Part shown: positions 1-64,000 of the stretch, piece by piece
Layout: each line of letters starts with the position of its first letter
Position numbering within the stretch: the first letter of the stretch is position 1
Source of the DNA: Rebecca billardiae RCC1528
Lineage: Eukaryota; Protista; Haptophyta
Assembly: GCA_965240325.2 (NCBI GenBank)
Contig: OZ251226.1
Location: 3,286,001-3,350,000, forward strand
Direction: 5' to 3'
Length of the DNA: 64,000 nucleotides
Notes under the pieces: generated by a model
What the model saw: only the letters and a program-made list of their open reading frames with translations
Databases searched by the model: none
Told to the model about the DNA's origin: nothing
Position numbers and translations under genes: made by a program

Positions 1-834
1 GTTCTCGCGCGCGCCCGGCGGCTCGGCAAAGGTGGCCCAGAGGAACACGCTGCCGCGCGCGCGCAGCACACGCGTGGCGAGCAGCGGCAGCAGCGGCTTG
101 ACGAGGAAGCGGTGGCCGTGCACGAGGCGCACGTCGCCCGACTCCCAGCCCGCCGTCGCCGAGCCGTCGCGCGCGCGCAGGTCGCGATGCTCCGCGCGCA
201 CGCGCACAGCCGCGCGCGCAGCGAGCGCCTCACACCGGCCAAGCGCGCCGCGGTGGTTGTCCACTCCGACCACCTCCCACGCGGGGCAGCCGCCGCCGCT
301 GCGCTCGAGGGCGCGGGCAAGGTGGACGGCGTCGCGCCCGTTCCCCGTACCCAGGTCCAGCGCGCGCGCGCGTGCAGGCGGCGCCGCGCCCGCCCTCGCC
401 GCCTCGGACGCCGCAGCGTCGAGCGCCTCAGCAAGGCGCGCGCGCAGGAACGTGTTGGCGCGCCACGACGGGGCGGACTCGCGCGAGCCGTGCGGCGCCT
501 CGCGCCAGCCGGCGCGCGCGCACGCGCGCCACGAGGTCTCGTCGGACGAGTCGAGCGCGGTGCACACTGTCCAGCCGCGCTGCTCGAGCAGCTCGGCCGC
601 CGCCCGCGCCTCGGCCGCGTCGGCGCCGACCACGGCGAGCTCATCCTCAGACGGCGCCGGCAGCTCAAACAGCCGCGGGGCGAGCTGGTCGAGCGGGATG
701 GACGAGGCGCCCGCGAGGTGGCGGGCCGTGTACGCCGCGGGGGAGCGCACATCCACCAGGATCGTGCCTGTCGCGGGCGCGACAGGCACAGCAATCAAGC
801 CCGGCGCGAGCAGCGCGCACATCGCGGCCGCCAT
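1..834 (-). CDS. Rhodanese-like domain + class I SAM-dependent methyltransferase (TehB-like) fusion; 3' end runs off the window
   Basis: Not in the ORF track because it has no stop in the window. Hand translation from ATG 834: ILVDVRSPAAYTARHLAGASSIPLDQL (rhodanese start), then ALDLGTGNGRDAVHLA and VVGVD (SAM-binding motifs). Confidence 0.8.
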   Translation of the reverse strand, partial: MAAAMCALLAPGLIAVPVAPATGTILVDVRSPAAYTARHLAGASSIPLDQLAPRLFELPAPSEDELAVVGADAAEARAAAELLEQRGWTVCTALDSSDETSWRACARAGWREAPHGSRESAPSWRANTFLRARLAEALDAAASEAARAGAAPPARARALDLGTGNGRDAVHLARALERSGGGCPAWEVVGVDNHRGALGRCEALAARAAVRVRAEHRDLRARDGSATAGWESGDVRLVHGHRFLVKPLLPLLATRVLRARGSVFLWATFAEPPGAREN

Positions 835-944
835 CGGGGCGCCGGCCGCTCTGAAAGTCTGAATTCCTGCACGAGCACGTCGCGCGGCCCTTTTCATCGG
901 CTTTTCCTGGGCGCGGCCCGCCGCGGCATCAAGAAAGCGGCACG

Positions 945-3749
945 ATGGTTCCCAACGGCGGCATCTCGTCGCGACGCGAGCTCCCGCCCGCGCCGGTCCT
1001 CGACGGGCGGCCGGCGCGCGGGCGCAGCGGCGGCGGCGGGAGCGGACGCGGCCGGCCGAACTGGCTCTGCCTCATCTTCGGCGCGCAGGTGCTGCTCTTC
1101 GTCGCCGTGACGCTCGCGGCGTTCACCTTCTTCACCTCGCACTCGCTTGCGACCGCCGAGCTCGAGAAGGAGCTCGTGACGCTGCGCGCGGAGCGCGCGG
1201 CGCTGCAGGCGCAGCTGGACGGGCGCGTCGTCGCGAGCACCGCCGCCGCGCAGCCCGCGCCCGCCGCCGCCGCCGCCGCCGCCGCGCGCCCCGCGTCGAG
1301 CACTCTCGCGGCGGCCGCGCTGCCTCCGCCGCTCTCCGAGTCTGCGCTGCGGCTCGCGCTGAACGGCGAGTGCGCGGAGGTGCGCGAGGGGTGGTGGGTG
1401 TACGAGCTGTGCTTCTTCCACTCCGTCCGCCAGTTCCACCCGGCCGACGCGCACGGCCGCTTCGACGAGTACTCGCTCGGCCGCTTCCACTCGGCGGAGC
1501 CGCCCACGCGCCAGCTGTACGCGGGCGGCGACAAGTGCGGCTCGAGGACGCGCGAGACGCGCGTGGCGCTGGAGTGCGGCGCGGCGGGCGAGGGGCCGCG
1601 CATCCTCAAGATCGAGGAGGTGCGCACGTGCGAGTACATCGCGCGCGTCGCCACGCACGCCGCGTGCGCGCCGGGCGAGAAGCCGGCGCCGCTGCCAGAG
1701 CCGGCGCCAAGCGCGGCCGCCGACGCCAAGCCGGCCGCGGCGGCGGCGGCGGCGGCGGCGGTGTCGACGCTGCCCGACCGCGGGCGCGGCGTGGCCCCGG
1801 GCGTGGCGATCACGCCCGCGCCCCCCGTGCGCGGCGGCACCTCCACCGGCCCCACGCCGCCGCCCTCCCGGTACGCGCACCTCCCGAGCTCGGGCGCGGC
1901 TGCGCTCGGCGAGAAGGCGGCCGCGGTCGTGGAGGCGTTCACGCACTCGTGGGGGGCGTACCGGGCGCACGCGTGGGGGAAGGACGAGTACCAGCCGCTC
2001 AAGCAGGCGGCGAAGCCCGACTGGATCGGCCTCGGCCTCACCACCGTCGACGCGCTCTCGACGCTGCGGCTGATGAACCTGACGTCGCAGTGGGCGGAGG
2101 CGCGCGCGTGGGTCGAGACCTCGCTGGACGCGGAGCGCGCGCTCTCCAAGCCCGTCTCCTTCTTCGAGACGGTCATCCGCTGCCTGGGCGGGCTGCTCTC
2201 GGCGCACGAGCTCTCGGGCGACCCGCTCTTCCTGCGCAAGGCGGAGGACGTCGGCCTCCGCCTCGCCAAGGCCTTCGGCTCCCCGTCGGGGCTGCCGTAC
2301 GCGCAGATCAACCTGCACACGGGCGCGGGCTCTGTGCCCTCGTGGACGTCGGGCAACGTGCTGCTCGCGGAGGTGGGGACGGTGCAGCTCGAGTTCTTCA
2401 AGCTCGCGCAGCTGACGGGGCGGCGCGAGCTGCGCGACGCCGCGGCGAAGGCGTTCGCCCTGCTCGACGAGGCGCACCCGAAGGTCGCGCCCCTCCTCAC
2501 CCCGAGCGGGGGCCGGCTGTACCCCATCCACATCTCGCCCACCTCCGGCCGCTTTGTCGGGCAGACCGTTTCGTTTGGCGCCATGGGCGACTCGTTCTAC
2601 GAGTACACGCTCAAGGTGCGCACCGCCGAGGCGCGCGCGCGCCGACGCCGACGCCGCCGACGCCGCCGCGCGGGGCGCCTGAGCGCGCGCCCTTCGCCCC
2701 GCGCGCCCCCGCCCCGCGCGCGCGTGTGCGCGCGTGCGCGTGTGCGCGTGCGCGTGTGCGCGTGCGCGTGTGCGCGTGCGCGTGCGCGTGTGCGCGTGCG
2801 CGTGCGCGTGTGCGCGTGCGCGTGTGCGCGTGTGCGCGTGCGCGTGTGCGCGTGCGGCTGTGTTTCAGCTCTACCTGCTGGTGGGGCGCTCCGAGCCTCG
2901 GTACCTGCGCATGTACCGCGAGGTGGTCACGGCGGTGCGCGACACGCTGCTGCACACCTCGGACGACGGGCTGAGCTACGTCGCCGAGATGGCCAACGGG
3001 CGCGTGGTGCACAAGATGGACCACCTGGCGTGCTTCTTCCCTGGGCTGCTCGCGCTCGGCGCACGGCAGCTGCGCGCGCTCGACGCCGCCGCCGCAGACG
3101 AGGACCTCGCGCTCGCAAAGTCGCTCGCGGCCACGTGCTACCAGATGTACGCGCGGCAGCAGACAGGTACGCGCGCGCGCGCGGGCCCGCCGGCGCGCGC
3201 GCGCACGTGCTCGCCCCCCGCTCAGCGCGCGCGCGCGCCTCTCGCCTCCGCGCGCGCGCTCGCGCAGGCGTCGCGCCCGAGTACGTGCGTTTCGCGCCCG
3301 GCAGGGGCATGTACAACGGCGCCAACCACAACCTGCTCCGGCCGGAGACGGCGGAGAGCCTCTTCATCCTGTGGCGCGTGACCAAGGACCCGACGTACCG
3401 CGAGTGGGGCTGGGCCATCTTCCTCGCCTTCGACCGCTGGTGCCGCGTCGAGTCCGGCGGGTTTGCAGGACTCAAGGACGTCACCTCGGCCAACCCGGCC
3501 AAGGACGACACGATGCAGTCCTTCTGGCTCGCGGAGACGCTCAAGTACCTCTTCCTGCTCTTCGCGGACGACGACGCGCTCGACCTCGACGAGTGGGTGC
3601 TCAACACCGAGGCGCACCCGCTCAGGGCGATGCCGGCGCACGCGCTCGCGCCGCCCGCCAACGGCACGCGCGCGAGCGGCGGCGCCGAAGGCGGCGGCCT
3701 TGGACCGGCCATTGGCAGCGGGAGTGGCGGTAGCAGTGCGAGGAGATAG
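945..3749 (+). CDS. Type II membrane class I alpha-1,2-mannosidase (GH47) with an N-terminal MRH/PRKCSH lectin domain; introns 2616-2868 and 3167-3267
   Basis: TM segment, then WWVYELCFFHSVRQFH...YAGGDKC...IEEVRTCEY (MRH). GH47 motifs: FFETVIRCLGGLLSA, AEVGTVQLEF, GAMGDSFYEY, MDHLACF, LRPETAES, SFWLAETLKY, NTEAHP. GT-AG introns restore the frame. Confidence 0.92.
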   Translation: MVPNGGISSRRELPPAPVLDGRPARGRSGGGGSGRGRPNWLCLIFGAQVLLFVAVTLAAFTFFTSHSLATAELEKELVTLRAERAALQAQLDGRVVASTAAAQPAPAAAAAAAARPASSTLAAAALPPPLSESALRLALNGECAEVREGWWVYELCFFHSVRQFHPADAHGRFDEYSLGRFHSAEPPTRQLYAGGDKCGSRTRETRVALECGAAGEGPRILKIEEVRTCEYIARVATHAACAPGEKPAPLPEPAPSAAADAKPAAAAAAAAAVSTLPDRGRGVAPGVAITPAPPVRGGTSTGPTPPPSRYAHLPSSGAAALGEKAAAVVEAFTHSWGAYRAHAWGKDEYQPLKQAAKPDWIGLGLTTVDALSTLRLMNLTSQWAEARAWVETSLDAERALSKPVSFFETVIRCLGGLLSAHELSGDPLFLRKAEDVGLRLAKAFGSPSGLPYAQINLHTGAGSVPSWTSGNVLLAEVGTVQLEFFKLAQLTGRRELRDAAAKAFALLDEAHPKVAPLLTPSGGRLYPIHISPTSGRFVGQTVSFGAMGDSFYEYTLKVRTAEARARRRRRRRRRRAGRLSARPSPRAPPPRARVCARARVRVRVCACACARARARVRVRVRVCACACARVRVRVCACGCVSALPAGGALRASVPAHVPRGGHGGARHAAAHLGRRAELRRRDGQRARGAQDGPPGVLLPWAARARRTAAARARRRRRRRGPRARKVARGHVLPDVRAAADRYARARGPAGARAHVLAPRSARARASRLRARARAGVAPEYVRFAPGRGMYNGANHNLLRPETAESLFILWRVTKDPTYREWGWAIFLAFDRWCRVESGGFAGLKDVTSANPAKDDTMQSFWLAETLKYLFLLFADDDALDLDEWVLNTEAHPLRAMPAHALAPPANGTRASGGAEGGGLGPAIGSGSGGSSARR
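2700..2856. repeat. (GTGCGC/GTGTGC)n alternating purine-pyrimidine microsatellite inside an intron
   Basis: Read directly; a similar tract lies in the intron at 4655-4804. Confidence 0.9.
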
Positions 3750-4150
3750 CGCCCGGCGCCACCGTCGATCGACGATGTGTTGACGCCTGATGCTGCCGCT
3801 AGACTATACGACGCCGATATGACGAGTGATGACATACGACTAGTGTTACTACGCGGCTTCTACTGCTGCATGCGATGTAGACGTCGGGCAGTGAAAGTCC
3901 ACGGGGAAGAGTGCTTTGACACAGCTGCCGCAACACGACGCTCACGGCTCGGCGTCGCTCGTGTCGCGTGCCAAAGTTTCGTCTTGACACGTGAGCCGAC
4001 GCGATGAGCGAAGACAAAGAGAAACAAAAGTAGCCCTCGGGGCCTGCTGCGCGCGATGATGATGATAATGCGCGAGGCCTCGCTCTCGCCCCAGGCCGGC
4101 GAGCTGCCGCGCCCACCGCCCCGCCGCCAACGGCGCTGGCGGCAGCGCGC

Positions 4151-7100
4151 TCAGGCGATGGCATCGTCCACATGCGCCTGCCGCACCAGCCGGCGCGCCT
4201 TCTGCCTTGGCTCGGCCGGCGCGCGCTCATCGGAGATGTCGATGGGCGCGGCGGCGCACGCGGGCGGCGAGGTTCGCTTGGAGTTCGGCGGTTCGCCCCC
4301 CTTGCCCGCCGTCGTGCGCGCCGCCTTCTCCTTCGCCCGGTTGAGGATGACGTTGCAGAGCGGGTCCGACGAGCGCGGCGCGGCCTCGGCCTTCTCGGCC
4401 GGCGCGCGCGCGGGCGGGCTGCTGGGCGGGCGGCGCGGGGCCGGCGCGGAGGCGGCCGGCGCCGCGGCGCGATCCTCGCGCGGCTGGCTGCACAGCACGA
4501 CCTCCGAGTCGTCGTCCGCCGCGTCGTCCGCGCCCCGCTTCGGCGTCGCCTGCGGCCGCTGGTCCGCCGACGCGGTGCGCAGCAGCTCGTCAATCTCCGC
4601 GGCCAGATGGGAGCGCAGCTTGCCGCGGTGCTTGTACCACAGCGGCTTGTCCAGCTGCACACGCACGCGCACACGCACGCGCACGCGCACGCGCACGCGC
4701 ACACGCGCGGGCAGGGGGCGCGCGGGCGCGGGGGCAGGCGTCAGGGCGCGTCCGGAGGGCGCGTGAGCGCGCGGCGCGCGGCGTGGCGCGCGCGCCGCGC
4801 GCACCGGGAAGTCTGCGCGCGAGTTCACGACGCGTATGAACGTCTCGATGTTCTTGAGCATGAAGAGGCCGCAGTCGGTCGCGTTGGGCTGCACGGGCAC
4901 GCCGCACGCGTGCATCGGCACAGAGCGCACCGTGAAGAGGAGCGGCGGCTCGCCGGGCCGCTGGTACCGCGCGCGGCCCTTGTCTTCCCACTCGTCGGCG
5001 AGGTAGTCCACGAGCTGCCTGTGCACGCCGCTGTGCCCCTTCTTGCCCAGCGAGTCGAGGTAGAGGATGCACGAGCTGCGCTGCGGCTGCGCGGGCGGCA
5101 CCGCCGAGCCCGGCGCTGCAGCCGCGGCCGGCTCGTGCGCGTCCACGTCGATGGAGATCACCTCCGCGCCGCGCGCGCGGCGCTCGGCCGGGCTGGGCGT
5201 CGGCGCCTGGGCGGGCGCGCGGGGCGGGTGCACCACGCGCAGCGCCGGCTCGAACGCGTCCGCGTCGTCGTCATCGGCGGCAGGCGGCGGCGCGCACGCG
5301 TGCGCGGGCGCGTGTGCCAGCCGCGGGCGCGCGGCAAGCGGCGAGCCGCCCGCCGCGTCGGGGCCGGACGACGGCGGGTCGAGCTCGGCGGGCGCGCCCG
5401 TCTCGGCGCGGATCGCCTCGTTCAGCTCGCGCGCACGCGCGCCCACGCCGTCGAGCGCGCTGCCGAGCGCGCCGTCCTCCTCGGCCGGCTGCATCTCCGC
5501 GTCCGCGCCCGCGTGGTCGTCGTCGCCGTCCGCGCCGAGCGCGTCTGGCTGCTGCGCCGCGCACCCGAGCTCGAACGGCTCGTCCGGCGCGATGGGGTCC
5601 GGCTCGTCCATGTCGCTGGGCGCGCGCGCGTCCTCCGCGCCCTCGCCCTCGCCCTCCGCCTCGCCCTCCATCTCCTCCTCCTCGCCCTGCTCGCTCCCGC
5701 TGCCGCTGCCGCTGCCGCTGCTGCTGCCGCTGCCGCTGCTGCTGGCCTCGTCGTCGCTCTCGTCCGCGGCCGAGCCCGAGCCGTCGGCCGCGGGCGCGCC
5801 GTCCGCCGCCGGCGCAGCCACCGGCGGGTTGGGCTCGCGGCGCTCGCCCGGCAGCGGGTAGCAGATGACCGCGAGCGACCAGTGCAGGTGCTCGTTGATC
5901 GGCACGAAGACAAAGTCCTTGGAGAAGATGTCCACGTGCCGCGTCCACTTGCGCACCTTGTGGTAGTTGGGGCAGATGTGCGGCCGCGCGCCCGCGCGCC
6001 CGTCGGGCGGCTCGTGCGCGTCCGCGGCCAGCTTCTTGTAGAAGAACGAGTTGAAGATGTGGCAGCGCTCGAGCGCGTCGGCGCGCGAGCCGCGCAGCCT
6101 GTCGCTGTGCACGAACAGCTTGATCACAAAGTCGACCAGCGAGTCGTTGAGGAACTCGTCCGTGTCGAGCCGCGCGCGGTCCGCCTTTGAGAGCGTGACG
6201 GAGCCACGCACGCCGCGCCCCGGGTACACGAGCAGCGGCTCGAACGGCGCGCGCGAGGCGGGCCGGCGGCGCGACGAGCGGCGCGTGGGGAGCTGCGCCA
6301 GGTCCGCGGCCCCGCCGGTCTCGAAGGCATTGAGCAGCGGCGACTTGAAGGCGCGCCGGTCGGCATGGCGCGCGGGGAGGCCTCGGCCGTACGTGGTCGT
6401 GCGCTGCGTGCTCGGCACAAAGGCCTTGCGCTGCTCTCCGGCGGAGGCGCGCTGCTGAACCTGCGCGCCGCGCGACGGCTTGCCGGGGCGGTTGAAGAAC
6501 TGCGGAGTCTGCGACCCGTAGAAGGACGACGGGGCGATCGCGTTGTCCTTCGGGCCCTCGAAATGCTGGTCGAAGCGCATGCGCACCACGTCCTTTGCCC
6601 GGCTGGCGGGCGAGTGCGCTGCGCCCGACGCGCCTCGCTCTGCCGGCTCCGTGCGCAGGCCGTGGCGCCTGGCGCACGACTCCCAGGCGGCGCTGGACCT
6701 GCGCGCAGCGGCGAGAGCGGCGGCGGCGCAGCGCGGAGCGCAGGTTGGCGATCGCCCATCCGTGCAGCGGACGGCCCCGTGCGCACCAGCCACGCCCTCA
6801 GCCGCTCGAGCGCGCCGCTCGAGCGGGCGCTGCCGCGGCGCGCGGTGCGCGCACATCTTTGTGGGCCTCCACTTGAGCCCGTGGTTCACATCAGCGATGG
6901 TCTGCCACACACCCTCCTGGTGGAGCCTCTTGTACTCCACCGTGTCGAGCTCGAGCAGCACGCTCTGCGCGCTCCTGCGCGACAGCTCCTTAGGCAGCTG
7001 GAGCGCTCTTTGGTTCAGCTCGAGAAGCACAAACGTCACGTGCCCGTCATGAGTCTCCAAGTCGAAGCGGCTGCGCACGCGAGGCGGGAGGCGGGCGCGC

Positions 7101-8053
7101 GGCGAGCAGGCGTGAGACGGGGCACACGCACGCGCCAGCCGCGCCGGCCGCCATGCGATGCGCACACAGCTCGCGGCGGGCTCGCGCGCGCAGACGGCGC
7201 GCGTGTGCGTACGCGGGCACGCGCATGCATGCACGCGCCACGCCGCCGCGCGCGCGCACGAGATCTCCGAGATATCCGCGTACGAGATCGGCGGCAGTTG
7301 CGTCTCGAAGTCGTCAATCAGCACCTCCGGCCGCAGCTGCAGCTCACGCCTGCTGAAGACCGCTTCGAGCGGCTCGCGCTGGTCGGGGGACACAGGAACT
7401 TTCTCAGGGCCGAGCCGAACCTCGCGCACGGACACGCACACGCCGAAGCGGGCGCTGTCGGGCCGCTCACCGCGCGAGCTCGGACGCGCGGCGGTAGCGC
7501 CGTACTGCGCGGCGGTCCCCGCAAAGCCGCGCTCGGGCGCCCGCGGCGGCACGCGCTTGGTCGGCGGTGGAAGGCCGTATGATGACTGCGCGCGCCGCTG
7601 CTGCTGCTGCTGCGTTTTGCCGACCAGGGGAGGCGTGTTCGTGAAGGGCCTCAAGGAGGACTGCTGCCTGCCGCCGGGCGTGGGCTGCGCGCCTGCACCG
7701 GATCTGTCGCCGCCTGTCAAATCATGCACCTGGTCAGAGCCCGTGGCGCGCGGCCTCCCGACGGTGGTGCCAGAGTTTGCGCGCAACATAGACTGTGATG
7801 GCTTGGGCATGGTGGGAATCTGGCGCGCGACAGACGCACGGCTGGTGCCTGCGCTCCCCACGCCGGCAAGCTGAGCCAAAATACCCTGACCGGGCGGCTT
7901 CGCCGAGGTCGTGGGTGCAAAGCAAGCTGTGGATTTCGCGTTGGCAGTCGGCTGCGCATAGTGCGAAGGCGAGCGTCGCTTTTTGTTGTCGGTGTCGTTG
8001 AAGGCGAACTCGTCGTCGTCCTCGAACGGCTTTATCGGCTGCGTGTCTCCCAT
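4151..8053 (-). CDS. Ulp1/SENP-family SUMO protease (peptidase C48; SENP6/7/Ulp2-like); introns 7071-7259, 6699-6854, 4655-4804
   Basis: FLNDSLVDF, HIFNSFFYKKL, VRKWTRHVDIFSKDFVFVPIN, HWSLAVIC, YLDSL, QPNATDCGLFML (His-Asp-Cys triad). Long acidic insertion within the catalytic domain. Likely start MGDTQ at 8053. Confidence 0.9.
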   Translation of the reverse strand: MGDTQPIKPFEDDDEFAFNDTDNKKRRSPSHYAQPTANAKSTACFAPTTSAKPPGQGILAQLAGVGSAGTSRASVARQIPTMPKPSQSMLRANSGTTVGRPRATGSDQVHDLTGGDRSGAGAQPTPGGRQQSSLRPFTNTPPLVGKTQQQQQRRAQSSYGLPPPTKRVPPRAPERGFAGTAAQYGATAARPSSRGERPDSARFGVCVSVREVRLGPEKVPVSPDQREPLEAVFSRRELQLRPEVLIDDFETQLPPISYADISEISCARAAAWRVHACACPRTHTRAVCAREPAASCVRIAWRPARLARACAPSHACSPRARLPPRVRSRFDLETHDGHVTFVLLELNQRALQLPKELSRRSAQSVLLELDTVEYKRLHQEGVWQTIADVNHGLKWRPTKMCAHRAPRQRPLERRARAAEGVAGAHGAVRCTDGRSPTCAPRCAAAALAAARRSSAAWESCARRHGLRTEPAERGASGAAHSPASRAKDVVRMRFDQHFEGPKDNAIAPSSFYGSQTPQFFNRPGKPSRGAQVQQRASAGEQRKAFVPSTQRTTTYGRGLPARHADRRAFKSPLLNAFETGGAADLAQLPTRRSSRRRPASRAPFEPLLVYPGRGVRGSVTLSKADRARLDTDEFLNDSLVDFVIKLFVHSDRLRGSRADALERCHIFNSFFYKKLAADAHEPPDGRAGARPHICPNYHKVRKWTRHVDIFSKDFVFVPINEHLHWSLAVICYPLPGERREPNPPVAAPAADGAPAADGSGSAADESDDEASSSGSGSSSGSGSGSGSEQGEEEEMEGEAEGEGEGAEDARAPSDMDEPDPIAPDEPFELGCAAQQPDALGADGDDDHAGADAEMQPAEEDGALGSALDGVGARARELNEAIRAETGAPAELDPPSSGPDAAGGSPLAARPRLAHAPAHACAPPPAADDDDADAFEPALRVVHPPRAPAQAPTPSPAERRARGAEVISIDVDAHEPAAAAAPGSAVPPAQPQRSSCILYLDSLGKKGHSGVHRQLVDYLADEWEDKGRARYQRPGEPPLLFTVRSVPMHACGVPVQPNATDCGLFMLKNIETFIRVVNSRADFPVRAARAPRRAPRAHAPSGRALTPAPAPARPLPARVRVRVRVRVRVRVRVQLDKPLWYKHRGKLRSHLAAEIDELLRTASADQRPQATPKRGADDAADDDSEVVLCSQPREDRAAAPAASAPAPRRPPSSPPARAPAEKAEAAPRSSDPLCNVILNRAKEKAARTTAGKGGEPPNSKRTSPPACAAAPIDISDERAPAEPRQKARRLVRQAHVDDAIA

Positions 8054-8305
8054 TCCGCCGTGGGCCCGCGCCCGCGCGAGGCCACGCCGCGGCTGCACGC
8101 AGCGCCCGCGTCTGGCGCGGCGGCGGCTGGCGAGCCGGTGGAGTCCCCCTGCTGCCGCGCACGGTGAGGCGCACTGGCCACCCGCTCGTGTGCGCTGTCC
8201 AGCTTGAAGCTCCTGACGAGCAGCCAGCCGGAGCGGCACTGCGAGTGCGCCCGAGTCCGGCTGCGTGCTCAGCGCGTGCGCTCAGCCGCACCGCACCCGA
8301 CGACG

Positions 8306-10093
8306 ATGTCGAGCGAGCGCGACCTCGCGCGGCAGCGCGCGCTCGCGCTCCTGGCCAAGTCCCTCAAGAAGAGCAAGCCGAGCGAGGCTTCGCGGGCGGA
8401 GGAGGAGCGCGACTTTCTACGGAGCGCCCTCCGTCTCGGCTCGCACGACGAGCTGCTGGGCGCCCTGCGCGACCGGCTGAGCGTGCTGGACGCGACTGCG
8501 GGCGCGGACGACGCGCACGGCGGCGGCGGTGTCGGCACGAAGGAGCGCGTCCGGTCGCGCGCCGCCGAGGCCGGCAGCGATGATACGCGCTCAGCCCCGC
8601 GGGGCGCACCCGCCGCGCCCGACGGCGCCGACACGGGCGCCGCGGGCTCGGCAGCGGCGCCGAGCATGCGAGCTGTCCTCGAGGCGTGGCGCTCGGGCGA
8701 CTTCGAGACAGCGGCCCCCGAGCTGCTGACCGAGGGGTTCTGGCGAGAGCTGACGCGCATCGACGAGGGCACCCCGCCGCCGGCAGCGCGCCCGCTCGCC
8801 CCGCCCGCCGAGCCGCCCTCGGCCGTGCGTGCCGCCGAGGTCGAGCGCATGCGCGCGGCGCTGCACGCGGACGGCTTCTTCGTCTCCGCCCCCGACGCGC
8901 CGGCGGGCGTGGCGTCGCACGCGCGCGCGGCGGGCGCGGCCGAGTCGGGGTGGAGCTGGGGCGAGGACCAGGCCGTGCTCGAGCGGCTCGCGCGCGCGGC
9001 GCACGCGCTGCGCGCGCGCGGGTGGCCGCCGGCGTTTGTCTTCATGCTGCGCGAGGCGTGGGCGCTGGCCGATCGGCTGTGGCCGCTGCTCGCGCCGCTG
9101 CTGCAGGCGGCGGGCGAGGGCGAGTGCGGCCTCGACCCGTCGCCGTTCTGCTGGATCGCCGCGCCGCCGGCGGCCGCGGGCGCCGCGCCGAGCGCGCCCG
9201 CCGGCGCCAACTTTGGCACGCCGCACCGCGACTTCACCGCGCTCGAGTCTTGGGCGCAGCCCGGCGCGGGCGCTGGCGGCGCGGGCGCTGGCGGCGCGGG
9301 CGCGCGGCCGCTCGTGCTGAGCGTCTGGCTGCCGCTGACGGACGTGAGCGCGGCGAACGGCGCGATGCACGTGCTGCCGCGCGAGTTCGACCGCCACTTC
9401 CTCAAGCGCTGGGCGTACGCGCACATGCGCCCCGCGCTCGTCGAGGCGGACCCGCTTGGCGCCGAGGCGGAGGACGTGCTCGAGCTGCGCTTCGACCTCA
9501 CGGGCGCGCGGCAGCTCGCGCCCGCCGAGGCGGGCACGCTGATGGCGTGGGCGGGCAACGTGGTGCACTGGGGCGGGCGGTGCGCCAGCGGGCACGAGCC
9601 GCGCGTCAGCGTCGGCTTCAACTTCGTCGCGCCGGGCAGCCGCCTCCAGAGCGCGTCCGCGCCGCTCAGCCGCGCGGCCGCGCGCCAGCTGGACGTGGCG
9701 GGGCGGCTGCGCGCGGTCGCGGCCTCGCTGATCGGCTACTCGCCCTGGTACGAGCTCGACGCGGGGCTGCTGCCGCGCGGCGCGCTGCGGGCCGCGAGCG
9801 CGCCGCGTGGCGAGGCCGCGGCCGCGGGGCCCAGCGCCGCCGGCACCAGCGCCGCCGGCGCGCCGAGCAGCGGCGCCGACGCCGCCGGCCCTGCGCCGAC
9901 GCCTGCCGGCGCCGCAGCGACTGCCACCATCCACGCTGGCACGGGCGCGCCCGTGCCGGTCGGCGTGCGCGCCGACGGACAGCCGCAGTACGTGCCCGAC
10001 AGCGTGCGCGCCGCCCTGTACGCCAAGTACGGCGACATCTCGCAGATCAAGGGCGACCCGAGCGAGCTCGAGGGCAACTGCCCCACGCAGTGA
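8306..10093 (+). CDS. PhyH-like Fe(II)/2OG dioxygenase family protein with a C-terminal CPTQ
   Basis: PHRDF (HxD), SVWLPLTDVSAANGAMHVLP, GNVVHWG, RVSVGF. Confidence 0.75.
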   Translation: MSSERDLARQRALALLAKSLKKSKPSEASRAEEERDFLRSALRLGSHDELLGALRDRLSVLDATAGADDAHGGGGVGTKERVRSRAAEAGSDDTRSAPRGAPAAPDGADTGAAGSAAAPSMRAVLEAWRSGDFETAAPELLTEGFWRELTRIDEGTPPPAARPLAPPAEPPSAVRAAEVERMRAALHADGFFVSAPDAPAGVASHARAAGAAESGWSWGEDQAVLERLARAAHALRARGWPPAFVFMLREAWALADRLWPLLAPLLQAAGEGECGLDPSPFCWIAAPPAAAGAAPSAPAGANFGTPHRDFTALESWAQPGAGAGGAGAGGAGARPLVLSVWLPLTDVSAANGAMHVLPREFDRHFLKRWAYAHMRPALVEADPLGAEAEDVLELRFDLTGARQLAPAEAGTLMAWAGNVVHWGGRCASGHEPRVSVGFNFVAPGSRLQSASAPLSRAAARQLDVAGRLRAVAASLIGYSPWYELDAGLLPRGALRAASAPRGEAAAAGPSAAGTSAAGAPSSGADAAGPAPTPAGAAATATIHAGTGAPVPVGVRADGQPQYVPDSVRAALYAKYGDISQIKGDPSELEGNCPTQ

Positions 10094-10513
10094 GGGACTG
10101 AGGGAGAGCCCGATGCTCAGCCACAATCAGTATGTACAATCACAATGCAGTCGGTGGAGTCAGTGGGACGGCGGGCGTGCGGATGTGGCGGCACCGGGGA
10201 CCGACCCGGACTGTCTGACATGCACGGCCTCGGACGGACTCGAGGGCAGCCTGTATCGGCTGAACATGGGCAGCCGCTGCTCCGCCCGGGCCGCGCGGGG
10301 CCGGCTGCGGCAGGGCCTGAGCTCAGTCAGGTGCCCGCCGGTGAGGCCAAAGGAATGAACCCGTCCGGGAAACGGGGAAAGCATTGAGATTCGTCCAGCA
10401 GATTCCGGATTTCGAGGCGCGAGCTTTCCGGGCCGACACCTGACAAACGGACGAGGCAGACATCGACGCGCGGGTGAAGCTCAAGGTTGAAGTGGCGAGC
10501 GCCTCAGACGGCC

Positions 10514-12739
10514 ATGCAAGCGCCCGCGACGTGGCCACTGCAAGCTGCGCAGTGCGATGTCGTGCTCCGCGGGCTCGAGCGCGAGTTCACGTGCTGCATC
10601 TGCCTCAACTTGCTCGACGAGCCGATGCGTCTGCCGTGCGACCATCACATGTGCCGCAAGTGCACGCAGCACGCGCTTGATCAGGCGGCGCGCTGCCCGG
10701 TGTGCAAGGCGCCGACGACGCAGCGAGCCACGCACGCCAATGCGAAGCTGAAGCAGCTGACGGCGCTGTTCACCAACCTGCGTGACGCTGTCTGCGCCGC
10801 GCTGCTCCCGACTGACGGCGGCGGCGCCGAGGCGGAGCCCGGACCACCCGCGGCCGAGGGCAGCGGCACGGAGGACGAGGAGCCGCTGGGCACGGGCGGC
10901 CGCGGGGCGATCGCCGCCGCGGCGAGTGCGCAGCCGCCGACGATCCCGGACCTCTCCACCGCCGAGATCCATCGCGAGATCGCCGACGCGCGCGCCGTGC
11001 GGCAGCAGGTGCAGCGCGTGGCGGACGCGTTCGGCGCCCCGAGCGCGCCGCCGCGCGCCGCGCGGGCTGGGGCGCCCACGACGCCGGCGGGGGGCGATGG
11101 GGCGGGCGCGGGCGGGGCGGGCGCTGCAGAGGAGACGCTCCGCGCCGATGACGCGCACGCCAGGGCTGCCTTCGAGGTGCTCGTCCCCGCCTCGCAGACC
11201 GAGAGCCCGCCTGCGCCGAGCGGCGGCAGCGGCGGCACCGGGGGGCGCGGAGCGGGCGCCCGCGCGGACGTGGGTGTCAGAATGGTCGTGCCCGAGACGC
11301 AGATGATGGGGTTCGGGCCGGCGGAGCCGTGCATGCTCCCCCCGATGGAGCCGGGCCTGATGGGCAGCACGCCCCGCCTCTCGATGGACGAGAGCGACGA
11401 CGAGGAGGCGGCGGCGGCGGAGGAGCAGCGCGCGGCGCCGCACAGCCGCGCCGCCGCTGAGGCCAGCCAAGCGGAGCGCAGAGCGGCGCTCGAAGCGTCG
11501 GCCGGGGCAGCGGCCGCGCAGCCTGTGGAGCAGGCGGCACGCGGCGGCGGACGGTCCGCTCCGGCGGCTGGTCGGCCGCCCGTACCACCCGGCGCCCTCG
11601 CCACCGCCGAGCCGTCCGACCGCGCCGACGCCAGCCCCTTGGCGGGCAGCGCGCTCTCCCCCCACGAGGGGGCGGAGGAGGAGGAGGACGACGAGTGCTG
11701 CTGCGTGTGCGGCGCGGGCGACTTCGAGTCGGACAACTTGATCGTGTTCTGCTCGGGCTGCGACATCGCTGTGCACCAGGGCTGCTACGGCATCACGCGC
11801 GTGCCCGAAGGCGAGTGGTGGTGCGACCTGTGCGCGAACGGCGCGCGCAGTGACAGCAGCGTGCGGTGCGCCGTCTGCCCCGGCCGCAAGGGCGCGCTCA
11901 AGCGCACGCTGCGCGGCCGGTGGGGCGGCTGGATGCACGTCACGTGCGCGCAGTACTTGCCCGCGCTCGGCTTCGTGCACCCCGAGACGCTGCGCGACGC
12001 GGCGGGTGTGGACAAGCTCGACCGCGCGCGCCTCTCCCTCAGCTGCTCGCTGTGCGAGCGCGGGGCGGGCGCCACCGGCGCGGCCAAGGCGCGCGGCCGC
12101 GCCAAGGCCACGGCCGCGCCGGCAGCGGACGAGCTCGGGCGCGTGAGCGCGTGCGTGCAGTGCTCGCACGGCCGCTGCCTTGCCGCGTTCCACGTGAGCT
12201 GCGCGCAGCAGGCGGGCTACTTCATGGAGATCCGCGAGGACGCAGACGGCTGTGTGCACAACGAGATCTTCTGCCGCAAGCACTCGGAGCTGGTGCGCGC
12301 CGCGCGGCGGCGGCGGCAGCGGCCTGCCAGCGCGCGGCGGCGCGTAGCGCGTGCGCCGGAGCCCGCGCCCGCGCGCACGGCGCTGACACGCCCGTCTCTT
12401 CCCACGCACGCGCGGCCTTCCTGCACACCCGTCGCTGCGAACGCAGCGCCGGCAGCGCGGCGCGCACTTCACCCCCACGCCCACGCCCCGCAGCCGCAGC
12501 GGAGGGCGTGCACGGCTGTCCGGCAGCGCAGCGAAGCGCAGGCGCAAGCAGGCGGGCGACGCGCCATGACCCGGCCGGTCCGCCACCCGCTCACAGCGGC
12601 AAGCATGGTTTCGAGGACGCAAGGTATGGGGCCTGCTATGGAGCAATGCTCGGGCGGCCGTCGTCGCCTCGCATCATCAACACATCATGCTCCGCTTCGT
12701 AGTCGAAGCTGGTGCCCCGGCGCTCGCCGCTGCGTCTAG
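10514..12739 (+). CDS. RING finger + PHD + extended PHD (PZP) chromatin protein; probable intron from 12292, last exon uncertain
   Basis: CCICLNLLDEPMRLPCDHHMCRKC..CPVC (C3HC4 RING); CCVC..NLIVFCSGCDIAVHQGCYGI..WWCDLC; CAVCP..GALK..WMHVTCA..CSLC..CVQC..C..AFHVSCA..FCRKH. Confidence 0.85.
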   Translation: MQAPATWPLQAAQCDVVLRGLEREFTCCICLNLLDEPMRLPCDHHMCRKCTQHALDQAARCPVCKAPTTQRATHANAKLKQLTALFTNLRDAVCAALLPTDGGGAEAEPGPPAAEGSGTEDEEPLGTGGRGAIAAAASAQPPTIPDLSTAEIHREIADARAVRQQVQRVADAFGAPSAPPRAARAGAPTTPAGGDGAGAGGAGAAEETLRADDAHARAAFEVLVPASQTESPPAPSGGSGGTGGRGAGARADVGVRMVVPETQMMGFGPAEPCMLPPMEPGLMGSTPRLSMDESDDEEAAAAEEQRAAPHSRAAAEASQAERRAALEASAGAAAAQPVEQAARGGGRSAPAAGRPPVPPGALATAEPSDRADASPLAGSALSPHEGAEEEEDDECCCVCGAGDFESDNLIVFCSGCDIAVHQGCYGITRVPEGEWWCDLCANGARSDSSVRCAVCPGRKGALKRTLRGRWGGWMHVTCAQYLPALGFVHPETLRDAAGVDKLDRARLSLSCSLCERGAGATGAAKARGRAKATAAPAADELGRVSACVQCSHGRCLAAFHVSCAQQAGYFMEIREDADGCVHNEIFCRKHSELVRAARRRRQRPASARRRVARAPEPAPARTALTRPSLPTHARPSCTPVAANAAPAARRALHPHAHAPQPQRRACTAVRQRSEAQAQAGGRRAMTRPVRHPLTAASMVSRTQGMGPAMEQCSGGRRRLASSTHHAPLRSRSWCPGARRCV

Positions 12740-13502
12740 CGGGTCAAATGCTCCCGCGCGGCGGCGGGTCTGCGACTCTGATGAGCGCCGAGCGGGCTCT
12801 CACCTTTATTCACACCACGACTGCTCGCGGCAGGATCGCACGGCGAAGTCTGATTGTCAGCACACGCAGGGCGCGGTCGTAGTACTACCATCTGATCAGG
12901 CGGCGCAGCGCGGGTACTCGGCCTGAGTCCGTGCGGACACGGAGCCCTCTGTCATGTGTCACTGGCGGGCGCGGCACTGACCGACTCTGAACTATATCCG
13001 AATATGATATACCGATTAATAAGATCGACATCATCATCATACTGTATTATTTGACCTGCGGAATATATAGCTAGACGAGAGAGAGAGACGAGAGAGAGCT
13101 AGAGAGAGAGAGAGAGAGCGCGCATCGATCATCGTAGTCGCGTTGCTGTCGCGTTATATTAATACTAGCTGATGATGCTGATACTCATTGACGAATGAAT
13201 ATCACAATATGACATACTGATGGGCCGGTTTAGTAAGTATTCGGGTCGTCATCATATGCATGCGGCGTAGAGAGTACTAGTATCCGTTATCGTCATGCTC
13301 AGCGATGCTGCTGATCGCGCGATATAGATCGTCGTCGCCGTAGACTACCGCGCCCCGCCCGCGGCGCCCCGGGCCGGGCCGTGTCACCAGAGTCATATGC
13401 CGCGCCGCTGTCAATGTCATGTGATCACCATTCACCTGACTGCTGATGACTTCCTGCGAGCACGCAGAGCATGCTGCCGCGGAGCGAGCTGACGAGCGCC
13501 GG

Positions 13503-14789
13503 TCAGGTGGACAAGCCGACGACCTCGATCTCGGCGTCGCGCGGCGAGACGGGCCTGCTGCCGTGGGAGCTGTGCTGCGCGCGCGCGGCCACACCGGCGA
13601 GCGGCTCGCCCGTCGCGTGCATCCGCCACAGCAGCCAGGCCGCGTACGGCGCGGCCAAGAACACGTACAGCGAGCTGAGCACGTACGAGGCGACGAGCGC
13701 CGAGGTGGAGATGAGCCTGGCGGGCGGGAGGCCGGAAGAGAGCGCCAGCCCGAGCGCCGCGACGGCGAGCGCGTCGAGCGGCACGAGCAGCGGCAGGATG
13801 ATGCAGCTCACGCCAAAGCCGGCGCAGCCGCAGCAGAACTCGTGCGCGCCGTTGCCCGGGTCGAAGACCCACGCGCCCATGAAGAGGCCGATCACCGCCT
13901 TCTCGGGGCTGAGCACGAAGAGCAGCGCGGAGGCGGGCTCGCGCCGCCACGTCGCCGCCACGTCGAGCAGCAGCCACGCGGGGAACACGCGCGCCGCGTT
14001 GATGGTCGCGTACGCGTACACGACCTCTCGCACGCCCACCACGCACCCGAGCACGCGCGCGGGCTCGGTGAGCTCGCGCCACGACGCGTTGAGCGCCATG
14101 GCGTAGCCGACGGGCTGGAGGAGGTGGAACGCGAGCAGGCGGAACACCGCCGTCGCCGCCGCCATGTTCGGCCCCATGCTCCGCATCCGGCACGCCTGCT
14201 GCCACGTGATCGCCTCCTGCCAACCCGACACGTTCGAGCCGACCGCCAGCCGCTCGTACGTGAGCGCGTCGACGAGCGGGTTGCGCCGCACGGCGCGGAC
14301 GACGCGCGAGCACGCGGCGAGCGGGAAGTCCGCGAGCGCGCGCAGCAGCACGGGCACGAGCACGAGCGCGACGAGCACGCTCGGCGTCGCGAACCGCCCC
14401 ATGCGCGTGGACGTGTACGGCGTCGACGTGGCGACAATGTCAGAGAGGAGGCGGCCCTCCGCCCGGGGCGGCGGGCGCGCGCAGCACGAGGCGGCGATGC
14501 ATGCGCAACGGGGGAGGCGTGCCAGCGCGCCGCACGAGAAGAGCGAGCGCGCCACGTCGCAGCCACCATCCGCGGGGCACGCGTGGGCGCAGCCTGCTGG
14601 CGCCACGAGCTGCGCGACGCGCGTGGCCAGCACATCGGACGGCGCGCCGCCCTCGGGGGCGCGCGCGCGGGCGAACGCGACCGCGCCGAGCACGAGGGCG
14701 GGTGCGAGGCACCTCGACGTGCTCGCCGCGCCCGCGAGGGTCCGCCATAGCCTGGGCGGACGGCTGGAGTGGGGTGGCCTCCCGCGCAT
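13503..14789 (-). CDS. Multi-pass membrane protein of unknown function (start uncertain)
   Basis: Long ORF with GC3-biased codons, a Cys-rich N-terminal segment and several hydrophobic helices. Confidence 0.6.
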   Translation of the reverse strand: MRGRPPHSSRPPRLWRTLAGAASTSRCLAPALVLGAVAFARARAPEGGAPSDVLATRVAQLVAPAGCAHACPADGGCDVARSLFSCGALARLPRCACIAASCCARPPPRAEGRLLSDIVATSTPYTSTRMGRFATPSVLVALVLVPVLLRALADFPLAACSRVVRAVRRNPLVDALTYERLAVGSNVSGWQEAITWQQACRMRSMGPNMAAATAVFRLLAFHLLQPVGYAMALNASWRELTEPARVLGCVVGVREVVYAYATINAARVFPAWLLLDVAATWRREPASALLFVLSPEKAVIGLFMGAWVFDPGNGAHEFCCGCAGFGVSCIILPLLVPLDALAVAALGLALSSGLPPARLISTSALVASYVLSSLYVFLAAPYAAWLLWRMHATGEPLAGVAARAQHSSHGSRPVSPRDAEIEVVGLST

Positions 14790-14926
14790 TTTGGAGGGCG
14801 GACCAAGGGTGTCAGCGCTTGGCAGCTCTCGGGAGCAATGGCGACGAAGCCAGCCAGATTCGTCAACGGAAAAAAGGCGGTCTTGCGATTGAACCCCCTT
14901 GGTCTTGCCGCGGCAATATAGCGGTG

Positions 14927-15766
14927 ATGGCGGCGGCACCAGACGTGCTGGAATGGTCCGGCCGGCTGGCGTGGCTGGTGGAGCAGGGCATCGTCGGGGC
15001 CGACGAGACGCAGCCTCTCGACGCCTGCACCGAGCGTCTGAGCCGCGCGATGACCATCGTCCTCGCGCTCGAGCGCTTGCAACCGCGCGTGCCCCCTGGG
15101 GGCGTGCTTGCACTGCTCGTGCTCGGCCCCGACGTGGCGGAAGGCGAGGACGAGGCGGGGCTCAAGGCGACGTTCGAGGCTGCGTCCGAGGTGCTCGGCC
15201 GCTCGCATGGCGTGCGTGAGCTGCACATCGATCTCGTTGGCCCCAACTTGCCCGTTGGCTGCGAGCGCGATTCGGTGACATTGCCGCAGGCCTTACAGGC
15301 AGCGGGCGCGTCAGGCGCGGACGCGCGCGGTGCCGTCCTGCGCATGCGCGGCGTGCGCTCGCTGCTGCACGACGAGGGCGCGGCCGCAGCCCTGTCGGCA
15401 GGCATGCCGACGCATGCCACCGCCGCGGCGCCGCGCGCGTACGCGTGCGCGTTCGCCTTCAACGCGGGCATCTGGGGCTATGACTCGTGGCGCCCCACCC
15501 TGCAGGCACTCGGGGCGATGGGGGCGCCGCCGCCGCCGCTGGTCTTCACGTCGTACAACGAGCTCGAAGCGGACGACGATGCGGGCGCGCTCGAGGCTCT
15601 CGGCCTCGAGGAAACGCGCGACTGGCGATGGATCCCGGAGCCGAACCCGCACCGTGCGACACGCGCGTGGTCCAACGCGCTCGGCCGGCAGGCGGCGGAC
15701 AATGCGTGGTGGCAATGCGTCGACGTCAGTCGACTTGGCCCTGCGCGCGATGAGCTGCCGCAATGA
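14927..15766 (+). CDS. MSS51/ZMYND15 C-terminal-like domain protein (no MYND finger)
   Basis: LHIDLVGP, FNAGIWGYDSWRPTL, PLVFTSYNELEADDD, EPNPHR, NAWW match the MSS51 C-terminal motifs. Confidence 0.72.
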   Translation: MAAAPDVLEWSGRLAWLVEQGIVGADETQPLDACTERLSRAMTIVLALERLQPRVPPGGVLALLVLGPDVAEGEDEAGLKATFEAASEVLGRSHGVRELHIDLVGPNLPVGCERDSVTLPQALQAAGASGADARGAVLRMRGVRSLLHDEGAAAALSAGMPTHATAAAPRAYACAFAFNAGIWGYDSWRPTLQALGAMGAPPPPLVFTSYNELEADDDAGALEALGLEETRDWRWIPEPNPHRATRAWSNALGRQAADNAWWQCVDVSRLGPARDELPQ

Positions 15767-16117
15767 GATGAGTGCAGACGACGGGAGGGCCAATCTGCAA
15801 CGGTGCGACCGACCTCCTCAGACCTCGGGACCGCACCCACCAGGCGCACGATGCCTTTGCGCTCGCCCAAAAGGGAGCAGAATAAGAATGATACAGTCGT
15901 GCTGTAAGATTCGGCGTGAGAAGATGGGGCGTTTAGTGACAGTGAATCCCAGAATCGGTGGGATCTGCAATATGAACCGCGAACCACGCGAAAACCGAGC
16001 AGCTCGCGACGGTCTTGCGGTGATGAACCGGCCCTGGAATCTGCGGCGAGCCCTTCATCACGTCGTGTCCCTTCGGGGCCCCCCACCGACCTCGCGCTCC
16101 TCGCCGTAGCCAAGCCG

Positions 16118-18196
16118 ATGCTGGTGCCGAGTAGGCGCGTGCTCGCACTCCTCGCAGGCGCGCTGGTCGCGTTCGCCCTCGGCGTAGCCCTCCTTGTCCT
16201 CCCCGACGCGCCAGCCAGCTGGCGCGCGAGCACTGAGGCTGGCGGCGAGGGCACTGGCGCTTCATCCGCCTCCTCTTCAGACTACACGATCTGCCATCCG
16301 GACCCAGATCTGCTCGTGTGGGACGAGGTCCCTCAGGGGAAGCTGCGCGAGCACGTCGAGCACGAGCTCCACGGCTGGCTCAAGGTCCCCATCGTCCACA
16401 ACCAGTTCGATAATTTTGTCCCGGTGGACGTCGATCTCGGCTACACGGCCGTGCGCGTCTCGGCGCTCACCAACTGCTTCGAGGGGCACAAGGCGGTGCT
16501 CACGCACTGCGGTGGGCCGGGCCGCGCGCATGACTGCCACCTGTTCCTCGACAACTTCATGATGCCCATGCTCCACAAGGGCTTCGACAACCTCGCCATC
16601 ACGCAGCGCGGCATCGAGCCGGCAAGCGACGACGAAGACCCGCCGGAGGTGCCCTTCCTCCAGCCGGGCAGCGACGAGCGCGTCAAGCCGTTCCCGCAGA
16701 TCAAGTGCTACGACGCGCTGTCGTACCACGCGCTCGCCGCGGTGAAGCGGGCGCACGAGGACGCCCGCCTCGACTTCGACGCCCTGTACGCCAGCGCGCT
16801 GCCGTTCCTCAACCACCACAACCCGCAGGTCGCGATCCAGACGCACAAGGACGCGATCGAGCTCGTCGCGCTGCTGCAGCAGGCGGCGGCGATGCAGTGC
16901 CGCGAGGAGTACGCGCTCGGGGCGACCGACGTGCGCGGCCAGATGGCGTGGCAGGACTTTGCCGGCACCGTCGACCTCGTGCACGACATGGACATCTTCC
17001 GGCAGGCCGTTGGTGCGCACGCGCGCGCGCTGCTCCCGGCCGAGGGGCCGAGCCCCCCCGCGCGCGCTGCCGACACGCCTGGCGCGCACGCGCACTCCCC
17101 GCGCCCCGCAGGCGCGGAGAAGCTCTCGGTGTGGGGCCAGACGTACGGCTCCGAGGTGGCCGCCACGTACGCGAGCGTGTTTGTGGAGCGCGTGGACCGG
17201 CTCGTGCTGGACGGCAACCAGGCGGTGCACCGGGACGTGCACGAGTACGGAGAGGTGGTGGCGGAGGCGTACGAGCAGGTGGTCGCCGGGATCTGCTCGG
17301 CGTGCGACGCGGACTACTTCCTCGGCGGCGACAGGCCCGACGACGAGAAGTGCGCCGCCGCGCCGTACCCGTCCTCCAAGCTGCGCGAGCTGCTGCTGAC
17401 GCACCACTCGTTTGTGAAGGCGCTCGCGCTCACGCACGCGGCCATCATGGGCGACGGCGTCGAGCTGAACGGCGTGCAGCCGGGCGGGGCGATGCTGATG
17501 GCGTGCGTGCAGTCGCTGTACGAGTACGGCGACTTCCGCGGCGCCGGCTGCTGCTTCAAGGCGACCAAGCCGCTCGGGCTGCCCGCCGACCCGGCCGCGT
17601 TTGCGCAGCGGCTCGAGCGCGACCAGAGGCGCACCAACCCCATCGCGCTCGTGCGCGCTGTCGACTTTGCCGGCCGGATGAACGCGCGCGAGCTGGCGGA
17701 GTACCTGCACGATATCCTGCGCCCGCGGCATCCGATGGGCTTCCTGCGCGCGTGGGACCTCGTGTACATCACGACCGCGCCCAACGTGCCGCGCCCCGGC
17801 CCGCCGCTCGGCACCGTCGACCCGCTCGTGCGCCCGCTCGTGATCGCCGAGCTCAACGACCCGATGACGACGTGGAACGCCGTGCAGCAGCTGGCGCAGG
17901 CCTTCCCCAACGGCAGGGTGCTTAGCTGGGCGGGCTTCCGCAGCAGCCTCCCCGACTGGGCGGGCATGTCGCACGACGAGCTCAGGGAGCGCGGCCATGA
18001 GCAGGTCGTCAACTCGGGCTGGGGCGCCAACGCGTGCCACACCGCGCTCGAGCGGTACATGCAGGACCTCGAGTTCCCGCACGACGGGGTCACCTGCCCG
18101 ATCAACGGGCCAGCGGCCGGCAGCCTTGCGGCGAAGGTTGCCGTCGAAGCCATCGAGGGCGGCGATTGCCTGCCCTTCGAGTTTGTGGACGACTGA
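16118..18196 (+). CDS. Secreted or anchored alpha/beta hydrolase, TAP-like (peptidase S33) family, with an altered catalytic triad; in-frame intron 17013-17111
   Basis: N-terminal hydrophobic segment; HCGGPG, QRGI, DMDIFRQAVG, WGQTYGS, RLVLDG, ELNDPMT, C-terminal CxxxxxxxYM...P.DGVTC. Confidence 0.75.
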   Translation: MLVPSRRVLALLAGALVAFALGVALLVLPDAPASWRASTEAGGEGTGASSASSSDYTICHPDPDLLVWDEVPQGKLREHVEHELHGWLKVPIVHNQFDNFVPVDVDLGYTAVRVSALTNCFEGHKAVLTHCGGPGRAHDCHLFLDNFMMPMLHKGFDNLAITQRGIEPASDDEDPPEVPFLQPGSDERVKPFPQIKCYDALSYHALAAVKRAHEDARLDFDALYASALPFLNHHNPQVAIQTHKDAIELVALLQQAAAMQCREEYALGATDVRGQMAWQDFAGTVDLVHDMDIFRQAVGAHARALLPAEGPSPPARAADTPGAHAHSPRPAGAEKLSVWGQTYGSEVAATYASVFVERVDRLVLDGNQAVHRDVHEYGEVVAEAYEQVVAGICSACDADYFLGGDRPDDEKCAAAPYPSSKLRELLLTHHSFVKALALTHAAIMGDGVELNGVQPGGAMLMACVQSLYEYGDFRGAGCCFKATKPLGLPADPAAFAQRLERDQRRTNPIALVRAVDFAGRMNARELAEYLHDILRPRHPMGFLRAWDLVYITTAPNVPRPGPPLGTVDPLVRPLVIAELNDPMTTWNAVQQLAQAFPNGRVLSWAGFRSSLPDWAGMSHDELRERGHEQVVNSGWGANACHTALERYMQDLEFPHDGVTCPINGPAAGSLAAKVAVEAIEGGDCLPFEFVDD

Positions 18197-18932
18197 CGGG
18201 CCGCGCCCCGGATCCGAGAAGCGCATTGGTTCCGCCCTGGCAACCCGCCTCGTCATCCAGTGAGGCGGATGATGGCCAGCGCTCACTCCAGACGGCGGTC
18301 ACAAGCTCACAACTTGGTGGCGTCGCGTCGAACTCGCAGCCACTTACTACTGCGCTGTTATTAGATGATGACGCGCGCGCGCTCGAATATTTATTCATCG
18401 GTGGCACGGGTCACGCCGCGTAAGTCCGCAGCCCGTGGGCGTCAACTGTCAACGGACTCACTCAATCAAGTCTTGAATAATTCAAGTCAGCCGTGATGAC
18501 TGATGACTCACTCATCAGCTGATCGACTGACTGAGTATCCGTAGCTAGCGCCGCGATACGGTGTAGCGCGCGTCGCGTATAGCATCAGCCAGCATGACGA
18601 TTACTACATCCGCGCATATCAGCTAAGATAACAAAAGTATGCATAGCAGAGCGCTCAACTAATAACTAAGTAAGCCGTGACGCCGATCGGTGCTGCGGCG
18701 TGTCATCGGCGCATCCCGGACTGCATTGGCCGCCCGCCAAGTCTGATCGTGAGGGCCCTGCCAGTGTGCCGTGTGGTGGGTCGCGCGCCGGACCAGTGGC
18801 AGTGATTGAGTGAGCCGGCGGTAGTCGATGAGCGGCCAATGATAGTGTCTGTGCCAGACAGCTCCAGTGACCCGGACTATCGCCGACGCCAGTCTCAGCG
18901 CCGCCGGCCCGAGCTGCAGCGCGCGACTTCAT

Positions 18933-20603
18933 TCAGCATCCAGCAACTGTCTCGAGCACTGCGGGCACGTCGATGAGCGGTATTTCGAGCGCACTCGTCA
19001 AGCTGAGCACGGCTTCGAGCGCCTCCTTGGGCGTGCCCTTGCTCACCATCACGTCGGCGAGCCAGGTCGGCAACCCTTCCGCTGGGCCGGTCACATAGTC
19101 GCCGCGCGAGACGAGCGGCTTTGCGTAGATCACCCCAGGCAGCGCGCGCAGCTCCTCCACCGACTTGGTGTGCTCGACGATGCCCGACCGCGGTGCGTTC
19201 ACGTAGTTGTACGCCAGGCTGCAGCGCGGTGACCGCCCGGCGCGCACGCCGCTCGGCACGCCCAGGCAGCAGCGCAGCGCCTCCTCCACCAAGTCGACGC
19301 CGTGCACACGCAAGTGTGTATCGCGCACCTGCCCGCCGCCCATGCGCGCGTTGATCTCGATCAGCCGCGGGCCCCGCGACGTGTACTTGAGCTCGACGTG
19401 GAACACGCCGGCGGAGAAGCCACAGCAGCGGAGGCTCTCCACCGCCATGTCCTGCGGGTGGGCGTCGGGCAGCGCGCACGCTCATCAGAGTGGCAGCCTG
19501 GCGACAGTGCGGCGGGTTGGGGGCCTTGCGCGGCGATGCGCACTCGAGACCAACATGCCGCGCGGGGACGCGCACCTTGAGCTCTTCCTGCTTCGCATCG
19601 CTCAGCAGCGACGGGCACACGCCCCACGTCTCGTTGAAGTACGGCTCGACGGTGGGCCCGTTGTCCACGACGACCGCGTACAATGGCTGCCCGCCTCCCA
19701 GCACCACGTCCACGTCCACCTCGCACCCGTCGAGGTACTCCTCCAGCCTGCGGCGCGGCGAGGCGGGGGCGGCTGGGCGTGAGCACGCGCGTGGGTTGGG
19801 GTCGTGAGCACGCGCGCGGGCATGGCTGCGCGGCGAGCGCCGTACATGAAGCCACCGCCGCCACCGCCGCTGAGCCCGCTGCAAGGAGAGGCGGGCGGGT
19901 CCTGAGAGCAGCCGCTCGGTTTGTCAATGTTCGACTCGACCGAGCTGGACTTGGGGACGAGCGCGCCCGATGAGACGACCGTGTCGTCCATCTCGGCGAG
20001 CACCTTGGCAAACACACGAGGAAGCTCGTCGGCGGTGGTCACCTTCTTCACGCCGAGCGACGCCGCGCCGTGGATCGGCTTGAGCACGGCGGGCAGCCCG
20101 ACCGCGGACAGCGCGCCTTCGAGGTCGTCTGCGTCGTGCACGAGCGCGTTGGCGGGCGTGGCGAGGCCGGCGGCCATCATGCACGCGCGTGTGGCGTACT
20201 TGTTGCGGGCCACCTCAACCGCCGAGGGTGGCGCGCCTGGCAGCCCGAGCGCCTCCGCGAGCCGTGCGCTGATGCCGACGCTCAGCTCGCAGAAGGAGGT
20301 CACGCCGTCAGGCATGCGGCAGCCGACGGCGGGATCTGTCTGCAGGCCGTAGATGGCGGCGAGGGCATCTTCGAAGAGCGTGTCTTCATCCTTGCTGGCC
20401 ATCTCCAGCTCCACCAGCTTGGCCACCGTGCCCTCACTGACGAGGGCACGCACCCACGAGCCCGGCTCGTCGATGACGACTGAATCGATCCCCAGCTCTC
20501 GCGCGCGCTCGAAGATGAAGCGCTTGCCCTCGTACCCGGGGGAGAAGAAGACGACGAGCTTGTTCCTGAGGATCGAAGCCCCCGGGTCTGATGGTGTGCT
20601 CAT
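18933..20603 (-). CDS. ATP-grasp amino-acid ligase, carnosine synthase-like; introns 19748-19845 and 19452-19575
   Basis: GYEGKRFIFERA, ARNKYATR, PAVLKPIHGAASLGV, LEEYLDGCEVDVD, PYFNETWG, GVFHVELK, LIEINARMGG. Confidence 0.85.
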
Positions 20604-20977
20604 CGCCACGAGCTGCGACTGTGCGTGCGCGCGTCGAGTCGGTGGTTGGACGGCGTGAAGACGCGCGAGATCGGACTGTGAATCCTCCGTCAACTCCGGT
20701 GCCGCGGTTGCACACGGGGCCGCAGAGTTTCCACTCCTCCTTCAGCAGGCCTACAAAAGTGAGACGACTGAAAGTGACTGAGCTTCAGGCCAGCTGCGCC
20801 GCGGCAGCCAATGAGGTGAGCCTGGTGAACGACTTGGAAGCCACCGCGGCTCAGAATCTGGACACTGCTGACGCACTGTTCGCCCGATGTTGCCCCCCCC
20901 GCAGGGGCAGTCGGCTCCGCAGCACCCGCGCGCGCTGATGAGCGTCATGCAAAGGCCACGCGGCCCGCCCCTCGCGC

Positions 20978-23041
20978 TCACGCCGTCGGCGCCGGCTCCA
21001 TGCGCACCACCTCCGCGACGCGTGCAAACACGCGCGCGAGCTCGGCGCGCGTGGGCTCGTCGTTGCGCGCGATGCGGACGAGCACCACCGCGCCCGGGTG
21101 TCCGACGCCGGGGACGACGCCCTCGCCCTCCTTCACGTCGTACCCGGCGAGGGCGAGCACGTTGGCGTACGCGTTGGCCTCCTGGTACCCGGCCGGGTAC
21201 GCGTCGAGCAGCGCCGGGTGCGGCAGGGACGAGTCCTGCGCCGCGGGCAGCAGTGAGAGCGTGAGCGCGCTGCCCTGCTTGCCCATGGCGTGCGTGGCGT
21301 GCCCCACCGCCGGGCCCTTGCCCACGTCGGCGAAGGAGCCGCACGCGCGCGCCCACACGTCGCGCGCGAACGCGCCGTCGAGCACGTCGCGCATCGCGCG
21401 CGCGTCCGCGCCGCGCGAGAGGTTGCCAAAGTAGATCGCCTCGCCGTAGCACGCGCGCGGCTTGGCGGCGCGCAGCGCGATGCGGTGCAGCGCCCCGAGC
21501 ACGTCGCCGACAGCGGACGCGTCCAGGCCGAGGGCGGAGAGCTCGGCGGCGACGGCGTCGGCGGGGAGGGCGCCCGCGCTGGCGGAGGGCAGGTAGCAGA
21601 TGGAGACGGGCGCGCCGACGCCGCCCACCGTGCACCGCGTCGCCGGGCCGAGCAGCGGCGCGACGGTCGCGAGCGGCCCGCCGCCCTCGCTCGCCATCAG
21701 GTGCGCGACGATGCGCTTGTACGTCTCGACCGGCGGCTGGTTGACGGCGCAGAGGCCCCAGGCCTCGGCGAGGGCGTACTTGAGGACGGTGAACTGCTGC
21801 ATGAGCTGGCCGAGCGCGCGCGTGGGCGGGCCGCGCAGCCGCAGCTCGCGCACGTCCCACCCCTCGCCCTGCGGCAGCGGCCCTTCCTCCAGCCCCTCCA
21901 CCGCCACGCTCAGCACGAGCTGCTGCTGGGGCGCGCTCGGCGCCTCCAGCGACGTCACGACCTTGAGGAGGATCGAGGGGGTCTTGCCGAGGGACTCCTC
22001 GATGTGCTGCTTGAACCAGAGGGAGGCGTCGCGCCACTCGAGGCCCGCGCCGCCCTCCACGCCCGCGCGCGCGTGCCACCGCCCGCGCCACGCGGGCGGC
22101 AGCAGCAGCACGAGCGTCGCGCCGCCGTGCCCCGCGCGCTCGGCCGCGGCCGCGATCCACTCGGCCGTCTGCAGGGCGGCGCCCACGTCGGCGGGGGCGA
22201 GGTCGAGGGAGGCGGCGTACTCGCGGGCGGAGCCGCCCGCGAGGTGCAGCGGCAGCAGCATCCCGTGCGCCACGTAGTCGTGCCGCCCCGCGCACGTCGA
22301 CTGCTCGGCGGGCTGGTGCGGCAGGTTGGCCACCGGCGGCACCAGTGCCTTGTCGAGCAGCGAGCCCGGGATCGTCACCTTGTAGAAGTGCGAGGACACG
22401 TCCAGGCCGAAGGCGGTGAAGGCGGGGACGAGCGCGTGCTGCACGTTGAAGACGGGCTCCACCGAGGTCATCCCCAGCGCCTGCGCCACGACCACCGTGC
22501 GCCGCAGCGCGCGCTTGAGCGGCGGCTCCTCCGCCTCCGACGCGCCCGGCGGCAGCGGCGGCGCGCACGCGGCGATGCCCGCAAAGATGTGCGCGAGCGT
22601 GTCGGCGTTGACGTCGTCGAGGCCCCACACGCGGAGCGAGTCCTCGGGCATCATCCCCGACGCCAGCGCCAGGTACTTGTCCTCGATCGATCCGCCCATC
22701 CCCGCCCACACGATGTGCTCGAGCGGCACGCCCTCGCCGTACGCGCGGCCGAGCGCCGCGCGTATCGCCTCCGCGAGCTCGGCGACGCGCGCGAAGGCGG
22801 CCGGGCCGTGCGCCTCGTCGTTGAGCAGCCGAGGCACGTGGAACGGCGCCAGGATCAGCCCCTTGGGCGGCACCCGCGCGCTCGCGCCGGCCGATGCGTC
22901 GACGAGCGACACGACGGGCACGAGCTCGTGCGCGCCCGCGGTGATCTCGCGCTCGGCGGGGTTGACGGTGAGCGACGTGGCGGCGTCGAAGAAGAGCGGG
23001 TCAAAGAAGCGCTTGAGCCAGGCCTCCGGGTCCTTCGACAT
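20978..23041 (-). CDS. Divergent glucose-6-phosphate isomerase-like (SIS-domain) protein, intronless
   Basis: WAGMGGS, GMTSVEP, VTIPGSLL, AGRH, VNQPPVETYK (cf. PGI GIGGS / GGRY / DQPGVExYK); C-terminal GPAVGHAT as in Tal-PGI type proteins. Confidence 0.65.
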   Translation of the reverse strand: MSKDPEAWLKRFFDPLFFDAATSLTVNPAEREITAGAHELVPVVSLVDASAGASARVPPKGLILAPFHVPRLLNDEAHGPAAFARVAELAEAIRAALGRAYGEGVPLEHIVWAGMGGSIEDKYLALASGMMPEDSLRVWGLDDVNADTLAHIFAGIAACAPPLPPGASEAEEPPLKRALRRTVVVAQALGMTSVEPVFNVQHALVPAFTAFGLDVSSHFYKVTIPGSLLDKALVPPVANLPHQPAEQSTCAGRHDYVAHGMLLPLHLAGGSAREYAASLDLAPADVGAALQTAEWIAAAAERAGHGGATLVLLLPPAWRGRWHARAGVEGGAGLEWRDASLWFKQHIEESLGKTPSILLKVVTSLEAPSAPQQQLVLSVAVEGLEEGPLPQGEGWDVRELRLRGPPTRALGQLMQQFTVLKYALAEAWGLCAVNQPPVETYKRIVAHLMASEGGGPLATVAPLLGPATRCTVGGVGAPVSICYLPSASAGALPADAVAAELSALGLDASAVGDVLGALHRIALRAAKPRACYGEAIYFGNLSRGADARAMRDVLDGAFARDVWARACGSFADVGKGPAVGHATHAMGKQGSALTLSLLPAAQDSSLPHPALLDAYPAGYQEANAYANVLALAGYDVKEGEGVVPGVGHPGAVVLVRIARNDEPTRAELARVFARVAEVVRMEPAPTA

Positions 23042-23386
23042 GATCGTCGGTACGGGCGTGCGTGCGTGTGCGTGGCTTGACGAGCGGCGCGCAGGGCCAG
23101 CGGAGAGGCGGCGGCGGCGGGAGCGGAGCCGGACGCGAAAGCAAACGGGAGAAATCAACGCAGGCGGGCAATAATGCCGCTTCGAGAAGCTTGCATCGGT
23201 TTCGTCGTCGTCGGCGGTGGCGGGGGGTGGATTATTTATACCCGCCGCCATTCCATCAATAAAAAAGAATTAGCAGTGGCGACGAGGCCGCACGGTGACG
23301 GTGACGCGACGATGGCGCGGAGAAGATGATTGGGTGAGTGAGGCACGGAGCGCCCGGCCGCGCGATCGCAGCCCGCGCTTCTCGCG

Positions 23387-23468
23387 GTGTGGTGATGATT
23401 GGTATCCATACCCTAGCTGACACCCCATGATCGATCAGCAAGTACCACCCCAGCCAATCTGAGCACAC
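23387..23468 (+). ncRNA. Box C/D snoRNA with a guide antisense to the LSU rRNA P-loop region (UUGGCUGGGG)
   Basis: Box C GTGATGA 23392, D' CTGA 23417, C' ATGATCGA 23427, D CTGA 23459; terminal stem GTGTG/CACAC; guide GTACCACCCCAGCCAA. Confidence 0.8.
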
Positions 23469-23499
23469 GCGCGCGCGGCGTCGCGGGGCACGTCCACAA

Positions 23500-23596
23500 G
23501 CGCAGTCGCGGTGACGAGAACTATGTTCAACTCACGATGGTCTGCTGAGCATACGCATGCTGACAATGACTAACCCAGCTCTCTGAGCGACTGCGC
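23500..23596 (+). ncRNA. Box C/D snoRNA, snR69-like (guides Cm in LSU GAGCUGGGUU)
   Basis: 10-bp terminal stem GCGCAGTCGC/GCGACTGCGC; box C GTGACGA 23511, D CTGA 23583. Guide AACCCAGCTC; the D+5 rule hits the C of GAGCUGGG. Confidence 0.85.
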
Positions 23597-23618
23597 GGCG
23601 GGAGGGAGGGCTGCACAC

Positions 23619-23750
23619 GCGCAACCACTTGCCGAGCAGCCCGCACCGTGCGGCCCTGCCATTTCTTCCCGGTTGCGCACAGCACGCGCTCGCTCTAAGG
23701 GTCGGCAGCTCTCCCTGTGGGTTGCTGGCTCGGCATAGTGACGCACACGC
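23619..23750 (+). ncRNA. Box H/ACA snoRNA; 5' pocket targets LSU GGGAAG-UC-GGCAAG
   Basis: Hairpin GCGCAACC...GGTTGCGC, H box ACAGCA 23679, second hairpin, ACA 23745 plus 3 nt. Pocket strands ACTTGCC and CTTCCC lie 14 nt from the H box. Confidence 0.8.
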
Positions 23751-24368
23751 GCCCCTGCCCCTACGAACCCCTACCCGGCCCGCATGCAGGTGCGGCGCGA
23801 ACAGCGCCTCGGAGCTGATACACCGACAACCGCCGGGTGCTTCGAACGGCTCTGCGCCGCCTCATCACTGATCGATCGTCAAGATCGAGCGAATCCATCG
23901 TCACTTGCCTCGATTTTGCCCCGGACTCCCAGTGCCCGACTGGCCCATTGCGCTGCCCATGCCCATCATCATGGTTATGATGAGGATGAGCCGGGTCCGG
24001 CGCCGCTAGCCGCGCTAGCGCCACGGGCCCCGGTCCCGGAGGCCGGAGGCTCCGATTGCAAGTCGAGCCTCGATCGAGATTCACAGATTCGGGAGGTTAC
24101 AGCGGCGCAGAACCGTCGGACTCGCCAGTCGGGCGTCGGAGCGGTTGATGTGACAGTGCTACGACATCGGACATATGCAGCTTTGAATGTACTGTGGCAT
24201 CCGATAGTACTCCCGGATCTGAATATTATAAGTATTATTATTATAATATATATATATATTATGCGTAAATAACTAATAAGTCACTGTGATATTATTACGA
24301 CGTACCCTTTTTATTAAAATATATAATAAACTATACTGCTGAGTATAATATTATGATACTACTGTCGT

Positions 24369-24372
<4 letters not shown>

Positions 24373-24422
<50 letters not shown>
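24373..24422. repeat. (TA)n microsatellite (second tract at ~24603-24634)
   Basis: Read directly. Confidence 0.95.
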
Positions 24423-24425
<3 letters not shown>

Positions 24426-24794
24426 TCAATAAGTAGCAGCAGCAGCAGTTACGGATTAATATAACTCTCGGGCGCCGGGGCCCGCCAGCGACGCGAGGCT
24501 GCGCGCTTCATACGCTGACGACCCGCTGAGTATAACCGCCGACTGCTACTACGAGTTACCGGGACTGCGGGAGGCCCGCGGTGGCGGTGACGGTCCCATC
24601 ATTATATATATATATATATATAAATATATATATAAGTTGAACTGAACTTACGGAGTAGTTCTGTCCGCCGCCAACATGGCCGCGCGGCTGCGCAACGACG
24701 CACCGCGGAACGGCCGACCGCGCTGCTCTCTCCGCTGCTACTAGTGGCAGCGCCGAGCGCTGCGGCTCAGCCGAGTATTAGGCTCAGCAGTCAC

Positions 24795-26590
24795 TCAGCA
24801 CACCAGCAGCATCAGGTCAGTGAGCCCGTCGCCCTGCGAGCTGAAGCAGAAGAGGCCGGACACCTCGTGCCCGCCCGCGACGCCGGTGATCTTGGCGCGG
24901 CACAGCGGGCACGTCGAGTCGCGCGCGAAGCGCTGCCGCCGGTCGCGCTCGACCCACGTCGCGAGGCACGCCTTGCAGAAGACGTGGCCGCACGCGGGCA
25001 GCACGACGGGCGCGCTCAGCGCGTCGTGGCAGATCGAGCACTGCGCCTCCGAGCCGCCCAGCTCAGCCAGCTCCTCGGGGGAGGCGTCGCGCCAGGGCTG
25101 GCGCGCGGGGCACGCGCGGCGGGGCGCGGGGGCGCGCGCGCGAGCGAGCGCGTGAGTGTAAGCGGCCGCGGTCGCGCTCGCGGTCGCGCTCGCGCGCGCG
25201 CTCGGCCTCGCGCGCCCGGTCTGGCGCTCACCGGCTCGTGTGTGCGCGCGCCGTCCAGCAGCGCCTGCTGCCGCCAGCGGCGCAGCGCGTGCAGCTGCTC
25301 GAGTGCGGAGAGCAGCTTGAAGGCGCAGTACGTGAGGAGCAGCCACACGGACCAGAAGCCGCCGCCGATCATCGCGCTCGCGTCCTGCGCCGCCACGCCC
25401 TCCGCGCCGCGCGCCGCGGCCGCGACTCGCACGAGCCCCGCGCCGAACCAGCCGAGCCACAGCAGCACGGGCAGGGCGGTGCGCGCCAGCCCGACGCACA
25501 GCTCCCAGCCGTGGCAGAGCTGGCGCGTGCGCGAGGGGGCGGGCTCGGCGCGCAGCGCGGCGAGCGCCACGCCCGCGAGCTTCACGCACGCCGCGACGCA
25601 GCGCGTCGCCAGGTCGAGCGTGAGCACGCGCACGCCCACGCGCTGCGCGGGCGGCGCGTGGGCCCCAAACGGGTTGAGGACTGAGACAGGGTCGAGCGGC
25701 GGCGTGTGCAGGGGCATGGCGTCGGCGGCGGAGGCGAGGAGCAGCGCGAGCGGCGCGTGGGCGAGCACGAGCACGAGCGCGCACGCCGCGCGCGCGCGCG
25801 CGCGCCGCCCCGTCTCCTCGAGCGGCGCGCGCTGCAGCCGGTTGGCCGCGTGCAGCGCGGCGCTGAGCCACACGCACGCGCCGCACGCGGCCCACGGCAT
25901 CGCGAGCGCGACCGACATGGCGAAGAGGAGGACCCAGCCGGCGAGCGCGAGGGCGTACGCGTAGAGGAACAGGCCGAACTGCAGCCCCTCGTTCCCGCCG
26001 GTGCACAGCATGCACAGCACGTACAGCACGAAGAAGAGCACGAAGTGCTCCTTGGACGAGTACGCGACCGCGCCGACCGGCACGACCAGCAGCGCAAACA
26101 GCACGGTGAAGCACAGCTTCTGCAGCTCGGAGTACTCGGCGAGCGGGTGGCGCGGGCCGGACGGGTCGTCCGGCTCGGGGGCGCCGTCCGCGCCGCCGCC
26201 GGACGCCGCCGGCGCCTCAGCGTCGGCCTCGCTCGCGCGCGGCGCGCCGACCGCCTCGCCCTCGGCCGCGGCCGGCGCAGCGGCCGGCGCCGACGCACCC
26301 TCCGCGCCGGCCGAGGCGGAGGGCACGGCGGGCGCGGCGGCGGCGGCGGGTGCGGGCGGGGAGGAGCCCACTGCCGCTACAGGCGCCGTCGCGGCGGGCG
26401 CGCCATCGCCACTCTCCGCCGATGACGGCGAGGGAGGAGCGGGCGGCGGCGGCGCCGCCGGCTCGGCCGCCGAGTCCTCCGCGCTCGCGCCGGCGTTGGC
26501 GGCGATCTCGGCGCGCACATCTGCGAGGTTGGGCGCGTCGGTCGACTGCGCCGCGAGCAGCTGCTGGCTCTCCTCCACGGGCGGCGGCAT
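24795..26590 (-). CDS. Multi-TM RING E3 ligase, RNFT1/2-like; intron 25098-25231
   Basis: Several TM helices, then CSICHDALSAPVVLPACGHVFCKACLATW...TCPLCR and a terminal GDGLT. Confidence 0.8.
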
Positions 26591-26693
26591 GGGCGCGCCC
26601 CTTGCGAGCGCCCACCCCGCAACTTTTTGGACGCTGGCTATAAAGAGGGCCAGCGGGCCCACCGCCACCGCCTGCTGCTCAGCTTGCCTCAGC

Positions 26694-27802
26694 CAAGGGA
26701 GTCAAGGGTGCCCGCGCCCCAGTGGCGCGCTCGGCGGATGTTGGGATACACCTTTTTGCCCGCGGCCCTGCGGCGGCGGCGGCGGTGGCGTGCTCCGCTG
26801 GCGGGGCGAGCGCACGGGGCACGGCGCTGCGGGCGCGGATGTGCCCGCGAAGCCGGCGCGTGCGGACGGGCTGTTGCGGGAGAGTATCAGGCGCCCTCCT
26901 GCGACGCGCGACTTGCGCCACGCCTCTTTCGCCTCGGCTCAGAGCAGCGCGCACGCACGCGCCGCCTCAAGGCCAGCCTTGCCGCGCCGCAGCCGACCGC
27001 GCGCGCGCCGTGCGCGGCGTGGTCGGGAAGGAACGGGCGCTGCTGCCGGGCGAGATGGCGACATCATGGGCGCACGCCATGCCGCCCCGCGGCGCCGCGA
27101 AAGAGCACGAGAACGGATCCGCACAGCTGTTGACGAGTGCTGATTTCTTGCCGTGCCTGAAGCCAGACCTGAGCTCGAAGAAGATGATGAAAGAGCATCA
27201 GCGCGAGGAAAGCGTCGCACCCAGCACTTCTACATGACCACGCGGTGATGAACATTCATGTAAGAGTAGCCCGCGTGCCCGTCTGGCACTGTTCTGTGTC
27301 TCAATGATCGTCCCGACAACGGTCACGACCGCGAGGCAGTGCACACCATTTGTGACAAGTCGAAAAGGCGTGCAAACGGACCGACGACACTCTCGTCAAG
27401 GCGTGGCGGGGCGGCATGGCGTGCGCCTATGATGTCGCCATCTCGCCCGGCAGCAGCGCCCGTTCCTTCCCGACCACGCCGCGCACGGCGCGCGCGCGGT
27501 CGGCTGCGGCGCGGCAAGGCTGGCCTTGAGGCGGCGCGTGCGTGCGCGCTGCTCTGAGCCGAGGCGAAAGAGGCGTGGCGCAAGTCGCGCGTCGCAGGAG
27601 GGCGCCAGATGCTCTCCCGCAACAGCCCGTCCGCACGCGCCGGCTTCGCGGGCACATCCGCGCCCGCAGCGCCGTGCCCCGTGCGCTCGCCCCGCCAGCG
27701 GAGCACGCCACCGCCGCCGCCGCCGCAGGGCCGCGGGCAAAAAGGTGTATCCCAACATCCGCCGAGCGCGCCACTGGGGCGCGGGCACCCTTGACTCCCT
27801 TG
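26694..27802. mobile_element. Non-autonomous fold-back DNA transposon (P-superfamily-like MITE), subfamily A
   Basis: ~395-bp TIRs starting CAAGGGAGTCAAGGG; 7-bp TSD CCTCAGC at 26687 and 27803. Confidence 0.9.
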
Positions 27803-27809
27803 CCTCAGC

Positions 27810-28916
27810 CAAGGGAGGTCCGGGCCGGGAGCTCCCAGCGAGCGGCCAGCGCGACATCACCTCAAGGTTTTTTCCTGAGCGCCGGGCGGCAGCGGCGGCG
27901 AGGGCGGTGCTCCGCTGGCGGGGCGCGCACGGGGCACGGCGCTGCGGGCGCGGATGTGTCCGCAGAGCCGGCGCGTGCGGACGGGCTGTTGCGGGAGAGC
28001 ATCTGGCGCCCTCCTGCGCCGCGCGCATTGCGCCACGCCTCTTTCGCCTTGACTCAGGGCAGCGCGCACATGCGCGCTGCGTCAAGGCCAGCCTTGCCGC
28101 GCCGCAGCCGACCGCACGCGCGCCGTGCGCGGCGTGGTCGGGAAGGAACGGGCGCGGCTGCCGGGCGAGATGGCGACATCACGTGCGCACGCCATGTCGT
28201 CCCGCGGCGCCGCGAAAGGGCGCGATAACGGATCCGCACAGCTGTTGACGAGTGCTGATTTCTTGCCGTGCCTGAAGCCAGACCTGAGCTCGAAAAAGAT
28301 GATGAAAGTGCATCAGCGCGAGGAAAGCGTCGCACCCAGCACTTCTACATGGCCACGTGGTGATGGACATTCATGTAAGAGTAGTCCGCGTGCCCGTCTG
28401 GCACTGTTCTGTGTCTCAATGATCGTCCCGACAAGGGTCGCGACCGCGAGGCCGTGCAGACCATTTGAGACAACTCGAAGAGGCGTGCAAACGGACCGGC
28501 GACACGCTCGTCAAGGCGTGGCGGGGCGGCATGGCGTGCGCACGTGATGTCGCCATCTCGCCCGGCAGCCACGCCCGTTCCTTCCCGACCACGCCGCGCA
28601 CGGCGCGCGCGCGGTCGGCTGCGGCGCGGCAAGGCTGGCCTTGACGCAGCGCGCATGTGCGCGCTGCCCTGAGTCAAGGCGAAAGAGGCGTGGCGCAATG
28701 CGCGCGGCGCAGGAGGGCGCCAGATGCTCTCCCGCAACAGCCCGTCCGCACGCGCCGGCTCTGCGGACACATCCGCGCCCGCAGCGCCGTGCCCCGTGCG
28801 CGCCCCGCCAGCGGAGCACCGCCCTCGCCGCCGCTGCCGCCCGGCGCTCAGGAAAAAACCTTGAGGTGATGTCGCGCTGGCCGCTCGCTGGGAGCTCCCG
28901 GCCCGGACCTCCCTTG
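27810..28916. mobile_element. Non-autonomous fold-back DNA transposon (P-like MITE), subfamily B
   Basis: TIRs starting CAAGGGAGGTCCGGG; TSD CCTCAGC at 27803 and 28917; central ~315 bp homologous to the neighbouring element. Confidence 0.9.
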
Positions 28917-29170
28917 CCTCAGCAAGCTTGAGATGATCGGATTCGGACCCCTGCACTCCTGCTCCCGGGTTGACGCAACACAAAGACGCGGGCACACAGC
29001 CAATAAATCGAGGAGGTCGAGGCCGGGTATCCTGCACACTATTCATCATCACCTCGTCGTCGCTTCCAAGCTGAAAGCTGGATGAGAAATCTCGTCAAAT
29101 CTCGCCGCCGCCATTTTCTGCCGATTATTTTACGCGGCCCGCGATTCGCTTCGGCCGTCGAAGGCCGGAC

Positions 29171-31636
29171 GATGACGACGGGAGGCGCAACGCGCATGGC
29201 CGCGTTGGTCGCGTGCGTCGTGCTGCTGCCGCGGGCGGGGCTCGGGATCGAGCGCATGGCGCCTCTTCACCGGCGCACCGCTTTCAACCCCGCGCTCGGC
29301 CGGCCGAGTGCGGCGCCGAGCGGCGCGTGCGGCCGGCCGCGGCCGCACGCGCCGCACGCGCTAGGCTCCAAGAAGAAGGGCAAGCGCAAGTTCCGCGGCG
29401 GCATGGACTGGGACGACGCGCGGCTGTACGACGAGTGGATCAAAGCCGGCGCGCCCGACGAGTTCGACTTCCGCGACATCGACGAGATCGACCTCGACGC
29501 GCCGCCCGACACGCCGAGCCAGCTCGCGCTCGCGGACGAGGCGCAGGAGGACGAGCTGGCGGCGCAGCTGCGCAGGCGGGGCGCGGGGTCGGGGGTGGAC
29601 GCGCGGGGGCAGCAGGCGGGGCCGGGGCCACCGCCTGGCGCCGGCTGGGAGGCCGCCGTGCCCGGCGGCGGCGGCACGCCCGTCAGGCGGAGCGCGGAGC
29701 CACCCGCGCGCGCTGCGAGCGGCGCCGAGGCGTCAGAGCTCGCGATCGCGCAGGCGCTGGCGAGCACGCGCGCGGCCGCGAGCGCCGATGCCGCCGCCGC
29801 CGCCGCCGCCCCCGCCGCCGGTGCCATCCCTCCCGAGGTCGAGGCCGAGCTGCTGCGCGCGGCCGCGCCACCGGGCGGCGCGCGCGCGGGCGGTGCCGCT
29901 GAGCCCGCGGCCGGTGCCGAGGCCGAGCCGACGGAGGCGCTGCGCATGCCCGGGTGGGAGCGCGTCGGGCAGCACGCGTGGGCGCGGGCGGAGGCGCGCG
30001 AGCCCCGGCCGCCCGCACCGCCGCCCGCCTTCTCCGTCCCCGTGCCGCCCTCCCTCCGCCAGCACATCCTCGCGCGCGAGGCGGGCGGCGTGGAGCCGCA
30101 GCCGCTGTGGCCGCAGACGCACTGGCGAGCGTGCTGGGTGAGCGCGACGGACGCGGTGCAGGCGCGCTGCCTGCGCGCGACGTGGGCGAACTTCAACGTC
30201 AAGATCGCCGCCAACTTTGACGACCTGCCCGCGCTCGCCTCCGACAGCTACGGCGGCGAGGGCGTCGGCGGCGCGGCGGGCGGCGCGGCCGAAGCGGCGG
30301 CGGCCGCGCCCGGCGCCGCCGAGCCAAGCCTCGCAGAGGAAGCGCTGCTGCGCGCGGAGATGGCGCACGTGGCGACGGGGCTGCCCGCGCTGGCGGACGC
30401 GACCTCGGTCGAGCTGCTTCCCAACCCGGACGCGCGCACGAACAAGCAGTATGTCTTCCGCGGCGAGGTGCGAGCGGGCGGCGCGTGCCCGCGGCCGTGC
30501 GCGGCGCGGCTGTGTGCGGCGCGGCGCGGCTGTGCTGTGCGCTGCTCTGAGCTGAACCCCCCTGGCTGCGCGCGCGCGCGCGCGTATGGCGCAGGTGGAT
30601 GGGCGCGTGGACGACCTGATCCTCAAGCTACGCCCGCTCTCCGCGCCCAACCGCGCCGCCCTCTTCCACTCCGCCGTCGCCTTCAGCAACGGCACCCACC
30701 GCGTGCTCGCTGACGGCATGTGCGCGGCCGCGCTCACGGTCGCCAACTCGACGATGGCGACGATCTCGCGCACGGGCGCGTACGACGCGATGCTGGAGAA
30801 GCTGGCGGAGGAGTTTGGGCTACCGTTCACCGGGCCGAACGTCGAGTCGGGCGGCACGGGCGAGGTCGTCCTCCCCTCCGAGCGCCGCCCGGCGGGCAAG
30901 GAGCTGCCTGGCGCGCGCATGCTGCGCGAGCGCGTGCTCCGAGACGGCAAGGTTCTGGACTCCGGCATGCTCAAGGTGTCCTCCTTCCTCAACCACCAGG
31001 TGCGCGCGGGCGCAGGGGGGCACGCGCGCGGCGCGGCGCGGCGCCCTCGCGCGCTCCCCCGCACGAGCGCCCCCTCCGCCCCCTCCGCCCCCTTTCGCCC
31101 CCCCGCAGGTGGACGTGGGGCTGATCGAGGCGTGCGGGGAGGAGCTGGCGGTGCGGCTGGAGCGCACGATGCCCTCCAAGATCCTCACCGTCGAGGCGAC
31201 CGGGCTGATCCCCGCGATCTTCGTCGGGCGGCACCTCGGCGTGCCCGTCGTGTTCGCGCGCAAGTCCCGGCCGATGACCATCTCCGACGCGTACTCCGTC
31301 TCGTACCGCTCGGCGACCAAGGGCACCATCCAGGAGCTGGTCGTGTCGGAGGAGTACCTGGCCGCCTCGGACCGCGTGCTGCTCATCGACGACTTCCTCG
31401 CGGGCGGCTCGACGGCGGAGGCGCTCTTCAAGCTGATCAAGATGGCGAACGCCAAGGTGGTCGGCGTGGGCGTGCTGATCGAGAAGCTCACCGCCTCGGG
31501 CCGCGCCTTCCTCTCCGGGTACGAGGTGCAGATGGAGTCGCTCGTCAAGGTGGCGATGCTCGAGGGCGGGCGCATCGACGTGCTCGACGAGCCGCCCTTC
31601 ATCGTGCCGCCCTCGCGCGACGACGCGCCCAGCTGA
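29171..31636 (+). CDS. xpt: Xanthine phosphoribosyltransferase with a long N-terminal extension (signal/transit-like leader, degenerate Ham1-like domain); introns 30468-30594 and 31000-31108
   Basis: LKVSSFLNHQVD, KILTVEATG, PVVFARK, RVLLIDDFLAGG, VGVLIEK are Bacillus-type Xpt motifs once spliced. Confidence 0.85.
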
Positions 31637-32335
31637 GGGCGCGCCGCGCACCAGACGGAGCGGAGCGCGCGCCGCGCGCGCTGAGAGCCGAGCCAACGGT
31701 CGCGGCACCAGCGCCGCGCGACTTTAGACAGCACGGCGCGCGTCTGAATACGGACCCGCGGCCCCGCCCGGCCCGCCCGCCACTGTGCGCGGGTGGCGGG
31801 CGGCGCCCGCGCGCCGCCGCCGGCGCAGCGACATGCAGCAGCGGCTAGACGCGGGACCTTGTCTGTTGACTCTGCACAGTGAGTCCGGGTGCTGTCGTCG
31901 TTGCCACTCATCAGTCGTCATCATCATCCGACGACGATATGATGACGATATATCAGCATCAGCGCAATCATCATCGGTCCGGTCGCGTTACTACACTACT
32001 GCAGACTGCTGCTCAAGACGACTATCCAGCTGCTGAGACTACGACTGCATCACGAACTGACAAACCGGAACTGACGAGTCTGACGAAGGCCACGATGACG
32101 AAGGCGATGGGGCGCGGAGGCCCAGGCCCAGGGTGAGTACGTAGACTTGATGATGATGATAATCTCGTCAGTGATGACTACGACAGTACGAATCTACGAT
32201 ATGATCGATGGCTCGTCGCGAATACCGCGCGCGACGCCCGTGGCCGTAGCGGGCGTAGGCGTATAATCGGTATATCAGTGTTGCCATCATCATCATCAGC
32301 ATATTCGGACATATGATCAGCATCGATCATCATCA

Positions 32336-34873
32336 TCAATTTGGCGACGATGATAAAGCCGAAGGAAGACGACGCGCATCAGCTCGGACGTCGTCGGAGG
32401 AAGACGCCGACGAGTCAGCGTTGGGCCGCGCAAAGCCGAATAAGCCGAAGCCACCGGGCGGGCGCGGGAGGGGTGGAGGTGTCTCCATCGCCGCCATCGG
32501 CGTGCATGGCTGAGCCGTCGCTGCCTGCTTCGAGCTCTGCGCCACCCCGGCCTCGACGGACGGCGGCGAGCCAAAGACAAACAGTCGAGGGCGGGCCTCG
32601 GCGGCGGCGGGAGCACTCGCGGCCAGCGGCGCGGTGGCGGAGGTCGATGACGCCGGCGGCGGCGAGCCAAACACGAAGACGCGCGCGCTGCCCGCCGTCT
32701 CGGAGGGCGAGGGACCAGACGGCGGTGCGGCCGAGGAGCTCGCCGGCGGAGTCGCGACTTGTGGCGGCTCGAACACGAACGGCGGCGGAGCGTCAGCCTG
32801 CGGCGGGATGGGAATGCCGAGCTTGCGCATGCCGTCGAGCACGCACGGGTGGCACCAGCCGTCATCGGCTGCTGCACCACACTCGCGGCAGCGCCTCATG
32901 CCAGCGCGGGAGGCGCACTTGGGGCAGCGCATGCCTCCGTCGATGCCCTCGCAAAGGCCGTCCTCCACCTCCTCGCCGCAATCCTCGCACACGGGGTCCG
33001 AGTCCGAGGGCGTCGGCTTGGGGCGGCCCACCGTAGGCCGGAGGTGCGGAGGGCGCGGCCGGTGGAGTGCCGCGCGCGCGCGCGCAAAGCGCACCATTGG
33101 GTCGTTGTGGAAGGCGGCGCCTTGCGTGCGCTCCCACCAGTCGCGCACGCGCGCGATCGCGTCAATGTCGTCTTCGCTGGGCGCCCGCTCCCACCACGGC
33201 TCGTCGATGCGCCGGTCGGGCAGCTGCCTGGAGACGAGTTCACGACCCGGACCGCCCGGCAGCCAGCGCATCGAGAGCTCGCCGCTGCCGATCAGCGCGC
33301 CGTCCAGGCCGCGCAGCTCTAGCCGCGCGCCGTTCTGCAGCAGGTAGAAGAGGAAGGAGCCGCGCCGGTACCAGCCCTCGATGATGTGCCCGAGGCGGCC
33401 GTACTGGCCTCTCGGCTTCGCATGCATCGCGTGCCAGCCGAGCTCAGCGCACAGGTCCTCCAGCATCATGATGCGGACCTCAGTAGCCCGACCGTATGAG
33501 AGCGCGCCCCTCAGCTCGAGCGACACTCGGATCTCGCACCAGCCACGGAGGCGGTCATTGTTGACGAGGTCGTTGACGAACAATACTGCGCACCCCTTGT
33601 TGCGGTAAACATGCCGAGCGGTCAAGACCACGCCGCGCTCGTCGACGTACTCCCCCTCGAGGAGCAGCGGGAACGCGCCTCGGCCGAGGGGCGGCTGCTG
33701 CGCACTGCGAGCGCCGTCTGCGGGCCTCGCGCCGTTGCATGCGCCGCAGCGCGGAGCTGCGAGATCGTTGAGCAGCGTGCACGCCGGGCACGCCCACGTG
33801 CCCCCCGCCTGCTCCCGCCCGCACGCCGCCTCGCCGAGCGCCGGCACCTCGACCGCCGCCTGCTCGGCCAGCAGCGTGCCGCTCCAGCGCGGCCACGCGC
33901 CCACGTCCGCGCGGAACCAGCCGCACTTTGGGCAGCCGTTGTCCACGGTGGCCGCGCCGTGGCGCTCGCCGTGGTGGCGGGCGAGGTCGTCGCACGCGAA
34001 GTGGTCGATCGGCCCGAAGCCGCAGCCGCCGCACTGCCGCGCGTTCGGCATCTGCTGCCGCAGCTGCCGCGCCAGCAGCTGGTTGGCGACGCGCGCGCGC
34101 TGCCCCGCCTGCACGGCGGCGCGCATCGCGAGCGCGTGCTCGTGGAGGGCCTGCTGCGCGTCGGCGTACACCTCGTCGTCGCGCACGCGCGCGCGCGCGC
34201 GCAGGTACTGCGCGAAGAGCGCCTCGTCCCCGTCGCAGTGCCGCGCGACCGTGAGGTCGTCGAAGGGCTCCGAGACGCAGCCGCACGCGCGCTGCGCGTC
34301 GGCCGGCTCGGACAGCTCGCCGCCCAGCACCTCGTCGAGCTCGGCGAAGAGGGCGGACGGCTCGTACGCGCGCCCGGCCGTCGGGCGGCGTCCCCACCGC
34401 GCGAGGTCGAGAGTGAACGGGCAGAGCACGCGCCCGCCGCGCGCGGCGAGCTGCTCGAAGGGCATCTCGTCCGAGCTCACGCGCCGCACCTCGCGCGCAA
34501 AGCACGTGGTGCACAGCAGGTGGCGCGCGACCGAGCTCTTGCACTGGACGCCGCAAGCCGTCGGCTCGGGCACCTCCTCCGCGCACAGATCGCAGATGGG
34601 CGGGGTCGGGGCGTCGCCGACTGCGCTGCCCTCGTCAGCGCGTGCGAGCACGCGACGCGCGCGGTCGACAGCGGTCGAATCGGCCACTGCAGCGAGCTCC
34701 TCGACGGCGGCGCGCAGGAGCTCCTGGCACATCGGCGTGTCTGGCTGTGCACGCCTGACGCCATCTGCGAGCGCAGTGAGCACGAGCGTCGCCGCGTGTG
34801 CCGGCGAGACGAGCTCGCCAAGGGAGATACAGCCATCTCCCTTGAGCTCGCCGACGTCGTCGTCGCGCAGCAT
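32336..34873 (-). CDS. RBR-like RING/Rcat + RanBP2-type (NZF) zinc-finger protein with further Cys clusters and an FVFG-repeat tail
   Basis: CDLC..C..HLLCTTC..CP; QCGGCGFGPIDHFACDDL..H..CPKC; WACPACTLLN..RCGAC; FVFEPP, FVFGSPP x2, FGLFGF. Confidence 0.75.
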   Translation of the reverse strand: MLRDDDVGELKGDGCISLGELVSPAHAATLVLTALADGVRRAQPDTPMCQELLRAAVEELAAVADSTAVDRARRVLARADEGSAVGDAPTPPICDLCAEEVPEPTACGVQCKSSVARHLLCTTCFAREVRRVSSDEMPFEQLAARGGRVLCPFTLDLARWGRRPTAGRAYEPSALFAELDEVLGGELSEPADAQRACGCVSEPFDDLTVARHCDGDEALFAQYLRARARVRDDEVYADAQQALHEHALAMRAAVQAGQRARVANQLLARQLRQQMPNARQCGGCGFGPIDHFACDDLARHHGERHGAATVDNGCPKCGWFRADVGAWPRWSGTLLAEQAAVEVPALGEAACGREQAGGTWACPACTLLNDLAAPRCGACNGARPADGARSAQQPPLGRGAFPLLLEGEYVDERGVVLTARHVYRNKGCAVLFVNDLVNNDRLRGWCEIRVSLELRGALSYGRATEVRIMMLEDLCAELGWHAMHAKPRGQYGRLGHIIEGWYRRGSFLFYLLQNGARLELRGLDGALIGSGELSMRWLPGGPGRELVSRQLPDRRIDEPWWERAPSEDDIDAIARVRDWWERTQGAAFHNDPMVRFARARAALHRPRPPHLRPTVGRPKPTPSDSDPVCEDCGEEVEDGLCEGIDGGMRCPKCASRAGMRRCRECGAAADDGWCHPCVLDGMRKLGIPIPPQADAPPPFVFEPPQVATPPASSSAAPPSGPSPSETAGSARVFVFGSPPPASSTSATAPLAASAPAAAEARPRLFVFGSPPSVEAGVAQSSKQAATAQPCTPMAAMETPPPLPRPPGGFGLFGFARPNADSSASSSDDVRADARRLPSALSSSPN

Positions 34874-35065
34874 GTTCAATTTGGCGCGCAGTCGACCTTG
34901 ACGGGTGAGCAAGCGCAGTGCTGAACGGTGCTGAACAACGGTTCCGCGGCAAACCGGCGATCCAGATGACCAGAATGATCTGGAGCGGTTCAAACAAGGG
35001 AGGTCCGGGCCGGGAGCTCCCAGCGAGCGGCCAGCGCGACATCACTCCGAACTTTTCCCTGAGCG

Positions 35066-37313
35066 CCCTACTCGGGCCGGGGGTTTGGCGGTAGCGAAGT
35101 TTGTCACTTTGACAGAATGTTTCAGCTTCGTCAGCGTGCGCTATTTTGAGCGCGCGCCTATGAAGGCAGCTGCTATTCAAAGGCGAGTCGCCTATGAAGC
35201 CGGCTCCTATGTGCGAATACCTTACAGGTACTTGGGAGCTGGCGCTCATAGGGCTTCACCGGCCGCGAGGCTGCGCCATGCCGCCCATCTGCACGTCGCC
35301 GAATCGGCCGCAAATCGGATGCGAGAGGCGAGGCGGAGGACGGCAGACATTCGCCATGAGCGTGGTGTCGATCCTTGTTGCGTGCGCCACCGTCGTGCTT
35401 GCTCCCGCCGCCGGGAAGCAGGCGCGCAAGCTGCCGTCCACGCAGGAGGACAATTCCTATCGTTCAAAGCATGCGCCGAGCTCTCAATCCAAGTACATGG
35501 CGGTTGGGCGACCCTCTCGCCGTTCGTGGACGCTGCCATACCGTACTGCGCGAACTCTTGCTGCTACCTGCTCCGCCCAGCTGGCACGAAGGTGGGGCGC
35601 GAGGCGTTCTACTGGCAGACGTCTGGCAGTAGACACCCTGACCTCGCAGCTGATGCTTCCCTCAGTGTGCTGTCCCAGTTGACAGACATGTCGTGGCTTG
35701 CGTCTCGGGGGCAGGTATTCATCTACCGTAGCGCTTCGCCGAGCTACGCCCTGCGCAAGCCGCCTCAGTGAGCGCCGCTCTGAAAGCCTCACCGACCTCT
35801 GCGTTCTATCGCGTGCCGTCTCACGCGTGATGCGGTTGAGCTGCCGTTGCACGCGGCGTGTGGCTCGAGCTCGCGCGGGGCTTGGCGACGCACACGTACG
35901 TGCGGAAAGCCGCATTGCTCTCGGCCTACGCCGCGCGCGTCCGCGCGATGGGCGCGGGCACGCTCACCGGTCAGCGCGCGCATGAGCTGCGCGCACTGAT
36001 CGCCGGTGAGCTCAGAGCTGCGCGCGCTGCCGGCAGTCATCCCTGCGAGTGCTGCGGGGCGAAGCGGCGGGCGAGGCGCCAGCAGGAAAGCTCGCAATCT
36101 TCGACTCAGCGTTCGTCATGCTGCCCCCGCTGCCACCTGACGCGATTGGCCTGCAGCTGAGGGCGCCAAGGCGACGCTGCGCCCGCTCCTAGGGGCAACC
36201 GGCGGCTGAGGACGAGTCGAGCGATGCAGTTTGACTATGAGCTGACCGTTGACGATGATGCTACGCGTACTACTACGACTGATGACGATTTTGACGCGCT
36301 GCTGGTCTCGGCGGTCATCAGCTGAGCCTGCGAGTGAGACTTGTTTCTCTCAATGCTGCCATCCGCCGCCGGATATGTGACTACATGTGAGCCCACGATT
36401 ATCACTTGAGCTCGGCGCCAGTCCCGATCGAAAGCAGCCTGAGCCTGAGGCCCCGGGCCCGGACGGGCAGACAGTCTGACAAGCTGCAGACGACTCGACG
36501 ATCAGCTGCAGAAAGATGATCACGGCGACATGATGATGATGGGCGCAGTCGCGGAAGGCCCACCTGCCACGGCCTACTTCAGGATGCGCAAAGGGGTGGT
36601 CAACATTAGATATCTGCTAAGGTGACAGGAGCTGTAGCCGCGGGCCGCAGCAGCGACGCGCAGCGCGCATGCATGCACACGCGCCTGACAGATGCTCCGG
36701 GCACGAATGATTGCCCTCAGCTCGACCCAGACGAGTTGAAGCATGGCAGAGTGGCGCCGTGCACACGTTCACATCGATGGCCTTGCGACCATACAGTCTT
36801 GCCTTGTACGCCCGCGAGGTCAAACCACAGCTGTGGCTTTGGATCAGGTCCGCCGAGCACCACCGCGGTACAGGCCCAAGCCTTGGCAGTGCGAGCAGTC
36901 CTCTTGAGTTCGGCGATCTGGAAAGCCTGCATCACCTGGCCCACAGCGCGCAGCATCGCGAAGCTGTGGGCCAGATTGATCCCCGCGCGAACAAGACCAA
37001 GAGCAATGCTCGCTACGTGTGAGCAGGTGCTGATTCTCCTACTGTACGGCACCCGCTCGGGAACTTGTGCCCCGGTCTCGACATCCGGGTATCGCCCGGA
37101 TCATGGGCCGGGGCATTGGCCGCCGCGCCGCCCGTCCCATCAACGCAACAATCGCAGCTGCGGCCTGCTGCACCTCCGGTCCCGCGTCCTCCCCCGGCGC
37201 GGCCATCACGTTGTGCGGCATGGGGATCGCGTCCGCAGTCCCGCGATTTTCCGAAAAACCGGCGGCCGATTTTTCGGAAAATCCTTACCACCAAACCCCC
37301 GGCCCGAGTAGGG
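35066..37313. mobile_element. Nested non-autonomous CMC/EnSpm-like element with captured gene fragments
   Basis: 28-bp TIR CCCTACTCGGGCCGGGGGTTTGG(C/T)GGTA; flanked by CG on both sides (possible 2-bp TSD); splits the left arm of the host MITE. Confidence 0.75.
35357..36160 (+). pseudogene. Frameshifted gene fragment with a signal-peptide-like start (cargo of the nested element)
   Basis: MSVVSILVACATVVLAPAAG, followed by protein-like segments in shifting frames; no family recognised. Confidence 0.4.
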
Positions 37314-38483
37314 CGGCGGCGGCGGCGAGGGCGAGTGCTCCCCTGGCGGGGCGCGCACGGGGCACGGCGCAGCGGGCGCGGATGTGCCCGCAGAGCCGGC
37401 GCGTGCGGACGGGCTGTTGCGGGAGAGCATCTGGCGACCTCCTGCGCCGCGCGTCTTGCGCCACGCCTCTTTCGCCTCGGCTCGGGGCAGCGCGCACGTG
37501 CGCGCCGCCTCAAGGCCAGCCTTGCCGCGCCGCAGCCGGCCGCACGCGCGCCGTGCGCGGCGCGGTCGGGAAGGAACGGGCGCTGCTGCCGGGCGAGATG
37601 GCGACACCATACGCGCACGCCATGCCGCCCCGCCACGCCTTGACGACCGTGTCGTCGGTCCGTTTGCATGCCTCTTTGACTTGTCACAAATGGCGTGCAC
37701 GGCCTCGCGGTCGTGACCCTTGTCGGGACGATCATTGAGACGCAGAACAGTGCCAGACGGGCGCGCGGGCTACTCCAGTGCGTGGATGTTCATCACTGCG
37801 TGGTCATGTAGAAGTGCGGAATGCGACGCTTTCCTCTCGCTGGTGCTCTTTCATCATCTTCTTCGAGCTCAGGTCTGGCTTGGCACTGATTCAAGCGATC
37901 AGCACTCGTCAACAGCTGTGCAGATCTATTGCCGTGCCCTGTCGCGGCATCGCGGGGCGGCATGGCGTGCGCGTATGGTGTCGCCATCTCGCCCGGCAGC
38001 AGCGCCCGTTCCTTCCCGACCGCGCCGCGCACGGCGCGCGCGCGGCCGGCTGCGGCGCGGCAAGGCTGGCCTTGAGGCGGCGCGCACGTGCGCGCTGCCC
38101 CGAGCCGAGGCGAAAGAGGCGTGGCGCAAGACGCGCGGCGCAGGAGGTCGCCAGATGCTCTCCCGCAACAGCCCGTCCGCACGCGCCGGCTCTGCGGGCA
38201 CATCCGCGCCCGCTGCGCCGTGCCCCGTGCGCGCCCCGCCAGCGGAGCACTCGCCCTCGCCGCCGCCGCCGCCGCCCGGCGCTCAGGGAAAACTTCGGAG
38301 TGATGTCGCGCTGGCCGCTCGCTGGGAGCTCCCGGCCCGGACCTCCCTTGGTTCAAAGTTCAAACATCAACGCGACCGGACTGTCATTGCCGACTCAGAC
38401 TGTCATTGCCGGACTGCCTGTGCCTCGGCGGCCAGCACCACGCCCGGCCGGCGCGCGGCTTGTTCGAGCGACGCGGCGTCATC

Positions 38484-39317
38484 ATGCCATCACTGAGCGC
38501 GCTCCTGTTGCTTGCCTCTTCGGGCATGGGCACGAGGCCCACGCTGGGTTCGATGCCTCGAGTTGTGCGCATCGCTGCGACACCGACCGCTCTTCTCGTC
38601 ATTGGCTCAGCGCCGCGCGCCGCAGCAGCGGCCGCGGCTGCACACGTGCCAGCTCTCGTGGACTGCACGAATGGAGCCGTGTCCCTGATGAACAACGTGC
38701 GCATCCCAGCGACGCTGCTGGCGAGCGCTGCAGTCGGCTCGCTCTTCGTCGGCTTCGACTCGCCGCGAGGTCGCAGCCCTCTGCCTCGGCTCATTCACAC
38801 CCTGCTGGTCACGGTGGCGTTGTCGCTCGAGTTCTCCGCTGTGTTCATCGCGACCTCGACTTCAGTCCGCCTGCTGGCTGGCCACTACAACCCCATGGCG
38901 AGCGACGTGGTGAGCATGCTCCGCCGTGAGTTCGAGGTGCACTACCTCGGCGTGCGCCTGCACTTCTTCACGGGCTTGATCTCCTTCATGGCATCACTCG
39001 CGCTGCGTGCATGGGCGTCGCTGCCTCGCGACATTGGCCTGGGCCCGTCGCTGATCCTGGTGGCGACATGCTTGCACCTCGTCCAGCAGTTCAACGCGAC
39101 GGTGCATTACTACGCAGGCTTCTTTCACATGTGGGCCAGGTTCCTCTACCTGTACGGCATGCAGATGGTGACAAAGAAGTCTGCGGCGGGGATCGCCTCC
39201 GTCGCATTTGCCGCTGCCGGGCTCATCGCCATCGTGCGGACCATTTTGTTCGAGTTAGCGCGACGAAGCACTGCGGCTGCGGCGGCTGACGACAGTACCA
39301 TTAGCAAGCAGCAGTGA
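38484..39317 (+). CDS. Membrane protein of unknown function with a signal/transit-like leader
   Basis: MPSLSALLLLAS leader; 5-6 hydrophobic helices; NVRIPATLLA and LRREFEVHYLGVRLHFFTG. Confidence 0.7.
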   Translation: MPSLSALLLLASSGMGTRPTLGSMPRVVRIAATPTALLVIGSAPRAAAAAAAAHVPALVDCTNGAVSLMNNVRIPATLLASAAVGSLFVGFDSPRGRSPLPRLIHTLLVTVALSLEFSAVFIATSTSVRLLAGHYNPMASDVVSMLRREFEVHYLGVRLHFFTGLISFMASLALRAWASLPRDIGLGPSLILVATCLHLVQQFNATVHYYAGFFHMWARFLYLYGMQMVTKKSAAGIASVAFAAAGLIAIVRTILFELARRSTAAAAADDSTISKQQ

Positions 39318-39688
39318 CGATGCGGTTTCATTGCTGATGCCGACTGATGCTGAGGTGCTATACTGTGACGCCGGGCTCCGCAGCTCGTCCGCGCGGTCCG
39401 CGCCCCGGACGGCCCCGGACACGGCCCGCGCGGCCGGGCCGGCGGGCCGCGGGCGCGGCCGCGCGGCGCGCCGCGCGGGCCGCCCGGGTCACTCACTTTA
39501 TTGACGACGACTCGATCCCCGGCCCCCAGCAGCTCCATGCTAGCTCCAACTCACTCGGCCGACTCGCCGGCGGCCGCCGGGTCCGCGGGTCGGGCTCGGG
39601 GTACCCCGTGTCGCGCGGAGTCGGGAGTAACTACGTCTACTGCTACTGAGATACAGCAGCGCAGACTGAGGCTTCACTAAATCACGAC

Positions 39689-41160
39689 TGTTAGACTGAA
39701 GAAGAAGCGTGGGTGCTCCCTACCGCGCGTGTGGGCGATAGGTCCACCGGAAGCGACCAGGCGGGGCTAGGACCGCCCCGAAGGGGCGAGGCAGACGGGA
39801 TCACATGACGGATGAAGGGTGGCGGGCAGCCCCAAACCCAGGGTTTGGGGCTCCGGACTGGCCGAGATAGTGTCGCCTCGTGCCTCCGCCGGTACGTACG
39901 GGTAGATGTGGAAACTTACCCGCGACTCCTGTGGAACGGTGTCACCGAGGACTGGTGCCCAGTCTGACACTCCTCCTCACCGACCACAGCGAGGTGCGGT
40001 GCCTGAGTGCGCGTGCGCGTGTGCGTAAGTGTGACGGTGGGCGCGTAAGGCGAGCGTGCGTGTGCGTGCCCGACTGTCTAGCTGCCAAGCTGTCCGGAAG
40101 CTGCGAATCGCAGCAGCGATCGAGGGACGTCTGGAGTTGCTCGCGAATCCGTCCGAGCAGTCGTACTCCAGTGAATGGACGCCTGCCGAGCTGGCTGACC
40201 AGGCTCGGGCTCGGCTTGGGCGTCGACGGGGGCGTGGTGCCCCAGGCAGTTGATCGAGTGATCGTGTGGTCGTGCCAGCTGCTGTGGACTTACCGAGATC
40301 CACCTGCCTGCTCCTCCTCGATGGGTCGCGTCGACGGCGACGGTGCACCACCGCGTGTGGGCTGGTGCAATGGGACATGGACTGGTCTCACGCGTAGAAC
40401 CTTGTGTCGGCTTCGGCCGCAGAATGACGCTGCCTCGCAACCGCGTGTCACGAAGAAGCTGCACATAGCGAGCGCGGAGATGATCGAGCGGCGCGCGGTG
40501 TCGATCGACATGATCGTATCCGCCGTCGCCTAGTGAACGCGTAGATCGCGCCTCATCTCCTCCTTGCGAGCTGCTCGGCCATCTTGGCGGTCGAGGGCTG
40601 CATTCATGAAGTCAATCGACTTGGTGTCGAGACTCCTCCTGCATCTGAGCAGGGCGTGCGACTCGGCGCACGATGACGACGCGAATGTCGCCGGAATGAG
40701 GTACGTCAGCACCTCCTCCTTGAAGGCTGCCGCGGTTGGGCTAGCCTGCCTTGGACCATCCGACTCGGATGTGAATCGTCTCGCGAGCTCGCAACGCGCG
40801 ATGCGCGCGAGCGCGTTCCTTGCGCCAGCGAGGTCGGATCCGGTAACGAGCGCGTCTCGTTGCTGACTCCGATACCATGTTAGACTGAAGAAGAAGCGTG
40901 GGTGCTCCCTACGCGCGTGTGGGCGATAGGTCCACCGGAAGCGACCAGGCGGGGCTAGGACCGCCCCGAAGGGGCGAGGCAGACGGGATCACATCATCGG
41001 ATAAAGGGTCGGGCAGCCCCAAACCCAGGGTTTGGGGCTCCGCGGACTGGCCGTGAGATAGTGTCGCCTCGTGCCTCCGCCGGTACGTACGGGTAGACGT
41101 GGAAACTTACCCGCGACTCCTGTGGAACGGTGTCACCGAGGACTGGTGCCCAGTCTGACA
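39689..41160 (-). mobile_element. Small non-autonomous LTR retroelement (TRIM-like)
   Basis: LTRs 39689-39969 and 40878-41160 (TG...CA); 5-bp TSD ACGAC; PBS TGGTATCGGAG (initiator-Met type) and PPT GGTGAGGAGGAG on the minus strand; 908-bp interior without pol. Confidence 0.92.
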
Positions 41161-41400
41161 ACGACTTCGGAGCTAACAGTGACAGTGTCACTCATCTTGG
41201 ACTGCTTGGCATAGCCGACTATTACTTAGTCTCAGACTACTAGCTATAGTAGCAGCAGTCGTAGTCGTTGGCATTGATGATGACGTCTTATATTGGCCCC
41301 GTGTGAGGCCCGTCGGTCCGTGAGCCCGCAGGGATCCGGCGGCGTCGCATGACGATGGGCTACTACGAAGTGCCGCCACTCTCACCGCTGCTGCCGTTGA

Positions 41401-43251
41401 TCAAGGCGCGGCAGCGTGTGCGGCCGGCAGGCCTCCGACTCGCCGCCTGCGCATGTAGCGCAGCACGCCGACGTGGGCAGCGCCCCGCTGGTGCGGCATG
41501 CGCGAGCGCACCGCCGGCATGGCGTGTGCGCCGCCGTCCTCGCGCTGCGCGCTCGCGTACACCTCGCGCAGCTGCCGCGCCGCCGACTCGGCGCCCGTGC
41601 GCTCGGCGCCGCGCGTGCGCGCCAGGCCGACGTCGCCCAGCGGGTCGGTCGGGTGCTGCACGTAGCACAGGTTGTCGCGCGGCTCCGCGCGCACGAGCGG
41701 CTGCTCGCCTCGGCGCAGCTTGAACTCGTCGTAGGCCGTCTGCGCGGCGAGCACGCTGCCGTGCATGTACCCGCCCAGCCGGTCGCACGAGTGCTCGCCC
41801 ACCCACAGCGCCGAGCCGTTCGCGCCGAACGGCCGGCTGAGCTCCGCCTCCCGCTCGAAGCCGTCGGTCGAGGGCGCGCCGTTCAGGTAGGTGCCGCGGA
41901 ACCACTCGTTCGAGCGCCACCGGGCGACGCGCACGTGCAGCGGCGCGCGCACCGCGCGGCGGCCAAAGACGGCGCGGAGGTCGCGCAGCAGCGTGTCCGC
42001 GACGGCGTCATCGCTCATCGCCTCGAGCCGGTCCGAGACCGGGCTGACCACCGTCGCGCACAGCAGCGGCGCGCCTGTGCGGCCGCGCTCGTGCGGCAGC
42101 AGCCGGCCCACGGCCTGCCAGACCGCGCCGCCTCGGCCCGAGGCGCTCATCACGTGCGCGAACTGCTCGGCGCCCCAGAAGCGGCGGTCGAAGAGGAAGT
42201 ACACCTTCATGTACAGCGGGTAGCTCAGCGAGGCGAGCGCCGCCAGCCGCGCGCCGCCCAGCCGCGGGCTGAACGCGTCGCCGCCCTCCTTGGCCGCGTT
42301 CCACTGGTGCACCGCGAGCGAGCGCGTGTCAAACAGCGCGGCGTACGAGTACGTGCTGCCGTTGCGCAGCGTGAGCGTGCGGCGCTCGGTGTCGACGTGG
42401 TCGACGGGGGAGGTGTAGCTCAGCCGTGCCGACGCGCGGCCGGGCCCGGGCCCGTCCGGCTGCGCGGTGAGGTGCATGTCCAGCCAGCAGCCCACCAGCT
42501 CCTCCGAGCCGCGCCCGTCCACGATCAGCCGGTCCTCCTCGGTGTGGGGCGGCTCGTACGTGGACTGCGGCGCGTTGTACAGCAGGCCGGTGGCCGTGGC
42601 TGACTCGGCGTACTCGAAGTCCACCTCCGCGCTCTGCACGAGCCACTCCTCCTCCGTGCTCGCGTACCAGCCGCACAGCCTGAGCGCGGCGCGCAGCGAG
42701 AGGTCGGGCGCGTCCGCGGAGAGCAGCGAGGCGCCGAGCCGGCCCACGCACGCCCACGCGGCGTCCCACGCGGCGTAGGGCACGCGCGCGGGCTCGCCCG
42801 TGGAGAGGTAGTCCTCCCACGACTCCCAGTCCTGCCGCCGCGTGCGCACGCCGCACGCCTCGATGCGCTCGGTCAGCGGGTGCCACGGGCCGCCGCCCTG
42901 CTGCCAGCCCGCGCCGCGCGGCACGTGCACGCCGCCCACGTCCGTGCGCTGCGCGCGGCCGCCGTAGGTGGAGCGCGCCTCGAAGGCCACAAAGTCCTTG
43001 CCGTCGCGCGCGAGGAGCGCCGCCAGCTCCGCGCCGCCGAAGCCGAGGCCGATCACGATCACGTCGAAGTGGCGCGCGGGCTGCAGCGCCGACGCGTCGC
43101 GCACGACAAAGCGCGGCGGCGGTGCCCGCGCAGCCGCCGGCGCAGAAGGGGCGATGTCGCCGCCCCACGTGCGCATCGCACCAAGCACCACGAACAGCGC
43201 GCCCCCGACGAGCGCGCACACTCGGCCGAGTCGGGCCCACGCGGCGACCAT
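41401..43251 (-). CDS. Flavin-containing amine oxidase (polyamine oxidase-like), N-terminal anchor
   Basis: DVIVIGLGFGG, FEARSTYGGR, GAGW, YMKVYFLFDRRFW, RWRSNEWFRGTY, GEHS...GYMHG. Confidence 0.85.
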   Translation of the reverse strand: MVAAWARLGRVCALVGGALFVVLGAMRTWGGDIAPSAPAAARAPPPRFVVRDASALQPARHFDVIVIGLGFGGAELAALLARDGKDFVAFEARSTYGGRAQRTDVGGVHVPRGAGWQQGGGPWHPLTERIEACGVRTRRQDWESWEDYLSTGEPARVPYAAWDAAWACVGRLGASLLSADAPDLSLRAALRLCGWYASTEEEWLVQSAEVDFEYAESATATGLLYNAPQSTYEPPHTEEDRLIVDGRGSEELVGCWLDMHLTAQPDGPGPGRASARLSYTSPVDHVDTERRTLTLRNGSTYSYAALFDTRSLAVHQWNAAKEGGDAFSPRLGGARLAALASLSYPLYMKVYFLFDRRFWGAEQFAHVMSASGRGGAVWQAVGRLLPHERGRTGAPLLCATVVSPVSDRLEAMSDDAVADTLLRDLRAVFGRRAVRAPLHVRVARWRSNEWFRGTYLNGAPSTDGFEREAELSRPFGANGSALWVGEHSCDRLGGYMHGSVLAAQTAYDEFKLRRGEQPLVRAEPRDNLCYVQHPTDPLGDVGLARTRGAERTGAESAARQLREVYASAQREDGGAHAMPAVRSRMPHQRGAAHVGVLRYMRRRRVGGLPAAHAAAP

Positions 43252-43449
43252 CGGGACCGTCCACGGCCGCCGTCGTCGAAAAGTCGTCCACCGATCGATG
43301 ATGAAAAGTGAAAACCGACTTCCTATCTACGAAGATTCGGACGCAAAATCGCAATAAATCTTTCGCCGCCGCAGCAGGTTTGGTGCAACACGCCGCACAC
43401 ACACCGGGCCCGGGCGGCTTGATGGGCGCGAAGTGAGCCCGTCTGACTC

Positions 43450-45504
43450 ATGATGAGGCATGGTGTTGACCCGACGCGGGGCGGCTTGTCGCCGCCCCGG
43501 TCGGACTCGCCGGCGCGGCGGCGCGCGCAGCTGATGCGCCGCGTGCAGACCATGTCGGCGCTGGACGACCGCCCCGAGCTCGCCGACTGGCGCGACTCCG
43601 TCCTCCGCCGCCCGCTCAACGTGAAGCGCGTGGCGGGCGAGGCGGAGGACCTGCCCGCCGACCACCCCGAGCTGGGTCCGCGCGCGTTCCGCGCGGCGTG
43701 GGCGCGGCGCAACCGGTCGCGGCCGTGGCTGGCGCGCGTGGTGCACCCCAACTCAACCGGCCGGCGCGCGTGGGACGCGCTCACCGGCCTCTTCGTCCTC
43801 GTCTCGATCTCGCAGGTGCCGCTGCAATACGTGCTCGCCTGGTGGCCGTACATCCCGCTCGCCGAGACGCTCGCGCCGCTGCTGGCGTTCGTGCGCGTGT
43901 GGTTCGTGGCGGAGATCGTGCTGAACCTGCGCACCGGGTACGTCACGCCCGAGGGCACGCTCGTGATGGACCCGCTCCGCATCGCGCGCCGGTACCTCTG
44001 CTCAGGCTGGCTGCTGCTCGACCTGCTCGGCGTGCTGCCGCTCGAGGCGCTCGTGGAGCGCGCGGGGATCGCGCACGCGCTGCGCCCGCCGACGCGGGTG
44101 GAGTGGTGGCAGCGGCCGGGCCAGGCGCTCGGCCGCGTGCGCCGCTTCTCCGGCCGGCTGCTGCGCACGCTGCGCGCCGTGTGCGCGCGGCGCGGCGGCG
44201 GGCGGCGCGCCGCGTCCGCCCGGCTCGTGCAGGAGGCGTGGGAGTGGTCCGCGCTCGCGTACCGGTGCAAGCGCGGCACGCAGGACACGGACCTGGCGTA
44301 CTGCGAGTGGCACGAGACGGCGCTCGAGCAGGCCGTCAACGTGTACCGCCTCTGCCGCCAGCTGCACGTGTACCGCGTGCTCGCGGCCGCGCACGCGCAC
44401 GGCGTGTCGATGTGGACGGCGGTGCACGTGCTCGCGCGGATGGGCGCGCTCGGCGACCGCACGCTCAAGCTGGTGTACCTGACCAAGTGGCACAAGCTGC
44501 GCCGGCTGCTGCACCTGACGAGCCTGTGGCGGATCGCGAGCACCTGGCTCGCGCTCCGCCGCGCGCAGGCGCGCGTTGCCATCGCGAGCATGCGCCGCTC
44601 CGTCTCGACCGAGCGGCTGCACTCGCTCTGCGCCTCGCTGTCGCGCAACGTCTCGCGCCACGCCAACCTGGACGCGCTGGCGGCGGACGTGGAGGCGCTC
44701 GCGGTCGACCTGGGCGGGCTGGGGCTGCGCGTGGCGAGCGTGCCCGCGCGGCTGGGCGAGATGATGCCGGGCAGCCCCTCGCCGCTCCCCAGCCCGTTCG
44801 ACCTGCGCGCGGGCGCGGCCGCCGCCTCGCGGCCCGCGCGCGCTCTGCTGCCGGCCGTGCCGAGCCTGCCAGCGTGGGCGGCCGCGCTCGAGCGCGGGCC
44901 GGGCGCGCCCTCGCCGCGCGGCGTGTACACGCGCGCGCCGAGGCGCTTCCCCCGCGCCGCCAACCGCGCGGACGAGGACGCGCTGCTCGAGCTGCTCTCG
45001 CGCGGCGCGCAGTCGCCGCCGCGCTCGCCGCAGCGCGCCGCCGCCAACTCGGCCGCGCGGATGCGCGGCGAGCCCGCGCCGCGGGCGGCGCGCGCGCGCA
45101 CGCCGCCGGCGCGGATGCTCGTCGAGATTGCGATCCCGCCGGCCGGCGAGGCGTCGGACGCCGTGCTGGTGGACGATGACGACCGCGCGCGGCTCAAGCG
45201 CTCGCGCGCGGACTCGGGTGGGACGAGCTCGGCGGCGCGCGCGTCGGGGCGGCCGCGGCTGCCGAGCGCGCTCTTCATGATGCGCCCCGGCTACACGGAC
45301 GCGCTGCCAGAGGCGGTGAAGGAGGAGGAGGAGGAGGAGGAGGAGGACGTCGACGGCACGGACTCGGAGGCGAGCGGGCCGTGGGTCATGCCGCCGCCCT
45401 CGCCGATCGGGACGATCACGCGCCAGCCGACGCCGACGGACGCCGATGCGGAGACGCTCAGCCGCATCTGCGCCGCGCCGTTTGCGCCGCGCGCCGGGCT
45501 GTAG
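43450..45504 (+). CDS. KCNH/CNG-type ion-transport N-terminal (voltage-sensor-like) protein with no visible pore or CNBD
   Basis: VVHPNS..RRAWD, EIVLNLRTGY, MDPLRIARRYL.SGWLLLDLLGVLP, later KWHKLRRLLHL; the C-terminus is low-complexity. Confidence 0.65.
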   Translation: MMRHGVDPTRGGLSPPRSDSPARRRAQLMRRVQTMSALDDRPELADWRDSVLRRPLNVKRVAGEAEDLPADHPELGPRAFRAAWARRNRSRPWLARVVHPNSTGRRAWDALTGLFVLVSISQVPLQYVLAWWPYIPLAETLAPLLAFVRVWFVAEIVLNLRTGYVTPEGTLVMDPLRIARRYLCSGWLLLDLLGVLPLEALVERAGIAHALRPPTRVEWWQRPGQALGRVRRFSGRLLRTLRAVCARRGGGRRAASARLVQEAWEWSALAYRCKRGTQDTDLAYCEWHETALEQAVNVYRLCRQLHVYRVLAAAHAHGVSMWTAVHVLARMGALGDRTLKLVYLTKWHKLRRLLHLTSLWRIASTWLALRRAQARVAIASMRRSVSTERLHSLCASLSRNVSRHANLDALAADVEALAVDLGGLGLRVASVPARLGEMMPGSPSPLPSPFDLRAGAAAASRPARALLPAVPSLPAWAAALERGPGAPSPRGVYTRAPRRFPRAANRADEDALLELLSRGAQSPPRSPQRAAANSAARMRGEPAPRAARARTPPARMLVEIAIPPAGEASDAVLVDDDDRARLKRSRADSGGTSSAARASGRPRLPSALFMMRPGYTDALPEAVKEEEEEEEEDVDGTDSEASGPWVMPPPSPIGTITRQPTPTDADAETLSRICAAPFAPRAGL

Positions 45505-45621
45505 CGAGCCGGCGCCTCGCTGCCGGCCTAAGACTGAGTGAGTGAGTCTGCTCTGACGACTCGTCTGCTGAGCATGTACGTTTTTGAAGACGACGATGTA
45601 GTCGTACTATACGACGACAGC

Positions 45622-45757
45622 TAGAGAGAGAGAGAGAGAGAGAGACTCGTCAGAGAGAGAGACGCGAGATCTTGATGATCAGACGAGATCGAGTCCGTGA
45701 GACTCGAGAGCTAGTTAGAGAGACGGTCTGAGAGAGCAGAGACGCGGAGAGAGAGAG

Positions 45758-45794
<37 letters not shown>

Positions 45795-45857
45795 AGAAAG
45801 AGAGAGAGAGAGAGAGAGCAGAGAGAGAGAGAGAGAGAGAGAGAGATGAGAGAGAGT
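45622..45857. repeat. (GA)n microsatellite region (also ~13075-13118 and (CT)n ~52594-52670)
   Basis: Read directly. Confidence 0.9.
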
Positions 45858-45996
45858 ATATCGCCGCAATAGATCGGGGCACGGAGTCGGGCTGCTCACT
45901 GACGAGTCGCTGCGCAGGCCCGGGCACCGCATCACAGCCCGCGGGCGACCATGCCGACGGCAGCCACAGCGCACCGCTGGCCCGCGCGGAGCGCGC

Positions 45997-47049
45997 TCAT
46001 CGCCGGCCCTGCCACGCGCGTTGCCCTCGGCGCGGCGGCGCGGCTGTCCGGTGCGGGCTCACTGGGCTGTTCTGCCGCGTGACCTCTTTCGCGCGCTCCT
46101 TGCTCCAGCCGTAGAGCAGGGTGAGCACGCGCCGCACCGCCGCGATCTGCACGCCCGAGATGCCGTGCGCGCCGTGCGAGGCGGAGCCCGCGCCGAAGAG
46201 GAACATCGGGCGCACGGAGACGAGCGTCGGCGCCACGTGCCCGTCGTACAGCAGCCAGTCTGCGCGCAGGCACGGCTTGGCGCGCAGGTCCAGAGTGCCC
46301 ACGGGTGCGGGCGCGGGCGAGTCGTATGCGGCGGCGGCGGCGCTCGGGCCGCCGGGCCAGTAGCGCGCGAGCATGGCGTGCAGCGCGCGGGTCGAGACCG
46401 CGTACGCGGCGGTCGACCACCCCTCGTTCTTCCCGTCGCGCGCGCCGACCAGCTCCTCGTGCCGCACGAGCAGCCCGCCCGCCGCGTGCCGCGCGGCCAG
46501 CCGCCTGTAGTGCGCACTCGTCGTGATGAGCGAGAGCTGCAGCAGGCCCCACTCGGGCGGGAGGGCGGCCCAGAGCCGGTCGGCGGCGGCGGGCGCGCTG
46601 CCGGATGGCGCCGTCCACTCGCCCAGCAGCCGCACGTCCACGTCCTCCTCGACGATCAGCGCGCCGTGCCGCCGCGCGTGCGCGGGCGCGTGCGCGAGGT
46701 GTCTGTGCGCGGCCGCCATGGCGCGCAGGTGGGAGAGCAGGATGGCGACCTCGGCGAGGGAGGGCGAGGGGCAGGTCTCGGCGGTGCGAGGCGGCGCGGG
46801 GTGCCTGAGCACCTCGAACGCGGCCCCCTCGGCTCGGCCTCGCAGGGCGGGGCGCGCCGCGCTGAAGACGAACGGGTCGGCCGTGCCCGCGGGGAAGATG
46901 GTCGTTGACATGAGCGCTGGCACGTGCTCGATGCGGCCGCAGAGCCCCGCGGCGGCGAGGCGCGCCTCGAGGGACGGGTTTGGCGCCTTGGCGATGTAGA
47001 AGACGGGGATCGTCGCGAGGACCGTGCGCGCGCCCAGGGGTGTGCACAT
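45997..47049 (-). CDS. Glycosyltransferase family 25-like protein
   Basis: EVAILLSHLRA, ALIVEEDVD, LPPEWGLLQL, WSTAAYAVS, ADWLLY. Confidence 0.72.
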   Translation of the reverse strand: MCTPLGARTVLATIPVFYIAKAPNPSLEARLAAAGLCGRIEHVPALMSTTIFPAGTADPFVFSAARPALRGRAEGAAFEVLRHPAPPRTAETCPSPSLAEVAILLSHLRAMAAAHRHLAHAPAHARRHGALIVEEDVDVRLLGEWTAPSGSAPAAADRLWAALPPEWGLLQLSLITTSAHYRRLAARHAAGGLLVRHEELVGARDGKNEGWSTAAYAVSTRALHAMLARYWPGGPSAAAAAYDSPAPAPVGTLDLRAKPCLRADWLLYDGHVAPTLVSVRPMFLFGAGSASHGAHGISGVQIAAVRRVLTLLYGWSKERAKEVTRQNSPVSPHRTAAPPRRGQRAWQGRR

Positions 47050-47221
47050 GGCGAGCGGACGGTGAGGCGTCACGCAGGCGCCGCCATCGTGATGCTACTA
47101 CAGTTTACTATGTTTTAACGTGCACACTTGGTTAAGGCGTTTACTACAGTTTATTTGTTTTAACGTGCGTAAGGCTCACGGTGGCAGGTTGCCGCGCCAT
47201 CCTTCATCGCACGCTCTCCGA

Positions 47222-47357
47222 AAAGAATAAGAGACGCACACAGCTCAGGCAGGCGAGATTTTACTAAGAACGAATAAGAGACGCACTCAGCTCAGGCAGG
47301 CGAGATCTTTATTACTGCTAAGAAATAAGAATACCAGACGCTCACAGGCAGGCGAGA
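47222..47357 (+). repeat. Three degenerate tandem copies of the ~45-bp unit TTTACTAAGAATAAGAGACGCACACAGCTCAGGCAGGCGAGAT
   Basis: Same unit occurs at 59.9, 60.5 and 62.9-63.0 kb. Confidence 0.85.
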
Positions 47358-47920
47358 GTATGCTGATACGAATTCGGCGCGCGATCGAATTTGATATGCA
47401 TCATGCATGCTGATTAAAATGTGCCGTGAGGCGTGAGCCCATTTGCATGCGCCAGAATCACATGGCAAATAATTATAATGATGCGCTGACGACGATATAG
47501 TCATGACGATAGTAGTCCTCGCCCTCGCTCGGGGCAAACCGGCACAGCAGGTCCATGCGAGCCGCGCAGCGCAGGTGGATCGCGCTCCAGCAGCTCAAGG
47601 CCGCGCTCACGAGCCATGGCGATCGCGGTTCAGCGGCTATGCTCTGCCTGTGCCACCCGGCCCAGCCGCGCCCGGACTTCGTGTCACAGTCGACGATCGG
47701 GCACTGATGCCGACGACGAATCAGGAGACCTGCGCCGTAGTCCTACCTGTGTCGTTAACGGTTATTATAAATCATATATCATCAGAATGAGTATAGATGC
47801 AGGAGACCTGACACTGCGCCGTCCTCCGCGCGGCCCGCCGCCGGTACGCCCACGGTACTCTGGGGTCTGGGGCCGGTACCTGCGTCGTTATTAAATCATA
47901 TATATATATATATATATATA

Positions 47921-48788
<868 letters not shown>

Positions 48789-48886
48789 GACGAAGTGCAT
48801 GGTCGGCGCCGCGGCGCGACGCTTTGCTCATATCAAGCTAGTATAGTGATCAAGTCATCGTCTGATAGACGATTCAGCAGCAGACA

Positions 48887-50095
48887 TCATAGCCTTGCGT
48901 CGCCGCTGCCCGGCCCCGACTCAGCGCACGCGGGGCCCGAGCTCGACGCGGGGCCCGCCGCGCCGCTGCCGCCTGCGCGGAGAGACGCAGAGAGCACAGC
49001 GCATGCAGCGCGCGCAGAGTCGAGGCAGCCGTCGAAGCGCGAGCCGTACGCGCTGAGCGCGTCGCCGGCGAGCACGACAGGCAGCCGGCCGCTCGGCGCG
49101 TCCGCACCGACGCCGATCGCGGCCGCTCCGAGCGCGAGCGGCGTGCGCACCTGCGAGTACGTCCAGCGCATGAGGCGCACCTCGCGCGCAGCGGGCAGCC
49201 CGGGGAGCAGCCGCCGCACGCTCTCCACCAGCTCGTCCCGCGCCGACGCGTCGTCCGCCGCCAGCTCGGTCCGCGCGAGCGCAAACGGCACGCTCGAGTG
49301 TGCGAGGAGGGCGGGCGGCTCAGCCGCGCCCACGCCGCGCTTGGCGGCGCAGCGCGAGAGGAAGGCGAGACTGGGCTCCTCGTCGCGCGAGACGTAGCGG
49401 CAGGCCCAGCCGAGGCCGTCGAGGAACGCGCGCGCGCCCTCGTCCGCGCCGTCCCAGAAGAGCGACAGCGAGAAGCGCGTCGAGTACTGCGCCGAGCCCA
49501 GAGCGGCGCGCAGCCCGCCGCCTCCATGCGCGTCGATGGCGGCCGGGAGCGCGCCGCCGAGCTCAAGCAGCTGGGGCAGCGGCGTGGTGAGCACGACCGC
49601 GTCGAAGCGCAGGTCTTCGGCGGGCTCGGCACCCTCCGCCTCGACGCGCCAGCCACCGGACCCGTCGTCCGCGTGGTGCAAGGCGAGCACACGCCGGCCG
49701 AGCGCCACGCGCGCGCCCGTGTGCTCGAGCAGCGCCTTTGCGACGGCGTTCATACCCGCGGGCGCCACCCAGCTGCGACCGGAGCCGTCGGCGGCGCGCG
49801 TGCCGGCGATGGTCGCCTCCATCGGCTTGAGCACGCCGAGCGCCGCCAGCCGCTCGTACACACGCGCGTGCTCGGCCGGCAGGTCGTCCACCTCCGTGAG
49901 GTACTGCGCGCCCAGGTCTGTCTGGCCGCCCGTGTCGGAGCGGCGGACGCTGGTGCGCCCGCCCACGCCGCGCGCCTTGTCCCACACGTGCAGCTCGACC
50001 GCGCCGGCTGGCAGCTCGCGCTCCAGGAGGTGCGCCACCAAGGAGCCCGTGAGCCCCGCCCCAATCACCAGCACGCGCGAAGTCGCGCCCACCAT
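48887..50095 (-). CDS. Renalase-like FAD-dependent oxidoreductase
   Basis: [64 protein letters not shown]. Confidence 0.88.
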
Positions 50096-50315
50096 TGTGC
50101 GGCACGCCGATCGAGAGCGAGGACGCTCGGGGATCTGCGCAGGGTGACGACGACGGGAGATCTCTCACGAGAGAATCTTTGACGAACTCTGCGGCAGGCC
50201 TGGGAAACATTACCGAAACCGAATACCGTACGTAAGCGCAAGAATCGCGCGCGATGCGAGAATCTGCGAAGTGGCCGGTGAGCAATCGCGTGCGTCCTCG
50301 CCGTCCAAGCCCAAG

Positions 50316-51395
50316 ATGCTCAGCGAGGTCGAGCGCCGGAAGGCCGTGGCGGAGCGCGCGACGCCGAGCATCGTGAACGGCGCGATGCTCGAGTTCACCC
50401 TGTGGTCCGTCCAGCACGGCTACGTCGCGACGGCCGACGAGCTCGCGTGCATGGAGCGGTGCGAGGCCGAGATGCAACGGCGCGAGGTGGCGTACGGCGC
50501 GGCCGCCGCCGGCGCGGCGATGCTCACGACGCACGCGCGGCTGCCGAACGGCACGCGGCTGGGCGGGCGGATGCCCTTGCCGGCGCGCCTCGCCATCGCC
50601 GCCGGCGCCGCGTACATCGCCACGGACGTCGCCGTGCTGCACGCGTCGCGCTCGTTTTTGTGTGACGTGATCTTCCTGCGCGCCTCGCCGCTCGCCCAGC
50701 ACCTCCGGCGCAAGTTCGGGCTGCCCGGGCCCGAGGACGGGGACGACGAGGTTGCAAGCAGCACGCCGGCCGGCGCGAACGCCCACTTCCTCGAATGGGC
50801 CGTCTCGGAGCGCGCGCTCGCCTCCTCACGCTCCGCGGCCGCGCGCGCGCCAGACGCCCAGAGCGCGCACCACGCGCTCAACGCGACGCGCTCGTGGGCG
50901 GAGCGCACCAACTACAGCGAGACGGCGGCGGAGCGCGCGTGCATCGAGCAGAACGTCGCGCGCACCTCGCGCCAGCAGCTCGGCGCCTGCCTCGGCGCGG
51001 GCCTCGCCGCCTTCGCGCTGAGCGGCGTGCGCGTGCCCGCGCGGCACGTGGCGGCGCCCCTCAGCCCGCTCGTCTCCGGGCTGGGGCTGGCGCTGCCCGC
51101 GGCGACGCGGGAGGCGATGGTCTCGCTGCCGCTAGGCGCGCGCGTGTGCGTGGCGGCCGCGAGCGCCGCGGCCGCGAACGCCGCCGTCTCGGCGCGCGGC
51201 GAGCTCCGCCTGTGCAACGAGCTGGGCGCGCTGCCGGGCTCTCAGCTCGGCGCGCGGCTCGGCCGCGCGCTCGGCGCGCCGCGCGAGGCGCCCGTCCTGC
51301 GCGCGCGCTTCACCGAGCAGGCCGGCGTGTTCGCGCAGCGTGCGGCGGGCTCGCTCGTGCAGGGCTCGTACGCGCCCGCGCCCGCGTTCGGCTGA
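50316..51395 (+). CDS. Hypothetical protein with two internal repeats, each containing a hydrophobic hairpin
   Basis: E.ACME../LPARLAIAA..FLC..SPLAQHL recurs as ERACIE../LGARVCVAA..LC..SQLGARL. Confidence 0.6.
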   Translation: MLSEVERRKAVAERATPSIVNGAMLEFTLWSVQHGYVATADELACMERCEAEMQRREVAYGAAAAGAAMLTTHARLPNGTRLGGRMPLPARLAIAAGAAYIATDVAVLHASRSFLCDVIFLRASPLAQHLRRKFGLPGPEDGDDEVASSTPAGANAHFLEWAVSERALASSRSAAARAPDAQSAHHALNATRSWAERTNYSETAAERACIEQNVARTSRQQLGACLGAGLAAFALSGVRVPARHVAAPLSPLVSGLGLALPAATREAMVSLPLGARVCVAAASAAAANAAVSARGELRLCNELGALPGSQLGARLGRALGAPREAPVLRARFTEQAGVFAQRAAGSLVQGSYAPAPAFG

Positions 51396-52785
51396 ACCAA
51401 GCGCCACGCGGCACACGCATCCGCGCGTCGAGCCGCGCGGCTGCTCGGCCGCCGTGCGTCGGCGGCGGCGATCACAACTCAACTCGCAGCGCTCGCACGG
51501 TCTGCGTGAGCTGCGTCACCCAAGGTTGCCGCTGGCGATACCTCGCTCTCGTCCTGCCATCCACCCTCATCGTGCATCCGCGCCCAGGTGCTGACTGCTT
51601 ACCCGCCACAATACGTACACTAATGTCCACCTGATGATGCTGCGGCCGCGGGCATGACGCGCGCACTGAAGGACGGTCATCACTGATGCTGTACACGCCA
51701 CAGGCGCAGCGCCGCATGGGCCGACGCCGGCTGCGGCCCATCAGCCCACGCCTCTCGTCATGATATGCGCATATATATATGTCTCGTCAATATGCATATA
51801 TATATATATTATATTGTCATTGCGACCGACTATATGATTCAATGACGAGTCGTCAGACGAGTGGGTCGGGCTGCTCGTGGCCACGCCCACGGCTCTCCAT
51901 GCTGGGCTGTGGTGCCATCCAGAGTGCGCATGTGCAGCAGCCCAGGTGGGTGCAGCGAGGGGTGCTGCAGGCGCAGCAGTGGGTGCGGTCCGAGCTTGAA
52001 AATCCATGCTGCATGCAGGCCAGCCACCAGCAGCTAGGCTGCAGAGCTCTTGGCTGCACCAGCCCCACTCCAGCCCCCTCAAGTCGGGTGGCTGGCCACC
52101 CTCGGGGTGTGTCAGCGGGTGCTGCTGCTGGCCTCCCAGTGCAGGGGAGCTGACCGACAGGTCCTTGCGCAGGTGGGGGCGCTGGATTGGGCACTGTGCC
52201 ACAGCAGCTGCATCCCAATCACATCCCATGAGCCCCCCCCCCCCCCCCCCCCCCTCGGTGGCATGCAGCCCTCCCTACGGGGGGTACCACTACCAGATCC
52301 ACTGCCAAGCACAATTTAGGCCTGGTCTGTGTGGGCACACGGCCCGCGACCAGTGACGACAAGCCTGCTGCAGGATCTGGCCAGCTGCGACAGGCTGTAC
52401 GCCTGCAGCAGTGTGACCTGCTGGTGTGCCCAACTCCAGCCCACGCGGCGCTGGGGCTGACGCGCTGGGTCGAAACCGTCGTGCACAGGCCGTGGGGGCC
52501 GCCTGGATCAGCCCAGGCCCGGGGGGCAGGGTGAGCAGTGGCGTGCAGCTCAGTCAGAATGTGACGTTTAATTGTTGAGACCCCCGCCCTGTACTCTCTC
52601 TCTCTGCTCTCTCCCGGTTCTCTGGCTCTCTCTCTCTCTCTGCTCTCTCGTCTGCTCTCCGTCTCTCTCTCATCCTGTCTCACGGAGTCTCAGACTCAGT
52701 CAGTCTCTCTAGTGATCGGATGAGTAGACACAGCCGAGTCACGCACGCGCTGCCGGCGACAACGTGTGTATCATACAAGTCTGAG

Positions 52786-54627
52786 CTACCAGGCCTTCAG
52801 CTCGATGAAGAGGGCATCCACGCCCGTCTCCGTCTGGAAGCTGCGCAACTGTCCCTCCGGAATCATGGCGAAGTCGCCGAGGAAGAGGCTGCGCGGCGGA
52901 TGGGCGGACTGTAGCACGGTGAGGACACCGCTGCCGAGCGGAACGACGATCAGGTCGTGCCTGCCCGCGTCGCGGTAGCTGCCGCCTGGCCCCATCGACT
53001 GCACCTTGGACGAAAGGTGGCGGTAGCCCAACATGTTCCTCACGCTCCAGATCCGCGTCTCGAAGGACTGGCCTAGCGCGAGCTGCGGCCCGCCCGAGGC
53101 CGGCACGCGCAGTGAGCGGGGTACCGCTTCGGAGGCAAGCATCACCTTCTGCAGCTCGTGGATCTGCACGAAGTTGAGCTTCGGCAGGCCGAGTGCTTGC
53201 TTTCGACCACGCGGTGTGAGCTTGAAGCACAGCTCCTGTGCGCCCACCGCGTTGCCGGCGGCGGTGTGATACACGCCGGCGGGAAGCAAGTTCACGTGCC
53301 CTGTCTTGACCGTGAATGCGCTCACATTACCTGGGCCGCACATGCCCTCTAGGCTCACTGCGTACTGCACCGAGCCAGCGAGCACGACGCAGATCTCGTC
53401 GACGCGCGCGGCGCGCGGCCGGCGCGCAACCGTGCTTTTCGCGCTCCACTGGCGGAGGTGCGCAGAGAAGTAGTCCAGTGATGCCGTGTGCGCGTACCGT
53501 GGCCAGTCGCGCACGTGTGACTCACCGTCAGAGGCCTCCCACGAAGGCTTCTGGAGATCGATAGCTGCGCGGGGTACCACGAGGAGCTGGTCGAGCTTCG
53601 CGACCGTGCCGCCGTGCGCAGCGTCCAGACCGCTCGTCTCGTCGAAGTCGAGAGAGCACGCGCCAGCTGCGCCCGGCAGGTTTAGGTAGTACGGATCTAG
53701 CGCCGACGCGTGCGCGAGAGGTTGCGGCGGGGCTAAGTCCTCCACCGGGAAGAAGGGGTACCAGTCCGGGCCGCTCCAGTGCTTGCGCACGTCAAAGTCC
53801 AAGTAGGGCGCACGCACGGCACGCATGCACGCCTCCGTGCCGTACTGCAGCAGAAGCGTCTTGCGGTTGAAGGTGTCATCCGTCGCGTGCCAAACGTGAC
53901 CCAACCAGGCGACGCCCTCGCCGGTTCGCACTGGACCCTTGCGCTTCAGCTCGAGCCCAGCTTCCGGCCAAACGCGTTTCGCGTGCGCCACCACCTTCTC
54001 GGTGGAGCACCGCGCCTCCGGCCTCACGAGCATGTCGTTCCAGCAGCCCGTGTTTGCCAGAAAGTGGTCGGCGGTCACGTTTCCAATCTTTTCGGAACCA
54101 GTCACCAGCCGTAGGGGCGTCTTTGGCACCGACGTGCCGCGGGCGTCATCGGCGTCGCTCTGCACGAGGGTCCACACAGTCGCGCTCTGCTTGCCTGCGC
54201 ACTCTGGAGCCCACATGTCCAGGTCGGTGTGCAGGCGATGTACAGAGCCACGCGGCTTGGAAATGACCTGCACCGTGCGCAGGTAGAGCGGGCCGTCCCA
54301 GTCCATCAGCGCGCGCGCCTGGCGAGCGAGCGCTTTGTTCTTTGCAATCTGCCGGCACGCCTCCGAGTACAACCAGCATTGCTTGAGCATGATCATGGGA
54401 AACGGTCGCGCCAGGTGCGTCGGCGATGGCGGGAGAATGTTGCGCACCATCTTGGGCGCGATCGCCGCGCCGGCGAGCACGAGGTGAACCTGCGAGTCTT
54501 GGATGGCCTTGTGGGTGAGGTGGCGATCAATGGGCTCGTCAAGCTCGAAGAAGCGGAAGCCCGCGCCCGCTTCCCCGTTCGCAGCTAAGAGCAGCACCGG
54601 GAGCGTCGACGCGAACAGCAGCACCAT
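52786..54627 (-). CDS. Secreted PhyH-like dioxygenase fused to two cupin-like domains, intronless
   Basis: Signal peptide; LHTDLD, TVW, LRLVTGS, GEGV...VWHA, RKTLLLQY; then DEICVVLAGS..GHVNLLPAGVYH and a second degenerate cupin. Confidence 0.7.
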   Translation of the reverse strand: MVLLFASTLPVLLLAANGEAGAGFRFFELDEPIDRHLTHKAIQDSQVHLVLAGAAIAPKMVRNILPPSPTHLARPFPMIMLKQCWLYSEACRQIAKNKALARQARALMDWDGPLYLRTVQVISKPRGSVHRLHTDLDMWAPECAGKQSATVWTLVQSDADDARGTSVPKTPLRLVTGSEKIGNVTADHFLANTGCWNDMLVRPEARCSTEKVVAHAKRVWPEAGLELKRKGPVRTGEGVAWLGHVWHATDDTFNRKTLLLQYGTEACMRAVRAPYLDFDVRKHWSGPDWYPFFPVEDLAPPQPLAHASALDPYYLNLPGAAGACSLDFDETSGLDAAHGGTVAKLDQLLVVPRAAIDLQKPSWEASDGESHVRDWPRYAHTASLDYFSAHLRQWSAKSTVARRPRAARVDEICVVLAGSVQYAVSLEGMCGPGNVSAFTVKTGHVNLLPAGVYHTAAGNAVGAQELCFKLTPRGRKQALGLPKLNFVQIHELQKVMLASEAVPRSLRVPASGGPQLALGQSFETRIWSVRNMLGYRHLSSKVQSMGPGGSYRDAGRHDLIVVPLGSGVLTVLQSAHPPRSLFLGDFAMIPEGQLRSFQTETGVDALFIELKAW

Positions 54628-55193
54628 CCCTGCTACCCCGAGCTCACTACTAGCAAGCCCTTGCTACTAGCTAGTAGCAAATGAAATGGGACGCGGCGCC
54701 CGCGTAAGTTATAATTAATGTCATTATGGGGATACCCCATATATTAACGACGTGGTATGATGATGAATGTCGCGTTGAATCTGACACGCTGCAAAGGTGT
54801 TCTACAGGTACTTTACCCGTCTAATCTGTAATACTTAACTCGCGACCGCCCGCGCCGGTCGGTACCGGCGACTCGCTCGCTCGGGCCAAATCTGCAGATT
54901 TCAGACTTTTCGCCCCGCTAAGTACCAGATCGAAATCTGCCGCGCTCCGGCACTTTGGCATGAATGGGCACTCGTCGAGCCAACCAAGGTCAACCGTTTT
55001 GACCATCACGATGATCCACGAACCGGTTTCGGTCAGATCTCAGGACGAAGTCCAATATCAATGCGCACGCGCACGGGACATATCTGCAAAGGAGCGGTCA
55101 TAGATGAGGCCCATCATCTGATTGGATGATACCTCCCTGTCAATGCTCATCATTTTCGGTCAATATGAGTACGGTACACCGATGCGCAGAGAT

Positions 55194-58100
55194 GGGGAAA
55201 GTACCGTTGGTGGCACTTCGCCGAAAAATTGGTATTACCGTTGGTGGCGGGTACCGTTGGTGGCACTCCAGCCCAAATTTGGGCCCGTTGGTGGCAGTTG
55301 GCCGTGCGGCCGAAAACTTTCGCGCCTTCGCCGCGGGCGAGAAGGCCGGCGAGCAGGCCGGCACGCTGCGTTGGACGTGCGCGGCTCGCGCGCACGCGCG
55401 AGTGCAGGCCGTGTGTCAGTGGGCGCAGACTCAGCACGGCCGTGCGCGCCATGTCGCGACTCGCGTGCCGCCGCCGTGCATGGCGCTCGCACAGCGCCAC
55501 CATCGCGCCGTCACATGCGAAAGCAGGGCGGCGGCGCGGCGCGGTGGTGGCGCGCGCCGGGTTGCGCGCACCGCCCCGTGGCAGTGTACGCGGTGGGTGG
55601 CGACGCGCGTGGCCCTTGCGAGGCGCGCAGCCGCGCGCTCCGTGAACGCGCCGCAATTGCGCGCGCGCACGGCCGTGCTGCGGCGCTGCGGCCCCACAGG
55701 GCTGTGCGCATTGCGTAATGGTGGCGGTGATGCGCGGCTCGGCGGGCGACAGCGCGCGTGGCCCGCGCGGGGCGCGCAGCCGTGCGCCCCGTGGACGCGC
55801 CGCCGTCGCGCGGCGGGCGCGCGGCCGCGCCGCGGCGCGTGCTCGCAATGGTGGGCCGGCCACGCACGCGCGTGTGCGTGCGTCGCGCATCAGCGCCAGA
55901 GCGCGCCGCCGGCGCGCGCAGGGCTGCGCGCACCACGTCAAGTGGTGCCCGCATGGCGGTGGTGATGCGCGGCGCGGCGGGAGACAGCGCGCGTGGCCCG
56001 TGTGAGGCGCGCAGCTGCACGTCCTGCAGAAGCGCCGCCATTGTGTGGGGCGCGCGCGGCCGCGCCGCGGTGCGCACTCCGCCCAACGCGGTGCGCGCAG
56101 CCCGGCCCGCACTGGCGCCGCGGCGCGGCCGTGCGCGCGCCGTGCGATGGCGATGCGCACGCGCAATGGCGGTGCTTCCGCTGGGCGCGCGGCTGCGCGT
56201 GGCTGCGAGCCGCGCGCGGGCCACGCGCGCTGTCGCCCACCGCACCGCGCATCACCACCGCCACGCGGGCACCACTTGACGCGGTGCGCGCACCCCTGTG
56301 CGCGCCGGCGCGAGCGCACCACAATTGCATGCGGTTAGTGCGGGCCGGGCTGCGCGCACCGCGCTGGGCGGTTCCCGTCTCTTGGACGTAGTGCGTGGCG
56401 ACAGCGCGCGTGGCCCCGCGGGGTGCGCAGCTGCGCGCCTCGCTGACGCGCTGCTATTGGCTGTGCGCGGCCGCAACGTAGTGGCGCCGGCTCGCGCTGA
56501 TGGCCTGCGCACACCACGCGGTGTGCCGGCGCCTGTGCCGACGCCTCCGCCACCGGTGCCGCTGCGCTCCGCGCAGCTGCTGCCACCATCAGCTCAATCC
56601 ACCACATCCGCCACCGCCACCGCCGTCGTTGCAGCCGCCCCCGCCGCCCCCGCCTCCGCCGCCTCGCTGCGAGCCGCAGCTGCTGCCACCCTGACTCACC
56701 TGAGCTCCACCACCGCCGCAGCCGGTGCCCCGGTGCCGCCGCAGCCACCCGCCGCGCAGCGGCTGCCACTTTCAGCCTCAGCCACCGCCTTAGCCGGTGC
56801 AGCCGCCGCCGCCACCGCCGCCGTCACCCCCGCCCCCGTCCCCGCCGAGCGGCGCCGAGCGGCTGCTGCTGCCATCCTGAGCGCCGCCACCGCCGCCAAT
56901 GGTGCCGCAGGTGCCGCCGTCGCCACGCGCAGCGCAGCGGCTGCCACCCTCAGCCACCACCTCAGCCGGTGCCGACGCCACCGCCACTACCGCCGCGCCG
57001 CTGCAGTCAGTGCCGCTGCCGCCGCGTGCTGCGAGGCAGCCCCCGTCCTCAACCTCCGTCACAGCAGCAGCAGCCACTTCAGCTGTGCCGACGCCGCCGC
57101 CGCCGTTGCACGCAGCACTGCTGCCACCACAACTGCAGCTTGCAGCACCTGCTGATGGCTGCTCTGCAGGTCCAGCTGGCACGACTGCAGGCCGTTCAGC
57201 AGCAAATCGCTTAGACTCGGGGTCGCTGCTGTCCAGGTTCTTCATCAGGCTGCTGGTGCTGTTGCCCACTGATGAGTCGTGGATGGTGATATACACCAGA
57301 GGCCCATTTTGACCACATGCTCACCGCTGCTGGTGCGCAATCGCCATCGTCTGAGTACAGTGCCCTCAACAATTGATTAACCTTATTGTGTTTGACTGTT
57401 TATAATACCATCAGCTCTATCACTGCTTGAGGCCCACTGCTGCATGCTATCTGTCACTGCGCGTATAGCCCTTACAGACCAGGTGGGTATATGAGCTGCA
57501 TGGGCGGGTGATGTGTGGGCTGAGTCAGTCAGTAGAGAAATTGAGTAGTGCTCAATTAGTGCACAACCTGCTGACAGTGGGCAGGTGCTGTGAGGGGGCG
57601 CTGTACCACCACGATGGCAGGCAGGGATGGAAATAATCCACCCGGGCCCTGGCGCTGTGACAGCTGCATGGCCTTTGATACTGCCTAGCAGCCAGCCTAG
57701 CACTACAGCCTAGGGCCTGAGCAGTGCTACTTCAGTGCGCAGGCCACTTCTCTGCAGGGGTTGGTGGGGCGGAATGGCCCGGCCACAGTGCACTAGCAGA
57801 TGCACCTAGCCTGCCAGTGGCCCACCTGCTGATTGTTGTGTATGCCCTGTCGCACAGCACATAAGGCTCAGACGAAAATCAGCGGCGCACTGTGCTACTG
57901 TACACTCTGGGCTGAAAGAGGTGTGGGAGCCAACGGTCACGTCCGAGCTGGCCGGCTTCACATGCTGCCCAGAGGAGTCCTCCAATAGTCATCAACCCGG
58001 CTGACGTCATGATGCGTGGGTGGCTGGGTGCAGCTCGACCGATTGGAGAGTGCCTTAGCCGCAGGTGTCCGTCATAAGCACCTGCCGCTTTGCTTTTCTC

Positions 58101-59805
58101 CCCAGCGGAACCGCGAGCCGACCGAAGGGACGACCAGTCGTGCCGCTGCGCTGCGCTGCCGCAACCCGCCACCCGGCAGCCGCCGCGCGGACGTGAGTCC
58201 CGGTCAGGGAAAAAATGCCGGATAAAAAAAGCGCACGCGTCTGAACTGGTAGTTGTTTGGAGATGGCGACTGGTCGTCCCTTCGGTCGGCTCGCCACGAG
58301 GTGCACACCACCCTCGCGCCGGCGACGCTCGCGCGCGAGGGGAGTGCGCGCGGGGCTAGCGCGGGGCGGGGGGCGGGGCTACTCGACCCCGGCGACGCCT
58401 CCAACCCACTCGTGGCGCGCGCCCGCCCCCCGCCGCCGCTCGCCAAGTCGCCAAACTTAGGCTCCAACAGGGGCCAAAAAGCGGCAGGTGCTTATGCAAG
58501 CCTAGGCAGCCAGGAGTAGGTGTAGTGATGTGCAGGTGTGCTCTCAAGAGGGTAATCAATTGTTGAGAGGACTGTAGGTGCTCTTGCGGTAGCACATTGC
58601 GGGGATGGAAGGCAGCAAACGTGCGTTCATCAGCGGTGGGAAATGCAGTCAGCAGCTGCTGCCCCACATATGCTGCTCCAAATGGGCTCTCTGGCTCAGC
58701 GCAGCTGAGCGCCAGGCTCCACCACTCCATGCTGCCAGCTGCACTGCACTGCAGTCCGAGCCAACATGAGGCTTGCACAGCTGGTCGTCGTTCCTGTGGC
58801 CCACTCAAAAGTGTTCCCGCTTGAGACGCTTGCTCAGCTCTGCAGGAAGTGCACCACCCCTCACAAGCGACCGCTTAACTGCGTGCACCAACGCCCGCAG
58901 CTGAGCCCACACTACCTTCAGGGCTGACTTGGCCTTGGCTGATGGCACAAGCACACAGTGCTGCTTCTGCACTTGATTGAATGCCCTTGCAGCCTCCTGT
59001 TGCACAACATCGACGCCATCTGCTCTGCAGGCGAGCTCCACTGAAGTCAACGAGTCCACAGCAGAGTAGCCAACAGCCTTGAAGTGGGGCCCGCCTGCCT
59101 GCGTCCTCACAAACTATAGTGCCACCTCAGACTCACCAGCTGCACCAAATGAGAATGCATGCATGGCTTGTCTACATTTCCCTGCCTCAGTCCCATGCGA
59201 TTGCGGCGCGTCCACGGGGCGCACGGCTGCGCGCCCCGCGCGGGCCACGCGCGCTGTCGCCCGCCGAGCCGCGCATCACCGCCACCATTACGCAATGCGC
59301 ACAGCCCTGTGGGGCCTCAGCGCCGCAGCACGGCCGTGCGCGCGCGCAATTGCGGCGCGTTCACGGAGCGCGCGGCTGCGCGCCTCGCAAGGGCCACGCG
59401 CGTCGCCACCCACCGCGTACACTGCCACGGGGCGGTGCGCGCAACCCGGCGCGCGCCACCACCGCGCCGCGCCGCCGCCCTGCTTTCGCATGTGACGGCG
59501 CGATGGTGGCGCTGTGCGAGCGCCATGCACGGCGGCGGCACGCGACATGGCGCGCACGGCCGTGCTGAGTCTGCGCCCACTGACACACGGCCTGCACTCG
59601 CGCATGCGCGCGAGCCGCGCACGTCCAACGCAGCGTGCCGGCCTGCTCGCCGGCCTTCTCGCCCGCGGCGAAGGCGCGAAAGTTTTCGGCCGCACGGCCG
59701 ACTGCCACCAACGGGCCCAAATTTGGGCTGGAGTGCCACCAACGGTACCCGCCACCAACGGTAATACCAATTTTTCGGCGAAGTGCCACCAACGGTACTT
59801 TTCCC
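55194..59805. mobile_element. Large fold-back TIR element, MULE-like, non-autonomous or decayed
   Basis: ~610-bp inverted arms (55194-55803 and ~59202-59805) starting GGG(G/A)AAAGTACC, each with four CCGTTGGTGGC repeats; no TSD seen. Confidence 0.75.
58073..58496. mobile_element. Nested MITE-like element
   Basis: 19-bp TIR CATAAGCACCTGCCGCTTT; internal 27-bp inverted repeat (~58114 and ~58267); CpG-rich among CpG-poor flanks; no TSD seen. Confidence 0.55.
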
Positions 59806-60459
59806 TAGTAAAATGTAGAGTGGTATCCACTATCCAGTAGCCCGGGGTTTGATGATGGTCCTTTGATTACAACAAGGGGGTTCACATCAAGTTTGATATG
59901 AAGTTACCAGTTTACTAAGAATAAGAGACGCACACAGCTCAGGCAGGCGAGAAATACAGTTTACTAAGAATAAGAGACGCACACAGCTCAGGCAGGCGAG
60001 ATTGACGCCCGCCAACTGTCACCGCCCATATGAAGCCGTCGACTATCTCCCGCTGGCGAGCGGAGCCCAGGACGCGCTCGGCGCGTCCTGGGCCAAGCCC
60101 AGGACGCCAGTGGGCGGCCGAAGCCCAGGACGGGCTCGATTTCGGTTGAGTGGCCTCAGGCAGCATTTACCGTGTGCGTATTCGTCGGATTTACGACCGT
60201 TGTCTAGTAGGCACGGTATCATATTGAAGTACTCGACACACCCGATTATGTGAGATAGATCGTCACAGATATTGGATGGGAGAAAAGTACGACTGTCGTA
60301 TGGGTATACAACATGGGTCGCAACAGCGTGTGCACTATGTGCTCACCGGTCGTCCATCGGTCGTAAGAAATATCTCGAATTGTTCGTATTATCTGGTCCT
60401 ATCACAGCCAATCTTGAACGAAATGAGAATTTCTCAAATTCTCAAAAGTTCGTAGCCTA

Positions 60460-61093
60460 AAGAGGGGTCAAGTTTGAAGTTACAGTTTACTAAGAATAAG
60501 AGACGCACACAGCTCAGGCAGGCGAGATTACAGTTTACTATAAGAATAAGAGACGCACACAGCTCAGGCAGGCGAGATTGACGCGACGCCAACTGTCACC
60601 GCCCATATGAAGCCGTCGCCGATGGTTATGGTAGCGCCGCCGGAAAAATTCGTTCAGCCGTCCGCCTGCGAGGCCTGGATGAGGGCTGCGGCCGCCTCGC
60701 GGCGCGCCAGCGCCCGTCATCCTCGCCCCACCGTCGTCCACAAAACGTCGTCGTCCGAACTCGCCGACTGGGCGCCGATGCGACAGCGCGCCGACAGGAT
60801 GAGGATGTAGTAGGGAATGTAGAGCCCCACTGTCGGTTGGGGAAGGTGTGTATCAAGCGGCATGACTGGGGTAGCTTATCACACAGAAGGCCTGGCCCTC
60901 AGGTGATATGTGCCCCAGTGTGGCGTGTCGGCCTCAAAGCCGGCGGCAGGGTTCTGTTGCCCGGAGCAGGGTTTGCTGGCGCATCAGCTGCGTGGGCCGG
61001 GGCGTCCGGCTGTTTGCGTTTGCGGGCCGGGGCCGGCACTGATGCCACCCCGCCGCGCATGCTGGCCTGCATGTATGGCTGCTGCCCAAGGTC
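60460..61093. mobile_element. Truncated copy of an element end: two 45-bp units plus ~510 bp shared with 62993-63546; a shorter copy at 59873-60040
   Basis: Near-identical direct repeat by eye; preceded by (C)AAG.GGGGTCAAGTTTGAAGTTAC. Confidence 0.8.
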
Positions 61094-61184
61094 AGAGTAC
61101 AGTACAATATTTATTATTGAGTAATACAACAGCGGCGCCGCCCTTGGTTCAAGCAAGCAAGGGCCGTAAGCAATAAGGTCATTT

Positions 61185-61218
61185 GGTTCAACAAGGGGAG
61201 GACTCCCCTTGGGTTCAA
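61185..61218. mobile_element. 20-bp P-like mini-element or excision footprint between 7-bp direct repeats
   Basis: GGTTCAA-CAAGGGGAG-GA-CTCCCCTTG-GGTTCAA. Confidence 0.6.
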
Positions 61219-61419
61219 GGGGAGTCCGCTCACGCCCTGCGCGTCGTGCTTCCAGCGCGACCGCGATGAGCCAATAACTGCCGCGCGCCCTCACTCACGG
61301 AGTGTCCGAGTGACACGCCACACGGCCGGGCCCCACGCGCAGGCTCACACGTGAGTACTCATCGTATCAGAGCTGAGAGCAGCAACGCCCGGTCAGCGTA
61401 TATAACTATATGAGCCGAC

Positions 61420-61701
61420 GTCAGTTGCATTGCCGCTTTGGATAGTGTGGTCAGTTGTATTGCCAAAAGCACGTTATGACTACCGCCGTGGTCAGTTGTA
61501 TTGCCGTTTTCAGTAGTATGGGTCAAGATGAATATTGCCGCTTTTGGATAGTGTGTCAACAATATTGCCCCTCAAATACTGGTTTCAAACCAATGACCCT
61601 TTCACACTACTTGGTTCGAGAATATTGCCGTTTTCGAGCTTGAACATAGTCTGCTCAGAAATATTGCCCTTTCCATAACTATGTGTCAGTTGTATTGCCG
61701 C
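61420..61701 (+). repeat. About 8 spaced copies of a (T)ATTGCC core (GTCAGTTGTATTGCCG / AATATTGCC); subterminal-repeat-like array
   Basis: Read directly; AT-rich. Confidence 0.75.
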
Positions 61702-62089
61702 CAGCAGCTGGTGGCTGGGGCACGACTCGCACTCAGACAAGAGACTCGCGCAGCCCGTGTGCGCGTGCGTGCAGAGCTGCGACTGCCTGCGCGCGGCATG
61801 CAGGATACGCAACTGCAACCAACCGACATGCCATCATCATGCGGCCTGCGTAGCTCATCTTGACTTCCAGTAGCAGTCGGCGCTTCCCGTCGCCGTCGCG
61901 CTTGCCGCCCGCCGGCGGCCGGCCGCCAGCGCCATCGGGACTGCTGCTACTTCAGCGGCCACGTGAGCCGCATCGCGTCCCATGCCGCTGCACGCGCCGC
62001 CTCAAGCTGCGACCGCGCTCGCCAAGCCTGCCACTCGGGTTCCAGCAGCAGCAGGAAGCGTCGCCTGCCCCTCCTGCTTGCTGGCTCGT

Positions 62090-62761
62090 CGAGGCGCGCG
62101 CGGCGCACCGCCCGCCAGTCGGTGCGTTGTGTCCCAGCTGGCAGTACGCCTTGGACTTCCTCCTCCACGGGCCAATCAGCCTGCGTTGACGAGTGCGACT
62201 GGCGCACGGTCAGCCACCTGCACACGGTTGGCCATAGGGCAGTCTGCTGTTGGAGTGATGACAATCGCAAAAAGGCACGCGCCAGCAGTGTTGCACGAGC
62301 GAGAGCGACGCGCGTTGGTTGATCGCCACGGTGTGAATGACAGTCGATGGCAGGCAGTGAGGGGGACGCGCGTCGCGTTGGTCAAGCTCCTTGAGGCCGT
62401 TGAAGAGCACACGCCCGTCATGCACGTTCGAATCCCGCGAATCGGGGCGCAGCAACACACGCTCACCCTGCTTCACGCGTGCACCTGCATGCGCTGCCGT
62501 CGCAATGTCATCGACTGCGCGCTTGACGGTCCCGGAGTCGAAGTGAGCACGGAGCAACGCCGATTCGATAGAAGTCGCGACGGATTCTCGCCCGTCTCCG
62601 CGTAGACGGCGAGTAGCCCGAGGTGCACGCGCGTGTTGCACTGCGCGCGCATGCGGCAGCGTTTGTGCAGATTCCGGTCCACGGTTCAGCTCGTCGTTCG
62701 ACTTGATGATGTCGAGGAACACGGCGCTACCCCGGCAGAGATCGTCGTCGTTGAACGTCAC
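62090..62761 (-). pseudogene. Possible decayed MULE transposase C-terminus
   Basis: Motifs in the expected order across frameshifts: ATSIES, CDC...GQPC (SWIM-like), RRKSKAYCQLGHNAPT (knuckle-like). Confidence 0.35.
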
Positions 62762-62898
62762 TCTTCTGGCCTGGGATCAGCTAGGCCTGCTCAAGGGCAC
62801 GCCGCGCACGCCGGCGGCGCGTGGGCGCAAGCGCCATCATCAGCGCGTGGGCGATCGCGGCAACAAACCTGAATCAAAGATGCGCAAACGGCAATCAA

Positions 62899-64000
62899 TA
62901 CTCGCCTGCCTGAGCTGTGTGCGTCTCTTATTCTTAGTAAACTGTAATCTCGCCTGCCTGAGCTGTGTGCGTCTCTTATTCTTAGTAAACTGTACAGTTT
63001 ACTAAGAATAAGAGACGCACACAGCTCAGGCAGGCGAGATTGACGCCCGCCAACTGTCACCGCCCATGAAGCCGTCGCCGATGGTAGCGCCGCCGGAAAA
63101 ATTCGTTCAGCCGTCCGCCTGCGAGGCCTGGATGAGGGCTGCGGCCGCCTCGCGGCGCGCCAGCGCCCGTCGTCCTCGCCCCACCGTCGTCCACAAAACG
63201 TCGTCGTCCGAACTCGCCGACTGGGCGCCGATGCGACAGCGCGCCGACAGAATGAGGATGTAGTAGGGAATGTAGAGCCCCACTGTCGGTTGGGGAAGGT
63301 GTGTATCAAGCGGCATGACTGGGGTAGCTCATCACACAGAAGGCCTGGCCCTCAGGTGATATGTGCCCCAGTGTGGCGAGTCGGCCTCAAAGCCGGCGGC
63401 AGGGTTCTGTGGCCCGGAGCAGGGTTTGCTGGCGCATCAGCTGTGTGGGCCGGGGCGTCCGGCTGTTTGCGTTTGCGGGCCGGGGCCGGCACTGATGCCA
63501 CCCCACCGCTCATGCTGGCCTGCATGTATGGCTGCTGCCCAAGGTCAGCCCCTGCTGGCTTCTCCCGGGCAGGCTGTGTCGGCGCGCCGGGTGCGCGCGA
63601 AGCGTCGTTGTGCTGGTGTGGAGCTGCAGTCATGCCTGCGCCGCGCGTGCGGCTCTGGCACAGCCTGGCAGACTTGCGTAGGGGCGGGGCGTCCGGCCCC
63701 GCAGGCGTCGGGGGTCTGGGCTGGTCAGGAGAGGGGGCGCCAGGCCAGAGAGGCTGCTTCAGGGTATCGGAATCCGGGCGGCTCCGTTTGGCCGGCGGGC
63801 CACGCCCCACCGCAGGGGGGTCGCCACGCGGCGCGACGGGTGGTGCTTGAGCGCCGGCGCTGCTGCTGGCACCTCCTTGGCTACACCCCCGGGGGTGTCC
63901 AAGCGGGGGGGCGAGTGCCACCGGTGACTGGGGGCTGCCTGTGCAGGCCCTGTGCATAGGGCGCTTACCGGTGCCTGCAGCGGTGCTGGGCGGAGGCAGC
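62899..64000. mobile_element. Element end with two inverted and one forward 45-bp units forming a palindrome; continues off the window
   Basis: Perfect palindrome centred on TGT|ACA at 62993/62994; downstream sequence matches 60530-61093. Confidence 0.75.

Follow-up and report, generated by a model that had tools for sequence, protein, structure and literature searches.

Introduction

How do two different transposable elements come to share a single target-site duplication? The question arises at a short divergent promoter of a GC-rich alga, where a preliminary description of the sequence had placed two fold-back elements in series at one 7-bp target. The window analysed here is the whole stretch of 64,000 nucleotides at C8:3286001-3350000 in a eukaryotic genome of 72 Mb, 41 contigs and ~70% G+C. 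Three superfamilies of cut-and-paste elements are relevant. In transposases of the P superfamily, which are encoded between the ends of the element, a GTP-binding domain splits the RNase H fold and a THAP domain usually lies at the N terminus; the elements have CANRG termini and target duplications of 7-8 bp. hAT elements duplicate 8 bp and excise via hairpins on the flanks, so that no element bases are left behind. Transib/RAG1-like elements duplicate 5 bp, carry CACWGTG-type ends and combine blunt element ends with flank hairpins.

Structure of the locus

Direct reading of positions 26400-29200 gave the order CCTCAGC, element A, CCTCAGC, element B, CCTCAGC (Table 1), which agrees with the preliminary description in all three 7-mers and both elements. 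Its claim that a second subfamily sits exactly in the duplication of the first was also borne out: the three 7-mers are perfect, and A and B belong to different subfamilies. Both elements start with CAAGGGAG and end with CTCCCTTG. Each consists of inverted arms of ~403 bp, 98% complementary to one another, around a loop of 303 nt, and the two loops have the same orientation, that is, the elements stand head to tail. A and B match at 84-98% identity over the inner ~900 bp and at 56-70% over the outer ~100 bp of each end; unlike the rest of this outer part, the first 8 bases are common to both. The window contains two occurrences of the 15-mer composed of the duplication and the element start, compared with 0.12 expected. 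Open reading frames of A and B were scanned against Pfam, and no coding capacity was found in either.

Table 1. Coordinates of the tandem and its flanking genes in the window
Feature	Position	Strand	Evidence
Flanking gene, left	25019..26590	-	GC3 periodicity and GC1>GC2; without Pfam domain
Target-site duplication, copy 1 (CCTCAGC)	26687..26693	.	7/7 match to the consensus S-Y-Y-S-R-R-S
Element A, non-coding fold-back transposon, 1109 bp	26694..27802	+	at least 43 near-identical genome copies; no Pfam match in ORFs
Element A, parts	arms 26694-27096 and 27400-27802, loop 27097-27399		
Target-site duplication, copy 2, common to A and B	27803..27809	.	sequence reading
Element B, non-coding fold-back transposon, second subfamily, 1107 bp	27810..28916	+	no Pfam match
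Element B, parts	arms 27810-28211 and 28515-28916, loop 28212-28514		
Target-site duplication, copy 3 (CCTCAGC)	28917..28923	.	sequence reading
Flanking gene, right	29082..30713	+	GC3 periodicity; without Pfam domain

The tandem lies between two divergently transcribed genes, 97 bp from the start codon of the left gene to the left duplication and 159 bp from that of the right gene to the right duplication. The intergenic region minus A and B is ~261 bp, and together the elements stretch this 261-bp two-way promoter to 2.5 kb. Full-length matches of the B type number at least 31 in the genome at ~89-100% identity, ~25 of them at 99% or higher, and for both A and B several dispersed copies are 100% identical to the window elements. 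A junction of A- and B-type 8-base tips at 7-bp spacing occurs once genome-wide, at copy 2 of the duplication. With no second such junction in the genome, movement of A-7 bp-B as a composite unit was rejected. A search of the assembly with the left flank, for a second haplotype of the locus, returned the self match only, and a metagenome scan for the empty site of the locus gave no match.

The CAAGGG family and its target duplications

The genome-wide search with the terminal inverted repeats and the tabulation of duplications, both proposed in the preliminary description, returned many near-identical copies and perfect 7-bp duplications of varied sequence in all 50 readable distinct insertions (60 fetched loci and the window). 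The termini are CAAGG...CCTTG. In at least seven subfamilies, the common CAAGGG tip leads into a short conserved motif, counted at 324 places on one strand and 326 on the other, compared with 0 and 3 in the control (A type excluded). An additional family with the CAAGGG tip contributes ~60 ends, mostly of 240-290-bp elements, and the total is ~430 elements in 72 Mb. A and B are fold-back, non-autonomous representatives of a single cut-and-paste family that is marked by CAAGGG tips and duplicates 7 bp of target. It is an abundant, young family, numbering more than 400 elements and ~340 excision remnants.

Several copies have composite structures of other kinds. Two mosaics, L053:335-2636 (C19:1634205-1636506) and C1:945401-946589, carry ~50 bases of one subfamily's tips around the complete element of another, and in both the inner element is without matching flanking repeats. 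Such mosaics may be a route by which termini are exchanged between subfamilies, as A and B seem to show. At L019:417-2609 (C35:398653-400845), an A copy truncated by 25 bases at its end adjoins a complete one, with one outer duplication, GTCCGGG, for the pair; this tandem is different in kind and probably a repair product. Identical A copies with identical flanks recur every 19-25 kb at C10:802207-847770 and at an interval of 5.8 kb at C12:2843180-2850082. These recurrences are segmental duplications carrying A, not new insertions.

The window itself contains a B-like element at 34995-38350 (window positions 34988-38364) with the duplication GTTCAAA. It holds a foreign insert of 2.25 kb (~35066-37313) with its own 30-bp inverted ends, and its right duplication is directly abutted by an extra GTTCAAA (38358-38364). 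This extra copy may have been left by a tandem partner that has since departed, or it may be a repeat that was already present.

Target preference

The symmetrised target logo, S-Y-Y-S-R-R-S, shows selection against C at -3 and for A at -6, and amounts to ~3 bits. Perfect consensus 7-mers make up 14 of the 50 duplications (28%), compared with 1.9% of background 7-mers. The insertions are also directed with respect to genes: with strand called from GC3 periodicity and GC1>GC2, of 53 flanks that could be called, 46 had the 5' end of the gene pointing toward the element.

Single words appear to be favoured well beyond the consensus. Among ~46 loci, CCTCAGC served as the target at three and GTCCGGG likewise at three, a recurrence that we estimate at 100-270 times their genomic frequency. 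This result suggests that single words are much hotter than the logo indicates.

The empty site of the locus had been described as quasi-palindromic. This is real at the locus, where a perfect stem of 7 bp would close a 4-nt loop, a value reached by ~1.3% of random window sites, and the axis of the palindrome is displaced by half a base from the middle of the duplication. It is no general feature of the targets: at the 45 other insertion sites the stem never exceeded 4 bp. A palindromic target as a general rule was rejected, the 7-bp stem being unique among the 46 sites.

Re-use of the duplication

Junctions, defined as an end-hexamer, a spacer and a start-hexamer, were counted genome-wide by pattern match and compared with a control pattern. 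With spacers of 0-30 bases there were 126 places, compared with 11 in the control. The preliminary description had set the frequency of tandems relative to chance as the observation on which re-use of the duplication would stand or fall; at a spacer of exactly 7, we found 24 places on many contigs, compared with 0 in the control. There were no junctions at spacers of 5, 6 and 8, and three unique loci altogether at 4, 9 and 10. The number of 7-bp junctions expected under uniform insertion of ~430 elements in 72 Mb is well under 0.01, and the excess over this expectation is, by a rough count, ~1000-fold or greater. The duplication is re-used far above chance.

Nine of the 24 junctions were inspected for their partners and outer flanks, the later ones by pattern matches alone. 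Two of the nine are clean three-copy tandems of complete elements: the locus described here and one in L006, 44 kb downstream, which reads GTCCGGG, A, GTCCGGG, a 1077-bp element of a third subfamily, GTCCGGG. In two others (L053; C5:3318759) the 7-mer is found on the far side of one partner only, and in three on neither far side. One has a 12-bp remnant as a partner, and one, the partly inspected junction at C25:796298, has a full-length A-like copy on one side. With the far-side 7-mer missing, or a remnant as the partner, some of the junctions must have other or later histories. Scored by eye, the 7-mer fits the consensus perfectly in 9 of the 24 junctions.

The preliminary description had also proposed that precise re-use implies strong targeting that builds spaced arrays. 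The targeting is seen in the enrichment of consensus 7-mers and in the orientation of the flanking genes. The arrays are not: the 24 junctions include none of three or more intact elements, and no pair of them lies ~1.1 kb apart.

The partners in both clean cases belong to different subfamilies, and two insertions are therefore needed. This excludes slippage, rolling-circle copying or unequal exchange that duplicates one element. A related possibility is a product of repair, in which an excision break is repaired from two templates, or unequal exchange operates, without a second transposition. Mosaic copies such as those at L053 and C1:945401-946589 exist in this genome, and comparable chimeras are found in Galileo (PMC3573991). 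However, A and B are complete, each with its own tips, and match dispersed copies at 99-100% identity; none of the three 7-mers carries a mismatch, and the outer ~100 bp of the two elements offer little homology for template switching. We consider this origin very unlikely for the locus. Least probable of all is an assembly artefact, in which the assembler would have concatenated an A-bearing and a B-bearing allele of one site. It would still need two independent insertions at the same 7 bases, and a similar three-copy tandem exists 44 kb away, along with the same-spacing junctions on many contigs.

The size of the excess calls for a closer look at what brings the second element in. One rival explanation is homing, in which transposase bound to the resident ends, or a four-way junction formed where a 400-bp hairpin extrudes, draws newcomers and sets the register of the cut. 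The sharpness of the peak at 7 bp, with nothing at 5, 6 and 8, would be explained in this way, as would an excess of three orders of magnitude or more with ~430 elements, and new insertions are also found beside or inside remnants and other elements. On the other hand, homing is unneeded if single 7-mers are preferred to the degree that the triple recurrence of CCTCAGC and GTCCGGG suggests, and the element's own end sets a disfavoured C at -6 of the regenerated site. We regard homing as unlikely. A rough count suggests that the ~3-bit preference and the restriction to promoters explain only part of the excess; its magnitude would be reached only with very hot single sites, as the recurrence of these words leads us to infer, and resident elements may add some attraction.

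Excision remnants

A start-hexamer followed within 0-30 bases by an end-hexamer occurs at 359 places, compared with 19 in the control. Among 41 remnants of 12 bp seen with their flanks, 20 stand between perfect 7-bp direct repeats and three more between repeats with one mismatch. Remnants retain 6-22 bases of each tip, and their joints lie at short self-complementary words. The CAAGGGGCTTAC family has left 14 remnants of 36-45 bp with 16-22 bases retained per end, and a 15-bp remnant is present in L062.

Within the window, a 26-bp remnant at 34819-34844 (window positions 34812-34851) consists of both tips of another subfamily between perfect AGCTCGC repeats. It shares a promoter with the B-like element, at a distance of ~150 bp, which suggests that one promoter has been used repeatedly. 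A 20-bp remnant at 61192-61211 lies between perfect GGTTCAA repeats. Around it, element tips and remnants are clustered at 61141-61228, where GTTCAA occurs three times, and a cluster is also present at the start of contig C9. The region 61141-61228 may be a decayed multi-element site, although its parse is ambiguous.

In P elements, the donor cut has a 17-nt stagger that leaves bases of the element ends at the donor site (PMC7776569). The remnants described here are compatible with such a long staggered cut; aborted gap repair or mobile micro-elements could mimic them. Flank-hairpin chemistry of the hAT or Transib type does not fit, as the remnants keep both element tips.

Superfamily and transposase search

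On the basis of CANRG ends and 7-8-bp duplications, the elements had been described as fitting the P superfamily. The CAAGG...CCTTG termini and the duplication length (7 bp in 50/50) agree with both marks of that superfamily. Membership is a different matter. The suggested search for a THAP/P transposase gave a single match in the genome, to PF21787 (P/THAP9-type RNase H) at C21:1533970-1534365, with a weak score of 32 bits, in an open frame of 1322 aa without stops. The models PF21788, PF21789, PF12017 and PF05485 (GTP-binding, C-terminal, P-element and THAP, respectively) had no match in the genome.

We found one long CAAGGG-ended element, C33:836557-844022, of 7466 bp. By pattern, it has identical CAAGGGGCTTAC tips and the 7-bp repeat CTCTGAG (C33:836550-844029), and it is the only long copy in a family otherwise made up of ~270-bp elements and the 36-45-bp remnants. 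This element is a candidate autonomous element. The RNase H frame on C21 was rejected as a part of this 7.47-kb family because no family end lies near C21:1.53 Mb. A metagenome scan for the tip of the long element gave no match.

The hAT superfamily was rejected, since the duplication is always 7 bp and remnants keep their tips. Transib/RAG1-like membership does not suit the CAAGGG family either, with its 7-bp duplication, its CAAGGG ends and the tips retained in remnants. Membership of the A/B family in the P superfamily is unproven because the transposase match is unlinked to these ends; termini, length of the duplication and behaviour are consistent with it. We give a rather low probability to the case that the family behaves like P and is moved by a transposase of another type, or alternatively that resident hairpins draw insertions to the flanking 7 bases.

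Discussion

The tandem is probably a double insertion at one preferred promoter 7-mer, brought about by re-use of the site. The first element would have entered a strongly preferred CCTCAGC in the short divergent promoter and duplicated the 7-mer. Because a duplicated top-ranking 7-mer in an open promoter is still a top-ranking target, each copy of CCTCAGC would have stayed a preferred site in the same open promoter. A later element of the other subfamily would then have integrated with staggered cuts exactly on those 7 bases, giving the third copy. In this scheme, we infer that site preference alone could suffice, and the cutting chemistry is presumably P-like.

The closest precedent is the P element of Drosophila melanogaster, which forms tandem dimers by double insertion with the 8-bp duplication in the junction (McGurk and Barbash, 2018; PMC5932611). 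These dimers match the target consensus better than single insertions do, are clustered at hot spots at transcription starts, and were explained by re-use of the duplicated, still-preferred target (PMC5932611). As in P dimers, one target duplication stands between A and B, the junction matches the target consensus, strong sites lie near gene or transcription starts, and the arrangement is head to tail, as in most P dimers. At the locus the spacer has the length of the duplication, is identical to both outer repeats, and occupies a consensus site near a gene start; identity of the spacer with both outer repeats was also seen in L006 and not in five other inspected junctions. Unlike in P dimers, the spacer measures 7 bp, not 8, the two partners come from separate subfamilies of non-autonomous fold-back elements, and the host is an alga with a GC-rich genome.

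The P element itself has an 8-bp duplication, 31-bp terminal inverted repeats and a transposase with THAP and GTP-binding domains (PMC7776569). In common with it, the algal family favours promoters, has a GC-rich target motif that is weakly palindromic, hops locally across tens of kb and leaves tip bases behind on excision (PMC7776569). Unlike in the P element, THAP and GTP-binding domains were not detected in the genome, the one RNase H match being unlinked. A second system to compare is Galileo of Drosophila, which belongs to the P superfamily and has a fold-back structure (PMC3573991). Like Galileo, the family has 7-bp duplications, terminal inverted repeats of hundreds of bases, abundant 'two-TIR' copies without transposase, a division into several subfamilies, and chimeras whose core derives from one subfamily and whose tips derive from another. 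Unlike Galileo, its tips and sequences are unrelated and its organism is very distant, and no Galileo/P transposase was found linked to the CAAGGG ends. Multimers and self-insertions of Tourist and Stowaway MITEs in grasses were reportedly described by Jiang and Wessler in 2001. Those non-autonomous elements likewise re-enter a short target beside or inside residents, but their target is a fixed TA or TAA, so that re-use is trivial, whereas the 7-bp target of the A/B family is degenerate.

We conclude that the locus is a clean new example of the double insertion already known for P elements, not a new mechanism. The novelty lies in the counts of duplication re-use, the promoter bias and the census of remnants. 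Evidence for double insertion takes its cleanest form here: because the partners can be told apart, the tandem must derive from two separate insertions. Tandem dimers have been proposed as the seeds of satellite arrays. If the transposase proves to have a fold other than P, the family would be much more interesting. The findings extend P-element behaviour, namely promoter hot spots, dimers and excision sites that retain tips, to a very distant GC-rich alga, and the family would be a practical system for transposase discovery and promoter tagging in this alga.
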